64,000 nt of DNA, from the NCBI GenBank assembly GCA_963737265.1, contig CAVTRY010000023.1:416001-480000 (forward strand), read 5' to 3'. This DNA comes from an uncultured delta proteobacterium (GTDB lineage Bacteria; Myxococcota_A; Polyangia; Fen-1088). Position numbers and translations under genes: made by a program. How positions within the stretch are numbered: position 1 is the stretch's first letter; each line of letters begins with the position of its first letter. The notes under the pieces were generated by a model that was not told the DNA's origin, ran no database searches, and worked only from the letters and a program-made list of their open reading frames with translations. Of this stretch, positions 1 through 64,000 are shown piece after piece.

Positions 1-30
1 CTCCGAACGGCACCGCGCTATGCTAGCGCA

Positions 31-1902
31 GTGAGGTGCCCGACCCCGGTCGTAGTGGTGCTGCTCGGCGCGAGCTGCCGGGGACCGTCGGCGGGTGTCG
101 CCATCGGATCGGCGCAAGGGCGAGAAACCCGAAGCAACATTCTCCGCTCGGACTACGTTGGCTCCGCCGCCTGCGCGCCCTGTCACGCCGAGATCTACGC
201 CCGATGGCGCGCCTCGCCTATGCACCAGATGACCCGCGATCCCGAGCACGCCGAGATCCGCGCGCCCTTCGCGGGCGAAACCTTCACCTTCAAGGACGAC
301 AGGGCAACCTTGTTCCGCGCGGGAACATCGCGCCTTGTTCGCGTCGCTTCAGCGGCCAGCGGCGAACATCTGTATCGGGTCACGCGCGTGATCGGCAACC
401 GCTTCCGCGAAGACTTCGCTGGCGTTGAAGTCACATCGCCCACGGACAACGTCCGGCGCGGCTTCGTGCCCGAGCTGGTGTTGCCGGTGACCTACTATTT
501 CCAGACGCAAGGCTATCGTCCCAAGGGGTACTCGGTCATGACCCACGAACGACCGGGCCTGCGCGCGGGCGCGGTATGGAACCAAACCTGCATCTTCTGC
601 CACAATACCGTCCCCTGGTTCGATACTGCGTGGGGCGCGTTCGCCGGACAGTCGCCGCCCGCTTACCAAGGCGTGGTAGTGGATCGCTTGCTGCCCGAGT
701 CGCGGCGCTTCGAGTACCGCGTAAACCACGCTGCGGCCTTCCGCGCCGCCATTGCCGACGAAGAGACAGTGGTCGGCGCGCCGCCCGCAAGCGAGCCACA
801 GGACAATGCCGCCGCCGCGCGCGCGGGCATGCGCGCCTTGGCGAGCAAGCTCGAGGGCCAGCATCTGGTCGAGGAAGGCATCGGCTGCGAATCCTGCCAC
901 GGCGGCGGGCGCGAGCACGCCGTGGATCCGCGCGTGCGAACGTCCTTCGCACCCCACGGCGACTTTCTCGAAGTCCGGCCGCCAGCGGGCGGAACGCCCT
1001 CGCGAGCGCTGCTGATCAACCGCACCTGCGCGCGCTGCCACCAGGTTTTGTTTTCCCGCTACCCCTACACCTGGGAAGGCGGCCTTCGGCACGGCGGTCC
1101 ACAGGGCGGCAGCACGACCACGTCGGGCGAGGCGCGCGACTTCTTGCTGGGCGGTCCGGCGAAGAACCTTGCGTGCACGGCTTGCCACGATCCGCACGCC
1201 GCGGACACGCCCGAGGCACTGGCGAAGCTCGGGACACCCGCGGGCAATGTGGTTTGCCTCGACTGCCACAAATCCTTCGCGAGCCCGGAAGGCCTCGCCA
1301 GCCACGCGCACCACTCGCCCACCGGCCCGGCGGGTGCCTGCATTGCCTGCCACATGCCCCGCAAGAACATGGCGCTCGACTACTCGCTTACGCGCTACCA
1401 TCGCATCGGATCGCCCACCGACAGCGAGCGCGTGGAACGCGATCGTCCCCTCGAATGCGCTCTCTGCCACGCCGACGAGAGCGTGGCGCAACTGGTGGGC
1501 GACATGGAACGTCTGTGGGACAAGAAGTACGACCGGGACAAATTGACGGCGCTTTATGGAGATCTGGGCGAAAATGCGCTGGTGGCGACGTTGCTTCGCG
1601 GAAAGCCGCACGAACAAGTGACCGCGGCCATGGTGCTCGCCGAGCACAGGGTGACTTCCGACCAAACTTCGGCGGCGCCGCTGGTCGCGCGCATGCTCGC
1701 CAGCCCCTACCCGCTTGCCCGTCGCTTCGCGGCCCAAGCCCTGGGGTCGATGCTCGAAGGGCCATGCGTTCTCGACGTGGATGCCCCTTTTGAAACTATC
1801 CGGACCGCTCTTGCTAGCTGCGGCCTCAACCTATCCGACCTGCCCGCCCTGCCCACGACTGCTAAGTTGAGACCCAAGTCCGACGAGCGAGACGAAGACT
1901 GA
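31..1902 (+). CDS. Multiheme (octaheme) c-type cytochrome, probable lipoprotein, with C-terminal HEAT-like helical region
   Basis: Eight CxxCH motifs (CAPCH, CIFCH, CESCH, CARCH, CTACH, CLDCH, CIACH, CALCH); hydrophobic N-terminus ending LLGASC (lipobox-like). Confidence 0.85.
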   Translation: MRCPTPVVVVLLGASCRGPSAGVAIGSAQGRETRSNILRSDYVGSAACAPCHAEIYARWRASPMHQMTRDPEHAEIRAPFAGETFTFKDDRATLFRAGTSRLVRVASAASGEHLYRVTRVIGNRFREDFAGVEVTSPTDNVRRGFVPELVLPVTYYFQTQGYRPKGYSVMTHERPGLRAGAVWNQTCIFCHNTVPWFDTAWGAFAGQSPPAYQGVVVDRLLPESRRFEYRVNHAAAFRAAIADEETVVGAPPASEPQDNAAAARAGMRALASKLEGQHLVEEGIGCESCHGGGREHAVDPRVRTSFAPHGDFLEVRPPAGGTPSRALLINRTCARCHQVLFSRYPYTWEGGLRHGGPQGGSTTTSGEARDFLLGGPAKNLACTACHDPHAADTPEALAKLGTPAGNVVCLDCHKSFASPEGLASHAHHSPTGPAGACIACHMPRKNMALDYSLTRYHRIGSPTDSERVERDRPLECALCHADESVAQLVGDMERLWDKKYDRDKLTALYGDLGENALVATLLRGKPHEQVTAAMVLAEHRVTSDQTSAAPLVARMLASPYPLARRFAAQALGSMLEGPCVLDVDAPFETIRTALASCGLNLSDLPALPTTAKLRPKSDERDED

Positions 1903-1922
1903 AATATCCTCGCTGGCGCAAA

Positions 1923-2088
1923 CCACAATCCCGCGACAAGCGCAGCGACGTCGCGGAAGGCGGCAGAAAAAGGGCGCCTTTTCAAGATAGACGCGCCACC
2001 CAGTTGGAGCGATGAATGGTGGTCGTAAACGTCGTCGTGGTCGTGGCCGTGGCCGACGAAGATCACTTCGCCTATCGCGGGATTGCGG
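1923..2088. repeat. Imperfect inverted repeat pair bracketing ~120 bp of intergenic DNA (MITE-like remnant?)
   Basis: ccacaatcccgcgacaagcgcag (1923-1945) vs reverse complement of 2066-2088 (ccgcaatcccgcgataggcgaag), 19/23 identical. Confidence 0.5.
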
Positions 2089-2139
2089 ACAAAGGCCGAC
2101 AGCTGCATTTTTCCAACTTCTGTGGCATCCAAGGGAAGC

Positions 2140-2529
2140 GTGAAGGCATCTGAACTAGCATCATGGAAGAAGCGCTTGCTGGCGTTGCGGGCCGAGATAC
2201 TCGCCGAGGGCGATGTGGCCATCGAGCCCGTGCGCAAGGACGAAGCAGGCGCGAGCAGCGACGAGGATGGGCAACCCTTGGCGGAAATGAGCCAGGTCAT
2301 CGCCTCGAAGCGCAATCGTGAGCGAACGGGTGTGCTGGCGCGGGTGAACCAGGCGCTGTCGCGCATCGAGAGCGACCCCGGGCTGTTCGGGCTGTGCCGC
2401 GAGTGCGAAGAGCCCATCGGCAAACGGCTGCAGGTAGTGCCTTACGTCGAGTTGTGCGTCGAGTGCCAGCAGGCGCGTGACAGCGCCGACAAAACCGGCC
2501 GGCGGCGCCACTTGCTGGATTTCAAATAA
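2140..2529 (+). CDS. TraR/DksA C4-type zinc finger protein
   Basis: Coiled-coil region followed by CREC...CVEC zinc finger; in-frame GTG at 2140 chosen over the ORF-track start 2083. Confidence 0.85.
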   Translation: MKASELASWKKRLLALRAEILAEGDVAIEPVRKDEAGASSDEDGQPLAEMSQVIASKRNRERTGVLARVNQALSRIESDPGLFGLCRECEEPIGKRLQVVPYVELCVECQQARDSADKTGRRRHLLDFK

Positions 2530-2539
2530 AGGAGACAAC

Positions 2540-3007
2540 ATGATCAATGTGGGAAACAAGGCACCAGCGTTTACCCTGCCGGATGAGAATGGCACGCCAG
2601 TGAAACTTTCAGACCTCGCCGGCCAATGGGTCGTGCTGTACTTCTATCCCAGGGACGACACCCCGGGATGCACGGTCGAGGCCTGCGAATTCACTTCCGG
2701 GCTGGCCGGCTTCGAGAAGCTGGACGCGGCGGTCCTCGGGTGTAGCCCGGATTCGCCCGAGAGCCACCGCAAGTTCATCGCCAAGCACAAGCTGAAGGTC
2801 AAGTTGTTGTCGGACCCCGACCACGCCGTCATGGAAAAATACGGCGCCTGGGGCGAGAAGAACAACTATGGCAAAAAGACGCTCGGGGTGATCCGGTCCA
2901 CCGTCATCATCGATCCCGCGGGCAAGATCGCGCACCACTGGGCCACGGTGAAAGCCGCCGGACACGCCGAATATGTGCGCGCCAAGCTGGCCGAGCTAGC
3001 GGACTAG
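2540..3007 (+). CDS. bcp: Thioredoxin-dependent peroxiredoxin (BCP/PrxQ)
   Basis: VVLYFYPRDDTPGCTVEAC motif; AGGAG RBS just before ATG 2540. Confidence 0.92.
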   Translation: MINVGNKAPAFTLPDENGTPVKLSDLAGQWVVLYFYPRDDTPGCTVEACEFTSGLAGFEKLDAAVLGCSPDSPESHRKFIAKHKLKVKLLSDPDHAVMEKYGAWGEKNNYGKKTLGVIRSTVIIDPAGKIAHHWATVKAAGHAEYVRAKLAELAD

Positions 3008-3060
3008 GAACGCACCAGCCGGGGGTCAAGATCCTACGTTCCGTGTGATAGGTTGCGGAC

Positions 3061-4098
3061 ATGCGTCTGCGTCCGCGCTTCAGTCTCTTTGCCCTTTTCG
3101 CCCTTCCGGCGTGCCTCAATCTGCCGCTACCGCGGGCCATTCCGGCATCCGGCATCGCCGGCTCGCCCAAAGCGTCGATGACGTCGCCGCGGACCAAGAG
3201 CGAAAATCCATTCGCGGGCGCCTATTTTCTGGTCGATCCGGATTCGAATGCCAACCTCCAGGTGCAGCGCTGGAAAGACACCCGCCCCGCGGACGCGGGC
3301 CTCATGAAGAAGATCGCGGATCAGCCGACCGCGGCCTGGTTCGGCGATTGGACTCCGATGATTGAAGCGGCCGTTGCGAAGTACGTGGAGAGCCACACCC
3401 GCATTGGCGCCCTGCCGGTCTTCGTGCTTTACAATCTTCCCCACCGCGACTGCGGCCAATATTCCAAGGGCGGCGCCAGCGGCGCCGAAAGCTACAAGCG
3501 CTGGATTGACGGCGCAGCGAGGGGCATCGGCGCGCGACGGGCCGTGGTCGTGCTGGAGCCCGACGCGCTCGGCCTGCTCGACAAGTGTCTTTCGCCGCAG
3601 GATCAGAAAGAGCGCCTGGCGCTCATCCGCTACGCTGTCCACATGCTCGAATCCACGCCGGGCGCCGCCGTGTACATGGACGCCGGCCATGAAGCCTGGC
3701 TAGAACCCGAGGAAATCGCCAAGCGACTCAAGGCCGCCGGCATCGACGAAGCCACCGGATTTGCCCTCAACACGTCGAACTATCGAGCCACCCTGCCGCT
3801 TGTTGCCTTCGGCACCGCCGTATCGAAACTGGCGGGTGGAAAGCACTTCATCATCGACACCGGACGCAACGGTAACGGTCCCGCCAATGCTGAGCCTGGC
3901 AGCGAGGCGTCGTGGTGCAACCCCGGAGGTCGAGCCCTGGGAACCCCGCCGACCACTAATACAGGCAATCCGCTGATCGACGCTTTCTACTGGGTCAAGC
4001 CGCCCGGGGAATCCGACGGCGCCTGCAACAAAGGCCCACGCGCCGGCGTATTTTGGGCCGAGTACGCGCTCGGCTTGGCCAAACGCGCGAAGTGGTAG
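3061..4098 (+). CDS. Glycoside hydrolase family 6 (cellulase/endoglucanase), probable lipoprotein
   Basis: GH6 motifs YNLPHRDC, LEPDAL, IDTGRNG, WCNP, WVKPPGESDG; lipobox LPAC. Confidence 0.92.
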   Translation: MRLRPRFSLFALFALPACLNLPLPRAIPASGIAGSPKASMTSPRTKSENPFAGAYFLVDPDSNANLQVQRWKDTRPADAGLMKKIADQPTAAWFGDWTPMIEAAVAKYVESHTRIGALPVFVLYNLPHRDCGQYSKGGASGAESYKRWIDGAARGIGARRAVVVLEPDALGLLDKCLSPQDQKERLALIRYAVHMLESTPGAAVYMDAGHEAWLEPEEIAKRLKAAGIDEATGFALNTSNYRATLPLVAFGTAVSKLAGGKHFIIDTGRNGNGPANAEPGSEASWCNPGGRALGTPPTTNTGNPLIDAFYWVKPPGESDGACNKGPRAGVFWAEYALGLAKRAKW

Positions 4099-4182
4099 TG
4101 CTCCCCGACGGAACATCCGAACGCTCGAGAGAATCTGAAAGAAGGCGCCTACTCGAACGTAATTCCGGTGACGCAGAATTGG

Positions 4183-4857
4183 TTACGGTGTATTACAGCT
4201 CGTGCTGCAGTAGCTTTCACCGCAGGCAAGCAAGCTTGACAGGTTCGCGACTGCTGACGAATAGATGGTCTCGCAATTGTTCATGCATGTGGTGTCGCTG
4301 GTGGAGCAAGCCGAAATACAGCTTGACAGGCTCACGCAGGATGCCTGGCCATCGCAGGCGGATAATTGGGGACAACAGGACTGATCTATGCAAAGGGTAC
4401 ATGCGGTAGCCGTCGATGACGGGTTGCACGCAGTGCCGGTGGACCCTGCGGAGCCTCCGTAACCTCCGCCGCTTCCGCCCGAGGCGCCCCCTCCACTTCC
4501 TCCGTAGCCGCCACCGGCGACCGGGGGCTGGCATTTGCTTGAACTGGAGCAATCAGCTATGTAGCCTTCCGTAACGCAGGCGGAGGCATTGCCATTTCCA
4601 CAGTCGATAACCGTAGAGCAGGCTACCTGCGAAGACCAACAGGTACCGGTACCGGGACAATAGTAGACGTCACCCGTGCCGCACGCCGCTTCGATCTGGC
4701 TATAGCACACATCGGCTGCTCCGGATGAGCTCGCACCCCCGCAAATAAAGCCGGTGGGGCATTCCCCAGTGGTGGAGCATTCGGTGCTACCGCTTTGGTA
4801 GGTGGGGCTGCAGCTCAACAGACCCGCGACGGCATAGGCCAAGGCGATTCGTTTCAT
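4183..4857 (-). CDS. Cysteine-rich lipoprotein with Gly-rich linker
   Basis: MKRIALAYAVAGLLSC lipoprotein signal; two Cys-rich halves split by a GGSGG linker. Confidence 0.75.
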   Translation of the reverse strand: MKRIALAYAVAGLLSCSPTYQSGSTECSTTGECPTGFICGGASSSGAADVCYSQIEAACGTGDVYYCPGTGTCWSSQVACSTVIDCGNGNASACVTEGYIADCSSSSKCQPPVAGGGYGGSGGGASGGSGGGYGGSAGSTGTACNPSSTATACTLCIDQSCCPQLSACDGQASCVSLSSCISACSTSDTTCMNNCETIYSSAVANLSSLLACGESYCSTSCNTP

Positions 4858-4872
4858 GAAGTTCGAGCTCCT

Positions 4873-5943
4873 CTAATATGCGTAGTGAATAACGGCACCA
4901 ACCGAGTCGGGGCGGACGACCGGCGCCAGCGCTACAAAGTTGGATGCGTGATGATCCTTGGTCGCCATCATGATGATGGCTGTCACGACGCCTGCCGCTC
5001 CCAGGCCGTAACATACGCCCTGGATATCGGCGTAGGTTTTTCCCGTACTGTCCTTGCTTGGGTTGTATTGTTTCTCGGTATCGGAAAAAGCGCTCTGAGA
5101 CAGGTAGGTAAAGATTCCGCCTGTGGCAAGGACCGCGACTCCAATACCGCCAACGATCCAAGCTGCATTATTGTTGCTGGGCAAAGGCGCGCTTCGATTA
5201 CTGGTGTCCGCGCCCAATCCAGCGGCGGAAGCGCTTTGATTCTCTGTCGCAGTTGGGGAGCCGTACACCGGCAAGACCGGCGGATATTGCGTGTCCGACG
5301 GAGGGTTGTACTGGGCCTGTGGGTAGACGGGTTGCGGGCTGTATTGGGCCTGGGGATAGCCAGGCTGGGTGCCGTGCTGACTTGCTGCCGGGTACCCATA
5401 GTCGCTCGGCTGCGACGGGGGCATGGCCGGAACGTCCGGTGCGGGCTGCGCGACGGGCGCGGCGGACGGCGTCGGCGGCAAAGCTCCCGGCAGCGCGGAG
5501 GCCGGTGGCGCCGGCGTCGTCACTACCGGCACGGGCAGCGCAGTGGCAGCAACTGGTGGCGTCGCGGCCTGGCCGCGAAGATGTTCGAGCTCGCTAATCC
5601 AAGCCTCTACCTCGGCGCGATCGTCGGCGGTGATGTCCTTTTTGCGGTGCAGGTAATCCCGCAAATTGGAAAGGGCAGGATCGTTTCTGCGCAGATAGTA
5701 ATAGCAAGCGCCCAGGTTGCGCACGAACACCAACATGTCTGGGTGGGCAACGCTCAGGTTTACGAAGACCCTGGCCGCCTCCTCGTAGTGCCCCTCCTTG
5801 TAGAGTCCGATGGCTTCCTTGGCATCGGCCTTGCCCTTCTTATCGAGATCGGCGGCCGCAGCAGATCTCACCGCTATGGGTAGGCTCCACACGAAACCGG
5901 CAACGAAGACACCGAGAAAGATAACGGTCAGTGAACGCGCCAT
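4873..5943 (-). CDS. Secreted TPR-domain protein with Pro/Gln-rich linker and hydrophobic C-terminal domain
   Basis: Signal peptide; TPR-like AIGLYKEGHYEEAA...NLGACY; PxYPQAQY repeats; ends VGAVIHYAY; overlaps the upstream kinase stop. Confidence 0.75.
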   Translation of the reverse strand: MARSLTVIFLGVFVAGFVWSLPIAVRSAAAADLDKKGKADAKEAIGLYKEGHYEEAARVFVNLSVAHPDMLVFVRNLGACYYYLRRNDPALSNLRDYLHRKKDITADDRAEVEAWISELEHLRGQAATPPVAATALPVPVVTTPAPPASALPGALPPTPSAAPVAQPAPDVPAMPPSQPSDYGYPAASQHGTQPGYPQAQYSPQPVYPQAQYNPPSDTQYPPVLPVYGSPTATENQSASAAGLGADTSNRSAPLPSNNNAAWIVGGIGVAVLATGGIFTYLSQSAFSDTEKQYNPSKDSTGKTYADIQGVCYGLGAAGVVTAIIMMATKDHHASNFVALAPVVRPDSVGAVIHYAY

Positions 5944-7556
5944 TCGTCTTCCCTTCCCTGTATTGGTTTGGGCACCAGCTTGCGTGCCGCTGCGCCAGAG
6001 CGATGCTCGCCGTGTGTCGCCGCGGACTTGGTCGAGACTTCAACGCGAGGGGTGTCTAAAGGCTCAAGATCCACCGACGTGGACGTGTTTCCTTTGAGGG
6101 CGATGGCGACGGACCTTTCCTTGTAGCCGGCCATGTGCAGAACGACTCCCAGCGCGCCATCGCCCTGCGGGTAGGACTTTTCAAGAGGGGTCTGGCCGAG
6201 CACCGCGCCGTCCTTCCCGTCCACTACGACCGCACCCGCAGGCGAGCTGCTGACACGCACGTGGACGGGCGCGCTAGGAGCCGCGCTCGGTGCAACGCGA
6301 GCGACATTTCTGAAAACTGCTGGTTGGCCAGCGCCGACCGGCGCCGACGAGCTGACCGGGCGAAGCATTACGAACAGGGCGAGCCCAGCGGCGACAGCGC
6401 CGATGGCGGCGACGATCGGCCATCGCTTGGGTCGCAGGCTCTTCAGGTCTGTGTCGCTCGCCGAGGCATCGGACGACGACGTCGACTCGCCGCTGGCACG
6501 GGTAAAGGTGGTGACGCTCGGGCTCGGCGCGTACACCGTCCCCGGGGGCAGCGCGGCAGTGACTGCACGCCCCGAATCCGATGCGGGCTTGGAGGACGTT
6601 TGCCCCTGGCCCTGGTCGCTTGCCGAATAGACGGCCGTGCCTGTCGGATGCGCAGATTCATTCTCTCCGAAGAGCGCGCTTCCCTGATTGGTCAGCGCCG
6701 GGTAGGTGCCAAGCAGGGCACCTACAAAATAGTCCACGCTGTCGTAGCGCAAGTCGCGCTCCTTCGACAAGGCGCGCATCACGGATTGGTCGACGTAGTC
6801 GGGTGCGTCCGAGACGAGCGACCTCAATGGGGCAGGACTGGCGGTGAGCTGCAGGACCAACATCTCGGTGGTGGATTGGCACGCAAACGGCGGCACGCCC
6901 GCCAGCATTTCGTACACCATGATGGCAAGCGAATAGATGTCGGATCGGTGATCGACCTCGGAGCTGTCGCGACACTGCTCGGGCGACATGTACGCCGGGC
7001 TGCCCATGAGGAGTCCGGCTTGCGTCCTTACCGTCGAGGCGCGGTCCCCGCTATGCTTGACCTTGGCGATGCCGAAATCGAGCACTTTCACGCGAAATCC
7101 CATCGACGAAGGCGCGTCTGGCACCAAGAAAATATTCTCGGGCTTGAGATCGCGGTGGACAATCCCGGCTGCGTGGGCAGCCGACAACGCGGAACCAGCT
7201 TGGCGGGTGATTTCCTGCACCAGCCGAAGCGGCATCCGGCCCTGCTGAAGCAGCCGCTTCTGAAGGGAATCCCCTTCCAGGAATTCCATCAGGATGTACG
7301 GTTCGCCTTCCGGAGTTACACCCGCATCCAGTACCTCGATGATGTTGGGGTGGCGGATCGCGCTCGCCGCCCGAGCTTCATTGAGAAAGCGGCGCACCAG
7401 CTCTGGATCCTCGACCATCCCCTTGTGCAGAACTTTGATGGCGGCCCGCCGCTGCAGGAATTGATTGCGGGCTTCGTAAACCTCGCCGAACCCGCCCTCG
7501 CCAACCAAACGCACGACTTGATAGTTTCCGAAGGTCTGTCCAGTCGCCAGCGCCAT
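5928..7556 (-). CDS. Transmembrane Hanks-type Ser/Thr protein kinase with PEGA-like extracytoplasmic domain
   Basis: GEGGFGEVY, AIKVL, HRDLKPEN, DFG, YMSPEQ; TM helix; SSPAGAVV...LGQTPL. Confidence 0.93.
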   Translation of the reverse strand: MALATGQTFGNYQVVRLVGEGGFGEVYEARNQFLQRRAAIKVLHKGMVEDPELVRRFLNEARAASAIRHPNIIEVLDAGVTPEGEPYILMEFLEGDSLQKRLLQQGRMPLRLVQEITRQAGSALSAAHAAGIVHRDLKPENIFLVPDAPSSMGFRVKVLDFGIAKVKHSGDRASTVRTQAGLLMGSPAYMSPEQCRDSSEVDHRSDIYSLAIMVYEMLAGVPPFACQSTTEMLVLQLTASPAPLRSLVSDAPDYVDQSVMRALSKERDLRYDSVDYFVGALLGTYPALTNQGSALFGENESAHPTGTAVYSASDQGQGQTSSKPASDSGRAVTAALPPGTVYAPSPSVTTFTRASGESTSSSDASASDTDLKSLRPKRWPIVAAIGAVAAGLALFVMLRPVSSSAPVGAGQPAVFRNVARVAPSAAPSAPVHVRVSSSPAGAVVVDGKDGAVLGQTPLEKSYPQGDGALGVVLHMAGYKERSVAIALKGNTSTSVDLEPLDTPRVEVSTKSAATHGEHRSGAAARKLVPKPIQGREDEWRVH

Positions 7557-7717
7557 GTCGACAAGTCCTCGCGCGGTATTGTTACGCCAAGCTTCACGAA
7601 AAATGAAGGACTTTCTTCACGCGTGGCGAAAGAAAACACGTCCTCGCCGCGGCGGCGCGCCCCGAATCATGTGTTGCGGACCCGGGCGGCCACGACGATA
7701 ATGCCAGCCGATCGCAC

Positions 7718-9193
7718 GTGATTGGGACGACTATCGGCAACTATGAGGTGCAGCGTCTTATCGGAGAAGGCGGGATGGGGAAGGTGTATCTGGCGGTCCA
7801 TCCCGGCATCGGACGCCAGGCCGCGGTCAAGGTACTCACCCCGAGCGACGCGGCGGATCCACAAATCGTCAGCCGCTTCATCACCGAGGCGCGCGCGGCG
7901 AATGCCATTCGCCATCCGAATATCGTCGACATCTACGACTCGGGCGTCATCGAGGGCGGCACCCCGTACATCGTCATGGAGTACCTCGACGGCGAAACGC
8001 TCACCCAGACGCTCGGCCGCGGGCCGCTGGCAGTGGCGGATGCCATCGACTGGGGATGCCAGATCGCCGAGGCGCTCGCGGCGGCACACGCCCACGACGT
8101 CGTGCATCGCGATCTGAAGCCCGACAATTTATTCCTAGTCCCGGATCCGCGGCGCCTGGGAAAGAAGCAGGTGAAGGTTCTCGACTTCGGCATCGCCAAG
8201 CTACAGCGCCGAACCATGGGGCAGGTCCACAAGACCCGCACCGGCGCGCTGCTCGGTACGCCGCTCTACATGTCGCCCGAGCAGTGCATGAGCATCAAGG
8301 ACATCGATGCGCGGACCGACATCTATTCCCTCGGCGTGATCCTGTACGAGATGGTGACGGGCAAGCGCCCTTTCGACGGCGACGGCGTGTATGCCGTCAT
8401 CAGCATGCACGTCAACGACAAGCCGGCGGCGCCCACGACCCTGCGGGCCGATCTGTCACCCGAGCTTGAAGCCATCATCTTACAGGCGCTGGCCAAGACG
8501 CCGGCGCAACGTCAGGGCTCGATGGCCGAGGTGCTGTCCCAGCTGGAATGGGCGCGCGGCAATCCCGCGGCCAGCAGCGAAGCGCTCGCGCGTTCGCAAC
8601 AGGACCGCGTAAAGGCCATTCCATTGCTGCCTTCGCAGCAAGCGACCTTGCCCGAGATCAAGACCCTCGGCGACACCGCGACATCCAAAGGCGTGACCGC
8701 GCAGACGGCGCGCGGGCGGGGCCTGTCCCGGTCCTGGCTGCTGGCTGGCGCAGTCGGCGCGGTGGTTGTCGGCCTGTATCTTCTCGCGCCGTTCGGACGC
8801 AAGACCAATGCCCCGGCGCCGGCCGCCTCCACCCCGCCCGTGACGGTCCCACGCGCTTCCCCGGCATCGTCAACTCATCCCTCTTCGCCCCCATCGGCGC
8901 CCGAGCCGATCGAGCTCGGTCTCGACAGCGTACCAGCTGGAGCAACCGTGTTCGTGGACGACGTTCTGGTCGGCACCACGCCCACGACTTACAAGGTTGC
9001 CCCGACCGACGCGCCGATTGAGTTTGTCTTCCGCATGCCGGGATTCGAACCGGAAAAGATCCGCGCCCTTCCCGCCAGAGGCCTCAGGATCAGTGCCAGC
9101 TTCAGCAAGCCGACGCCCGTCAAACGCGCCGCCGGACCGAAGCGCAAGCATGGCCAAGCGGGATCTTCGAGCGACATCCAATTCGAGCGCTGA
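7718..9193 (+). CDS. Transmembrane Hanks-type Ser/Thr protein kinase with PEGA domain
   Basis: GEGGMGKVY, HRDLKPDN, DFG, YMSPEQ; TM helix; DSVPAGATVFVDDVLVGTTP. Confidence 0.93.
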   Translation: MIGTTIGNYEVQRLIGEGGMGKVYLAVHPGIGRQAAVKVLTPSDAADPQIVSRFITEARAANAIRHPNIVDIYDSGVIEGGTPYIVMEYLDGETLTQTLGRGPLAVADAIDWGCQIAEALAAAHAHDVVHRDLKPDNLFLVPDPRRLGKKQVKVLDFGIAKLQRRTMGQVHKTRTGALLGTPLYMSPEQCMSIKDIDARTDIYSLGVILYEMVTGKRPFDGDGVYAVISMHVNDKPAAPTTLRADLSPELEAIILQALAKTPAQRQGSMAEVLSQLEWARGNPAASSEALARSQQDRVKAIPLLPSQQATLPEIKTLGDTATSKGVTAQTARGRGLSRSWLLAGAVGAVVVGLYLLAPFGRKTNAPAPAASTPPVTVPRASPASSTHPSSPPSAPEPIELGLDSVPAGATVFVDDVLVGTTPTTYKVAPTDAPIEFVFRMPGFEPEKIRALPARGLRISASFSKPTPVKRAAGPKRKHGQAGSSSDIQFER

Positions 9194-9203
9194 CGAACCC
9201 GCC

Positions 9204-12093
9204 ATGAAATCGACCTTCAGCGCATTCCTCGCACTCGTTGTGTTTGCCACCTCGCCCGCGACCAAGGCGGAGAATGTCGCCAGTCCGGCGCCGCCGGCGC
9301 CCCTCGTGGAGCAAGCGGATGAAGCGCAGTTCCACTTCCTGCGCGGCAATCGCGCCTACCAGGAGAAGCGATTCGAAGACGCGCTCGCTTCGTACTACCT
9401 TTCCAATCGCAGGGTTCCCAATCGCAACGTGCAGTTCAACATCGCCCGTTGCCTTGACCGGCTCGGCCGCTACGACGAATCCTACCGCGCATGGACCACG
9501 CTGCTCGACCAATCGCTGCCCGACAGGGAAAGGCAGGCGGTGCGCGAGGCGATCGATGGGCTACGCCCCCACCTGGCGTTGCTCGAACATCGCGACCACG
9601 CCACCCGGTGCGACTATCTTCGCCGGCCGCCGCGATCTAGGCGCGCTCGGCATCACGCCGAAGAGCCTATCCCTCCCCGCCGGGCTCACCAAGATCATTC
9701 TCGAACGCGATGGCTATCGGCCGGTCGAGTTGGTTGCCGAGCCGAGCAAGGGAAAGCAGATCAAGCTCTCCACCACGCTGGAGCAAATCTTCGGCGAGAT
9801 CGACGTCCGACGCCTGCCGGAAAACGCCGAAATTCGCCGCAACTTTCTCGACGGCGAAGTTCTTCGCCGCGGACCTGGAAGCGCCAGGATCCTTCCCGGT
9901 CGGTCGGTGCTGTTTGTATCCGCGCCGGGATTCCAAACCGAGCGGGTCGTGGTGGATGTGCTGGCCGATGCCGCCGTTCGGGTCGATGTTCTAATGTCGC
10001 CGGCCGTCGCCCCTACTGGAACCCTGGTGGTGCGGGCAAATATCGCTAGCGCGCTCATCCGCATCGACGGCAAGGAGGCCGGCTTCGCTCCTGCGGTGAT
10101 CGACGGTGTCGCAGCGGGCTCGCGCCTCATCGAGATCCTCGAAGAAGGTCGACAACCGTTCCGCGAAATGGTCGAGGTCAAGCAAGGCGAGCGCGCCTTC
10201 GTCGACGCGCACCTCGGGCACGCGGACACCCAGGTCACGGCGGCAACCAAATCCGCCGTCGCATCGGAGTCGGCGCCCGCTTCCATCACCATCATCACCG
10301 CCGACGAGATCGCGGCGTTCGGCTACACCACGCTGGTCGAAGCGGTCAACGCCGTTCGCAGCACGTTCACGTCCAACGACCGCAGCTATGAATCGATCGG
10401 CTTTGGCGGCTTCTCGCCGCCGAGCGACTACACCAAACGCGTGTTGGTGCTCGTCGACGGCCATTCCGTCAACGACGTCGTGACCGGCCAAGCTTATGTC
10501 GGTCACGATTTCGACGTCGATTTGGCGAATGTGGCGCGCATCGAGATCGTCCGCGGTCCGGGCTCCGTGCTGTACGGAACAGGCGCGCTCTTCGGCGTCA
10601 TCAACGTCGTCACCCGCCGCGCCGGCCTTGGCATGCACGCGGCGGTCAACACCACGGCCGGCACCATGGGAGTGGCGTCAGCGCGCGCAACCGCCAGCGC
10701 GCGAGCGGGTAACGCCGATGTGATGGTCAGTGTCGGTGCCATGACTAGCGACGGAGACGTTCGCTTCGTCGTGCCTGCCGACATCTACACCAACGTGCCG
10801 CAAACCGTATTGAACGCGGACGGCGAGCGGGCCTTTCACGCCGATGTTATCGGCCACCTGGGGCCCTTTTCCTTGCGCGGCGGCTACAACGATCGAAAGA
10901 AGAACCTGCCGACCGATGCCTATGATACGCGGCCGTGGCTCGGCACCAGCCATCTAGACGATCGCCGCAGCTATGCCGAGATTCGCTTCGATCAGGATTT
11001 CCAACACTTCCATCTGGCGGCACGCGCCGCTTACGACAAGAGCGCCTTTCACGGACACTACGTCGGCGACGGAAGCGCCGACGACCCAACCAGCGACGAG
11101 GACATCGGCGCGCAGTGGATTACGGGCGAGTTGCGCCTCGAAACGCCAGTTTTCATGCGCCAGCGCTTCACCTTCGGCAGCGAGATCGCAAAACAGATCC
11201 AGCTCCTGACCGCCAATTTGGGAGGCCCGCCCATCGCAAAGGATCTCGTCGCCTCAGCTTATATCGTTGACGATATCGAGGTGACGAATCGCCTGCATGT
11301 CAACGCGGGTCTGCGCAGCGATAGCTACACCAAGAGCTTCGGCACCACCCTCAATCCGCGCCTTGCTCTCGTCGGGAAACCGTACCTTGCGGGCAACACC
11401 AAGCTTCTCATCGGGCGCTCGTTCCGCGCGCCATCGCCGAATGAGCGTGCGGACACACCCGACGGCACCCTACGCCCAGAGGTCATGTCCAGCGTCGAAA
11501 TCGAGCACACCCACGCGGTTAGCGACGACGTGCGCATCGTCGGCGCGCTGTTCGCAAACTGGCTGAACGATCTCATCTTCGAGGTCAACGACCCGCAAGC
11601 CGGAATCATCTACCGGAACAATAGCAACCAGGTGCGCAGCCTGGGGGCCGAAGGCGAGCTGCGCTGGGAGCCCGGGGGAGGCACACTATTTTCCGTTGCA
11701 CTCACGCGCCAGAAGGTCGAGGAGTTGTCGCCCACGGGAAACTCGCCTTTCCTCAATGCGCCGGACACGCTCTTCAAGATGCGCGCATTATGTCCGCTTG
11801 TCGGCTTGGCGTTGCGATTCGGCACCGAGCTGGTGCTGGACTCGGGTCGACACTTCCTCCCGACCGACACGAACGCACCCGCGGCGGATAATCGCGTGGA
11901 CGATGCCGTCCTGTGGAATCTGAGTCTGTCCGGCGAGTACCGCGCCTTTCGCCTGCGCTATTTCGCCGGCATGTTCAACGTGCTCGACGTGCACGATCCA
12001 CGCGCCGGGATCCCCACCAGCATCGATTTCCCGCTCGCCTTGATTCCCCGCTACGGCAGGTCGATGCGAGCCGGGCTGGCTTGGACTTTTTGA
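9204..12093 (+). CDS. TPR-PEGA-TonB-dependent receptor fusion, split by an apparent +1 frameshift near 9585
   Basis: ATG 9204 frame gives a signal peptide plus TPR (FLRGNRAYQEKRFEDALASY...FNIARC). The next frame continues with PEGA repeats, plug motifs (APASITIITADEI, VLVLVDG, RIEIVRGPGSVLYGTGALFGVINVVT) and a barrel ending AWTF. Confidence 0.85.
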
Positions 12094-12343
12094 CTCGAAA
12101 TCGCCGCCATACCGTGCGCTTCGTCACACCTTAGACGTCCGCGTTACTACCACCGCGCGGGTTAGGGTCCGTTTTGACGTTGGATCGTCATGGCCTGCCG
12201 CTTTTCTAGGCCGTTTTTGTGGTAGAGGGTTGTGGCGAACCCCGTGTGCGTCGCGCCAGCATGATATACACATTCAATAGTATTTGGGAGTACAGTATAT
12301 GGCGATATTTAGTCCTATTGTCGCACAGCGCAGGAGTAAGTCC

Positions 12344-15300
12344 ATGTTGAATTACAAATCGCGTCGTTCACTGACGTTCTTGTCGCTCTCCTCGGTCTGG
12401 ATCGCGGCATCGCTGCTGTCCGCAGGCTGCCAAAACACCGCTGCGCTGCCCGGCCAGACGGCCGACGGGCCCTCTGCAGGAGGTAGTGGTGGTACCACGA
12501 CGATCGTAATTCCTGACGGCGGCATCTCTTTGTCACAGGACGGTGGCTGCATTTCGAGTTGCACCCCTGCAGGCGGCCAATATTGCGGAACCATCCTCGA
12601 TGGCTGCCAGGGGACCCTCAGCTGCGGCGCGTGTCCAGCGGGCCAACCCTGCGTCGGCGGTGTGTGCGCCAGCGGATCGGGTACCGATGCCGGCGCGCTG
12701 ACATCGTGTGTGGTCACGGGCGGAAGCTACTGCGGAACGATCGGAGACGGGCTGGGCGGCCAGCTCGTATGCGGTGCCTGCAAAGCTGCCGGCTGGGTCT
12801 GCACAAGCGGCGTCTGCACCGCCGATTCCACCGTTTGCCAGGCGAGCACCTGTGGTACGGGCGCCGACAAATACTGCGGCAAGGTCGGCGACGGCTGCGG
12901 ACATGCCCTCGATTGCGGCGGCTGCGCCGCCGACCAGGTCTGCACCAACAACCAGTGCGTGCCCGCCGTTTGCGTGGCCACGACCTGCAATCCCACGGGC
13001 GGGCAGTACTGTGGTGGGGTGCTGGGCGATGGCTGTGGCGGCACGATAACCTGCGGCGACTGCACCACGGCCGGATGGACGTGCCAGGATCACCTGTGCA
13101 AAGGCGGAGCCTCGTGCGCTCCCCTCGCCTGCGGCTCTGGCTCCGGCAAGTACTGCGGGACCATCGGCGACAACTGCGGCAACAGCCTGGATTGCGCCGA
13201 TTGCATCGCGGGTGAGACCTGCGTGAGCAACCAATGCGTGCCGACGAATTGCACACCTCTCACCTGCAACCCCACGGGGGGACAGTACTGCGGCGGCAAA
13301 ATCGGCGACGGCTGCGGTGGAACCCTGGATTGCAGCACGCCCTGTCAGACGGGCTGGGTGTGCTCCGGCAACCTCTGCGTCGGGGATTCGACGTGCATGC
13401 GGCTTGCGTCTTGCGACAACGGTACGCCGTTCAACTATTGCGGCGATATCGGCGACAGTTGCGGCGGCACGCTTCACTGTGGCGCCGATTGTGCCGCCGG
13501 CCAAGTTTGCGACACCGCGAAAGGCCTGTGCAAGGGCGATACGACCTGTGTTCCCACCAAATGCACGAATGGAACAATTTTCAATTACTGTGGCGACATC
13601 GGCGATGATTGCGGCGGAACTCTCCACTGCGGCCAGGACTGCGCCGATGGGCAGGCTTGTGACAGCACGACAGGCCTATGCAAAAGCGACGCCACTTGCA
13701 CACCCGTCGCTTGTCAAAACGGCACTTCCTTCAACTACTGTGGCGATGTCGGCGACGGCTGCGGCGGAACTCTTGCATGCGGCGCCGACTGCGCTGCACA
13801 CCAGTTGTGTGGCGACGATGGAATCTGCAAGGGCGATGGGACATGCCTGAGCTCGACCTGCACCAACGGAACCTCATTCAATTATTGTGGCGACATAGGC
13901 GATGGCTGCGGCGGAACTCTCTCGTGCGGCACCACCTGCGGCAGCCATCAGGTGTGCGGCGCCGACAAATTGTGCAAGGGCGATAACACGTGTAACCCGG
14001 TCACGTGTGTGACTGGGACTGCATTCAACTACTGCGGCACCATCGGCGACGGCTGCGGTGGTGCGCTCGCGTGCAGCAACAACTGTGGAACCGGGAAGAC
14101 CTGCGACACCACCCAGGGCCTATGCGTGGGGGATGCGACCTGCGCGCGCGTGACAAGTTGTAGCAACAGCACCCCCTTCAACTATTGCGGCAAGATTGGC
14201 GACAATTGCGGTGGAAGCCTGAGCTGCGCGACGGACTGCGGCGTAGGCAAGGTCTGCACGAACAATGTCTGCAAGGGCGACGCAAGCTGCACACCGCTGA
14301 CCTGCAAGCCCGCGAGCGGCGGCCAATACTGCGGCGGAACCGTCGGCGATGGCTGCGGCAACTCGATAAGTTGCACCGATGCGTGTCCGACCGGCACGGT
14401 CTGTAGCGGTAATGTTTGCGTTTGCAATGGCGGCCTTGTCTGTCAGGTCGCCCACTGCGACGCCAGCTCGACGACCGTCACGGGAGTCGTCTACGACCCG
14501 GCGGGCGTGAATCCGCTCTACAATGTCATCGTCTACATCCCGAATACCGCCCTCGATCCCATCACGCACGGCCCAACGTGCGACCAATGCGCCACACCGT
14601 CCGGCGAGCCCATCGCGGCCGCGTTGTCGGGCGCCGACGGCAGCTTCACCCTGACCAATGTTCCGAGCGGAACCAATATCCCCATCGTCTTCCAGCTGGG
14701 GAAGTGGCGCCGCCAGGTCAAGATCCCAACGGTGAACCCGTGCGTGGAAAACGATGTTCCCGCCAGCCTCACCCGCTTGCCTCGCAACCAGAACGACGGC
14801 GACGCCGGCACGGTGTCGTTGCCCAAGATCGCCATTACGGCCGGACACGCACGGACCGCGGATAATAGCGTGACCGAGCGATTGCAGTGCTTGCTTCAAC
14901 GCATCGGGGTCAGCGCCACGGAATTTACACTACCGGGCGGAGCCGGGTCTGTCAGCCTTTACAACCAGTCGAATGGTGCGGATTCCTGCAATCAGGTGAC
15001 CGGCGGGAACGGAGCCTTCCCGGATGCGACCACCACCCTCTGGGACAGTCAAGCCCATCTCAATCAGTACGACATGGTTTTGCTCAATTGCGGCGGCGAT
15101 CAGGGCGCGTCCGACCCCAACAATAACAATGTCTATATCTCCCACCCAGATGCCGTCACTCGCATGAAGACCTATGTCAACGCCGGGGGACGAGTCTTCG
15201 CCGAGCATTACCACTGGGATTGGATCAAATCGGTCGCGAACTATCCTTCGACATTCGGCGAGCTCGCGACCTGGAACGCACAAACCGACGTCATCGGCCC

Positions 15301-16051
15301 GAACCCGCGCAACACCTTGGTCGATGTTTCCTTCCCGCGCGGTGTGGCGTTCGCCGAATGGCTGAAGGACGTTGGCGCCTCCACGATTCAGGGACAACTG
15401 ACCATATCGAGTGCGGTCAAGTACACCGCCATCGACCAGATTAACCCGCCCTCACAGCGGTGGATTTACGAGCCCGCCAACCCGGCGGCGCCAACTGGCG
15501 CCGCACAATATACGCACTATTTCAGCTTCGACACGCCGGTAGGCGTGGCGCCCGCCAGTCAATGCGGTCGTTTCGTGTACACGGGTTTGCACGTAAGCGA
15601 CGCTGCGTCGGTTGGCTTCCCCGGCGACCCGGACACGACCTCGGGAAACACCTTCCCTGGATGCTGCGCTGCCCGAACACTGCTCTCGCCGCAGGAGAAG
15701 GTTCTCGAGTTCATGATCTTCGACCTCTCATCCTGCATCAGCAACATCAACTTGCCGCCGCCGCCACCGCCAACGACGGCGATTCCCGCCGCAGCGCCGC
15801 CGGCCCCACCGCCGCCCGCACCGCCGCCGCCGACCTTGCCGGCTAGCCCCTCGCCACCTCCCGCACCGCCACCGCCGCCACCGCCGCCAGCGGCGACAAC
15901 ACCACCCGTTCCGCCATCACCGGCAGTGCCGCCACCGCCACCGCCACCGCCGCCCGTCGCGGCACCGGCACCGCCAGCAGCGCCACCGCCGTCGCAATCG
16001 CCGCCGCCACCACCACCACCGCCGCCCGTGCCAGAACAGTACATCCCGTAA
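12344..16051 (+). CDS. Large Cys-rich repeat surface lipoprotein with carboxypeptidase-regulatory-like domain and poly-proline tail
   Basis: AGGAG RBS before ATG 12344; lipobox LSAGC; 13 copies of YCG..(G)D.CG..L.C; VTGVVYDPAG..PLYNVIVYIP domain; C-terminal ~95 aa Pro-rich stretch. Confidence 0.85.
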   Translation: MLNYKSRRSLTFLSLSSVWIAASLLSAGCQNTAALPGQTADGPSAGGSGGTTTIVIPDGGISLSQDGGCISSCTPAGGQYCGTILDGCQGTLSCGACPAGQPCVGGVCASGSGTDAGALTSCVVTGGSYCGTIGDGLGGQLVCGACKAAGWVCTSGVCTADSTVCQASTCGTGADKYCGKVGDGCGHALDCGGCAADQVCTNNQCVPAVCVATTCNPTGGQYCGGVLGDGCGGTITCGDCTTAGWTCQDHLCKGGASCAPLACGSGSGKYCGTIGDNCGNSLDCADCIAGETCVSNQCVPTNCTPLTCNPTGGQYCGGKIGDGCGGTLDCSTPCQTGWVCSGNLCVGDSTCMRLASCDNGTPFNYCGDIGDSCGGTLHCGADCAAGQVCDTAKGLCKGDTTCVPTKCTNGTIFNYCGDIGDDCGGTLHCGQDCADGQACDSTTGLCKSDATCTPVACQNGTSFNYCGDVGDGCGGTLACGADCAAHQLCGDDGICKGDGTCLSSTCTNGTSFNYCGDIGDGCGGTLSCGTTCGSHQVCGADKLCKGDNTCNPVTCVTGTAFNYCGTIGDGCGGALACSNNCGTGKTCDTTQGLCVGDATCARVTSCSNSTPFNYCGKIGDNCGGSLSCATDCGVGKVCTNNVCKGDASCTPLTCKPASGGQYCGGTVGDGCGNSISCTDACPTGTVCSGNVCVCNGGLVCQVAHCDASSTTVTGVVYDPAGVNPLYNVIVYIPNTALDPITHGPTCDQCATPSGEPIAAALSGADGSFTLTNVPSGTNIPIVFQLGKWRRQVKIPTVNPCVENDVPASLTRLPRNQNDGDAGTVSLPKIAITAGHARTADNSVTERLQCLLQRIGVSATEFTLPGGAGSVSLYNQSNGADSCNQVTGGNGAFPDATTTLWDSQAHLNQYDMVLLNCGGDQGASDPNNNNVYISHPDAVTRMKTYVNAGGRVFAEHYHWDWIKSVANYPSTFGELATWNAQTDVIGPNPRNTLVDVSFPRGVAFAEWLKDVGASTIQGQLTISSAVKYTAIDQINPPSQRWIYEPANPAAPTGAAQYTHYFSFDTPVGVAPASQCGRFVYTGLHVSDAASVGFPGDPDTTSGNTFPGCCAARTLLSPQEKVLEFMIFDLSSCISNINLPPPPPPTTAIPAAAPPAPPPPAPPPPTLPASPSPPPAPPPPPPPPAATTPPVPPSPAVPPPPPPPPPVAAPAPPAAPPPSQSPPPPPPPPPVPEQYIP

Positions 16052-16067
16052 GACCGACGTTGATCCG

Positions 16068-16118
16068 CCAGGCCCCGAGGCTGAGCCGCGAAAGCGGCTG
16101 CCTCGTCCGAAGGCCTGG
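16068..16118. terminator. Long GC-rich hairpin with GAAA tetraloop between convergent genes
   Basis: CCAGGCC/GGCCTGG, CGAGGC/GCCTCG and AGCCGC-GAAA-GCGGCT nested stems; no U-tract. Confidence 0.45.
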
Positions 16119-16135
16119 GTCTGGCGCACAAGAAA

Positions 16136-17245
16136 CTATCGAAAGACGCGCCGGATCATCCGCCACATCCGCGCCACAATCCCCTGTCCGGGCTTGCGTG
16201 CCGAGGCCGGAGTCAAGCCCTTGCCCGCAGCTTGCCTCGACGACACGAGCACCCTTTTTGTGTCCTCCGGCACCGCCGGCGACGGATCGTTGTCCTCGGT
16301 GGCCGCGGTCTTGTGTTTGAGTGACTCATCGACGTGTCGCAAGATCTGGCGTGCTTCCGGCTCGACTGCTGCCATGGTTTCTGCGCCTAGATTGAGCTTG
16401 GCGCAGGCAATCGAGAGCAGCGCGGGATCGTTTCCATCGCAAGCACCGACTCCAAAATCGACCGAGAATCCGAGCTTCGCGACTAGTGCGTCGGCAATGA
16501 CCACGACCGCAGACAGCGAAGGCGCGGACGCCAGTGTGGCGCCACGGTGGTGGTGAGACACGACCTCCGCGACTTCATCCGGCAGCTTCCACAGCCGAAC
16601 CAGCATGGCGGAGACATCCTCGTGTGTCTGGCGAACGACCTCTTCCAGCACCTTGGCGTCGAGCGGGGCTTCGCTCTTGGCTCGCTCGCCAAGCACGATA
16701 AGAATGGCCGCGATGCCAATGTCATGCAAAAGGCCGCACAAGAACGCGTTTTCGGGATCTTGCCCCGCGCGCGTCGCGAGCAGACGGCACAGGTTGGCGC
16801 TTGCAGTGCTGTGCCGGCGCAACTGCTCCATGATTCCGGAATACTCGACGGATCGAAACACCCGCATATGCAGGGCCAGCTCAAATACGATTTCGCCTAG
16901 GTTCTTGAGTCCAAGGCGGAGCACGGCGCTGCGCAAGGATGTCTCGGCATCTCGGCCGCGAAAGATCGGCGAATTCGCCACCTTGAGAACGTGTCCCGCC
17001 AGCATCGGGTCGCTTTCGAGCACCGCCGTCAGCTTGTCGGTGTCGATGTCCGTCCGACAGGACAGCTCGTGGATCTCCAGCGCCACGCTGGGAAGCATGG
17101 GGGGCTTGTAGCCGGTCGAGCCGAAGACACGGCGTAAGCCTTCGGCAACGCGCAGCACCGTGGCAAGCGGTGGAGGCGCCTCGAGAGCCTCGGCGATCCC
17201 AGGATTCGCATAGGCCGTCGGCGCATTAGACTCGACCGGGCACAT
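16136..17245 (-). CDS. HDOD domain protein
   Basis: PMLPSVA, DPMLAGHVLKVANS, AVLRLG, AFLCGLLHDIG, LVRLWKLP...VSHHH. Confidence 0.9.
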   Translation of the reverse strand: MCPVESNAPTAYANPGIAEALEAPPPLATVLRVAEGLRRVFGSTGYKPPMLPSVALEIHELSCRTDIDTDKLTAVLESDPMLAGHVLKVANSPIFRGRDAETSLRSAVLRLGLKNLGEIVFELALHMRVFRSVEYSGIMEQLRRHSTASANLCRLLATRAGQDPENAFLCGLLHDIGIAAILIVLGERAKSEAPLDAKVLEEVVRQTHEDVSAMLVRLWKLPDEVAEVVSHHHRGATLASAPSLSAVVVIADALVAKLGFSVDFGVGACDGNDPALLSIACAKLNLGAETMAAVEPEARQILRHVDESLKHKTAATEDNDPSPAVPEDTKRVLVSSRQAAGKGLTPASARKPGQGIVARMWRMIRRVFR

Positions 17246-17407
17246 TCATTCTCCGCCTCTAAGGCATCGTAGGTTTTGGCAGTTTTCTTGAGGTGCCTGG
17301 TGCGCCACATGCTTGGCAAGGTTCAACCGCCGCAGGAACCACACATCCGCCGTGCCGATTGGGACATCTCCCATCGACAAGGTATGCTTTCGGCGAGGAG
17401 CTCCCCT

Positions 17408-17932
17408 ATGGACAAGACTGAAAAACTCTCCCTCATCACCCAGTACCAGTTTGCCGTCGATCTCCTGATCGACTTCGTGAAAAGCATTCCCACCGCCGCC
17501 ATCGACTTTCGCCCCAGCCTGGTGGGGGCCTGGACCATCCGCGACCACGCCGTCCATTTCCTAGATGCCGATACCTTTGCCTACGATCGCATCCGCCTGA
17601 CGGTGACCCAGCCTGGCGTGGAGGTCTTCGTGTGGAACGAAGAACTTTGGCAGGAACGGGCCAAGTATGAAACCGCCGACGCGCTGGCATCGCTGGAAAT
17701 CGCGCGCGGGCTGCGAACCGTGACCTCCGCCATGACCAAGGCCTTGGTGGATTCGGACTGGGAATCCTACTACGTTCGCCACCCCCAGCGCGGGCGCATC
17801 ACCCTCAACGATTTGCTCAAGCTCTACACCGATCATGCCCAGTTTCACCTGAGCTACTTCCGCCGCAATCTCGAAGCCTTCAAGGGGGAGCATCTGGGAC
17901 ATCAAGGCGCGCATCGGCCGGGTGGCGCCTGA
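17408..17932 (+). CDS. DinB/YfiT-like metal-binding four-helix protein
   Basis: WTIRDHAVHFLDAD, HPQRGRITL, HAQFHL; GAGGAG RBS before ATG 17408. Confidence 0.8.
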   Translation: MDKTEKLSLITQYQFAVDLLIDFVKSIPTAAIDFRPSLVGAWTIRDHAVHFLDADTFAYDRIRLTVTQPGVEVFVWNEELWQERAKYETADALASLEIARGLRTVTSAMTKALVDSDWESYYVRHPQRGRITLNDLLKLYTDHAQFHLSYFRRNLEAFKGEHLGHQGAHRPGGA

Positions 17933-17949
17933 GCTGCTGCTGCACTACC

Positions 17950-18344
17950 CCCCGGACTGGTGATGCCTCGACGTAGTCCGTTCGGGATTCTTTGCCTCCG
18001 TGGGGCTCTGCCGTGAGTGCAGCACCGACGAGACGACGCGTGGATGTGCCGTGCTTGCCATGCTTGGCCTAGAGAGCCACCGTCGACAGCGGCTGGCCGA
18101 GCTCTCGCACGGCAACCAGCGACTCGTGCTGCTCGGGCGAGCCCTGGTCGCCAATCCAGAGCTCCTGATTCTAGACGAACCCTGCCAAGGTCTAGATGGG
18201 AGCCACACGAGAATGGTGAACGACGCCGTCGACCGAGCCAGCCGCGAAAGCCACGCCAGCATCATCTACGTGACTCACCACGAGGACGAAATTCCTTCCT
18301 GTGTCACGCGGATTCTCCTCAAGTCCGGTCGCGTGGTCGCCTAA
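17950..18344 (+). pseudogene. C-terminal fragment of a ModF-like ABC ATPase
   Basis: LSHGNQRLVLLGRALV, LLILDEPCQGLD, YVTHH present; no Walker A; in-frame TGA just upstream of CLDVVRSGFF. Confidence 0.7.
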
Positions 18345-18412
18345 GCGGACCGAAACGGTCTTCTACCGCTGGCGTCAGGCTTCCGCTTGAGGCATAAACC
18401 GAAGCAGACAGA

Positions 18413-20233
18413 ATGCGCATTCCTCCCCTCGATCCGCACCACAGCCCACTTTCGCCAACTCAACTAGCCCAGTTCAACAGCTTGGTCGCCGGCCTTGCGC
18501 CGGAGCAAGCCGCGTGGCTGCTCGGCTACCTGACCGCGACGCACCAGCTTCAGCAGGGTGAGCACCCGCCGGCATCGGTACAAAGTGCTGCCGGCGGCAG
18601 CGATGGCCTGCTCACCGTGCTCTTTGCTTCGCAAACCGGCAATGCCATCAAGGTGGCGAAGCGGTTGGTGGCGGCAGCCACCGCGGCCGGCATTCAGGCG
18701 GCGGCCATCAGCACCGGCGACTACAAGACCAGCAATCTGCGCAACGAAGGCAGCCTGGTGCTCATTTCGAGCACGCAGGGAGAGGGCGATCCACCCGACT
18801 CGGCCGTCGAGTTTCACCGCTTTCTCTTCGGTAAACGAGCGCCTCGTTTGCCAGGTCTGCGTTTCGCCGTGCTTGCCCTCGGTGACTACAGCTACGCCAA
18901 CTTCTGCAAGGCGGGCGCGGATTTCGATAAGCGTCTCGAAGAGCTGGGGGGCGAGCGAATCCTCGCCCGCGTGGACTGCGACGTCGAGTTCCAAGCCGCC
19001 GCCGACGCTTGGCAGGGACAGGTCATCGAAGCCTTCAAGAAGTACTTGAACGCAGCCGGCACGGCGACTTCACCGCTGCCCGCGCTGGCGATCGCGGCGA
19101 GCGACGATGTCGGCTACGACAAAACCAATCCGTTTTTGGCCCAGGCACTCGACCGGATCGATCTCAATGGCCGCGGCTCCGCGAAGAAGACGGTTCACTT
19201 CGAGTTGTCCCTGACCGGCTCCGGTATCACCTATGAGCCCGGCGACGCACTTGGCATACTGCCGCGAAATTCCCCAAGCTATGTACGGGATCTGCTTGCC
19301 GTAGCCGGCTTTGCGCACGACGCACCGGTCGCGGTCGACGGCAAGGAGCGGCCGCTGCAGGAGGCGCTCGGCGAGACCTTCGAAGTCACCACCATCACCC
19401 GCCCGTTCGTCAAAGCCTACGCGGCGGAAACCAAGACCGCGGCGCTGGCCGCCCTGCTTGACCAGGGTCAACAGGAAAACTTGCAAAAGTACGTGTACGG
19501 CCGAGAGATCATCGACGTGCTCCAGGCCTATCCGCCAGGCGGTATGTCGCCGCAGGCTTTCGTGGGAATGTTGCGCCGTCTGCAACCGCGACTCTACTCC
19601 ATCGCATCGAGCCTTCTCGCCCACGAGGAAGAAGTCCACCTGCTCGTCGGGCTCACCCGCTACAAAAGCTACGGTCGCGTGCGCGATGGCGTTTGCTCGA
19701 CGTACGCGTGCGAGCGTTTGGGCGAGGACGAGCCGCTGCGGGTTTACCCATCGCCCAACCCGAATTTCAAGCTGCCCAGCAACCCGGACGCGCGCATCGT
19801 CATGATCGGGCCCGGCACCGGCGTGGCGCCGTTTCGAGCCTTCGTCGAAGAGCGCGAAGCACTCGGCTGCCGCGGTCGCAACTGGCTGTTCTTTGGCGAC
19901 CAACATTTCACCACCGACTTCCTCTACCAGGTCGAGTGGCAGCGCTGGCACAAGTCTGGCGTGCTCTCGCACTTGGACTTGGCCTTTTCGCGCGATCAGT
20001 CCGAAAAGATCTACGTGCAACACCGCATGACCGAGCGCGCGCGCGATTTGTATGCGTGGCTGCAGGATGGCGCCCATATTTACGTGTGCGGCGACGCCGA
20101 TAAGATGGCGGCCGACGTCCATGCGGCACTTATTTCCATCGTCAGCAAAGAAGGCGGCAAGGACCGCGACGCCGCCGAGGAATATGTTCAAAATCTCCAG
20201 GCGAACAAGCGTTACCAGCGCGATGTCTACTGA
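18413..20233 (+). CDS. cysJ: Assimilatory sulfite reductase flavoprotein subunit
   Basis: Flavodoxin [16 protein letters not shown]; RLYSIASS; [12 protein letters not shown]; ends RYQRDVY. Confidence 0.95.
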
Positions 20234-20259
20234 CGGCCGCGCAGCGAGGACGGTTTCCC

Positions 20260-21972
20260 GTGAGTGAAGACAAACAACCTGCTCCCGGCAGCAGCGAGAA
20301 CGAATACATCAAAGACGCCAGCAACTTCCTACGCGGCACCATCGGCCAAGGACTGCGCGACCCCATCACCGGCGGTATCTCGCCATCGGACCAGCAGCTG
20401 CTGAAGTTTCACGGCATGTACCAGCAGGACGACCGCGACGTTCGCCTCGAACGGCAGCGGCAGAAGCTGGAGCCCCTGCACAGCTTCATGGTGCGCATCC
20501 GCATGCCCGGCGGCGTGTGTACCCCCAAGCAGTATCTGGATCTCGATCGAGTCGCCTGCGCCTACGGCGGCGGCTCGCTGCGGCTGACCACGCGCCAGAC
20601 CTTTCAGTTGCACACGGTTCCCAAGCGGCATTTGCGCACCACCGTGCAGGCAATCCACGCGACCTTGCTCGACACCATCGCCGCGTGCGGTGACGTCAAC
20701 CGCAACGTCATGTGCAATCCGAACCCGTTCCTATCGGCGCTGCACGGCGAGGTCTACGGCTGGGCCAAACGCATCAGCGAACACCTGTTGCCGCGAACCC
20801 GCGCCTACCACGAGATTTGGCTGGGGGAGGATTTGGTCGCGGGCGGCGAACCACCGGACGATGAAGAGCCAACCTATGGCAAGCACTACCTGCCGCGCAA
20901 ATTCAAGATCGCTATCGCGGTGCCGCCGAACAATGACGTCGATGTCTTTGCCAACGACCTTGGTTTCATCGCCATCGCCGAAAAGAACAAGCTGGTCGGC
21001 TTCAACGTGGCGGTGGGCGGCGGCATGGGCATGTCCCACGGCGAAAAGGCCACCTACCCTCGCCTGGCCGATGTGGTTGGATTTTGCCCACCCGAGGACG
21101 CCATCGCAGTGGCCGAAGCCGTGATGACCACGCAGCGCGATTTCGGTGACCGCAAGAACCGCAAACATGCGCGCCTGAAATACACCATCGACGACTGCGG
21201 CCTTGACTGGTTCAAGGGCGAGGTGGAGCGCCGCCTAGGCCGGGCCCTGGCGCCCGCGCGGCCGTTCCAGTTCGACAGTAACGGCGACCGCTACGGCTGG
21301 GTCAAAGGCACTGGCGATACCTGGCATTTCACGCTTTTCATTATGAACGGCCGCATTCGGGATGAGGGCGACCGGCCCCTGCTGACCGCCTTGCGCGAAA
21401 TCGCTCAGATCCACGACGGGGATCTACGCATGACCGGCAACCAGAACTTGATTGTCGCCAGCGTCAGTAAGGGCAACAAGCGTCGCATCGACGATCTGCT
21501 CGACCAGCACGGTCTCAAGGATGGCCTCAAGCAAACCGGGCTACGCCTGTCTGCCATGGCCTGCGTCGCCTTTCCAACCTGCGGTCAAGCCATGGCCGAG
21601 TCGGAACGCTACCTGCCGGGTTTGCTCGACAAGCTCGACGCCATTCTGCGCGAAGTCGGACTGGAAAAGGATCCCATCGTCATTCGCATGACGGGCTGCC
21701 CGAACGGCTGCGCCCGTCCTTACATCGCCGAGATCGGCTTGGTGGGCAAGAACCTCGGCAAGTACAATCTGTATCTTGGCGGCGGCTTCGTCGGCCATCG
21801 TCTCAACAAGCTGTACCGCGAAGGGATTTCCGACCAAGAGATCGTCGCGGTCCTCGACCCGATCCTCCGCAGATATGCTCGCGAGAGGACATCGGGGGAG
21901 CGCTTCGGCGACTTCGTCATCAGGACCGGCTACGTCAAGGCGACTACGCAGGGTATGGATTTTCACGACTGA
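20260..21972 (+). CDS. cysI: Assimilatory sulfite reductase hemoprotein subunit
   Basis: [47 protein letters not shown]. Confidence 0.95.
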
Positions 21973-22027
21973 TGGTCGTCCGTCGGCGTCGGGAATGCGA
22001 CTTTGACTTGAATGCAGACAGCGCTAA

Positions 22028-23734
<1,707 letters not shown>

Positions 23735-23783
23735 CAGCCCCGAATCTTCATTCGGGGCCTGGGTGCTCAGTTCTGCCAGAAGG

Positions 23784-26435
23784 TTACTGAATTGCGAACA
23801 GACAGCCGCTGTCACAGGGTTGATTGGGCTGGCCGTTGAGCGCAGTGCCGAGGTCGCATTGCTCGCCCAGATTTGTATCGACGATCCCATCGCCGCAGTA
23901 GTGCGGCAACAGACACCCGATCGTGCATCCCTTCGAATCGGCGGTGGCGGCAGCGCCATTCTGCTTGCCGAGGTCGCACTGCTCCGGCCCACTCGTTCCA
24001 CTTTGCGCAATGCCATCGCCGCAATAGGGACCCCACTTGCATTGAGTGGTACAGCCGCCGTAGGTGGTGTCGTTGTTATTCCCCGTGCAGCCGGTGGGGA
24101 CCGCCGTTCCCGGATCGCCGCAGTCGCACTCCTCGCCGCCGGTGACGACGCCATCGCCGCAGCGCGGCTGGCACTCTGATTTCTTGGTAGTGTAGCCGTT
24201 GAGGGTCAGCTGGTAGTTCGACTCGGGTGGGTGTCGGTCACCGCCGAAAATGGCGATTTCGTAAACTTTGCCCGTGACGAGTCCGAGCGGAACGGTGCGG
24301 ACACGGAAGTCATCCGGCGTGGCGGCGAGTGGAGGCGTCGAATTGGTCGGAGAACAAGCCTTGGACCCCACAGTCACCCCTGTAATATTTCCGGCCGCGT
24401 CCAGGCATCCGCCCTCCGTAACCTGTGCATCCCCATTCGTCGCACCGCTGACCGTAACCTTGCCGGGCAGTTGCTGGTGAATGCCACCGAGGTCGAGAAC
24501 CAAGACACCGTTGATGAAGATGAAAAGGTCGTCATCGCCGTAGAATGACAGCGACAGGCCGTTGGCTGCGTCGTAGGCGAAGAAATAGCGCGCTTCGTCG
24601 GTGAAGTAGTCATCGTTCGTCGCGCCGGGAGTGTTCGTGACCCAGCAGCCATTGCTAAGCGGATTCTGGTTCGGGCAGTCGGCCTGGAGCACGCGGGGCG
24701 GAAAGAGGTATTGATCGCCCCGGCAGGTCGTCCAGATCGGAGTGCCGTTGTAACGATCCCAGTAGGGCCAAAGCATGCACTGCGTATCCTGGCTGGGATT
24801 CAACGTATTGAGGGGAAAGAAACCGCCCTGAGCCAGACGCGATGTACTCGTGTACTGGTATGTGTTCGTGCCCGAGGCCGGGGCGGATTGTAGCTCGAGA
24901 ACGCTCGTGAAAGTCTTGTTCACAGTTGGGTCGTCGTTGAACCATTGATTGAAGCTGGCAGCGTTCTTGTAGGCGGGCACCGTCCCATGGAAAATTGGAC
25001 CACCGGGGGTGCTTGCGGTGTAGCCGGTGATGGTACCGGTATAGGTTCCCATCGAGCTCGTCGTGGTGACGGCAGAGCCTATATTTCCGCCGAGGTAGCC
25101 GCCGTTGCCATCAGAGAGTGGGCTGTCGTTCGCGGCCTCGGTGAAGCCGCCGGGGATGTGGCCAGAATTTCCGATGTCCCAGTCGCTAAACTGGCAGGCA
25201 CAGGTCGTCGTAGGACCGGGCTGGGGCTTGCCATGCAACAGTTTGGGGGCCGCAATTCCCCAACAACGCGCGGTTGAGTCGTTCCCCTTCGCCGGCCCAC
25301 CCGAGTTGGGTACACAAATGGTAGTGGGCGACTTCGATCCATTGTACCGGGTGCCCAGGAAGGGAAAGTCCGGGTGACCGCCAGGGGAGACGTTTTCGGG
25401 CTGAAAGTCCCGGTAGACGATGGGCAGTTCGAGGCACTGGCCCGACCCCGATTGGCAGGTGCTAGAATCTTGTTGCGTTTTGGCCGAGCAAGTAAAGCCA
25501 CTCTCCACCTGACACGTCGACGAACAACCATCGCCATTGATTAGGTTACCGTCGTCGCACGCTTCGCCGGTATCCACGTTGCCATCGCCGCAGCTCGATG
25601 AACACGCCTGAGTGTTGCCGCTGCTATCCTGGCAAGTTGGCTCCTTGGTGCAGGTCTTCGAGCAACCCTTGCCATCGCCGTAGAAGAGACCGTTCATGCC
25701 CTCGCAGGCCGAGGGAAGCTTCGTCTGGTCGGTGCCGCAATCGCACAACTCTCCAGTTTCGACAATGCCGTTTCCGCAAATCGCCTCCGTACACACGCTG
25801 GGCGAGCCAGTGCACGTCCAGCCTGGCTCGACGAGGCAGGTCGACGAACATCCATCACCGCTCTTGGTGTTCCCATCGTCGCATTCCTTGCCTAGCTCGA
25901 CAACGCCGTCGCCACAGTCCGGCGAGCACTTTTTTCCAGGCACGCGGCACACCCAGCCCTTTTCGACGGTCTGACAGTCAGCCGAACAGCCATCGCCGCT
26001 CACCGTATTTCCGTCGTCGCAGGCTTCGTTGGACGTCAGCACACCGTTCCCGCAAACTGCCTGGTTCGTGCAGGACTGACCCGGCGTGGGGCAGATGTAA
26101 TTCGCCTCGATCTGGCAAAGAGCGTTGCACCCATCGCCCGACGTCGTATTTCCGTCGTCGCACTGTTCGGGAGGGTCGAGCTTCCCATTGCCGCACAGGG
26201 CCAGATTGCCGATTGGTACCGAGCTGATGCTGACGACTCCACCGCCGCCCGAACTGTTGCCGCCGCCGTTGCCAGCTCCGCCGTGTCCGCTGCCTCCCCC
26301 GCCGGACGGACCGATCTGCCCACCCGATTGGCACCCGACACCGCCGAAAACGAAGACGCCCCCAAAAAGAAGGGCTGATAGGGAAACCGCCAACAACACG
26401 CGGTTGGCACAAAGTGGGGTAGTGCTGGTTCGCAT
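23784..26435 (-). CDS. Fibro-slime domain lipoprotein with myxobacterial Cys-rich (CGNG..E.CDDGN) repeats
   Basis: GVGC lipobox; repeated CDDGN..SGDGC; YRDF, FTDEARYFF, FYGDDDLFIFINGVLVLDLGGIH. Confidence 0.85.
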   Translation of the reverse strand: MRTSTTPLCANRVLLAVSLSALLFGGVFVFGGVGCQSGGQIGPSGGGGSGHGGAGNGGGNSSGGGGVVSISSVPIGNLALCGNGKLDPPEQCDDGNTTSGDGCNALCQIEANYICPTPGQSCTNQAVCGNGVLTSNEACDDGNTVSGDGCSADCQTVEKGWVCRVPGKKCSPDCGDGVVELGKECDDGNTKSGDGCSSTCLVEPGWTCTGSPSVCTEAICGNGIVETGELCDCGTDQTKLPSACEGMNGLFYGDGKGCSKTCTKEPTCQDSSGNTQACSSSCGDGNVDTGEACDDGNLINGDGCSSTCQVESGFTCSAKTQQDSSTCQSGSGQCLELPIVYRDFQPENVSPGGHPDFPFLGTRYNGSKSPTTICVPNSGGPAKGNDSTARCWGIAAPKLLHGKPQPGPTTTCACQFSDWDIGNSGHIPGGFTEAANDSPLSDGNGGYLGGNIGSAVTTTSSMGTYTGTITGYTASTPGGPIFHGTVPAYKNAASFNQWFNDDPTVNKTFTSVLELQSAPASGTNTYQYTSTSRLAQGGFFPLNTLNPSQDTQCMLWPYWDRYNGTPIWTTCRGDQYLFPPRVLQADCPNQNPLSNGCWVTNTPGATNDDYFTDEARYFFAYDAANGLSLSFYGDDDLFIFINGVLVLDLGGIHQQLPGKVTVSGATNGDAQVTEGGCLDAAGNITGVTVGSKACSPTNSTPPLAATPDDFRVRTVPLGLVTGKVYEIAIFGGDRHPPESNYQLTLNGYTTKKSECQPRCGDGVVTGGEECDCGDPGTAVPTGCTGNNNDTTYGGCTTQCKWGPYCGDGIAQSGTSGPEQCDLGKQNGAAATADSKGCTIGCLLPHYCGDGIVDTNLGEQCDLGTALNGQPNQPCDSGCLFAIQ

Positions 26436-26570
26436 GGAACGTACCTCTCGTGAGGGTGAACGAAGACTCTCGCCCGGTCTTTGCAACGGAGTATAGCGAA
26501 CCGACCTAATGATCGGTGAACAAAATGCTTCACAACTGTAACGGGGATCTCATTTTTGCCCACCCCAGAG

Positions 26571-28403
26571 TCAGCGCACCTGGGCCACCTCCGAGCGACC
26601 CGAGGCGCTCTCGTCCGTCTGACCCTGCCAGGTTTCAGCCGGGTCATTTTGGGGCGGCAGCAGCTCGTAACGCATGTTGCGTCGGCGGGGAATGAACCCC
26701 GCAGCGCGCACGTGACGCTCGATGTCGCCTGCGGACAACTTAAACACCGCACCGGCCTGCGACACCACATTCTCTTCGATCATGGCGGAGCCGAAGTCGT
26801 TGCCGCCAAAACGCAACGCAACCTGCCCAATGGCCGGCCCCATGGTCGGCCAGGACACTTGCAGGTTGGGAAAATTGTCGAGGTACAGGCGCGCCAGGCT
26901 GAACACACGCAAGTAGCGATTCGCCGTGGTGTCGTCGTTCAGCCGCAGCCGCGTGCCCTCGGCCTGAAAGGGCCAGCAGATGAAGGCCGTGAAGCCGGCG
27001 GTCTGGTCTTGCAGAGCGCGCAGCTTTTCCAGGTGCCTGACGAGGTGCCCAGGCGTCTCGCCAAAGCCAAAGACCATGGTCGCGGTACTGCGCAGGCCCA
27101 AGGCATGCGCCTCGCGCATGACCGCCATCCACGTAGCGGTGGAACACTTGAGCGGCGAAATGCGCCGGCGAATCTCGTCGTCGAGGATCTCGGCGCCACC
27201 ACCCGGCACACTGTCGAGTCCAGCGGCGACCAGACGTTCGAGAACTTGGCGAATCGTCAGTCGCTCGATGCCGGCGATGAAGTTGATCTCCTCGGGCGAC
27301 AGCGCGTGCAAGGCCAGGGGGAAGTTGGCCTTGGTCCAGCGGAACAGGTCTTCGTAGTAGCCAATCGGCAGGTTGGGGTTGACACCACCCTGAAGCAGGA
27401 TCTGAATTCCGCCCATGGCGACGGTTTCGGCAAATTTCTGCGCCAGCACTTCGCGCGACAGGGTGTAGCCGTCCCTGCTCTTGACCGGCCGGTAGAAGTT
27501 GCAGAATTTGCACGCGGTCACGCACAGGTTGGTGTAGTTGACGTTGCGATCGATGATGTAGGTAACCAGGTTTTCGGGGTGCAAGCTCCGTCGGCGCTGG
27601 TCGGCGGCGGCGCCCAAATCCAGAAGAGAGGCTTCCTCGTACAGACGAAGCGCGCCGTCCGGACTCAGCCGCTTGCCCGCCGCCGCGTCGGCGAGCAGCG
27701 AGTCGAGTGCCGGCTCCGCGGCTTCCGTCCTTGGCCGTGGCCACGCCACGGGCCGAGGTTTCTCGGGCGCGTAGGCGAACTCGAACAGGCGAACCCGGGT
27801 TGCCACCTGGGACTCCTCCGCCAGCCGCAGTCGTTCAAAGTACGCCCCCAGCCCAGACAGCTCATCCGAACCCAGGCGGTAGCGAATGCCGCGCACCAAG
27901 TGCTGCTCATAGACAGCAGGATCGCCTCCGTGCGCCTCCGCGAAGGCGCGCGCGATGTCGCGGCGATGCGCGAGTCCCTCGTCCAAGCTCTGCGACAGAA
28001 GGCGCGCTTCATCGCCTCCGATGGCGCTCGGCCGTCCCGCCCAAAACGCGTAAACGAACGGCAGCCCGGTCTGCTGGCACCAGTCGTCGACAGTTTCATA
28101 AGCCCGGCTCGGTTGCCACAGCCCGGTCATGAGGTCGTCCGAGCCGCCAATGGCGGCCCGGCCGGTGATAGCGATCTCCGGAACGACGCGCAGATCGAGA
28201 CCGCGGGCGAGCGCGACCGCTCGATAGCTCGGGCTGGGCAGCAGGGCCAGATCGGCCTGCCCGGTCGCCAGTCGCTCCGCGCATTGCGCGGGAGAAACGA
28301 AGGCGAGCTCGAAACGATCCTCGCCCAGTCCCTGTTCGATACCGTACGTGGTGGGCCGCGCGCTCAGCGCGGATGGCACGGCCAGGCGCAAGCGAGGATT
28401 CAT
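26571..28403 (-). CDS. mqnC: Fusion of a shortened MqnA-like domain with cyclic dehypoxanthine futalosine synthase (radical SAM)
   Basis: C-half: YIIDRNVNYTNLCVTACKFC, PGGGAEIL, NDFGSAMIEENVV; N-half: GQADLALLPS, WCQQTGLPFVYAFWA (MqnA-like). Confidence 0.85.
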   Translation of the reverse strand: MNPRLRLAVPSALSARPTTYGIEQGLGEDRFELAFVSPAQCAERLATGQADLALLPSPSYRAVALARGLDLRVVPEIAITGRAAIGGSDDLMTGLWQPSRAYETVDDWCQQTGLPFVYAFWAGRPSAIGGDEARLLSQSLDEGLAHRRDIARAFAEAHGGDPAVYEQHLVRGIRYRLGSDELSGLGAYFERLRLAEESQVATRVRLFEFAYAPEKPRPVAWPRPRTEAAEPALDSLLADAAAGKRLSPDGALRLYEEASLLDLGAAADQRRRSLHPENLVTYIIDRNVNYTNLCVTACKFCNFYRPVKSRDGYTLSREVLAQKFAETVAMGGIQILLQGGVNPNLPIGYYEDLFRWTKANFPLALHALSPEEINFIAGIERLTIRQVLERLVAAGLDSVPGGGAEILDDEIRRRISPLKCSTATWMAVMREAHALGLRSTATMVFGFGETPGHLVRHLEKLRALQDQTAGFTAFICWPFQAEGTRLRLNDDTTANRYLRVFSLARLYLDNFPNLQVSWPTMGPAIGQVALRFGGNDFGSAMIEENVVSQAGAVFKLSAGDIERHVRAAGFIPRRRNMRYELLPPQNDPAETWQGQTDESASGRSEVAQVR

Positions 28404-29545
28404 TGCACGACCCCGAGGGAGCTTGGTACCTGACGTCGGAAGGGCGTGGCTGGCGCGAGCGCGGCGCCTTCAGCCACCACGTTGTAGAGGGTGTCGCGCT
28501 CGACAGGCTCGCGTCCGGCCCTCTCAATCAAATGCACGAGCTCGGATAGGCTGAGACCCTGCGGCGTTTCGGCGCCAGCCATGTGGTAGATGCGCTCCTC
28601 CTGCACGGTTCCATCCAAGTCGTCGGCGCCAAACCACTGCGCGGTCTGCGCCGTCTTCAGGCCCAGCATGATCCAGTAGGCCTTGATGTGCGCGATGTTG
28701 TGTAGCAGCAGGCGCGACACCGCATAGATGCGCAAATCCTCCACGCCCGTCGGCGCGGGCAATCGGCGAAGCGCGTTGCCGTCCGGATGAAAGGCGAGCG
28801 GGATGAAGGTTTGGAAACCGCCGGTTTCGTCCTGCAGGGCGCGCAGGCGCAGCAGGTGGTCGACCCGATCCTCGGCGCTCTCGATGTGGCCGTAGAGCAT
28901 GGTGCAATTCGAGCGTAGCCCCATGCGATGGGCGGTGCGGTGCACGTCGAGCCACTCGTCGGCCGTGCATTTGTCGGCGCAAATCTTCCCGCGCACGCGT
29001 GGGGCGAAGATTTCGGCCCCGCCGCCCGGCAAGGAATCCAACCCCGCGGCGCGCAGCCTTTCCAGCACTTCGGCCACCGGCATGCCGAAGTGCCGGTGGA
29101 AGAAGAAGATCTCGACCGCGGTGAACGCCTTGAGGTGAATCGTCGGCGAGATCCGCTTGAGACCGGCCAGCAGCTCGGTGTAGTAGGAGAATGGCAGACC
29201 GTCGTGCAGGCCGTTGACGATGTGGATCTCGGTAATAGGGTCCTTTGCTTCGATGCGGGTTCGCAGGCGGCCCCACGCATCTTCGAGGGACATGGTGTAA
29301 GCACCTGGATCTCCGACCTTGAGCCGGGAAAACGAGCAGAACATGCAGCTGGCCACGCAAACGTTGGTGGCGTTGATGTGCATGTTCCGGTTGAAATAGG
29401 TGCGCTGGCCGTGCAGCCGCTCGCGCACCTCGTTGGCGAGCTGACCGAGCTCGAGCAAATTGGGATGCCGAAACAGGGCAACTCCGTCGGCAAAATCAAG
29501 CGGCTCCTGCGCGCGCACCTTGTCCCTGATTTCCGAAAAGCTCAT
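28400..29545 (-). CDS. mqnE: Aminodeoxyfutalosine synthase (radical SAM)
   Basis: NATNVCVASCMFCSF, LKAFTAVEI, HIKAYWIMLG, DGTVQEERIYHMAG; 4-bp overlap with mqnC fusion. Confidence 0.9.
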   Translation of the reverse strand: MSFSEIRDKVRAQEPLDFADGVALFRHPNLLELGQLANEVRERLHGQRTYFNRNMHINATNVCVASCMFCSFSRLKVGDPGAYTMSLEDAWGRLRTRIEAKDPITEIHIVNGLHDGLPFSYYTELLAGLKRISPTIHLKAFTAVEIFFFHRHFGMPVAEVLERLRAAGLDSLPGGGAEIFAPRVRGKICADKCTADEWLDVHRTAHRMGLRSNCTMLYGHIESAEDRVDHLLRLRALQDETGGFQTFIPLAFHPDGNALRRLPAPTGVEDLRIYAVSRLLLHNIAHIKAYWIMLGLKTAQTAQWFGADDLDGTVQEERIYHMAGAETPQGLSLSELVHLIERAGREPVERDTLYNVVAEGAALAPATPFRRQVPSSLGVVQ

Positions 29546-29637
29546 GACCCCAAAACCTAGCAGGGGAAAATCCCGACGCCATCCCGCGTCTCGAAAAAAC
29601 TGGACCTTGGCTGTCCGCTTTCTGGACGTGCAAGCGG

Positions 29638-31878
29638 TTGCGCAACGAGCGCCGCCGGCCCATGGTTTGGCATATGCCTCACCTTCCCGGTGCCGACGCC
29701 TTTTCCCCGACGCTGGAATCCAGGCTAGCGGTCGCTCTGGCCGGATCGGGCGGCACGCGTCCGCGCACGCGCCACCTCGACCCCGACGGCAGCCCGCGCT
29801 ACACCAATCGCCTGGCCCTGGAGAGCAGCCCCTATCTGCTTCAGCATGCGCACAACCCGGTGAGCTGGAATCCCTGGGGCGACGAAGCGTTTGCCGAGGC
29901 TCGCCGATTGGCGCGGCCGGTGTTTCTCTCCATCGGCTACGCCACCTGTCACTGGTGCCACGTCATGGAGGAAGAATCCTTCGAGGATGAATCCATCGCC
30001 GCCTTCATGAATGCGCACTACGTCTGCATCAAGGTCGACCGCGAGGAGCGCCCGGACGTGGACGCCGTGTACATGAGCGCAACTCAGCAACTCACCGGCT
30101 CGGGCGGGTGGCCAATGTCGGTCTGGCTGACGCCCGACCGCGAGCCCTTCTTTGCCGGCACGTATTTCCCGCCGTATGCCGGCACACGCGGAGCTAGCTC
30201 TGGCTTCATCGATATCCTGACCGAGCTGGTCCGTTTGTATGACGCCGATTCAGACCGGGTTCACGAAGCCGCGCGGGCGCTCACTGCCGCCGTCCGCGAA
30301 GCGATGACCGTGGATGTGGATGCAGGCGCGAATGATTTCGGCCGGGGATCGCGGGAGAATCGCCGTCGAGCGGATGCTTCGATGATCGCCGCCGCGGTCG
30401 AGCAATGCCGTCGCGGCTTCGATAGTGAAAATGGCGGTCTACGCCTGCCGCAGAAGTTTCCCTCGAACGTGCCGATTCGCCTCCTGCTGCGCCACCACCA
30501 GCGGACCGGCGATGCGCAGGCCCTGCACATGGCCGTGCTCACCCTAGCGCGCATGGCAGAGGGCGGAATCTACGACCAGGTAGCGGGCGGCTTTCATCGC
30601 TACGCCACGGACAGGCGGTGGCTGGTGCCACATTTCGAGAAGATGCTTTACGACAACGCCCTGCTGGTCGTGGCCTACGCCGAGGCCTGGCAGGTGACCA
30701 AGCGGCCCGACTTCGCCCGCGTTGTGCGTGAAACCTGCGACGAGCTTTTGCGGACTTTCGCCGCGCCCGAAGGCGGCTTCTATTCTGCCACCGACGCCGA
30801 CTCAGAAGGCGAGGAGGGGAAATTCTTCGTATGGAGCGAGGACGAGATCCGGGCCGTGCTCGGAACAGGGGACGATACCGACTTGTTCCTGCGCCACTAC
30901 GGCGTAACTGCGGGTAGGAACTTCGAGCTTGGAAACATTCTCTACCAACCGCGGGCGGACGAGGCCATCACCGTGAAGCTTGCGCCTGCGCGGGCCACGC
31001 TGGCCGAGGCGCGACGGCAGCGCGTGCCGCCGCTGCGCGATGATAAGATCCTGGCGGCGTGGAATGGTCTCGCCATCAGCGCCTTCGCCGTCGCCGGCCG
31101 CATGCTCGGCGAACACCGGTACGTGGACCGAGCGGTCGCCGCGGCGGATTTTCTCGCAACCAAAACGCGAGATGCCCAAAGCGGCCGCCTTGCGCGCAGT
31201 TATCGCTCTCGGCACCTGGGCGCGCCCGGCTTTCTCGACGACTACGCGTTCGTGGCCGCTGGCATGCTGGATCTATTTGAAACAACCTACGACCCGCGCT
31301 GGTTCGACGAAGCTTGCCGCCTGTGCGAAGAGACCGAAGCGCTCTTTGCCGACAGGGTGCGCGGCGGGTGGTTCATGGCCAGCGAGACACACGAGCGCCT
31401 GCTGGCTCGCGAGCGGCCCGTCTTCGACGGCGCAGAGCCGGCGGGCGGCTCGGTCGCGCTGATGAACGCGGCACGACTGGCCGCCTTCACCGACGATGTC
31501 CGCTGGCGGCAGGTGGTCGACCGCGCTCTTGGGTTCTACCAGCCGGTGATCGAGGAACGTCCCATGGCTCTGACCGAGGCTTTGCTGGCCGTCGACTTTC
31601 TCGCCGGTCCGGTACGTGAAATCGTGCTTGTGCTTCCGGCCGGCGGCGACTCCGAGGGCGCCTTCCAAGCTGTCCTTCGCGAAACCTACTGCCCGCGCAG
31701 GGTCCTGGTGGCGGGCGACGCCGCGTCGTCGCGGTGGCACGCCCTGGAGATGCGCATTCCCTTGATCCGCGGCAAGACCCCGCAGGCCGGCCTGGCCACC
31801 GCGTATGTTTGCTCGCGCGGGAATTGCCAGCTTCCGACCACCGACCCGCTAGAGTTTCAACGACAGGTCGCCAGTTAG
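29638..31878 (+). CDS. YyaL/SSP411-like thioredoxin + six-hairpin domain protein (DUF255)
   Basis: [55 protein letters not shown]; start uncertain. Confidence 0.92.
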
Positions 31879-32078
31879 TTCATGGCAATTGCCGCCCTTG
31901 GTCGTGTCTCCCTAAGCCGGCTCGCCCACATGACTCCGAACACCGCACTGACTTGCATCGACAGCAAGAATATCGCGGCCGGTCCCAATGACCGATTCGT
32001 CTGTTGGTAGATGGTCCAACTCACCACACAGGTGGCGAGCTGCACCGTCGCAATGGCCTCCTTGTGGTATTTTCGCAT
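31875..32078 (-). CDS. Possible small two-helix membrane protein
   Basis: 67-aa ATG ORF with two hydrophobic segments filling the gap downstream of phoH. Confidence 0.35.
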
Positions 32079-32134
32079 AAGCGGGAAACCTATCAGGTGC
32101 CAATAACGAAGGTATTCTTTCGGTAAACAGGATT

Positions 32135-33460
32135 CTAAAGAAGGTTGCTGGCCAAATCCGCCAGCGGCGAGCGTTCGCCCTTGGTCAAATTCACGTGGGC
32201 ATAGATGGACTGGCCCTTCATGCGATCGATGAGGTAGCTAAGGCCGTTCGAGTGACTGTTCAAGTAGGGGTGATCGATTTGAAAGATGTCACCCGTCAAA
32301 ACCACCTTGGTGCCCTCGCCGGCTCGCGTGATGATGGTCTTCACTTCGTGCGGGGTCAGGTTCTGAGCTTCGTCGACGATGAAATAGATCCCAACCAGGC
32401 TGCGCCCGCGAATGTAGGCCAGCGGCGCAATAACCAGCTTTTCTTCTTCGAGAAACTCGTTAATGCGCTTGTGCTTTTGATCGCTATTGGAGAATTGGTT
32501 CTTAATAACGCCCAAATTGTCGTAAAGCGGCTGCATATAGGGATCCAGTTTGGACTGGATATCGCCCGGCAAGTAGCCGATGTCCTTGTTGGACAGCGGC
32601 ACCACGGGACGGGCCATGAAGATCTGGCGGTAGCTCTTGCGGCATTCAAGCGCCGCCGCCAGCGCCAGCAGCGTTTTACCAGTCCCCGCCTTGCCCGAAA
32701 TCGTAACTAGATTGACGTTCGGATTCATCAGCGCGTTCAGGGCAAAGGCCTGCTCGGCATTGCGCGGATTGATGCCGTAGGCGCCGGCCTTGTCCACGCG
32801 CCGAAGCTGTTGCTGCTCGCCATCGTAGGTCGCCAGCGCCGATTTCTTGCCGTTGCGAAGAATGACGAACTCGTTGGGCAGAATGGGTGGATCCAATCCG
32901 AGCTCGCTCGTGTCCGCCGCATGCGGTGGCGCATAGAATTGGTCGATGATGGCGCCAGCGACGTGCTCTTGCAGTCGCACCCCCTGATACAGAGTCGTGA
33001 TGTCCTTGACGTGATCGTTGCGATAGTCCTGCGCCGTGAGGCCGACCGCCTTGGCCTTCATGCGCAGGTTGACGTCCTTGGTGACCAGAATGACCTGAAC
33101 CCTGGCATTCTTGCGCGCCAGCCGATAGGCGATATTCAGGATCTCGTGGTCGGGCGTGCGTTCGCCGAAGCTCAGCTTGAGGTCGGCGTGGAATTCCTGC
33201 CCTACCTTGACCATCACACGGCCGAGCCCGTCGCCGATTTTAACGCCCCGGTCGAACAGCGGCTCGCCGGTCAGTCCGTCGATGGCGCGCAAAAACTCGC
33301 GCGCGTGGTGGTTGAGCGACTCGTTCCCCTTCTTGAAGTTGTCCAGCTCTTCAATAACGGTGATGGGAATGACGACATCGTGCTCCTGAAACTGGTAAAT
33401 GCACTTGCTGTCGTGCAGAGCGACATTGGTATCGAGAACGAAGATTTTTCGGCTTGCCAT
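32135..33460 (-). CDS. PIN-domain PhoH-family ATPase (PhoH2-like)
   Basis: FVLDTNV PIN start; GKAGTGKT; IGYLPG; IRGRSL, DEAQN; GDIFQID. Confidence 0.92.
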
Positions 33461-33578
33461 CCGGCGGCCACCGAGGCCTTACTGTTTAGACTAGTGTCAC
33501 ACAGGGCGTCTGTCACGACCTAAATGGCTTGCGCAACAAGCCGCACACGTTAAATCGCCTTTAGTCTATCCTCTCCCC

Positions 33579-34757
33579 GTGTCCGCCGACGCATCCTCCG
33601 TGGCCGCTATCATCCACCTCGACATGGACGCGTTCTACGCGTCAGTCGAGCAGCGCGATCGGCCCGAGTTGCGCGGCAAGCCCGTCATCGTCGGCGGCCA
33701 CCCGCGCCGGGGCGTGGTTTTGGCGGCGTCCTACGAGGTGCGCCCATTCGGCGTACATTCGGCCATGCCCATGGCGATTGCCCTGCGAAAGGCGCCGCCG
33801 GCCATCGTCGTGGCGCCGCGCATGGATGCCTATGAGGCTGCCAGCGAGCGTATTTTTGCTATCCTCGCCAGCGTCACTCCGCTGGTCGAGCCGCTTTCGC
33901 TCGACGAAGCATTTCTTGACGTGGCGGCGTCGATTCGGCTGTTCGGGCCGCCGGTTCACATAGCGGCCAACCTGCGCGCGCGCATCGCCGCCGAAGTCGG
34001 ACTGCCGTCGTCGGCTGGAATCGCGGCGGTGAAATTCGCGGCCAAGATTGCCTCGGATCTGGCCAAGCCCAACGGTCAGAAGGAAGTACCCGCGGCCGAA
34101 ACGCGTGCCTTCATTGCCCCTCTACCTGTTGCGAAACTGTGGGGAGTCGGCAAGAAGACCGAGGCTATCCTGAAAGATCTCGGTCTGCATTGCGTGGGCG
34201 ATCTGGCGGACTCGGATCCCGACTGGCTTGGTCGCAAGGTCAGCGGCGGCCGCGATCTGTGGAAGCTGGCCCGCGGCATCGATCCGCGCGCCGTGGTCCC
34301 GGACCGCGAAGCCAAGAGCATCGGAGCCGAAGACACCTTCGACGAGGATCTTGCCGGCATCGAGGCGATGTTGCCCCACGTGCACGCGCAAGCCTTGCGC
34401 GTGGGCCGCCGGTTGCGAAGCGCAGAACGAAAGGCCGCGGTGGTACAGCTCAAGGTGAAACTGGCCGACTTCACACTGCTCAGCCGACAAACGACCCTCG
34501 CCGATCCGACCGACGACGGCCAGACCATCTACCAAGCCGCATCCGGCCTTTTGCGGGCCGAAAAGATCGTCGGCAAGGTCCGCCTCACCGGCGTCTCGGC
34601 CCACACCCTGGCCAGCGGCGCCCAGCAACTTTCCCTTTTCGGCTCCGACCGCCGCGTGGAAAAGCTCAACACCACCCTCGACCGGATCGCCGACAAATTC
34701 GGCGACGGCATCGTTACCACCGCCGACCTCGCCCATTCCCCGCCGCGCAGACGGTAG
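33579..34757 (+). CDS. dinB: DNA polymerase IV
   Basis: IIHLDMDAFYASVEQRD, AASYE, SLDEAFLD, AKIASDLAKPNG, LWGVGKKT. Confidence 0.95.
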   Translation: MSADASSVAAIIHLDMDAFYASVEQRDRPELRGKPVIVGGHPRRGVVLAASYEVRPFGVHSAMPMAIALRKAPPAIVVAPRMDAYEAASERIFAILASVTPLVEPLSLDEAFLDVAASIRLFGPPVHIAANLRARIAAEVGLPSSAGIAAVKFAAKIASDLAKPNGQKEVPAAETRAFIAPLPVAKLWGVGKKTEAILKDLGLHCVGDLADSDPDWLGRKVSGGRDLWKLARGIDPRAVVPDREAKSIGAEDTFDEDLAGIEAMLPHVHAQALRVGRRLRSAERKAAVVQLKVKLADFTLLSRQTTLADPTDDGQTIYQAASGLLRAEKIVGKVRLTGVSAHTLASGAQQLSLFGSDRRVEKLNTTLDRIADKFGDGIVTTADLAHSPPRRR

Positions 34758-34767
34758 GATGCGAGCT

Positions 34768-35613
34768 CTACGTCTGCTCCGCCCCTGCTGGGACTCTAGC
34801 TACTTGCTCAGCAGCCGCGCCGCCGAGGAGCGCCTGGGCGTTCTTCCAAAAAAGACTGTTCTCGCGCTCCTCGCCGAGCGCCAGCGCACGCGCTAGCCGC
34901 AGGGTTTCCGCTTGGCTGGTCCAGGGAGAATCCGTGCCGAACAGAATCCGATCCGCGGGATGCGCCATCAGCATGGCACGCGCACGTTCGCGTCCGAGCA
35001 GCTCGATGCTGAGGGAGATGTCCAAGGTGATGGGCTTGCCGAGCAGGTGTTTTTCCACCTCGTCCCAGTCGTCCCACGCGCCCATGTGCGTGGCGACGAG
35101 CTTGAGATCGGGCACGCGATCCATCACACGCAGGATGCGCGCGGGGTCGGCCCTTCGTTCGCGAGCGAAGGCAAAGTCGAAGCCGGTGTGGCAGACCACG
35201 AACAGCCCAAGTTCGTCGAGCGCGCGGTAGAGCGGGAAGAGTCTCTCGTCATCGAGATCGAAGTCTTGGTAATAGGGGTGAAGCTTGATCCCGCGAAAGC
35301 CACCCTCGGCGACTTGGCGAGCCTGCCCAACCGGATCCCGCGCCATCGGGTGAATCGACGGCAGCGGCACGATGCGCGGCGAAGCGATTTCCCCCGACCA
35401 TTTCAGGATGGGCTCGAACTGCTCGGGCTTGGTGGCGATGGAACAGACCACAGATGTTTCGATGCCGGCGCTATCCATCGATGCCAAGAGCGAGGTTACG
35501 CGTCCAGCGTGAAAGGCCTTCACGCCGCCGCCGCGTTCCAGGTGGCCGATGGCCCGCGCGGCCAGAGCATCCGGGAATACGTGGGCGTGAAAATCGACGA
35601 TGGCGTCGTTCAT
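34768..35613 (-). CDS. Amidohydrolase_2 family metal-dependent hydrolase
   Basis: VDFHAHVFP, GIKLHP, HTG, ATHMG, ILFGTDSPW. Confidence 0.88.
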   Translation of the reverse strand: MNDAIVDFHAHVFPDALAARAIGHLERGGGVKAFHAGRVTSLLASMDSAGIETSVVCSIATKPEQFEPILKWSGEIASPRIVPLPSIHPMARDPVGQARQVAEGGFRGIKLHPYYQDFDLDDERLFPLYRALDELGLFVVCHTGFDFAFARERRADPARILRVMDRVPDLKLVATHMGAWDDWDEVEKHLLGKPITLDISLSIELLGRERARAMLMAHPADRILFGTDSPWTSQAETLRLARALALGEERENSLFWKNAQALLGGAAAEQVARVPAGAEQT

Positions 35614-35648
35614 GGCCGCAGCTTCTCGTCAGGCCGCTCGACCGGCCG

Positions 35649-36203
35649 CTAGAATCGGACTTGAATCTCGTAGCGTCGGTTCTTGGCCTTCTTGGCCGGC
35701 GTATTGTCGGGCGTGACGACCGGACGTTCCGATCCCATGCCGATGGAGATGATCTCGCTCTTGGCGATTCCGCGCTTGATGAGCTCGCGCTCGATAACGG
35801 CGGCGCGCTTGCCCGAGAGCTCCTTGTTGTGCTCGGGCTTGCCACTGCTGTCGGTATGTCCCGACACCTCGAACTTGTAGCTGGTAATCCCCGACACCTT
35901 GAGCCTCTGCTTCACCTGCACGAGCGCATCGGACAGCTTCTTGAGCTTGGCATCGCAGCCCGGCGCGAGCTCGTCGCTGTCGCTCTTGAAGCTACATTGA
36001 TTCCTTCGCCCCTCGGCGAGCAGCTTGGCGTTGACTTCTTTCACCGCCTTGTCGCGCGCGGCGTTCCCGGCGCTGCCCGCCGCCTTGCCGGCCAGGCCGC
36101 CGAGATCGAGGGCCACCGCATCGTTGCGCACGCCCATGCACACTAGAACCGTCAGGGTTACCTGCAATGAAAGCAGCCACGTTCGCATCGTCATGTTCCT
36201 CAT
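35649..36203 (-). CDS. OmpA-C-like peptidoglycan-binding periplasmic protein
   Basis: Signal peptide; EVSGHTDSSG..HNKELSGKRA, GMGSERP, KNRRYEI. Confidence 0.88.
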   Translation of the reverse strand: MRNMTMRTWLLSLQVTLTVLVCMGVRNDAVALDLGGLAGKAAGSAGNAARDKAVKEVNAKLLAEGRRNQCSFKSDSDELAPGCDAKLKKLSDALVQVKQRLKVSGITSYKFEVSGHTDSSGKPEHNKELSGKRAAVIERELIKRGIAKSEIISIGMGSERPVVTPDNTPAKKAKNRRYEIQVRF

Positions 36204-36277
36204 GTTTCGAACCTACCTAATTCTTGCAAAGGCAAAGTAGAGCAGGACTGCGACCTCTAGTCCACAGCATTGCCGGG

Positions 36278-37786
36278 TCAGCGAGGCGACGACTCCGCGC
36301 GCTGATAGGCAACGATCTCGGACTGGTTGCAGTCGCAGATGGTCAAGTGTTCGGTCGCGGTTCTGTGCACGGCGCTCCACATCGGATTGCTGCGAATGAA
36401 GGGAACCATCAGGGGAAACCCAACTACGGTACGAATGCGGGACAGCTCGCCCGCCTGTTCCCGATCGCCATGCAAGAAGCGATGGTTGTTGAGGCCGAGC
36501 ATATCGAAGATCCTGCGGTCGCTGAAATAGCGGGCGGCCCCGGCATCCATCACGGCGATCGTCTCGCCAGGCGCGGTGTGGTCGCGCAGCCACCTGCCCA
36601 TGGCGACGTTCAGCTCCTCAATGTTCTGGCAGTTCCAGGCGAACAGGTCGGCGCTTCTGCGCAACGCCGCGGGCAGGCGGGTCAGAGCCGCCAAAACCAA
36701 AATCGCGGCGCAGGCCGCGTAGCCTGGAGCCCAGGCTTGACGGCGCCGCCGCCACGCCCAAGTGGCCGCATGGACGGCGCCTGCCGCGACGGCCAACAGA
36801 ATAAACGGCTGAGCCGGCAGGAGGTAGCGCTGCCAATAGAACGGCCATGGTTCCTTGATGAGTTGCGAGGCTGCCACCGCGAGCAAGTAACCCACGGGGA
36901 AGGCAGCGGTCAGCCCGGCAACGAGGCCACGTCGGCATAGTAGGACGGCCCCGAGCGCCCACAGCGCGAACCCCGTCCCGCGCGCGAACCAGGGGAACGA
37001 AGGAATCACCTCGGCGAAGATGACGACCAGATTGTGGGTGAAGAGCTCGTGGTGGCTGGCGAACTTCGCATAGAACGTGTTTGGCAAGGGGTAGCCAGAG
37101 ACCAGCAGACAGAAGAGAATCCAGCCACCCACGAGCAGAAACGTGGGCACCACGACGAGTACCCGAGTACCCACGGAAGCGTGCAGCCGATGCATCCGCC
37201 ACTGCACCACCGCCAGAACCATCAAGGTCAGCAGCGCCAACTCGGGTCGGGCCAAAGGTGCAAGCGCCGCAGCGAGCGCGGCTAGGCGATAGCGTTCGCC
37301 GGCAAGCTCGCCGAGCGCCCACAGCGCAAGCGCGCAGGCCAGCAACACTTCCATGCCGGACAGACTGGCGAAGGCCAGCGCGGGATCGAGCGCGCAGGCG
37401 AGTCCCGCGGCGAGCTCGACCGCCAGGGAAAATCCCAAGCGAGACGCCAGGCGCGCAGCGGCCAGGCTGGTCCCCAGCGCCGCCGCCAGTCCCACAACCT
37501 TTGCCGGCACCACCACGCTGATTCCGAACAGGCGCGCGGCCCAGCTCGCGGGCACGAGCAGCACCGCCCACAGCGGGCTGGTCGAGCCGGTCTCGAGCTC
37601 TCCCGCGTTGTAAGCAAACCCGTGTAGCCCGGCCAGGCTGCGCGCATACACCATGTGTATCCAGGCGTCGTCGAGCGGGAAACCGACAAGAGCCGCCGCC
37701 GTGCCGGGCGCGCGATCGACCAAAAACAACACTGCGACCGCCACGTGCGCGGCCAAGAATATGAGCGATAACTTCACGAGAGACAT
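36278..37786 (-). CDS. Polytopic membrane protein, GT-C (ArnT/PMT-like) glycosyltransferase-like
   Basis: [13 protein letters not shown]...[31 protein letters not shown]; ATG at 37786 (the ORF-track extension comes from the upstream cassette). Confidence 0.75.
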
Positions 37787-37859
37787 TCGCGGTTCCCAGC
37801 CTGGCGGTGGGAAAGTTTCTATCACAGACGATCCGTCCAGTCTGCCCCGCCGAGTCCTC

Positions 37860-38439
37860 GGGTGCTTCCCTGAAATGGGGGCTGGGGCTTCACCTCGCCC
37901 CGCGCAGGTGGGATCGGAGGGAAAAACAGGGAGGAACGGAGGACCAGAGGGATCACGGGTTGGGTTGACGAGGCGGCGGAGACCCTCGCGAAGTACGGGG
38001 ACGTGGAAATTGACGAGCAGGCCCACCGGCAGTCGTAGGAGCTTGGGATAGGTAATGACCTGTGCCAAGTGGGACAGGAAGCAACTGCTCTACCGTCTTG
38101 ACTTCGACGACCAAACGGCCTTCCACCATGAGGTCGAGGCGATAGCCGCAGTCGAGGTCAATGCCTTTGTACTGCAGAGGAATCGCGACCTGACGTTGCG
38201 TGCGAAATCCACGCAGGCCTAGCTCGCGCGCCAGGCAGTGCTCGTAGGCCGACTCAAGCAGCCCGGGACCGAGGTGACGGTGGACTTCGATGCAGGCGGC
38301 GATAATTTGCCCAGTAAAGTCATCCTGTCTCTGTTTCTCCGTTCCTCGCTGTTCCATATCTGCGTTTTCGGCGGCACTCCGCCAGAAGTTGCTACCTCAC
38401 CGAGCCCCCGGCTGGGGCCCCCGTTTCAGGGAGGCACCC
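37860..38439 (-). mobile_element. Non-autonomous TIR cassette (580 bp) carrying a GxxExxY gene, copy 1
   Basis: 23-bp TIRs 37860-37882 and 38417-38439 (21/23 match); perfect 9-bp flanking duplication CGAGTCCTC at 37851-37859 and 38440-38448; second copy at 60702-61270. Confidence 0.85.
37960..38357 (-). pseudogene. GxxExxY (PD-(D/E)XK-like) protein, frameshifted near 38070
   Basis: IIAACIEVHRHLGPGLLESAYEHCL, YRLDLMVEGRLVVEVK, then in another frame [17 protein letters not shown]...GLRRLVN. Confidence 0.85.
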
Positions 38440-38491
38440 CGAGTCCTCGGCCAGCTGTCGAGGACAACCCGCCAAGGAGACGTCGAGCGGT

Positions 38492-39367
38492 TCAGAAGCC
38501 GCCAGCGGGCGGCACACACGTCGCGTTGTAGGCACCCCACCAGTAGATGACGGCGGAGATGTTAGTCCCCGCGCTCGCTTGGAACACGTAGTAGCCATTC
38601 GCCGGCGCGGTGATGGCACCGCCGCACTTGACGGCCATGCCGTTGACCGTGATCGTGCGTCCGTCAAAATTGGCGCAATCCCAACCCTGGATCGCATCGC
38701 AGGTGACGACGCAGAATGCCGCTGTGCTGTTTGCCTGCGGAGAATGACCCTCCGTACCGCTCGACGGTGCCGTACCCGACACGATCGTGCACGTGGTAGC
38801 CCCGGTCTCGCCGGCAGCCACGTCGAGGCCCGCATCCAAACTCACTTCCGGGCCAATGTCCGGCCAGATGTCCGGCCAGATGTCCGGCCAGATGTCCGGC
38901 CCAACGTCGAGGCCATTCGCGCGGTCGGGTGGCAGATCCGGCCCCACCTCCACGAGCGGCCCCGCCACGTCTTTTCCAGCATCGGCATCGATCCGAACAT
39001 CGGCGTCGATGGGACCGTCCTTGACCACCGCCGCGTCGCCATCGGCGCCTGGGCCGTCCGGCACGATCGTGGCATCTGGACCGTCGGGATTGACAGGAGG
39101 GCCATCATCTCCGCGGGCAAGATCGGGGCTGGAATTCGCGTCCGGGTTGGAATTGGCGGCATCGGGGCCAGGCTCCGGTCCTGGATTGTCGAAACAGGTC
39201 GCCGAGCCGCTGGAGCAGTTCCGAACGACGCTTCCCGGCTTGTTCAGGTTCACACATCCCACAAGAAGCAGCCCGGAGAGCAGTGAAGCTTGAAGAGAGC
39301 CTGAAAGAGAACCTGAAAAAATAGCACGAATACGAAATATTGCCGAGAGCCAAGGTCGCGGGTTCAT
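38492..39367 (-). CDS. Lipoprotein with Asp/Pro-rich linker and small Cys-containing C-terminal domain
   Basis: LLLVGC lipobox; low-complexity D/P linker including tandem PDIW repeats. Confidence 0.7.
   Translation of the reverse strand: MNPRPWLSAIFRIRAIFSGSLSGSLQASLLSGLLLVGCVNLNKPGSVVRNCSSGSATCFDNPGPEPGPDAANSNPDANSSPDLARGDDGPPVNPDGPDATIVPDGPGADGDAAVVKDGPIDADVRIDADAGKDVAGPLVEVGPDLPPDRANGLDVGPDIWPDIWPDIWPDIGPEVSLDAGLDVAAGETGATTCTIVSGTAPSSGTEGHSPQANSTAAFCVVTCDAIQGWDCANFDGRTITVNGMAVKCGGAITAPANGYYVFQASAGTNISAVIYWWGAYNATCVPPAGGF
38868..38900. repeat. 12-bp in-frame tandem repeat (TGTCCGGCCAGA) encoding PDIW
   Basis: tgtccggccaga tgtccggccaga tgtccggccaga tgtccggcc. Confidence 0.85.
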
Positions 39368-39578
39368 CTAGCTCTATTTTCGGACGAATGGCTCGATTTG
39401 TGAAGACCCGCTGTGTTGTTTTCCGAACTCTCACATTGCGCACACGTGCTCGGAGTCACACCGTAGCCCTTTGCCGTCACCCAACATTGCACCGCAGCGC
39501 GCCCTGTCGGATCTGTCGGATCCGCTGACGTGCAGTTCCAAACAACTTCTGATAGGCTCATGGTGTATAGGGTGCGCC

Positions 39579-41111
39579 GTGATCGGAAAGCATATCAATA
39601 ACTACGAGGTCGTCTCTCTTCTGGGCGAAGGCGGGATGGGGACGGTGTATCTGGCGGTGCATCCGATCATGGGGCGCAAGGCCGCCATCAAGGTGCTGAA
39701 GCCAGAGCTGGCGCGCGACGAATCGCTGGTCTCGCGCTTCTTCAACGAGGCACGCGCGGCCAACGCCATCCGCCACCCCAACATCATCGACATCATCGAC
39801 GTGGGCTTGTTGCCCGACGAGAACGTTCCGTACATGTTGATGGAGTTTCTCGAGGGCGAAAGCCTGGCGAGCCGACTCGAGCGCGTGCGACCGCTCGCCG
39901 TGGACAGCGCCGTCGAAATCGCGTGCCAAACGGCGTCGGCGCTGGCGGCGGCGCACAGCCAGGGCATCGTCCATCGCGATCTCAAGCCGGACAATCTTTT
40001 CCTCGTGCCGGACGAAATGGTCCACACCGGCGAGCGCGTGAAGGTGCTGGACTTCGGCATCGCCAAGCTGCGCGACGACATGCGCGGCAGCTCGATGAAA
40101 ACCCGAACCGGCGCCATCATGGGCACGGCGTCGTACATGTCGCCCGAGCAATGCCAGGGCCTCATCGAAAAAATCGACAGTCGCACCGACGTCTACGCGC
40201 TCGGGATCATCCTTTACGAAATGCTGTGCGGGGCTCCCCCGTTCGTCAGCGAAGGCTTTGGCGACATCATCATCATGCATGTGATGCGCGAGCCGGAACC
40301 TCCGCAGCGAAGAAACCCGGCGATCCCCGACGCCGTTGCGGCTGCGATTCTGCGCGCACTGGCCAAAGATCCCGACCATCGGTTTGCGACGATGGTTGAC
40401 TTTCAGACCGCGCTGCGCGGACACGGCGTTGCCCACGGAACGCCAGTCCGCGGCGTGCCGGCGGTTGGAACCACGGCGATCCTCGACCAACAGCCATCGA
40501 GCACCGAGCGCCAGCCCTGGCTGGGATTCGATGTAACGATGGCCACGCCTCCGCCGGTGTTGGTATCGGCGGGAACCCGCCCACCTTCCAAGGCACCTTC
40601 GCGACCGCCTTCGCACGTGCCGACGGTGGTCGAGCCAACCGCGAACGTCAAGCAGTCCACGACGACCTTTCGCACCGCCACCGGTGAAGTCTCCGACACC
40701 GACATGCTCATGCCAGGCAAGAGCCGGACCAAGATCGCGGTGATCGGCGGCGCCGGGCTAGTGGCAGTCGGCGTTGCCGCCACCATCTTTTTCACTCGCC
40801 CGTCGCCTAGCAAAGAGGTTCCGGCCGGACCGACAGCGACCGTACCGGCACCCGAGCCAGAACCCGCCAAGCTTGCGATTCCGACCGCGCCCGAGCCCGA
40901 GCGCTCGCATGGGTTTGAACCGCCACCCGATCCCGCGCCCCAGCCAACCCACGCGTTCGTGCCGCCGCCACCGCCGCCGCCCGCGGAAGAGTCGAAGCAC
41001 CACAAGAAGGGTGTTGCAGCCAAGGCGAAGAAAGGCGGCACCGCGCCCGAAGCGCCCGAGCCGCCGCCAAGCCCAGAATCGGCATCGAAGAAAGACAGCG
41101 AACGATGGTAG
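39579..41111 (+). CDS. Transmembrane Hanks-type Ser/Thr protein kinase with Pro-rich extracytoplasmic tail
   Basis: GEGGMGTVY, HRDLKPDN, DFG, YMSPEQ; TM helix; GTG start 39579 by homology to the kinase at 7718. Confidence 0.93.
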   Translation: MIGKHINNYEVVSLLGEGGMGTVYLAVHPIMGRKAAIKVLKPELARDESLVSRFFNEARAANAIRHPNIIDIIDVGLLPDENVPYMLMEFLEGESLASRLERVRPLAVDSAVEIACQTASALAAAHSQGIVHRDLKPDNLFLVPDEMVHTGERVKVLDFGIAKLRDDMRGSSMKTRTGAIMGTASYMSPEQCQGLIEKIDSRTDVYALGIILYEMLCGAPPFVSEGFGDIIIMHVMREPEPPQRRNPAIPDAVAAAILRALAKDPDHRFATMVDFQTALRGHGVAHGTPVRGVPAVGTTAILDQQPSSTERQPWLGFDVTMATPPPVLVSAGTRPPSKAPSRPPSHVPTVVEPTANVKQSTTTFRTATGEVSDTDMLMPGKSRTKIAVIGGAGLVAVGVAATIFFTRPSPSKEVPAGPTATVPAPEPEPAKLAIPTAPEPERSHGFEPPPDPAPQPTHAFVPPPPPPPAEESKHHKKGVAAKAKKGGTAPEAPEPPPSPESASKKDSERW

Positions 41112-41126
41112 GCGCGCGCAGCAGGG

Positions 41127-41768
41127 TCAGGTAGGCAGCCCATCGAAAAAGTGGACACGGCCGGTCTCGATTTCGTATTCCGCCCCGACTACGGAAACCC
41201 GACCCGCGAGCACCAGTTCCTCGAGCAAGCGACTGCCATGGCGCAGATGATCGGCTGACGCGCGCACATTGACCCGCATCAGCTCGCGCAACAACGCCGG
41301 TTCCAGCGCGTCGGTGCTCGACCGCACCAGGGGCTCGATGTGCGGAGCGATGCGGTCGGTAATCGAACGGATATTCCTCGACTCGGGCCCGTTTCCAGTC
41401 AGCAGGGCATTCACCGTTGCCGCCACGGCGCCGCACCGAGTGTGACCGAGAACGACGACCAGGCGCGTACCAAACTGCGAGGCCGCGAACTCGATCGATC
41501 CCACCACCGATGGCGCGACGACATTCCCGGCGATCCTGACCACGAAGAGATCGCCGAAGCCTTCGTCGAACAGGATCTCGACCGGCGTGCGAGAATCCGA
41601 ACATCCGAGCACGATGGCGAACGGTCGCTGCGGCCGTAGGGCAAGCTCCGCCCTAAAGGTGCGCGCCGCAAGGACGGCGCCATTTTGCAAGAATCGCTCG
41701 TTTCCCTGCATCAGACGCTGCAGAGCCGCTGACGGTGAAAGGGATGTGGGATCCCAGGTGTTTGGCAT
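41127..41768 (-). CDS. Beta-class carbonic anhydrase
   Basis: LMQGNERF, CSDSR, GDLFVVRIAGN, VLGHTRCGAV. Confidence 0.93.
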   Translation of the reverse strand: MPNTWDPTSLSPSAALQRLMQGNERFLQNGAVLAARTFRAELALRPQRPFAIVLGCSDSRTPVEILFDEGFGDLFVVRIAGNVVAPSVVGSIEFAASQFGTRLVVVLGHTRCGAVAATVNALLTGNGPESRNIRSITDRIAPHIEPLVRSSTDALEPALLRELMRVNVRASADHLRHGSRLLEELVLAGRVSVVGAEYEIETGRVHFFDGLPT

Positions 41769-41878
41769 CCCAATTCCATAGCGCCGCCGGACCCAAAGTC
41801 GAGCAAGAGCTGCGAGCCCGGCGAACGGCGAACTTTTAGCTTCGCGCGCGACTCCCCTTACGGCAGGATTCGCCGCAC

Positions 41879-43447
41879 ATGTCATCGGCCGTACCATTCA
41901 AGCAGGCACCTCTGGCGAGGCCGCTGCGGCCGATCCGGCCGTGGGCGTTTCTGCTCATTGCCCTAGTCTACCTCTACGCTTTTCCCTATTTCGATGCTCT
42001 TCGCAGCGCCGCCGAGATCCCGCGCATCCTGACCACGCAGGAGTTGGTGGACCATGGCCACATGTGGCTGGACAAGCGCCTCGGAGACATGGGGTCGCGC
42101 AACGATCTGTCGAGCGCGCCCAATGGCCACAAGTACGCCAACAAACCGCCGGGGCCTTCCTTTCTGGCGGTGCCGGCCTACCTTTTGTGTAAACTGGTCC
42201 ACGCCACGTCCATGCGTGCTTGCAGCTGGGCCTTTCGCTTTGGCGCCGCCATCCTTCCGGCGCTGATCTTCCTGCCGTTTTTCTACCGATTCGCGCGCCG
42301 GTTCTCGCCCGACGAGACGGCTCGTCGAACGGTGCTGCTCGCCTACGCCGTCGGCTCGCCAGCGTTGATCTACGGCATCCTGTTCATGTCGCACCAACTA
42401 TCTGCCGTGCTCGCCGGCGCTTCGTTCATCGCCGCCGTCGTCGTGGCACGCGACGAAACCTGGCATCCCAGGCGCGACGCCGCGCTGGCGGGATTCCTTG
42501 CCTCCCTGGCGCTGATGATGGACTACCAGTCCTTGATCGCCACGTCGTTCGTCGCGCTTTACCTCGGGCTGCGGGCCGCGCGCAAGATTCAAGCGCTGTT
42601 GTTCGCCGCTGCTGGCGCGTTTCCGCCGTTCTTCATCCTGATGCTGTATCACGTACGCGCGTTCGGCTCGCCGTGGAAGACTGGGTACAGCTTCGCCGAC
42701 GATCCCAACCCCAGAAATTCCTTCGGCGGCATGGTCGGGCTCAGTGCCAAGTCCTTCTGGAATGTGTCGTTCCTGCCGTCGAACGGCCTCTTCGTGCTGG
42801 CGCCGTGGACCTTGCTGGCCCTGGTGGGCTTCGTGGCACTTTGGACCAATCGCGACGCGCGCAAGCGCGTGGGTGCCGAGGCGCTGGTGTGCTTGGCGAT
42901 TTTCGTCGCCTATTTCGTCTTCTTGAGCTCCCTTGGGCCGTACATGTCGCGCGGCGGTTGGTGCGTGGGGCCGCGCTACATGACCACGGCCCTGCCCTTC
43001 GTCGCGTGGCTAGCCACCGCCGGGTTCGCGGCTGCCGACCGCACGGCGGTCACGCGTGCACTGGCGCAGGCCGCGGTTTGGGTCTCGGCCACGATCTTCG
43101 TCGTGGCCGCCGCGACCTATCCTCACTGGCCCGATCCCTTGGCCAATCCACTTTACGAGCTCAGCTTCCGTCTCCTGCGCGACGGGTATGCGGTGCACTC
43201 GCTCGGCACGCTTGTCGGTCTACGGGGATTCCTCGCCGCTGCGCCGCTCTTCCTGCTGGTGGGCGCTCTCCTGCTGTGGATGCTGACCGGCCGCGGCTGG
43301 CGGCGACTTGTGACCAGCCTAGCCGCCTGCGTGTTGGCCGTCGCCATCATCGCCAGCTACCGAGCTTTTCCTCGCAGCGGCGCCTACGCCGAGCGCGCCT
43401 ACGGTTTTGTCACGTCGACCTGGGAACCCAAGCGAGTCGGTCGCTGA
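41879..43447 (+). CDS. Polytopic membrane protein, GT-C-like
   Basis: More than 10 hydrophobic segments; YANKPPGPSFLAVP; GG.CVGPRY. Confidence 0.65.
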   Translation: MSSAVPFKQAPLARPLRPIRPWAFLLIALVYLYAFPYFDALRSAAEIPRILTTQELVDHGHMWLDKRLGDMGSRNDLSSAPNGHKYANKPPGPSFLAVPAYLLCKLVHATSMRACSWAFRFGAAILPALIFLPFFYRFARRFSPDETARRTVLLAYAVGSPALIYGILFMSHQLSAVLAGASFIAAVVVARDETWHPRRDAALAGFLASLALMMDYQSLIATSFVALYLGLRAARKIQALLFAAAGAFPPFFILMLYHVRAFGSPWKTGYSFADDPNPRNSFGGMVGLSAKSFWNVSFLPSNGLFVLAPWTLLALVGFVALWTNRDARKRVGAEALVCLAIFVAYFVFLSSLGPYMSRGGWCVGPRYMTTALPFVAWLATAGFAAADRTAVTRALAQAAVWVSATIFVVAAATYPHWPDPLANPLYELSFRLLRDGYAVHSLGTLVGLRGFLAAAPLFLLVGALLLWMLTGRGWRRLVTSLAACVLAVAIIASYRAFPRSGAYAERAYGFVTSTWEPKRVGR

Positions 43448-44406
43448 TGGCAATTGAACATTTCCGCGCCGACGACGACTCGCCAGTCGGGTGCGCCGAA
43501 TTGCCGGTCGATGCCGGCGCCCACGCCCAGCTTGAACCTCAACTGCGCGCGATTCGCCCGCGTTCCTTCGAGCCGACCAGAAAGGAGTCCCTCTAGCGCC
43601 GTATCGCTAGAGCCGAAGAAGGACCGGAACGCCGTTGCGCCGTAAACCTCTGGACCCACGACAACCCCCCAATCCGCGCTTCGCCCCACGGGCAACTTCG
43701 CGCCCCCGGCGGCGCCGAAGAGCAATTCGCTGCCGCGCGGGCTGCCGGGAGTTGGCGAGTCGTCGAGCGGCCGAATGTGAACGCCGAGCTGGCCGGCATA
43801 GGCGAAGTGCCCCGCGTCGCCAGCGAGTAGGGCGCGGACCATGCCGCGAAAGGTGTCGTCGGTGTCGTAGTCGGCGCGGTGGCCGTTCGGGATGACAAGC
43901 TGTGCGCTGGCGCCAAGGCGAAATCGCCCGTCCGGTTGGCCGAGGATTCGGGCATCGACACCAACGCGGTAGTCGGACAAGGTGTCGGGGTTCGTCCCCG
44001 GAGTCACCGACGGATGTGTAAACACGTAGCCGCCCACCGTGCCGCCGTCGCCGGTGATGACGAGCGGCATGTCCATATTGAGAGAGAGGCGAAAGCGACG
44101 GTAGGTGACCGCGAAGCCGAAGTCGGCGGATGCCTCGTCCGAGACAACCGCGAGATTCCGCTGGCCCTCGGCGACTCGCAGTGGGTTGCGCGCGTACCCC
44201 AAGGTAAGCGCCATGGCACCACCCAGGCCACCCTGCATGTCGAGGGCGTCCATCACGAACCAACCGGCCCCCGGGGCCGACGGGGAGAAGCGCTCGACCG
44301 CGAACCCTTGGGCTTGCTGCTGGGCCTGTGCGCGCGATGGCGACAGGATCGCCGCCCACAGCGCTGCGAGGGCGAGCGATGCGCGATACCGACTAGAATT
44401 CGGCAT
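43399..44406 (-). CDS. Myxobacterial outer-membrane beta-barrel protein (similar to N-terminal barrels of OmpA-family proteins)
   Basis: Signal peptide; FAVERFSPS, YARNPL, GAPDWRVVVG; alternating beta-strand pattern. Confidence 0.65.
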   Translation of the reverse strand: MPNSSRYRASLALAALWAAILSPSRAQAQQQAQGFAVERFSPSAPGAGWFVMDALDMQGGLGGAMALTLGYARNPLRVAEGQRNLAVVSDEASADFGFAVTYRRFRLSLNMDMPLVITGDGGTVGGYVFTHPSVTPGTNPDTLSDYRVGVDARILGQPDGRFRLGASAQLVIPNGHRADYDTDDTFRGMVRALLAGDAGHFAYAGQLGVHIRPLDDSPTPGSPRGSELLFGAAGGAKLPVGRSADWGVVVGPEVYGATAFRSFFGSSDTALEGLLSGRLEGTRANRAQLRFKLGVGAGIDRQFGAPDWRVVVGAEMFNCHQRPTRLGSQVDVTKP

Positions 44407-45856
44407 GGATTTTCGCTCCCAGGATGTGAACAGGACCTCGGTCGGCGTTGAACCCGGGGTTCCACAGAAATTGGTAGTCGCCCGCGAGCCAGACCGCCTT
44501 GAGAAGATTCACGCTGTAGAAGCCCTCGACGATGCCCTCGGCGGCCTGGCGAAGGTAGCCGTCGCCGATGAAGCCGTCGACGCCGCCCATGGCCAGGTAC
44601 TTGGCATGGACGGCCGAGATCCAGCTCGCGCCGAAGCCGACGCCGGTGACGTCGAAGGGCCGGTTCCACAAGGTGCCCTTGGCCACAGCTCCAAAGGAGA
44701 AGGATCGGTCGGCTGGATTGTAGGCGTCGACCTCGGTGTTGCCGTCGGAGTACATCGCACGCAAGAACACGCCGACATCTTTGGCGAGGTATTGTTCGAG
44801 GTTGATGCCGATGCCCAACTTCACGTTGGACCTTCGAACCCAGCACATGTCGGGTGCACTGGAATTCTTGGAGCCGTAGTTAAAGCTCGTGATCGGGCAG
44901 TCGGCGGCATTTTCCGCAGGATTGGCCTCGAACGCCGCGATAGCTTCGTCGAAGCGCCCGGTGATCACGTGATTCCGATAACCGAGGAGGCGCACGGCAC
45001 CCGAACGGCCGAAAAGCGAGTGATCGTGCTCGAGCTCCAACTGGTCGCCGTAATGCTCCCAGATCCGGAAGTCCTGCGGAAGCTGGTTCGGGTTCTGCGG
45101 CGGCGTGATGCGGCCGAGCCGAAGCGCCCACTCGTCCAAGTAGAGCTCGGCGGTGCCGCCCCACGAGTAACCTCGTGCGTCTGACGGGAAATCCCACGAC
45201 GAGTGGGTCATGAAGGCCATGTTGAAAAAGGTCTGGCGCGGATCCCCGGTGACCGAGTTCCGGTCGAACACGTCGAGAATGGTGAAGCTGCCGAGGGTGA
45301 GGACGAGCCGACGGCTGTCGACGACGGACCCGAGCTGAAGCGGGTCGGACGCCTTGACGACGTGGTCGCCGCCAAGGCCGAAAGTCTGTCGCAGAAAGAG
45401 GCGAGAGCGATAAAGCTGGGGCGTCTCCGTTCCTCCCTTTTGCAGCTCGAAGTTCTGGATAGCGCCGCCTATGCCGTGCAGCCCCGAGAGTGGCCGCTCG
45501 GCAATGACCTCGGGAACGAAGTAGGCTTCACCCCCCGACCACAGCTTGAGCCCGAAGAACAGGGAAAAGGTGCCAGTGAAGCTGCGCTCGGCACCTGGCA
45601 CGAGCGAGTTGATGCTGCCGTTTGCGTTGGTGTAGGGAGCCTTGAACGGCAGCTTCCAGCTCGAAATGTAGGTGAACTGGCCGTAGACATTCCAGCTCTC
45701 TTTGTCGATGTCGTGCGAGCCATGCTGCGAAAGCAGGGTCATGACGTCGAACGCTGCGTCCTCGTGCGCCGCCGGCGGGCCGGCCTGCGCGTTCGCGCGA
45801 GTGGATGCGAACAAGACGCAAGCGACGAGGCTGGCTGGCAGTAGACGGGACCACAT
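44393..45856 (-). CDS. OprB-family carbohydrate-selective/metal porin (MnoP-like barrel)
   Basis: WNVYGQFTY, SRLFLRQTFGLGG, GDGYL..., DYQFLWNPGFNADRGPVHILGAKIHAEF. Confidence 0.85.
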   Translation of the reverse strand: MWSRLLPASLVACVLFASTRANAQAGPPAAHEDAAFDVMTLLSQHGSHDIDKESWNVYGQFTYISSWKLPFKAPYTNANGSINSLVPGAERSFTGTFSLFFGLKLWSGGEAYFVPEVIAERPLSGLHGIGGAIQNFELQKGGTETPQLYRSRLFLRQTFGLGGDHVVKASDPLQLGSVVDSRRLVLTLGSFTILDVFDRNSVTGDPRQTFFNMAFMTHSSWDFPSDARGYSWGGTAELYLDEWALRLGRITPPQNPNQLPQDFRIWEHYGDQLELEHDHSLFGRSGAVRLLGYRNHVITGRFDEAIAAFEANPAENAADCPITSFNYGSKNSSAPDMCWVRRSNVKLGIGINLEQYLAKDVGVFLRAMYSDGNTEVDAYNPADRSFSFGAVAKGTLWNRPFDVTGVGFGASWISAVHAKYLAMGGVDGFIGDGYLRQAAEGIVEGFYSVNLLKAVWLAGDYQFLWNPGFNADRGPVHILGAKIHAEF

Positions 45857-46221
45857 CAGGCGAGCTTGTGGCGAAGCGGGCGCCGACGGTGGGTGATCTG
45901 CATGGTCCTCTCCTCTATTCGGGGATCATCGAGGTTGCAAGCAACGGGTGCGCAAAATCCGTCGCCAAATCGGCACAAAAGCGAAATCATCGGTGCCCCT
46001 GTGCTCCCGCGGCGAACCGGCGCCCGGATCCTGCCCTGCAAAAGTCGGTGGATGGTTTTGCCGATCAAGAAGAAGGGCGATCCCCAGTCGGGTAGAGCGA
46101 GTGGGGAGTTGGGCTTGGGCGTGTTCGTCATGGCGTGCCTCGCTGGTTGGGGCCACAGCAGGTCGGCGAGGGTGCCACGAGCAAGCGGGCTGTATGCGAA
46201 AATATTGTCAAGTATTTCGAA

Positions 46222-47079
46222 TCAAGGTTGCGTCCAAGACTTTCGAGTCGAAGAGAGAGGACCTGCGGTAACAGTCGGCGATTCCGCTCTCTCCCAGAAA
46301 TAGCCCACGATCATCTTCACGGTGAGCGGGTTGCTTGCTGCCGTGAGGCCCTCGCCGATTCCGGCATTGATCTCGACGTGCGGCAGCGAAAGTAGATTGG
46401 CGACTTCATAGAGATAGTGCTCTTGCTGGCGCCACGGAACGAATCCCGAGAGCGGACCGAGATCCCCATAGTATTCGACCCCGATGGAAGCGACATCGAA
46501 CAGCTTGAGAACCGCCAACGCTGCCGGCTCGAACGATGGCCCCGTGTGGCGGTCCGGGCCGGCGAGCGCGATATCGACGATGGGATTGAACGCGAAGAGC
46601 CAGCGACTGTCCTCGTAGGCCGCAATGGGCCGCACCTCCATGCCCCAGCGATTGCGGTCGTAGCGCTCCGGCAGGAGCGAGACCTCGAAGTTGAGGCCAA
46701 GGCGCAGGCGATCGCTGAACGACCGCGACGTCACGACCTTCGAACGCAGCTTCGCGCCCGCGTATTCGAATGTCCCGTCGCCGAGCAGGGCGCTTTGAAG
46801 GTAGCCACCGAGCTCCCACCACGGCAAGAGCCCAAGCGACGGTTCAAGCGTGAAGTGGCTTTGGTGGTTCGAGGGCAGCTCGGGAGCGATCGCTTCGCGG
46901 CGACCGCTCGGAATGGCGTTCGCATGCAGCTCGAGACCAGGCGCGCCGGGCTGGTTGGTCTCGCCGTCGTAGACTTGGACCTCGAACGGATCGACCGCGC
47001 GCGCGGGGCGAGCGTGAAGCACGACGAGGGCCGCGAGCGAAACCATTGCGGCGCGCACGAGGCGCTTGGTCTGAATCAA
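46222..47079 (-). CDS. Putative outer-membrane beta-barrel protein
   Basis: Signal peptide; DPFEVQVYD..., amphipathic strands, GVEYYGDLG, KMIVGY. Confidence 0.65.
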   Translation of the reverse strand: MIQTKRLVRAAMVSLAALVVLHARPARAVDPFEVQVYDGETNQPGAPGLELHANAIPSGRREAIAPELPSNHQSHFTLEPSLGLLPWWELGGYLQSALLGDGTFEYAGAKLRSKVVTSRSFSDRLRLGLNFEVSLLPERYDRNRWGMEVRPIAAYEDSRWLFAFNPIVDIALAGPDRHTGPSFEPAALAVLKLFDVASIGVEYYGDLGPLSGFVPWRQQEHYLYEVANLLSLPHVEINAGIGEGLTAASNPLTVKMIVGYFWERAESPTVTAGPLSSTRKSWTQP

Positions 47080-47239
47080 AGGTCTAGCCTACCCATCGCG
47101 CGCAGTTTATCGCACCGGCCAGGGGGCGCACGTCGGCGGTTGCGAGTACGTGCCAAGGTGTGGTGCCGGGTGGTGCCGGCACCTGGCTTGACACTCGCCA
47201 ACCCTGGCGCGAGAGTGGCGGTCAAGAATGGAGGCTAGG

Positions 47240-47554
47240 ATGCGTTGGCACCACTACGTCGCGTACTTTTGGGGTGGCGCGTTTCTCGCGAACACGCTGC
47301 CCCATCTTGGAAATGGAATCTCGGGACACGCCTTCCAGAGCCCGTTCGCATCGCCGCCGGGGGAAGGGTTGTCCTCGTCGACGGTCAACGTCTTGTGGGG
47401 CCTGCTCAACCTGGCCATCGGCTACCTGCTCGTTTGCCGCGTGGGGAAATTCGATCTGCGAAACACCAAACACGTGGTCGTTCTCGGCGCGGGCGTTGTC
47501 GCCATTTCGGTCATGCTGGCCCGTGGTTTTGGCCGGTTTCACGGCGGGCTGTGA
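47240..47554 (+). CDS. Small integral membrane protein
   Basis: GGAG RBS; three hydrophobic helices; NTLPH..G..G..FQSPFA.PPG.GLSS..VNVLWG. Confidence 0.7.
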   Translation: MRWHHYVAYFWGGAFLANTLPHLGNGISGHAFQSPFASPPGEGLSSSTVNVLWGLLNLAIGYLLVCRVGKFDLRNTKHVVVLGAGVVAISVMLARGFGRFHGGL

Positions 47555-47604
47555 CCCGAAACCTTCCCCGGGCGCGGATAAAGCCCAAAGGCGTGCGTGC
47601 CGTG

Positions 47605-48045
47605 ATGGCCGGAAAAGACAGAGCGATGCGCAATAGCTCAGGAGAAGCGCTCGTTGAAGTACGAGAATCTGCTATCCATGGCAAGGGAACCTTCGCATCA
47701 GCCTTCCTCGAATCCGATGCCCTGATTCTTGAGTACACCGGTGAGCTGATCGATCGAAAGACCGCGGTCGAGCGGGACCAACCTGACGCACCGGACTACA
47801 GCTGCCATATTCTGCAAGTCGAGGACGACATCTTCATCGATGCGCGACTCGTTGAGCATCCAGCCAAGTACATCAATCATTCGTGCGAGCCGAACTGCAT
47901 CCTGTCATGCGATAAGACCAGAGCCTTCATCCAAACGCTCCGAACCATTAGTCCGGGCGAAGAGCTGACCTACGACTATGAATACGATGCCACGGAGAAT
48001 ATCAAGTGCCGCTGCCATGCGGCGAGGTGCCGGGGAAGAATCTGA
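47605..48045 (+). CDS. SET-domain lysine methyltransferase with post-SET cysteines
   Basis: SAIHGKGTFA, KYINHSCEPNC, GEELTYDY, CRC...CRG. Confidence 0.9.
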   Translation: MAGKDRAMRNSSGEALVEVRESAIHGKGTFASAFLESDALILEYTGELIDRKTAVERDQPDAPDYSCHILQVEDDIFIDARLVEHPAKYINHSCEPNCILSCDKTRAFIQTLRTISPGEELTYDYEYDATENIKCRCHAARCRGRI

Positions 48046-48113
48046 GTGAATCCACGACAGCCTCGCTCGCCGCTGCACAGCCAGCTTGTGACGGGCCCAA
48101 ATGCTTCGGTCAG

Positions 48114-48665
48114 TTACCTCGCGACCTGAACCTCGCGGACGACCACGTTCTCAAACCAGATTGGACCTTTTCCGGCCCCCTCGATTGCGAGACTGAATCC
48201 CGTTGGCCTGGTGGACTCGAACGCTAACGTTCCGAAAAAGTCGGTTCCCTTCAGGCTGGTCACGCGGACAAAGTCGCCGTTGAGATCCGTCGGCAGGGGC
48301 TTGGAGGACGGCGAATATTTGGTGACCTGGTTCCTACCGGCAAGGTAGTCCCAGGCCGCCTTGGGGCCCTCGAGTAGCTCCCGGAAGTAGTAGTAGACCT
48401 CTTCCTTCGACATGTCCCGCTTGGCGCCATCCTTGTACTCGATACGCCCTTGCGTCGCCTTTGCATTGGCACCCAGTTGGAACTCGAAGATCCGCGCCAG
48501 GTGCAGGGCGGTCGGAGGATTGGGGTACGACATGGAGGCGATCCGACCGCTGTCGTCAGTGATCACGGTCCATGGTCCAACTTGTTCCTGTGCGGCCCGA
48601 GCAGCGCCAGCGAAGGCCAGCGAACCGAATAGACCGACTATGACTGCGAACCTATTCCAAGGCAT
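48114..48665 (-). CDS. Hypothetical secreted protein
   Basis: AAGGAGG RBS before ATG 48665; signal peptide ending ARA. Confidence 0.65.
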   Translation of the reverse strand: MPWNRFAVIVGLFGSLAFAGAARAAQEQVGPWTVITDDSGRIASMSYPNPPTALHLARIFEFQLGANAKATQGRIEYKDGAKRDMSKEEVYYYFRELLEGPKAAWDYLAGRNQVTKYSPSSKPLPTDLNGDFVRVTSLKGTDFFGTLAFESTRPTGFSLAIEGAGKGPIWFENVVVREVQVAR

Positions 48666-48969
48666 GTGGGGTCCTCCTTCTCGGCACGGAGCATGACATC
48701 TATCGGCGTGTTGCACCAGCTTGCGAATGTCGCACGTGTCCCGCGCTATGCGCGGTCGTCCGGTCTTGCCGGGCCTGGCCAGGGCTTTCGGCGTCTGTGG
48801 TTCTCAAAACCTTTTACATTTCAACGGTAGTGGAGCAGAATTCCGTGGTCAAGGGCAATCCTCGCGCACGGGAATCGAGCCCTGTCAAAAGGTCGCCTAT
48901 TGTCTACCCAGGCGAAGACTCGCCCTTTCCCAACTATTTTCGCCACACCAACGATGTTCGATTGAGCAG

Positions 48970-49812
48970 TACGATTCTTGGTTCTCCGTCGAGGCGCGAT
49001 ACCTCTTCGCATTCAACGATGCCTTTCAGCGGCAATTTTTCGGCGACGACGACACGTTCGTCTTCATCAACGGCGTGCTGGTGATCGACCTCGGGGGCGT
49101 CCACCAGCGCCTCCCCGCCAGCGTGAAAGTCGATGCCGCCGGGAACGCGACCATTCAGGAGGGTGGAAACATCTATATGCCGTGCACGAACCCTGTCGGC
49201 CAGACTGGTGACCTCGTGCCCTGCGATGGCAGCGCCAACGCGAGGGCTCCAGTGACGAAGGTGCCGTTCAACTCGACCTGCCCGGCTGGAAACACGACGT
49301 GTGATTGCCGACAGCGGACGCTGACCGCTGCGGCCCTCGGTCTACAGCCGGGCAATACCTACGAGATCGCCATTTTCGAGCGCGATAGACACCCGACGGA
49401 ATCGAACTTCCAACTCACCCTGAGCGGGTTTTCCACGAACGAGTCAGCCTGTCAGACCCGATGTGGTGACGGGGTGATCGCGGGCGGGAAGGAATGCGAC
49501 TGCGGCGATGGGACGCTGGCGGCCCTGCCCGCGGGTTGCGCCGGGCCAAATAGTGACACTCTGTACGACGGTTGCACGACCCAGTGCGTGTGGGGACCCT
49601 ACTGCGGCGACAATATCGTGCAGAGCCCACAGGAACAGTGCGACCTTGGGAGCGCGAACAACAACGCGGGCTACGGTATGAAGGGCGGCTGCACTCCGAC
49701 ATGCCAACTGGCGCATTACTGCGGGGACAGCATCGTGGACACTGCGCAAGGAGAGCAATGTGACATGGGGTCCAACAATGGCCAACCAGGACAAGGCTGC
49801 AGCGCGAGCTGT
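48970..49812 (+). pseudogene. 5'-truncated fibro-slime/Cys-rich protein paralog
   Basis: Begins abruptly at DSWFSVEARYLF, then FFGDDDTFVFINGVLVIDLGGVH and Cys repeats; no signal peptide; upstream sequence non-homologous. Confidence 0.75.
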
Positions 49813-50025
49813 CAAATCATCTCACGGGGCAGCCCTTTCGAGGTGTTGAGAAGCCCGCTACTAAGAACGGGATTTGTTCCCCGGCGGTCGCGTAGCGGGC
49901 ACATCGCCTCTCCCCGCCGCCACGCGGTCGCCACGCGGAAAGAGGCCGCCGCGAAGCGCGGCGGGTGAGGGGCAGAAGAAGCCGGCTTCTCGCCAGCACA
50001 CCCTCACCCGCCGACGCAGACGTCG

Positions 50026-50163
50026 GCCGCAGTCGTTGAACATCAGGGTCGTGTCGATGCGGAAATTCGACCGCACCACGTGACGCTCGGCATTAAGGAC
50101 GACCAAGGGACAGACGTTGCCCTTGCTGATGCCCAGGTTGGATACCTGGGCGTCGATGTGCAT
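50026..50163 (-). pseudogene. Short remnant of a fibro-slime domain C-terminus
   Basis: LGISKGNVCPLVVLNAERHVVRSNFRIDTTLMFNDCG resembles the LGL..G..Y.I..F..ERH...SNF motif seen in the paralogs in this window. Confidence 0.55.
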
Positions 50164-50188
50164 CGTTTGGGTTTCGGCGCCCTCACCC

Positions 50189-52024
50189 TCAGTAGATGAC
50201 GATCGGTGGGATCTTGTAGGCGTCCCAGGAAGGCGTGTGGTTGTTTTCGGTGGCGGGCTGGTTCCACAGGTAGAGCGCGGGGTAGTCAACGCTGACCACG
50301 CCGCCCGTGACTGTCATGGGGCTAACGTAGAGTTGGGGCCGTCCGCTGCGCGTCGACGAGAAAGTCACCCAGTAGTACGTCGTGCCATTCGCCCCGGTGG
50401 TCGCCTCGGGCGACCACTTCGTCCAGTCGTTGGTGACGCCGGGGCTACGCAGCGAGGTCTGACAGGCGGCTGGGTCGTTGGCGGCAAAGCGGAGCGCCGT
50501 TCCGCCGCTGGCGGGAACTACGAAGATCTCCGCCTGCTGATTACTGTACGAGTTGTCGCTCCCTGAAACACGGGTATAGGCGACGAAGGCGTCGTCGGGA
50601 GAGAACGCCGGGTAATACTCGGTGAATGTCGGGTCGGCAGCACCCGCGAGCGGTGCGGCGGTTCCACCGGCGCGGTTGTTGTAGGGAACGACGTAGATGT
50701 CGGCCGGGCCATTGCCAAGGCGCCCATCCGTGATCGAGTTCGCCGAAACGTAGACGATCTTCGTGCCGTCGTGGCTGAAGTTGGGCTCCACCGCTCCGCT
50801 CGAATCTCCCGTGCGCGCGATCGCTCCCTGTTGTCCGTCGGTGTCGAGATTCACCCACAGCAGGTCGCCCTTGTTCTCGCCGTCCATGAGCAAGGCGATA
50901 TAGTCGTCCTTTGCCCAATGGCTGCGCGAATAGGTGGGAATACCCCGCAAGGCGCGTACCGCCGTCATCTGGGCATCCGTCACAAAGGATGGCTTGTTGC
51001 CGAGAGTGGCGACCACAATGTCCGCCATGCTGTCCCTGTACGCGTACGGCGTTCCAAAGGAGAATCCAACGCTAAGTCCATCGGGCGTTGCCGAATGGCA
51101 GCCAATACATACCTCTTGCTTGGCCTGATCGATGGCGGGCGGCACGACCTGGTTACCTTGCAGCACGTCCTCCACGCCTTCCTCGCCGATGCCGAAACCG
51201 CGCAAGACACCGTTGTTCGTTGCCGGAAGAATGGCCCAGTACACGATCTTTCCCGGGGCGTCGACGGGAGCCACCGTAAAGTCCGCGGTCGCGCGCGGGG
51301 TCGGTGGGTTCTGCACGGTACCAGTTCCCGAAAGAGTCAGTCCTCGAACGGTGACAGTGATTGGCTGATCGTTGATCGATGTCCGCAAGCTGTCCCACAA
51401 CTTGGCGTCCAGAGTGTAGGTCATCTGGGTCGTGTACACGCGCAAAGGGTGCGCGAACCCCGAAACCACGAGCTGAATTTCGAATAGATTCTCGTCGGCA
51501 GAGCGCGTGTATTCGAAACGCGGTCGCAGCCAGTTGCGTGGCATCAGGGTCTTCGGTACGGGCGAAACGATACAAGGCGCCCCACTGGTGCGCGGTGTCC
51601 CCTCGAATAGGGTCGGCGCGTTGGCCGGAATGCCGGGATCAGCCAGCACGGGATCCTCCGAGAAATCAGTCAGTGGCGGCGGCGCAGCCACGTCCTCTGT
51701 GAGAAGGCCCGCGTCCCCGGAGATGTAGATGCTGACATCGACTCCGCTGCCGCCAAGAGGGTCGAGGCGAACCGTCGGGGCATCCGGGCCGGCATCCGGA
51801 CCCTGGCCTCCAACCACGCTTGCCTTGGCACAAGCGCCGAGCGCCAAAGCGGACAACGCAAGCGTGAAGACGAGACGCTGGTCCGCGCCCCTTGCGCGGC
51901 AGCCGGCGTCTCCCTGGCGGCCGTCGAGCCAGCGAGATGCCGGCTGCACCGCGTTCTCCCCGGATTTTTCCCGTCGTCCTGTCACGATTCCTCCTGCAAT
52001 GAACCCCGGAGTATATCCGGCCAC
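50189..52024 (-). CDS. TolB-like (PD40 beta-propeller) lipoprotein
   Basis: ALGAC lipobox; PNFSHDGTKIVYVS, YYPAFSPDD, WVTFSSTR; one CIGCH; true start probably downstream of 52024. Confidence 0.8.
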   Translation of the reverse strand: MAGYTPGFIAGGIVTGRREKSGENAVQPASRWLDGRQGDAGCRARGADQRLVFTLALSALALGACAKASVVGGQGPDAGPDAPTVRLDPLGGSGVDVSIYISGDAGLLTEDVAAPPPLTDFSEDPVLADPGIPANAPTLFEGTPRTSGAPCIVSPVPKTLMPRNWLRPRFEYTRSADENLFEIQLVVSGFAHPLRVYTTQMTYTLDAKLWDSLRTSINDQPITVTVRGLTLSGTGTVQNPPTPRATADFTVAPVDAPGKIVYWAILPATNNGVLRGFGIGEEGVEDVLQGNQVVPPAIDQAKQEVCIGCHSATPDGLSVGFSFGTPYAYRDSMADIVVATLGNKPSFVTDAQMTAVRALRGIPTYSRSHWAKDDYIALLMDGENKGDLLWVNLDTDGQQGAIARTGDSSGAVEPNFSHDGTKIVYVSANSITDGRLGNGPADIYVVPYNNRAGGTAAPLAGAADPTFTEYYPAFSPDDAFVAYTRVSGSDNSYSNQQAEIFVVPASGGTALRFAANDPAACQTSLRSPGVTNDWTKWSPEATTGANGTTYYWVTFSSTRSGRPQLYVSPMTVTGGVVSVDYPALYLWNQPATENNHTPSWDAYKIPPIVIY

Positions 52025-52096
52025 AAGAAAGCGCGGAGAGATTCTCTTGCCATACGCGACGCACGCCAGCGACGGGAGCGATTGATGGACACGTCT

Positions 52097-52715
52097 TCAG
52101 TAGTTGGTACACGCGGGAATGGTACTTCCGTCGATGCAAGTCCGGCAGCTCATGTCGATCTTTGTACCCGCGGCGAGTTGAGGATCCCCTGTCTTTCTGA
52201 CCACGTTGACGAGCTGGCCGGTTCCCGCGCCTGTCGCCCCTGGACACTTGGTCGTGTCGTAAACCAGCTTCCAGCACGGATCGTTTGGTTGCTGGGCGTC
52301 CGGCAGGGTCGGATCGCACTCGGGGATGCCGGTGCTCTGTTCCTTTGGGATACCGGTCACGGGATCGGGAATAGCATACGCAACATGGCAATCGGGCTGG
52401 AGGCCCGATGTCGCCGTGCCCGTATTCAAAAGCCTGTAGGGCACGCACAGATTTTGCAGTTTTGTCTGCAGCGTGGCGCCAATTTGGGTTAGCGCGTCGG
52501 TGTAGTCAGCCTCGCAAATGCTGAATTTCATACCATTGGCGCCGAATTCATCGATAAACGCCGACTCTCGCAAGCCCGGACCTGCCCCCCATCCCCAAGC
52601 GGTCGGATCGTTTCCGGTGGCTGGATCGAGGTTGGTGGGCATGTGGTTTGGGTCGTAGCAAAGAGACCAGTAGTCCAATAGCGTCGGGTGCGCGGTGTCA
52701 GCTGCGTTCGGGTTG
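52097..52715 (-). pseudogene. C-terminal fragment of a myxobacterial Cys-containing secreted protein
   Basis: Coding-like frame (PNPNAADTAHPTLLDYW...SICEADY...LCV...PCWKL) with no signal peptide or RBS and an upstream in-frame stop. Confidence 0.55.
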
Positions 52716-53025
52716 GGACGATGACTTCGTTGGGTGGCACTTGTAAACTGACGCGGTCCTCTTTAGGGGGAACAGCCGTGACACTACGTCTTCCCCGGGC
52801 TTCGACTACCTTTCCAGACACAGTGCCGGACGGCATGCAACACCCACCCGCGGAAAATGCGATTGATGCGGTTGATGCGACTGATGAATGGCTAAAATCG
52901 CAGCAGCCCCACACCCGGCGCGATGTCAAGCTTACGGTGTGTCCAAGCAAGCCTCGCTCTAGACTAGTGACAGGCAACCCGCGTTCCTTTCGAGCTTCTG
53001 CACCACGAACCATGAGGAATTTCCC

Positions 53026-55374
53026 ATGACAAGGATCAGGATTCCCTGCGCTATCACCCGAGGCACGCCGCTGGTCGGCTCGTTTGCGCGGTATTGCCCA
53101 ATTGCCATTGTGGTATTTTTGACGACAAGTTGCTCAAACGCATCTATCGTCAACCCAGGAACAGGCGGTATGGGCGGGCAGCAATCGACTGGGACCGGCT
53201 CTGGAGGAACAAGCGGAAATGGCCAGACATCCACCGCCACCAGCATCACCATCACGACTCCCGACGCAGCCGCCGACCGCCCAACCGGCGGCCACTGTGG
53301 GGACGGGATCCTCGAAACGGGCGAGCAATGCGATGATGGCAATACGGTCAGTGGTGACGGATGCAATGCTCTCTGTCAAATTGAGGCCAATTGGATCTGT
53401 CCGACCCCCGGCCAGCCTTGCCAGAATCTCGGGGTTTGCGGAAATGGCATTCTCACATCGAACAAAGCGTGTGACGATGGTAATACGGTCAGCGGAGACG
53501 GCTGTTCAGCCGATTGCCAAGCCGTCGAACCGGGCTACGTCTGCCGTGTCCCCGGAAAGCCCTGCACCGTCTTGTGTGGGGACGGCATGGTAAAAGGAAC
53601 GGAGCAATGCGACGACGGCAACACCGTGAATGGCGATGGCTGTTCCGCCACCTGCAAGGTCGAGCCCGGCTACCAGTGCAAAGGCAGTCCCAGCGTTTGC
53701 ACGGCCACGGTTTGTGGAAACGGCAAAGTCGAAGGCGGAGAGGGGTGCGACGATGGCAACACCATGCCTTTCGATGGGTGCTCGGAGGACTGCCAGATTG
53801 AACCCATCTGCTCGGGTGCTTCCGGGTGTACGTCTCCCTGTGGGGACGGCATCATCATGGGCAGCAAGCAGTGCGACGACGGCAATAGCACGAGTGGCGA
53901 CGGCTGCTCCTCGACTTGTCAGGTCGAGCCCGGCTGGACCTGCACGCAGCCACCCCTCGGCAACAAGATGATGGTGCCGGTCATCTATCGAGACTTCCGC
54001 TTTCACAATCCCGCCGACTTCGAAGCCGGCGTAATGGGGTCGACTACTGCCACCACCGGCATCGTCGAACCGAGCTTGGACGGGGACGGGAAGCCGGTCT
54101 TCACCGGACTCGCCACTGCTCACATCCAGAGCGTCGCCACCTTTGCCGAATGGTATCGCACAACCCCTGGCGTCAACGATCCGACGGCCTCCAAGTTGGC
54201 GTTGTGGGACAACGGCCAAGGCGGCTACGTCAACCGCTACGGTCCCAATGGCGAACAATGGAACGTAACGACAACGGCCAACTGGTGCGGCCAGGTTGGG
54301 GAAGAGCTGCTGAACGCTGCCGGCAATCCCCAGCCCTGCACCTTCCAATACCAGCAATCGGCAACCAATCCGACGGGAGGCCAGACCGATTGCCAGAAGA
54401 TGGACGCTCTTGGCTACACCCAGCTCACATGCTTCCTCAACGGCACGACCTATGCCGCAACCTATGTCGTCGCCAAGGTCGACGGCAATCCCCTCTTCTT
54501 TCCTATCGACAACGACCCATTTTCGGCCGACCAGCTCGAAGGTGCTCAAGTTCCCTCCGCTCCGCTGGGGCTGTACGACGCCACAGGAACCTGGCCGTGG
54601 GATGTGGACGCGAATGGGAACAAGATTCTGCACAACTTCAGCTTCACCAGCGAAACGCGCTACTGGTTCAAGTACGACTCAGCCAAGGCATTTACCCTCG
54701 ATTTCGTCGGCGATGACGACGTTTGGGTGTTCATCAATAGGAAGCTGGCGGTCGATCTGGGAGGCATCAAAACGCCGGTGGAAGGTTCCGTCACCCTGGA
54801 TGCCGCGACCATCGCCAGACTGAACCTCGGGCTGCAAAACGGGAATGCTTACGAAATTGCAGTCTTCCAGACCGAGCGTCAGACCACCGGGTCGACCTAC
54901 AAGTTGACCCTGAATGGATTCGATGCCGCTCCCAGTAGCTGCGTTCCCACCTGTGGCGACGGAATCGCGGTCGCCAGCGAGGAGTGCGACTGCGGCAATG
55001 GCACAGTGGCCGTCCCCGCAGGCTGTCCGGGTCCGAATAGCGATACGACGTACGGCGGCTGCACCACGCAGTGCAAGTGGGGCCCTTTCTGCGGAGATGG
55101 CGTCGTGCAGGGGCCGCCACCCAGTGGCCCAGAGGAATGCGACCTAGGCAAGCAGAACGGAGATACCACCCTGGGCAAGGGCGGGTGTACCTTCGCGTGC
55201 AAGAAGCCACATTTTTGCGGCGATGGAAATGTCGATACGGATTTGGGCGAGGTATGCGACATGGGCGCTCTCAATGGCGTTGCGGTCGACGCGAGCGGAA
55301 ATCCATCGAGTGCGCCAGATGCCCAGGTCCTCTGCACGACAGATTGCGCGATTCCCCCGGGAACTGTCTACTAA
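53026..55374 (+). CDS. Fibro-slime domain lipoprotein with myxobacterial Cys-rich repeats
   Basis: GAGG RBS; LTTSC lipobox; CDDGN repeats; YRDF, HNFSFTSETRYWF, FVGDDDVWVFIN.KLAVDLGG. Confidence 0.88.
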   Translation: MTRIRIPCAITRGTPLVGSFARYCPIAIVVFLTTSCSNASIVNPGTGGMGGQQSTGTGSGGTSGNGQTSTATSITITTPDAAADRPTGGHCGDGILETGEQCDDGNTVSGDGCNALCQIEANWICPTPGQPCQNLGVCGNGILTSNKACDDGNTVSGDGCSADCQAVEPGYVCRVPGKPCTVLCGDGMVKGTEQCDDGNTVNGDGCSATCKVEPGYQCKGSPSVCTATVCGNGKVEGGEGCDDGNTMPFDGCSEDCQIEPICSGASGCTSPCGDGIIMGSKQCDDGNSTSGDGCSSTCQVEPGWTCTQPPLGNKMMVPVIYRDFRFHNPADFEAGVMGSTTATTGIVEPSLDGDGKPVFTGLATAHIQSVATFAEWYRTTPGVNDPTASKLALWDNGQGGYVNRYGPNGEQWNVTTTANWCGQVGEELLNAAGNPQPCTFQYQQSATNPTGGQTDCQKMDALGYTQLTCFLNGTTYAATYVVAKVDGNPLFFPIDNDPFSADQLEGAQVPSAPLGLYDATGTWPWDVDANGNKILHNFSFTSETRYWFKYDSAKAFTLDFVGDDDVWVFINRKLAVDLGGIKTPVEGSVTLDAATIARLNLGLQNGNAYEIAVFQTERQTTGSTYKLTLNGFDAAPSSCVPTCGDGIAVASEECDCGNGTVAVPAGCPGPNSDTTYGGCTTQCKWGPFCGDGVVQGPPPSGPEECDLGKQNGDTTLGKGGCTFACKKPHFCGDGNVDTDLGEVCDMGALNGVAVDASGNPSSAPDAQVLCTTDCAIPPGTVY

Positions 55375-55453
55375 CCTCCTGTCTGCACCCCGAAATCGAA
55401 TATTGAGACGGTCGCTGCCTGGGTATGCCAGGGCGCTCTTGACAATTGGTTAA

Positions 55454-57469
55454 TCAAAACGCTGCGTGGATGCGGCCGGCGAAGATCGAGACGGGGCCAC
55501 GGTCGGCATTGTAGCCAGGGTCGACGATGAGCTGATAATCGAACGTCAGCGCGGCCCATTGGAGCGGGCTCAATGCGTAGTAGGTTTCGAGAACCATCTC
55601 TGGACGGTAGTTGAGCCTGCCGTCGCCGATGAGGATTCCCATGCCTCCGGCGGCGAAATACTGACGGGCGATCGCCGACAACCCCTCGCCAACCCACGCC
55701 ACGCCCACGGTATCGCTGGGCCGCCTCCAATACGTCCCTTTGAGCGCGGCGCCCGCCGATAGGCTTTCGTCGCAGTCGGTCCATCCCATGATTTCGACGC
55801 GGCCGGGGCTAAAGCTGGCGCGGGAAAACAGGCCTAGGTCGGCCGTCAGCGCCTGCTCGGCGCTCGCCACGAAGCCGTAATTCGTCCGTTCCTGGCGGGT
55901 CAGGGTGATGTCTGGATAGCCGGCAGTCGCAAGCGGTTCGGCGAGGGCGTCGGAATAGCTGCCCATGTTTCCGTGGCCAAGCCATGCGAAGGCAAGCAGC
56001 TTCCCGGGCTTTGCGAATGGCCAATAGCGCAGCTCCAGTTCGGCCAGATATTGCCCGCGCACGGGGATGTGCGTGTCGAAGTGATTGGAGTTGGATACGA
56101 CCGGGAGCAGGAAGTATCCCGCCCGAAAAGCCCATCGCTTCTGGTCGAGCTCGGCCAAGCCGCCCCACGTCCAGCTCAATTTGTCCATGGTCCAGTCGTA
56201 GGAGCCGCCGCCATACGCATTCCAATTCAGAAACGCCGTGCGGGGCTCGCCGGCATAGGAGTTGAGCAAAAAGTAGTCGAGCACCGCGAATTTGCCGGCG
56301 GTCAGGGTGAGCCGCGAGACGCTGCGTTGGCCGGCAATCTGGTTGGGGCCGTCCTCGACGATCTCTTTCTCGCCGCCCCAGCCGAAGGTCTGGCTCAAGA
56401 ACAAGCGCGCGGCATTGAAGCGCGGAAACAGAAAGCTCGACTTCTGTGCCTCGCCATTGGGAAAGGCGGCCACGCCATGCACGTCGCTCAAACCGAAACC
56501 CTGCATGAATTCCGGATTGAAGTAGATTTCGCCGCCGCGCCACAAGCGCCGACCGAGAAACACTGTGGCGCTCGCGGTGTTGCGTATCTGGCCTGTGCTG
56601 GAAAGGCTGCTTGGGCCTTCGTAGGGCGAATGGAATGCAAAATGGCCCTGCTCAACGTAGGTGAATTGACCATGGAGATTCCAGCCGCGCCCGTCGCCGG
56701 CCGAGGGGAGGACGAGATCCATACGCGGGATATCGGCCTTGGGCCAGGGGGGCTGCCAGCTGAGTGCCAGGCGGACGCCGTGCACCGCCATGGTCGATTC
56801 GGTGCTGGTACCGGAGGCAAAGGTCGCGCTGGCGGTTTCGAGCCGATCGTAGACATATTCGACTCTCGCGCTCCATCGCGGGGCAAAGGCGAGCTCGAGG
56901 CCGGCGCCCATGGTCCAGCCTGGGCGAAAATGAGGACTCTCGTCGTCGGCTTTCATCGCGCCCGGGCTTTGAATGAATCGCCCCAAGGACCACGCAAAAC
57001 CGCCCGCGCCATAGACCAGCCACCGATCGAATGCGTAGCCAAGCCGCCCGCGCGCGCGGCCCACTAGGTCCAGCCTCTCGCTGACGTTGCCGCCGGGCGT
57101 CTGGCGTGATGAAACCAGGTCGTCGTCGTCGAGGAAATCGGGAAAGGAGACATCGGCTTCAAGCCCAATGACAAGCCTCGATCGAAGCACGTGCGCATAA
57201 CCGACGAGCGCTCCGCCGTAGAGACTTCCGGACGAGCTGGTCGAGCTTTGCACCGCTGAATCGTGCAGAGCAACGCTTGCTTTCCCGTGGGCGTAGCCGA
57301 CGTGACCACCGAGATACCACCCGTCCCGAAGAAAGCCCGATGATGCGGCCGCTGGGCCAACTTCAGCGGCGGGCGGTTCGGCCCGGGCCAACGACGTGAA
57401 GGCCGTGATGCCCACGAGGCTGGCGAGGGCGGCTTTGCGTTGGATCAGAGCTCTGCTGGGGAAAAACAC
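55454..57469 (-). CDS. Two-barrel outer-membrane protein: Omp25/OmpA-like small barrel + OprB-type porin (MnoP-like)
   Basis: GWYLGGHVGY, RGRLGYAFDRWLVY, GWTMGAGLE then WNLHGQFTY, AAFPNGEAQK, YNADRGPVSIFAGRIHAAF. Confidence 0.85.
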   Translation of the reverse strand: MFFPSRALIQRKAALASLVGITAFTSLARAEPPAAEVGPAAASSGFLRDGWYLGGHVGYAHGKASVALHDSAVQSSTSSSGSLYGGALVGYAHVLRSRLVIGLEADVSFPDFLDDDDLVSSRQTPGGNVSERLDLVGRARGRLGYAFDRWLVYGAGGFAWSLGRFIQSPGAMKADDESPHFRPGWTMGAGLELAFAPRWSARVEYVYDRLETASATFASGTSTESTMAVHGVRLALSWQPPWPKADIPRMDLVLPSAGDGRGWNLHGQFTYVEQGHFAFHSPYEGPSSLSSTGQIRNTASATVFLGRRLWRGGEIYFNPEFMQGFGLSDVHGVAAFPNGEAQKSSFLFPRFNAARLFLSQTFGWGGEKEIVEDGPNQIAGQRSVSRLTLTAGKFAVLDYFLLNSYAGEPRTAFLNWNAYGGGSYDWTMDKLSWTWGGLAELDQKRWAFRAGYFLLPVVSNSNHFDTHIPVRGQYLAELELRYWPFAKPGKLLAFAWLGHGNMGSYSDALAEPLATAGYPDITLTRQERTNYGFVASAEQALTADLGLFSRASFSPGRVEIMGWTDCDESLSAGAALKGTYWRRPSDTVGVAWVGEGLSAIARQYFAAGGMGILIGDGRLNYRPEMVLETYYALSPLQWAALTFDYQLIVDPGYNADRGPVSIFAGRIHAAF

Positions 57470-57549
57470 GGCGCCCCTGCGTTTAGCACGGAGCCGATCG
57501 AATTCGAGAATTCCACAACGTCAGAAGGCGAGCCGCGCGCAGGCACCGC

Positions 57550-57705
57550 CTACCGCCTGAGCGTCACCAGGGGCTGGGGTTTGCTCGGGCAGCTACACCC
57601 AGCGCAGCCCGACGCGCAGCCACCGGCCTTGCGCTTTCGCAGCAGTCGAAGCCCGCCCCAAATTCCAGCCGCGCCGACGATTGCAAAGACGATGACGTTT
57701 TCCAT
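57550..57705 (-). CDS. FeoB-associated Cys-rich small membrane protein
   Basis: GAGG RBS; MENVIVFAIVGAAGIWGGLRLLRKRKAGGCASGCAGCSC directly after feoB. Confidence 0.8.
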   Translation of the reverse strand: MENVIVFAIVGAAGIWGGLRLLRKRKAGGCASGCAGCSCPSKPQPLVTLRR

Positions 57706-57719
57706 GACTCGTTCCTCGT

Positions 57720-59883
57720 TCAGATGAAGAGCCGTCCCACCTGAAACACCAGCGCGGACAGGCCATAAGCAATTCCCGTCAGCCCACCCAGCTGCAACAG
57801 GGCGTAGCCCCACTTCCCCGACTCTCGCCGCGTGACCACGACGGTCGCCATGCACGGGGTTCCCACAAGCAGGAAGAGCATCATGCTCAAGGCCACAAGT
57901 GGACTGTAATCTCGCGCCAAAACCGCCCGCAGGCCGGCGGTTCCCTTGTCGGTATCGGCAATCGAATACACGATGCCCATCTGAGCCACGAAGATCTCCT
58001 TGGCGGCGAAGGCACCCATCATCGCCGTCACGATTTTCCAGTCGAAGCCGAGCGGCCGGAACACGGGTTCAAGCGTGTGGCCGATGCGCCCCGCCACCGA
58101 GTATTCCAAGTTCTCGGCGGCGCGCCGGGCGGCGACCTGATCCTCGGTCAGCTGCGGGGGAGCGTGCCCGGTGGTAGCCACGACGATCTGGCCGGCAGCG
58201 ATCTCGGCGTCGACACGATAGCTGGACGGCTTGGGAAACACTGTCGCTGCCCAAAGCAGGATGGAGATGCCGAGAATCGTGGTGCCGGCTTTGCGCAGGT
58301 ACAGCCCCGCTCGCTCGGCCATCTTGATGGGCACACTGCGCAAGGTGGGCAGGCGGTACGGCGGCAGCTCCATCACAAATGGGGCATCATCCCCGCGCAG
58401 CAGGGTTTTACGCAAAATGAGAGCCAACACCAACGCCAGAATGATGCCCACGGCGTAGACAAACCACAGCATGGGCGCGCGCCATGCCGGCGGAAAGAAG
58501 GCCGGAATGATCAACATCCAGATGGTCAGACGCGCCCCGCACGACATCAGCGGCAACACCAACATGGTGACCAGTCGGTCGCGATGATTCTCGAGCGTGC
58601 GCGTCGCCATGATGCCGGGTACCGAACAGCCGAATCCCGACAGCATGGGGATGAAGCTCTTGCCGTGCAGGCCAAAGCGGTGCATGAGGCGGTCGGTAAG
58701 AAATGCGGCGCGCGCCATGTAGCCGGTGTCTTCCAAGAATGCCAGACCGAGAAAGAGCAGCACGATGTTGGGAAGAAAGACGACGACGCCGCCCACGCCG
58801 CCGATGATTCCGTCGACGAGCAGCGAGCGCAGTAAGGACGTGGAACCCGCAGGCCACAGGCTGGCAACCTGACTCGAAAGGAAATGCACGCCCGATTCGA
58901 TCCAATTCATCGGCACTTCGCCGACCTTGAACGTCAGCCAGAAGATGGCGTACATCACCAGGGCGAAGATGGGCAGACCGAAGATCCGGTGCACCAATAC
59001 GGCGTCGATTCGATCGGTGAGCTGGCGCGCGTCGGCAGTCGATGCCTGTGTGCGCACCTCGCGCAGCAGGCCATCGACAAAACCGAAGTAGCGCTCGGTC
59101 ACGAAGACGGCGATATCCACACCTGTGCGGGCCTCAACAAACTCGCGCTGGCGTTTCGCCTCGTTGAGCGCGGCGTGACCGCCCGGCATCGCCTGCCACG
59201 CGAGCGCCGTACTCGCGATCCCCGGCCAGCAGACGCGTGGCCATCCAGTCGCTGGCAAAGATCTTTTCGGCACGAGTCGGCAGCAGCGGGCGAATGGCGG
59301 CCAGCGCCTGTTCCATCAGCTCGCCGAGCACCAGGCGGCTGCGCCCTACCGGCTGGGCGGTAGCGCGAGCAATGGCGTGCTTCAGATCGGCAACGCCCTG
59401 GGCGCGATGCCCGACGGTCTCGACCACGGGGAAGCCGAGCAGTTTTTCCATCAGCGGAAGATCGATCTTCTGGCCCGCGGCGCGCGCCTCGTCCGCCATG
59501 TTGAGGCACAGCACCGGGTTGGCGCCCGTTTGCATGATCTGGGCGAGCAAGACCAAGTTGCGCGCAAGCTGCGTGGAATCCGCGACCACCACGACCACCT
59601 CGGGCGTGGCGGTCAGCTCGTCCTGCGCCACCCGTTCTTCCGGCGAGTACGAGCTGAGGCTGTAAGTGCCGGGCAAGTCGACTACGCTCACCGTGCGATC
59701 GTCGATCTCGCAGCTGCCACTGCGCTTTTCCACCGTGACGCCGGGATAGTTGGCGACGTGTTGGCGCGCCCCCGTCAGCGCGTTAAAAAGGGAGGTCTTG
59801 CCGCAGTTGGGATTGCCCGCCAGGGCGACGCGGATCTCGGTCGCGGGAAAGATGGAACTGGCGGCGGTTGCTGCGGCGAACAT
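57720..59883 (-). CDS. feoB: Ferrous iron transporter B, split by an apparent +1 frameshift near 59197
   Basis: GNPNCGKT, NYPGVTVE, DLPGTYSL, NMAD in one frame; LEDTGYMARAAF, GFGCSVPG, FVMELPPYRLP, AKEIFV in the other. Confidence 0.9.
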
Positions 59884-59894
59884 GCTTGGATCCC

Positions 59895-60647
59895 TTAGTC
59901 CGCAGGCCTGACCATGATGGAATTCGCCTCGCTGCGGCGGAGCGCCAGCCGCGCGCCTTGACAGCGCACCCAAAACGGATCGCCACCCAAGCCCACGCGC
60001 TCGATGTCGATGACCGTATTGGGAAGAACGCCCATGTCGAGCAGGCGCTGGCGAAGAGCGCCGACGGCATTGATTTTGGTTACCACCGCGCTCTGCCCGG
60101 GCTTTACATCGCCAAGACTCATGGACGTGCTCTCCTTCTTCGTCGAACAAACCGAACAAGAATCGGGAAGCTGCCCCATGTGCGGGCCACGCTTGCTGTC
60201 CTGAACCATGGGACACTGGCGAAAGCTCTCGACCACCGAAGGACAGGTACCCAAAAACTCGAAGAAACGCACCAGGCGATCCATGGCATCGTCGGTCAGG
60301 CTGTGCTCCATCGCGCAGGCCTGCTCGCCAGCGGCCCCGGCCGGCATGCTCAGCACCTCCTCAAAGAAACGCGTGAGCAAGCGATGGCGGGAAAAAACCC
60401 GGCGCCCCGCCTGCTCGCCCGACGGCGTGAGCGCGATGTATTCCCGCCGTTCGTAGCGCACAAGCGCCAGCTCGGCGAGCCGGCGCAAGGCAATCGACAC
60501 CGAAGCCGCCTTCACGTCACGCGCCCGCGCCACGTCCTTGACCCGGGCGAAGCCCTGCTCCTGAACCAGCAGATAGATCGTCTCGAGGTAGTCCTCCAAC
60601 GACGAGCTGATTTCCGCTTCCGGCGTGTTGTGTGCCATCGCTGTCAT
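59895..60647 (-). CDS. DtxR/MntR-family metal-dependent repressor fused to a C-terminal FeoA domain
   Basis: SLEDYLETIY, RVKDVA...SVS, RHRLL..FF, ACAMEH; C-terminal LRQRLLDMGVLP...GDPFWV...LALRRSEA. Confidence 0.92.
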   Translation of the reverse strand: MTAMAHNTPEAEISSSLEDYLETIYLLVQEQGFARVKDVARARDVKAASVSIALRRLAELALVRYERREYIALTPSGEQAGRRVFSRHRLLTRFFEEVLSMPAGAAGEQACAMEHSLTDDAMDRLVRFFEFLGTCPSVVESFRQCPMVQDSKRGPHMGQLPDSCSVCSTKKESTSMSLGDVKPGQSAVVTKINAVGALRQRLLDMGVLPNTVIDIERVGLGGDPFWVRCQGARLALRRSEANSIMVRPAD

Positions 60648-60685
60648 TGTTAGTTAACACTAACAACAGAAGCCCGTGCTGTCAA
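60647..60685 (-). promoter_or_regulatory. Sigma70 promoter with overlapping palindromic operator
   Basis: Minus strand TTGACA (60685-60680), 17-nt spacer, TGnTAGTGT (-10 at 60662-60657); palindrome TTGTTAG-N6-CTAACAA at 60647-60666. Confidence 0.8.
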
Positions 60686-60701
60686 CCGGTCTACCTGGTT
60701 C

Positions 60702-61270
60702 GGGTGCTTCCCTGAAATGGGGGCTGGGGCTTCACCTCGCTGGGATCGGAAGGAAAGACAGGGAGGAACGGAGGATCAGAGGGATCAAGGGTTGGGTTCA
60801 CGAGGCGGCGGAGACCCTCGCGAAGTACGGGGACGTGGAAATTGACGAGCAGGCCAACCGGCAGTCGTAGGAGCTTGAGATAGGCAATGACCTGTGCCAA
60901 GTGGACAGGAAGCAACCGTTCTACCGCCTTGACTTCGACCACCAAACGGCCTTCCACCACGAGGTCGAGGTGATAGCCGCAGTCAAGGTCAAGTCCTTTG
61001 TACTGCAGAAGAATCGCGACCTGACGTTGAGTGCGAAATCCACGCAGGCCTAGCTCGCGCGCCAGGCAGTGCTCGTAGGCCGACTCAAGCAGCCCCGGAC
61101 CGAGGTGACCGGTGGACTTCGATGCAGGCGGCGATAATTTGCCCAGTAAAGTTATGCTGTCTCTGATTCTCCGTTCCTCCCTGTTCCCTATCTGCGTTTT
61201 CGGCGGCACTCCGCCAGAAGTTGCTACCTCACCGAGCCGCCGGCTGGGCCCCCGTTTCAGGGATGCACCC
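60702..61270 (-). mobile_element. Non-autonomous TIR cassette (569 bp) carrying a degenerate GxxExxY gene, copy 2
   Basis: TIRs 60702-60724 and 61248-61270 (21/23); flanks ACCTGGTTC / TCCGGGTTC (7/9); colinear with copy 1; ATG changed to AGG; extra base near 61110. Confidence 0.85.
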
Positions 61271-61277
61271 TCCGGGT

Positions 61278-62711
61278 TCAGGGACGAGCCGCCTGACCAA
61301 AGAGACCGCGGCGCTTGATGATATCGGCCACCTCCTCGGGAACCATGGTCTCCCAGGAGGGATCGCTGGCCTTGAGGCGCCGGAAGACCTCGCGCGAAAG
61401 GATCGGCAGCACCGTGGGGTCGTAGTTCTCGATGGCAACGAGCGAGCCGCGATCGAGGAGGTAGCCGTACAGCTTCGTCAGCCCCGCCGCCACCTCCATG
61501 TTGGACGCGGTGACGAGCTTGGTCGTGTCCGGATCCAACATCGGGTACACGTAGAGCTTCACCTCCTTGCTGAAGAGGCGGCCGATGGCTTCCAAAATTC
61601 CGCCGTCGAGACTGGCGTAGTATTTTTCGTCGAATAGCTGAACCAAGCTTCCGGTGCCGAGCACGATGGCGATGGCGCTGCACGTGCAGCGGCGCAGGTA
61701 GCCTGCCAGCCGGTAGTACTCGAAATAGTCCGACACCAGGACGGTCTTGCCGGCTGCCCCGAGGACATCGGCACGGGCGAGGAAGTCGCGCGGGTCGAGG
61801 GGGCCGCCATCGCTGAGCAGATTGCTCATGGTGATCTCCGCGACCTCGACGATGTCGTTCTCTGATGTCCCCTGCGCCTTGGCGAAGGCCGTCCGCGCGC
61901 ACTTCAACATGTCGATGTTGACCTTGGTCACCGGACGAAAGGTGCCGCGCAGGACAAGCACGGGCTTGCGATGCAACACTTCGGTCGGCTGCATCACGTC
62001 GCCCTTGGAGTCGAACATGGCGGCCTGGGACAGCCCAAGCTGCACCAGCTTCAAGCTCATCAGCCGGTTGTCCACATGGCGAAATTCGATACCCGAGAAT
62101 TCGATCATATCGATCTCGATACGTTCGGTGGACAGGTTGTCGAGCAGCGATTCGACCAGTTGCTCTGGCTCGTGGTGCTGGAAGAAGGCACCGTAAAGGA
62201 GGTTGACGCCCACGATACCCAAGGCTTCCTGCTGCAGGCTGGTTTCGCGGTCGCGCATGCGTACGTGCAGGACGATCTGGCTTTCGTCGTCGCGCGGGTG
62301 GGTTTGAAATTTGAGGCCCATCCAGCCGTGACAGTCCTTGTTGCCGTGAAAACTCTTGGCCGCCACTGTGTCGGCGAACACGAAGAACGCGGTGGTGTCG
62401 CCGCGCGCGGCGCTCAGCCGCTTGACGTTTTTTTCATGCTCGTAGTCGAGCATGCTCTGCAAGCGGTCGCGCGAGACGTAACGTTCGGTGTGACCATAGA
62501 TGGCGTCGCTGACCGCCATGTCATAGGCCGACATGCTCTTGGCAATCGTGCCAGACGCGCCTCCCACGCGAAAAAACCAGCGGGCAACTTCTTGGCCGGC
62601 GCCGATCTCGGCGAAGGTGCCGTAGCGGCGCGCGTCCAGGTTGATAGCCAGCGCCTTGCGATGGGTATCGAGGACTTCCTGGCGGGGGTAGCCGGAGGGT
62701 GGTGTGTACAT
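61278..62711 (-). CDS. Conserved nucleotidyltransferase-fold protein (nicotinate-nucleotide adenylyltransferase-like family), function unclear
   Basis: YGTFAEIGAGQEVARWFF, LRGTFRPVT, C-terminal WETMVPEEVADIIK. Confidence 0.75.
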   Translation of the reverse strand: MYTPPSGYPRQEVLDTHRKALAINLDARRYGTFAEIGAGQEVARWFFRVGGASGTIAKSMSAYDMAVSDAIYGHTERYVSRDRLQSMLDYEHEKNVKRLSAARGDTTAFFVFADTVAAKSFHGNKDCHGWMGLKFQTHPRDDESQIVLHVRMRDRETSLQQEALGIVGVNLLYGAFFQHHEPEQLVESLLDNLSTERIEIDMIEFSGIEFRHVDNRLMSLKLVQLGLSQAAMFDSKGDVMQPTEVLHRKPVLVLRGTFRPVTKVNIDMLKCARTAFAKAQGTSENDIVEVAEITMSNLLSDGGPLDPRDFLARADVLGAAGKTVLVSDYFEYYRLAGYLRRCTCSAIAIVLGTGSLVQLFDEKYYASLDGGILEAIGRLFSKEVKLYVYPMLDPDTTKLVTASNMEVAAGLTKLYGYLLDRGSLVAIENYDPTVLPILSREVFRRLKASDPSWETMVPEEVADIIKRRGLFGQAARP

Positions 62712-62802
62712 GGTTAGACGCCCCATAAGGGGCACTTCCCAATGATTGACGCCCGCGACCGGAAGTCAAGGCGAGGATCTCGCGGCCACGGAGCCGCGCC
62801 GT

Positions 62803-63864
62803 TTACAAAATGAGATCCTTGATGAAGTGCGGGCAGGGCGGCGCCGAAAAGCGCTGGTAACCCCCGCGCAAGAATTCACTGACCGCCCACAGCACGCGCT
62901 GCCAGCGCGACCGGCTTTCGGCGATGGCGAGCCTGCGCCGTTGATGCTCGACCTTGCGATCCATCATGGCGAGAAACCTTCGATCGCGCACCCGAGACGC
63001 GAATACGTGCAAACGCTCTCGCGCCAGGACGAAGCGCTCGTATGCCAACCGGAAATATGGCGGGCCCATCGCACGCGCCAGGTCATAGCGTTCCTTCCAA
63101 CCCAGCTTCTTTCCGCCAATTTGCTGAGCCGCGTGCTGTCGGTATTTCATCGTTGAGCATTCCACGCTGCCCACTCGAGCCATGGCGCCGATGACGAAGG
63201 CAATCCACCCGTCGTGAACCCAATTGTCGGGGATGGGCAAAATGCAGGGCCGGTAATCGACCCTGAACATCATGGTGGCCCCGGTGACGACCCACTGCCG
63301 CAAGAGAACCTCGAAGCCACGCCCCTTACGCACGCGCCGCCGCGCCAGACGGCCGAAGTGGACGGCGTCCCACATGCGGTGGCCGCTCGAACGCAAGTCA
63401 TCGTCGACCACATCGGCGTCGCTGAAGACCAACCCACAACCGTCATCGTCTGCCAGTGCCGCTTGGCTAAGCGCGAGCTTCTCTGGCAGCCACACGTCGT
63501 CCTGGTCGCTCGTTGCGATCAGATCCCCCGTGCAAAGCCCAATGGCCTTCTCGAAGTTCTTGGTCGATCCCAGTCGGGTTTCGTTGCGGAAGATGCGCAC
63601 GGGAAAGGGCGCGCGGTTCTTGAAGCGTTCAAGGATCGTCACCGTATCGTCCGTGGACCCGTCGTCGCAAACCACCAATTCGTCGGGAAGTCGCGTCTGA
63701 GTCGCGAAGCTGTCGAGCTGCGGATCGAGAAATCGCGCGCCGTTGTAAGTGCACAACGCCACCGAGACGCGTGCCGGGGTAGCCGTCACGGCATGGGCCC
63801 GCGCCGGATCGTCCGAGTTAGATAGCAGCATCGTCATCGCTTGAATCCGTTGGAGAAGATACAC
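62803..63864 (-). CDS. Glycosyltransferase family 2
   Basis: VSVALCTYNG, VCDDGSTD, SDQDDVW, VTGATM, HDGWI, YRQH; start uncertain. Confidence 0.9.
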   Translation of the reverse strand: MYLLQRIQAMTMLLSNSDDPARAHAVTATPARVSVALCTYNGARFLDPQLDSFATQTRLPDELVVCDDGSTDDTVTILERFKNRAPFPVRIFRNETRLGSTKNFEKAIGLCTGDLIATSDQDDVWLPEKLALSQAALADDDGCGLVFSDADVVDDDLRSSGHRMWDAVHFGRLARRRVRKGRGFEVLLRQWVVTGATMMFRVDYRPCILPIPDNWVHDGWIAFVIGAMARVGSVECSTMKYRQHAAQQIGGKKLGWKERYDLARAMGPPYFRLAYERFVLARERLHVFASRVRDRRFLAMMDRKVEHQRRRLAIAESRSRWQRVLWAVSEFLRGGYQRFSAPPCPHFIKDLIL

Positions 63865-64000
63865 CCAAGCCGCATCGGCGGACTAGCTGCCGGACAAACT
63901 CGCGACCAACCGCCAAATTGGCGTGACGAACACCACCCGCCCATCCCTTCGAAGAAAGGGCACGTAGAACCCTCCTGATGACTCCCGATGACTCCGATGA

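Follow-up and report, generated by a model that had tools for sequence, protein, structure and literature searches.

MIC231 of the Bacillus cereus group is a mobile insertion cassette, and the insertion sequences (ISs) of the ISKra4 family possess GGG ends and 9-bp direct repeats. As far as the accessible text of PMC3913671, PMC5444012 and PMC2266710 extends, the qnrD and qnrS2 'mic' elements contain IS-type terminal repeats, a target duplication and one passenger gene, lack a transposase, and are presumed to be mobilised in trans by a cognate IS. Within the accessible part of Guerillot et al. (2014, PMC3942029), the repeats of the ISKra4 family measure 18–39 bp and the duplications 8–9 bp, and some members have additional genes whose function is unknown.

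The element described here, present twice in the window (the whole 64,000-nucleotide stretch of DNA analysed), resembles the 'mic' elements in its terminal repeats, its target duplication, its single passenger gene, its lack of a transposase and its presumed mobilisation in trans. It very probably descends from an IS of the ISKra4 family (Mutator-like DDE) as a mobile insertion cassette of the non-autonomous type, in other words a MITE carrying a passenger gene. Unlike in known mobile insertion cassettes, the apparent parent family is ISKra4 (Mutator-like) and not IS231, IS4 or another; the cassette occupies 39 loci, a very high copy number; its cargo is a decaying gene for a protein of predicted nuclease fold without an internal stop codon; and many of its insertions lie exactly 16 bp upstream of predicted -35 boxes. 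In the literature searched, which included part of the text of PMC3942029, no non-autonomous ISKra4 derivative with a passenger gene was found, and the literature on GxxExxY, PDDEXK_3 and ISKra4 MITEs yielded no account of the cassette or of the inverted-repeat bracket around its gene.

Cassette copies in the window and in the genome

Copy 1, a 580-bp non-autonomous cassette, occupies positions 37860–38439 with its gene and its IS-like orientation on the minus strand; coordinates rise from its IRR-equivalent to its IRL-equivalent end. The 9-bp target-site duplication (CGAGTCCTC), read directly and tabulated, is located at 37851–37859 on the left and at 38440–38448 on the right, the two being identical at 9/9 positions. 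The 23-nt terminal inverted repeats, at 37860–37882 (IRR-equivalent) and 38417–38439 (IRL-equivalent), are complementary at 21/23 positions (91%). An inner pair of inverted-repeat arms, 25 nt long and 88% complementary, surrounds the GxxExxY unit: the downstream arm (37925–37949) overlaps the codons of the C-terminal tail, and the upstream arm (38329–38353) overlaps the first codons. The GxxExxY (PF13366/TIGR04256) gene itself, at 37970–38357 on the minus strand, is a pseudogene whose frame is shifted from about residue 95 onwards by one additional G near 38071; the family matches lie at 38073–38318 and 37970–38074, and the ORF at 37953–38357 carries an out-of-frame tail. The extra G is absent from the contigs of four soil-metagenome runs. 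Over its whole length, copy 1 differs from the 579-bp consensus in 3 alignment columns.

Copy 2, at 60702–61270 on the minus strand, belongs to an older 569-bp subfamily. Its flanking 9-mers, ACCTGGTTC at 60693–60701 and TCCGGGTTC at 61271–61279, agree at 7/9 positions. The terminal inverted repeats are located at 60702–60724 (IRR-equivalent) and 61248–61270 (IRL-equivalent), and the inner arms at 60758–60781 on the downstream side (24 nt, 96% complementary to its partner) and 61161–61184 on the upstream side. The GxxExxY pseudogene at 60802–61189 (minus strand) matches family positions 16–115; its start codon is changed from ATG to AGG, and a +1 frameshift leads to a stop at about codon 35. 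The two copies share 93% identity over about 580 aligned bases, and the homology stops 0–2 nt from the terminal repeats, beyond which the flanks are unrelated. The earlier note had placed both copies at these positions with 23-bp terminal repeats, unrelated flanks, a perfect 9-bp repeat around copy 1 and a 7/9 match around copy 2, and re-reading the sequence recovers each of these features. The two-copy pattern is far above chance.

Many further copies had also been predicted, and blastn against the whole assembly indeed locates the cassette at 39 loci, 31 of them full length. The 23-nt terminal inverted repeats are present at both ends of 31/31 full-length copies, and of the genomic matches to the terminal repeat (up to 5 mismatches), 73/74 fall within cassette elements. 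The tabulation of target duplications proposed in the earlier note gives a perfect 9-bp duplication in 30/31 full-length copies, in register in 29/31 and with a 1-nt offset in 1/31; the remaining 7/9 duplication is that of copy 2. The elements measure 579 or 580 bp (consensus, 579 bp) and are 98–100% identical to the consensus across about 39 loci; the older 569-bp subfamily contains 4 full-length copies, about 93% identical to the main subfamily. No transposase is found within the cassette, and the sole ORF with a family match is GxxExxY. In addition, two cassette copies are interrupted by a 1.4-kb IS of the IS4 family, which encodes a 438-aa transposase.

A look at related genomes, as the earlier note had advised, finds the orthologous intergenic region without the element in two congeners. 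In the four soil-metagenome runs, all of one study, contig breaks fall exactly at 37859/37860 and at 38439, and the contigs breaking at these ends of copy 1 continue into the flanks of other copies; the runs may share their sample with the assembly and are thus not independent support. The contigs of these four DNA runs, which cover the flanks in part, contain no empty allele or joint across the element, and no excision product or circle junction was seen. The depth ratio in run X1, about 60 to 3, is not a copy number.

ISKra4-family ends and target sites

Of an IS, the cassette retains only the ends including the terminal repeats, with an IRL side of approximately 40 nt and an IRR side of approximately 56 nt, and between them lies a GxxExxY unit of about 480 bp with its own inner repeats, oriented like the transposase gene and orf2 of the IS. 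As in ISKra4 ISs, the repeats (23 bp) and the duplication (9 bp) are combined with the end pattern G...C and with insertions at a fixed 16 bp upstream of putative sigma-70-type promoters. Unlike these ISs, the cassette contains no transposase, and its homology to them is confined to the ends, spanning 23 nt at one and 49 nt at the other. Both the homologous ends and the missing transposase support the alternative of a MITE or mobile insertion cassette raised in the earlier note.

Full-length ISs of the same lineage exist in metagenomic sequence, and they possess the same repeats without a GxxExxY gene. Among 14 metagenome stretches with the repeat pattern, 4 contain two inverted repeats 2.0–2.15 kb apart, identical to those of the cassette at 22–23/23 positions. 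Three of these four ISs carry an uninterrupted 463-aa ORF and an orf2 of about 142 aa; the transposase gene of the fourth, L040, is split. Two of the 463-aa ORFs were scored against NF033572 (ISKra4 transposase) and reach 241.7 and 244 bits (cut-off 205). The last 49 nt of the cassette, made up of the IRR-equivalent repeat and some 26 further nt, match the right terminus of the L035 IS with about 96% identity (49-column alignment).

The host genome encodes a homologue of 466 aa, 73% identical over the full length, with a homologue of orf2, and this transposase scores 256.9 bits on NF033572 (cut-off 205). Its gene lies in a single intact 2,120-bp IS on a different contig (C20), with a perfect 9-bp duplication (GGAAAGCGG) and repeats identical to those of the cassette at 19/23 positions, the IRL-equivalent repeat of copy 1 likewise agreeing at 19/23 with each of them. 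A genome search allowing up to 5 mismatches from the left repeat missed this IS, which has 6 differences, and a protein search found it. An autonomous IS with the same ends, as sought in the earlier note, thus exists with 22–23/23 agreement in metagenomes and 19/23 in the host. Of the families guessed there, Mutator-like holds at the superfamily level (ISKra4, p-MULT4, in the accessible part of PMC3942029) and IS1 fails. No IS with the exact cassette repeats is present in the 25-contig host assembly, and in an order-wide pattern scan, which gave a match in 5/89 genomes, no paired repeats surround a transposase. The scan of representative genomes gave 4 stretches, three of them in two known relatives (2 + 1); the fourth comes from an unrelated Bacteroidales MAG with just one match, which was taken as chance.

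The transposase of the C20 IS is the best candidate helper. Since its repeats agree at only 19/23 positions and the assembly contains no IS with the exact repeats, the helper may also be an IS that is lost, unassembled or foreign. Three other ISs of the genome were rejected as helpers: the IS4-family IS has different repeats and an 11-bp duplication, and the repeats of an ISAs1 IS and an ISL3 IS are unfit, as are their duplications of 10 bp and 8 bp, respectively.

In the accessible part of PMC3942029, TnGBS and related ISs insert 15–17 bp upstream of the -35 box; 13 ISKra4-group ISs share this specificity, with a predicted promoter 13–17 bp from the IR junction, and promoters occur on both sides where the repeats are nearly perfect. 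Around the cassette, hexamers of the form TTGNNN were scored, TTG being the start of the -35 consensus. TTG stands exactly 16 bp from the junction in 13/62 flanks against 0.85 expected (P ~3e-12; 1.4e-10 after correction for 50 offsets). A promoter-like pair at exactly this offset is found in 7/31 left flanks and 3/31 right flanks, with a background of 0.0012 per offset per flank. The TTG signal is restricted to 13/31 insertions, the other 18 having no clear promoter at that offset. Judged from these flanking sequences, the cassette shows a target preference for sites 16 bp upstream of the predicted -35 box of sigma-70-type promoters.

Copy 2 provides an example in the window. A DtxR-type repressor gene (59895–60647, minus strand) is preceded by a sigma-70-like promoter (60657–60685, minus strand), in which TTGACA at 60680–60685 and TAGTGT at 60657–60662 (6/6 and 3/6 consensus matches) are separated by a 17-nt spacer; the distance from the end of copy 2 to the start of the -35 box is exactly 16 bp. 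The promoter-upstream targeting of ISKra4 and TnGBS would thereby be extended to a non-autonomous derivative in a soil bacterium, and 580-bp inserts 16 bp upstream of host promoters may alter the regulation of these promoters.

The GxxExxY cargo

The earlier note had read the cargo as a GxxExxY gene; the family assignment stands (PF13366/TIGR04256), and a working gene does not, the frame being broken in both window copies, which match the family models only in pieces. Both models are matched over their whole length by the consensus product, with E-values of 1.3e-40 (PF13366, PDDEXK_3) and 2.4e-41 (TIGR04256), and an intact copy reaches 140.8 bits on TIGR04256 (cut-off 35) and 138.9 bits on PF13366 (cut-off 22). 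Within the element the intact frame meets no stop codon; it crosses the left terminal repeat and continues into host DNA, its last stretch encoding an out-of-family tail of about 35 residues. Unlike other GxxExxY genes, this gene rides in an IS-derived cassette and is a pseudogene in half of its copies: the start codon and the frame (residues 1–125) are kept in 16/31 full-length copies and broken in 15/31.

In an alignment of 16 sequences, G32, E35, Y38, D75 and E85 are invariant or nearly so, with D75 and E85 invariant and E35 nearly invariant; the cassette protein has K87, as do most of the 16 aligned sequences. The consensus product therefore keeps the D...ExK signature together with the GxxExxY motif. 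The predicted structure is a confident model of the PD-(D/E)XK type (pLDDT 93.4), and its structural matches are mostly PD-(D/E)XK nucleases but weak, with Z of 5–7.9 and a Foldseek E of 0.009 at best; Foldseek against the PDB gives nothing at E <= 0.001, and phmmer against the PDB sequences gives 0 matches. Such a model suggests a nuclease-fold protein, a putative nuclease. Literature naming GxxExxY or PDDEXK_3 yielded no biochemistry or function of the protein. Comparison with homologues gives a dN/dS ratio of 0.13–0.40. For the main cassette subfamily against the older one the ratio is 0.33, a value based on just 8 synonymous and 8 non-synonymous differences. GxxExxY was probably under selection before and around the time of its capture.

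Probable movement of the cassette, and the brackets around GxxExxY genes

We infer both the transposase that worked and the manner in which the cargo was captured. An ISKra4-family transposase supplied in trans would bind the repeats of the cassette and insert it via a 9-bp staggered cut. Because the two terminal repeats are nearly identical, insertion could occur in either orientation, preferentially 16 bp upstream of a -35 box, and a recent burst would have carried the cassette to about 39 loci. The GxxExxY gene unit would have been captured between the IS ends and would now be cargo.

Had the copies arisen by segmental duplication, or as a repeat spread by recombination, rather than as a transposable element, repetition itself would be expected, and the data offer that reading nothing more. 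The 31 full-length copies share no homology beyond their inverted repeats, the flanks being unrelated, and 30 of them have different perfect 9-bp duplications, which refutes segmental duplication and leaves this origin with next to no probability. A different helper has also to be weighed, namely an ISKra4-like IS of 1,781 bp whose repeats start with GGGTGGGTTGCACGGG. It shares with the cassette the 9-bp duplication and the first five bases GGGTG, its product matches ISKra4 at 3.9e-52, and its 11 copies, of which 10 are full length with near-identical transposase genes (9/10 uninterrupted), offer more copies of the transposase gene. Past the first five bases, however, its repeats show few scattered matches to those of the cassette, and its transposase shares 29.5% identity with the cognate-type enzyme over 200 aa and scores 177.8 bits, below the curated family cut-off of 205; that this IS and not the C20 IS served as helper is very unlikely.

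More bears on the proposal, made in the earlier note, that GxxExxY aids its own mobility, in which case the nuclease would take part in the movement of a partly autonomous element, either cutting the second strand alongside the DDE enzyme, as TnsA does, or acting on the inverted repeats as a structure-specific nuclease. The confident fold model with its invariant D75 and E85 and nearly invariant E35, the frame kept in 16/31 copies, the dN/dS values and the occurrence of GxxExxY units in a second MITE family of two sister genomes are consistent with such a role. Against it, full ISs of the same lineage have the same repeats without GxxExxY, and the one read with both flanks, the C20 IS, makes the same 9-bp duplication; the sister-genome MITEs with the nuclease core deleted are still multicopy. 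Furthermore, copies with a shared frameshift or a lost start have reached new loci: besides the broken frame in 15/31 copies, an identical 1-nt deletion is present in 8 copies, an identical +G in 3 and an identical change from ATG to CTG in 3, all at different loci. Disabling mutations common to different loci imply that broken copies kept transposing, and the GxxExxY gene is accordingly a passenger; a part for the nuclease in transposition is very unlikely, and the proposal is not supported. As read from these alleles, the gene appears dispensable in cis for movement and is decaying copy by copy. Trans-complementation of the broken copies by intact ones may occur, since 16/31 copies keep an intact frame with all conserved residues.

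With GxxExxY as passenger of an ISKra4-derived cassette, the genome offers a clean natural case in which a passenger gene has reached about 40 copies on an IS-derived cassette. An experiment would have all its parts available: the cassette, a cognate transposase gene of the ISKra4 family from the host genome, and metagenomic ISs with exact ends. In the host, 42/43 GxxExxY family matches are cassette-borne, so a high number of GxxExxY paralogues can reflect transposon activity rather than point to function. The earlier suggestion that such a cassette is the source of the scattered paralogy of the family is right for this genome and fails for 16 other genomes of the phylum, which contain 1–9 matches each; 16 GxxExxY loci from those genomes show no sign of the ISKra4 cassette. 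At one further locus, L089, a Pfam search of two pieces upstream of the GxxExxY unit gave no family; this upstream sequence may be a remnant of an IS630-type transposase.

A broader reading, which we consider unlikely, treats GxxExxY genes as discrete inverted-repeat-bracketed units of about 470–480 bp, selfish cassettes of a separate and so far undescribed kind whose nuclease acts on its own bracket, with the MITEs as vehicles. Each unit would comprise a short leader, an arm of 7–10-nt tandem repeats, the ORF and a matching arm, and the arms would differ between loci while staying complementary. The minimal PD-(D/E)XK nuclease would cut a structure formed by the bracket, such as a cruciform or an RNA stem, and the ISKra4 cassette and the sister-genome MITE family would repeatedly have picked up such units. 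An inner inverted-repeat bracket of the same kind is present at 13/18 GxxExxY loci, and its sequence varies among the loci across the phylum.

Copies of the cassette in the window and the host genome

Within the window, which corresponds to positions 416001-480000 of contig C23 in the host assembly (6.55 Mb, 25 contigs), two colinear copies of an approximately 580-bp element are present. Copy 1 (37860-38439) is bounded by 23-bp terminal inverted repeats, 21/23 complementary, with a perfect 9-bp direct repeat, CGAGTCCTC, on either side, and copy 2 (60702-61270) by flanking 9-mers that agree at 7/9 positions. The copies are 93% identical. Reading the sequence and comparing the copies confirmed the two copies, terminal repeats and direct repeats described in the earlier note; a segmental duplication, with homology running past the terminal repeats, was not borne out, as the homology stops at the repeats. 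The 579-bp consensus contains no transposase and a single ORF of 165 codons, on the minus strand in the window orientation, which has no stop inside the element and hence reads out via the left repeat into host DNA. Residues 13-129 match PF13366 (1.3e-40) and TIGR04256 "GxxExxY" (2.4e-41) end to end. In addition, an inner inverted repeat of approximately 25 nt flanks the gene, overlapping its first codons and its C-terminal tail (37925-37949 with 38329-38353 in copy 1; 60758-60781 with 61161-61184 in copy 2).

A blastn search of the assembly with copy 1 returns 39 loci over 12 contigs, in keeping with the prediction of many more copies genome-wide. Full-length cassettes occupy 31 loci, and the other 8 are interrupted, internally deleted or truncated. 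The target duplications, when tabulated, are perfect and in register in 29 of the 31 full-length copies, perfect after shifting the junction by one G in one, and 7/9 in window copy 2; the duplicated 9-mers vary between sites, with no obvious shared sequence. The main subfamily comprises 27 copies of 577-580 bp, one of which is 566 bp with a 12-nt internal deletion; alignment to the consensus shows differences at 0-4 columns in 22 of these, at 6-9 in four and at 17 in the deletion copy. An older subfamily of 4 copies (564-569 bp) includes window copy 2. Allowing at most 5 mismatches, 73 of the 74 repeat matches in the genome lie inside cassettes.

As to the empty sites proposed as a further check, two congeners have both neighbouring genes of the intergenic region orthologous to that of copy 1, and the element is absent there. 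In four soil-metagenome runs from a single study, contigs break precisely at 37859/37860 and at 38439, continuing into the flanks of other cassette copies; these runs may derive from the assembly's own source sample and so do not count as independent. At locus L005 (G000:C17:61354-64520), two non-identical cassettes stand head to tail (C17:62354-63520), and one 9-mer occurs before, between and after them; the repeat-9 bp-repeat junction resembles the circle junctions reported for the Mutator-like transposase superfamily (PMC3942029).

The host genome is very IS-rich, with several nested-repeat regions. Its families include one of ~2.5 kb (~24 copies, ~7-bp duplication), one of ~1.44 kb (~24 copies), an ISL3 family of ~1.5 kb (~17 copies, 8-bp duplication), an ISKra4-like family of 1,781 bp and an ISAs1 family of 1,288 bp (10-bp duplication). 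An IS4-family IS (1.4 kb, 438-aa transposase, ~10 copies) is inserted in two cassettes, L003 (G000:C23:161554-165571) and L004 (G000:C20:13118-17133), at positions 25-35 and 547-557 of the element, which are symmetrical and border the terminal repeats on the inside; the L003 insertion has an 11-bp duplication.

Parent family and landing sites

The search for an autonomous IS with the ends of the cassette, suggested in the earlier note, led to ISKra4-type elements. Among 14 stretches with the repeat pattern from a scan of metagenome contigs, four contain two inverted repeat copies 1,999-2,148 bp apart. Three of the four enclose an uninterrupted 463-aa ORF and an orf2 of ~142 aa; the fourth, L040, has a split transposase gene. 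Two of the 463-aa proteins were scored against the curated ISKra4 transposase model and reach 241.7 and 244 bits (cut-off 205). In the host genome, one full-length homologue exists on contig C20, which also carries cassette copies; it is 466 aa long, 73% identical, scores 256.9 bits on the same model and is followed by an orf2 homologue. This IS is 2,120 bp long, each of its two repeats is 19/23 identical to the right repeat of the cassette, and a perfect 9-bp duplication flanks it. Furthermore, the final 49 nt of the cassette (gene-forward) are ~96% identical to the right end of the IS in metagenome stretch L035, and the GxxExxY gene runs in the same direction as the IS transposase gene and orf2. 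This shared end and orientation suggest that the cassette arose from an ISKra4-family IS by replacement of the interior with a GxxExxY unit. The 1,781-bp ISKra4-like IS of the host, with 11 copies and a 9-bp duplication, was considered as the helper and is a poor candidate, since only the first five bases of its repeat are common to the cassette repeat and its transposase shows 29.5% identity, across 200 aa, to the 463-aa transposase of the partner type.

Guerillot et al. 2014 (PMC3942029) give repeats of 18-39 bp, duplications of 8-9 bp and circular intermediates for Mutator-like prokaryotic transposases. According to the same paper, TnGBS and related ISs enter sigma-A promoter regions 15-17 bp upstream of the -35 box, 13 ISs of the ISKra4 group show a similar specificity, their IR junction lying 13-17 bp from the predicted promoter, and promoters occur on both sides where the repeats are almost perfect. 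Among the 62 flanks of the 31 full-length cassettes, 7 left and 3 right flanks have a promoter-like pair (-35 box matching in 4/6 or more, -10 box in 3/6 or more, both together in 8/12 or more) at an offset of exactly 16, against a background of 0.0012 per offset per flank and at most one flank per side at every other offset. Similarly, TTG starts at offset 16 in 13/62 flanks (8 left, 5 right) versus 0.85 expected (P ~3e-12), and at other offsets in 0-3 flanks. No offset-16 promoter signal is present at 18 insertions. Copy 2 is a textbook case: the promoter of a DtxR-type repressor gene, TTGACA, 17 nt and TAGTGT, starts 16 bp from the left end of the copy. There, the -10 box ends ~10 nt ahead of the repressor ATG (window 60645-60685, minus strand), so the predicted mRNA would be leaderless or nearly so.

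By its apparent behaviour and on every property tested, the element belongs with mobile insertion cassettes or passenger-carrying MITEs, with ISKra4 as the parent family. The novelty lies in how its features combine: derivation from ISKra4, a GxxExxY cargo that lacks a stop codon, 39 loci and landing upstream of promoters. None of the papers searched describes the element.

Origin and state of the GxxExxY gene

Some cassette match exists in 12 of the 41 relatives examined, host genome included, and the whole cassette in none of them outside the host. In two congeners, the inner ~480 bp is found without the outer repeats (91% and 81-82% identity), and in one of these the gene, 155 codons long, is intact, has a stop codon of its own and is flanked by housekeeping-type genes. 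The congener G009 has a ~370-bp MITE (L019 1-325, L020, L021, L022) with repeats related to those of the window element and without the gene; it is located at contig ends, as expected of a multicopy repeat. Degenerate relatives of the cassette occur in 3 of the 14 metagenome stretches (84-92% identity), so the chimera predates the burst in the host genome.

In the host, 42 of 43 TIGR04256 matches are cassette-borne, and the sole exception is a diverged 156-codon paralogue adjoining recA. The start codon and frame (residues 1-125) are kept in 16 of 31 copies, one of them via two compensating indels, and the frame is broken in 15, both window copies included. The disabling changes recur across loci (1-nt deletion, n = 8; +G, n = 3; ATG to CTG, n = 3), which indicates that broken copies were sources of new insertions. 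Intact copies may complement broken ones in trans; meanwhile, complete ISs of the cassette's lineage exist without the gene. Sequence comparison shows purifying selection on the gene before its capture, with dN/dS of 0.13-0.19 for two homologues in one congener and 0.40 for a second congener. The two cassette subfamilies give a value of 0.33 between them, which carries little weight because only 8 synonymous and 8 non-synonymous differences underlie it.

In a 16-member family alignment, G30, G32, Y38, D75, E85, Y103, F117 and R128 are invariant and E35 nearly so. AlphaFold models the protein confidently (mean pLDDT 93.4, pTM 0.86). Foldseek gives weak matches only, the best at E 0.009 (Cas4 SSO0001, Hjc resolvases, lambda exonuclease), and a broad structural comparison yields 44 matches at Z 5 or higher (7.9-5.0), mostly restriction-endonuclease-fold nucleases, including the BpuSI and SwaI nuclease domains, Cas4 and Hjc. 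These model-based matches fit the Pfam superfamily assignment and name no function.

Inverted-repeat bracket of GxxExxY units

TIGR04256 matches occur in 17 of 121 sampled genomes of the phylum, with 1-9 each in the 16 other than the host. The bracket was sought at 18 loci: 16 from 12 other phylum genomes, the recA-side paralogue and one congener; the loci include host locus L047 (G000:C22:196500-200500, 1821-2291) and 15 of loci L069-L090 from other genomes. An inverted repeat encloses the gene at 13 of the 18, scoring 13-30, above all 30 shuffles (max 9-12); two of the 13 are paralogues with identical arms and one has a high direct-repeat control. No bracket stands out from the 30 shuffles at the other 5 loci. 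The inverted repeat, 13-50 nt long, overlaps or precedes the N-terminus and recurs after the C-terminus. Its arms are 7-10-nt tandem repeats that vary in sequence by locus and are still complementary. The recA-side paralogue of the host has such a bracket, and a 3' fragment of another GxxExxY unit lies on the opposite side of recA.

Between the cassette and three congener copies, the homology begins ~40 nt upstream of the start codon and ends directly after the downstream arm. A different MITE of ~400 bp, whose ~31-bp repeats are unlike those of the window element, is multicopy in the sister genomes G003 and G004 (22 and 8 matches; L054-L065, many contigs), and contains a GxxExxY unit reduced to its two ends by deletion of the nuclease core. 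The bracket seems to point to a constraint acting on the DNA or RNA, and possibly to mobility of the GxxExxY unit itself, and is the part of this system that might lead to something new.

In genome G107 (L076, L089), a 697-nt repeat with a GxxExxY unit is 95% identical between loci and partly tandem in L076. Ahead of the unit lies a putative transposase-gene 3' end, for the tested pieces of which Pfam returned no family.

Elsewhere in the window, a GC-rich CCG/CCA-repeat stretch lies at 15750-16020, and cysteine-rich repeat arrays (CGDG...C.DGN...GDGC-type and related) lie at 12500-16100, 23800-26200, 49000-49700 and 53200-55200, which we take to resemble the cysteine-rich repeats of secreted myxobacterial proteins.
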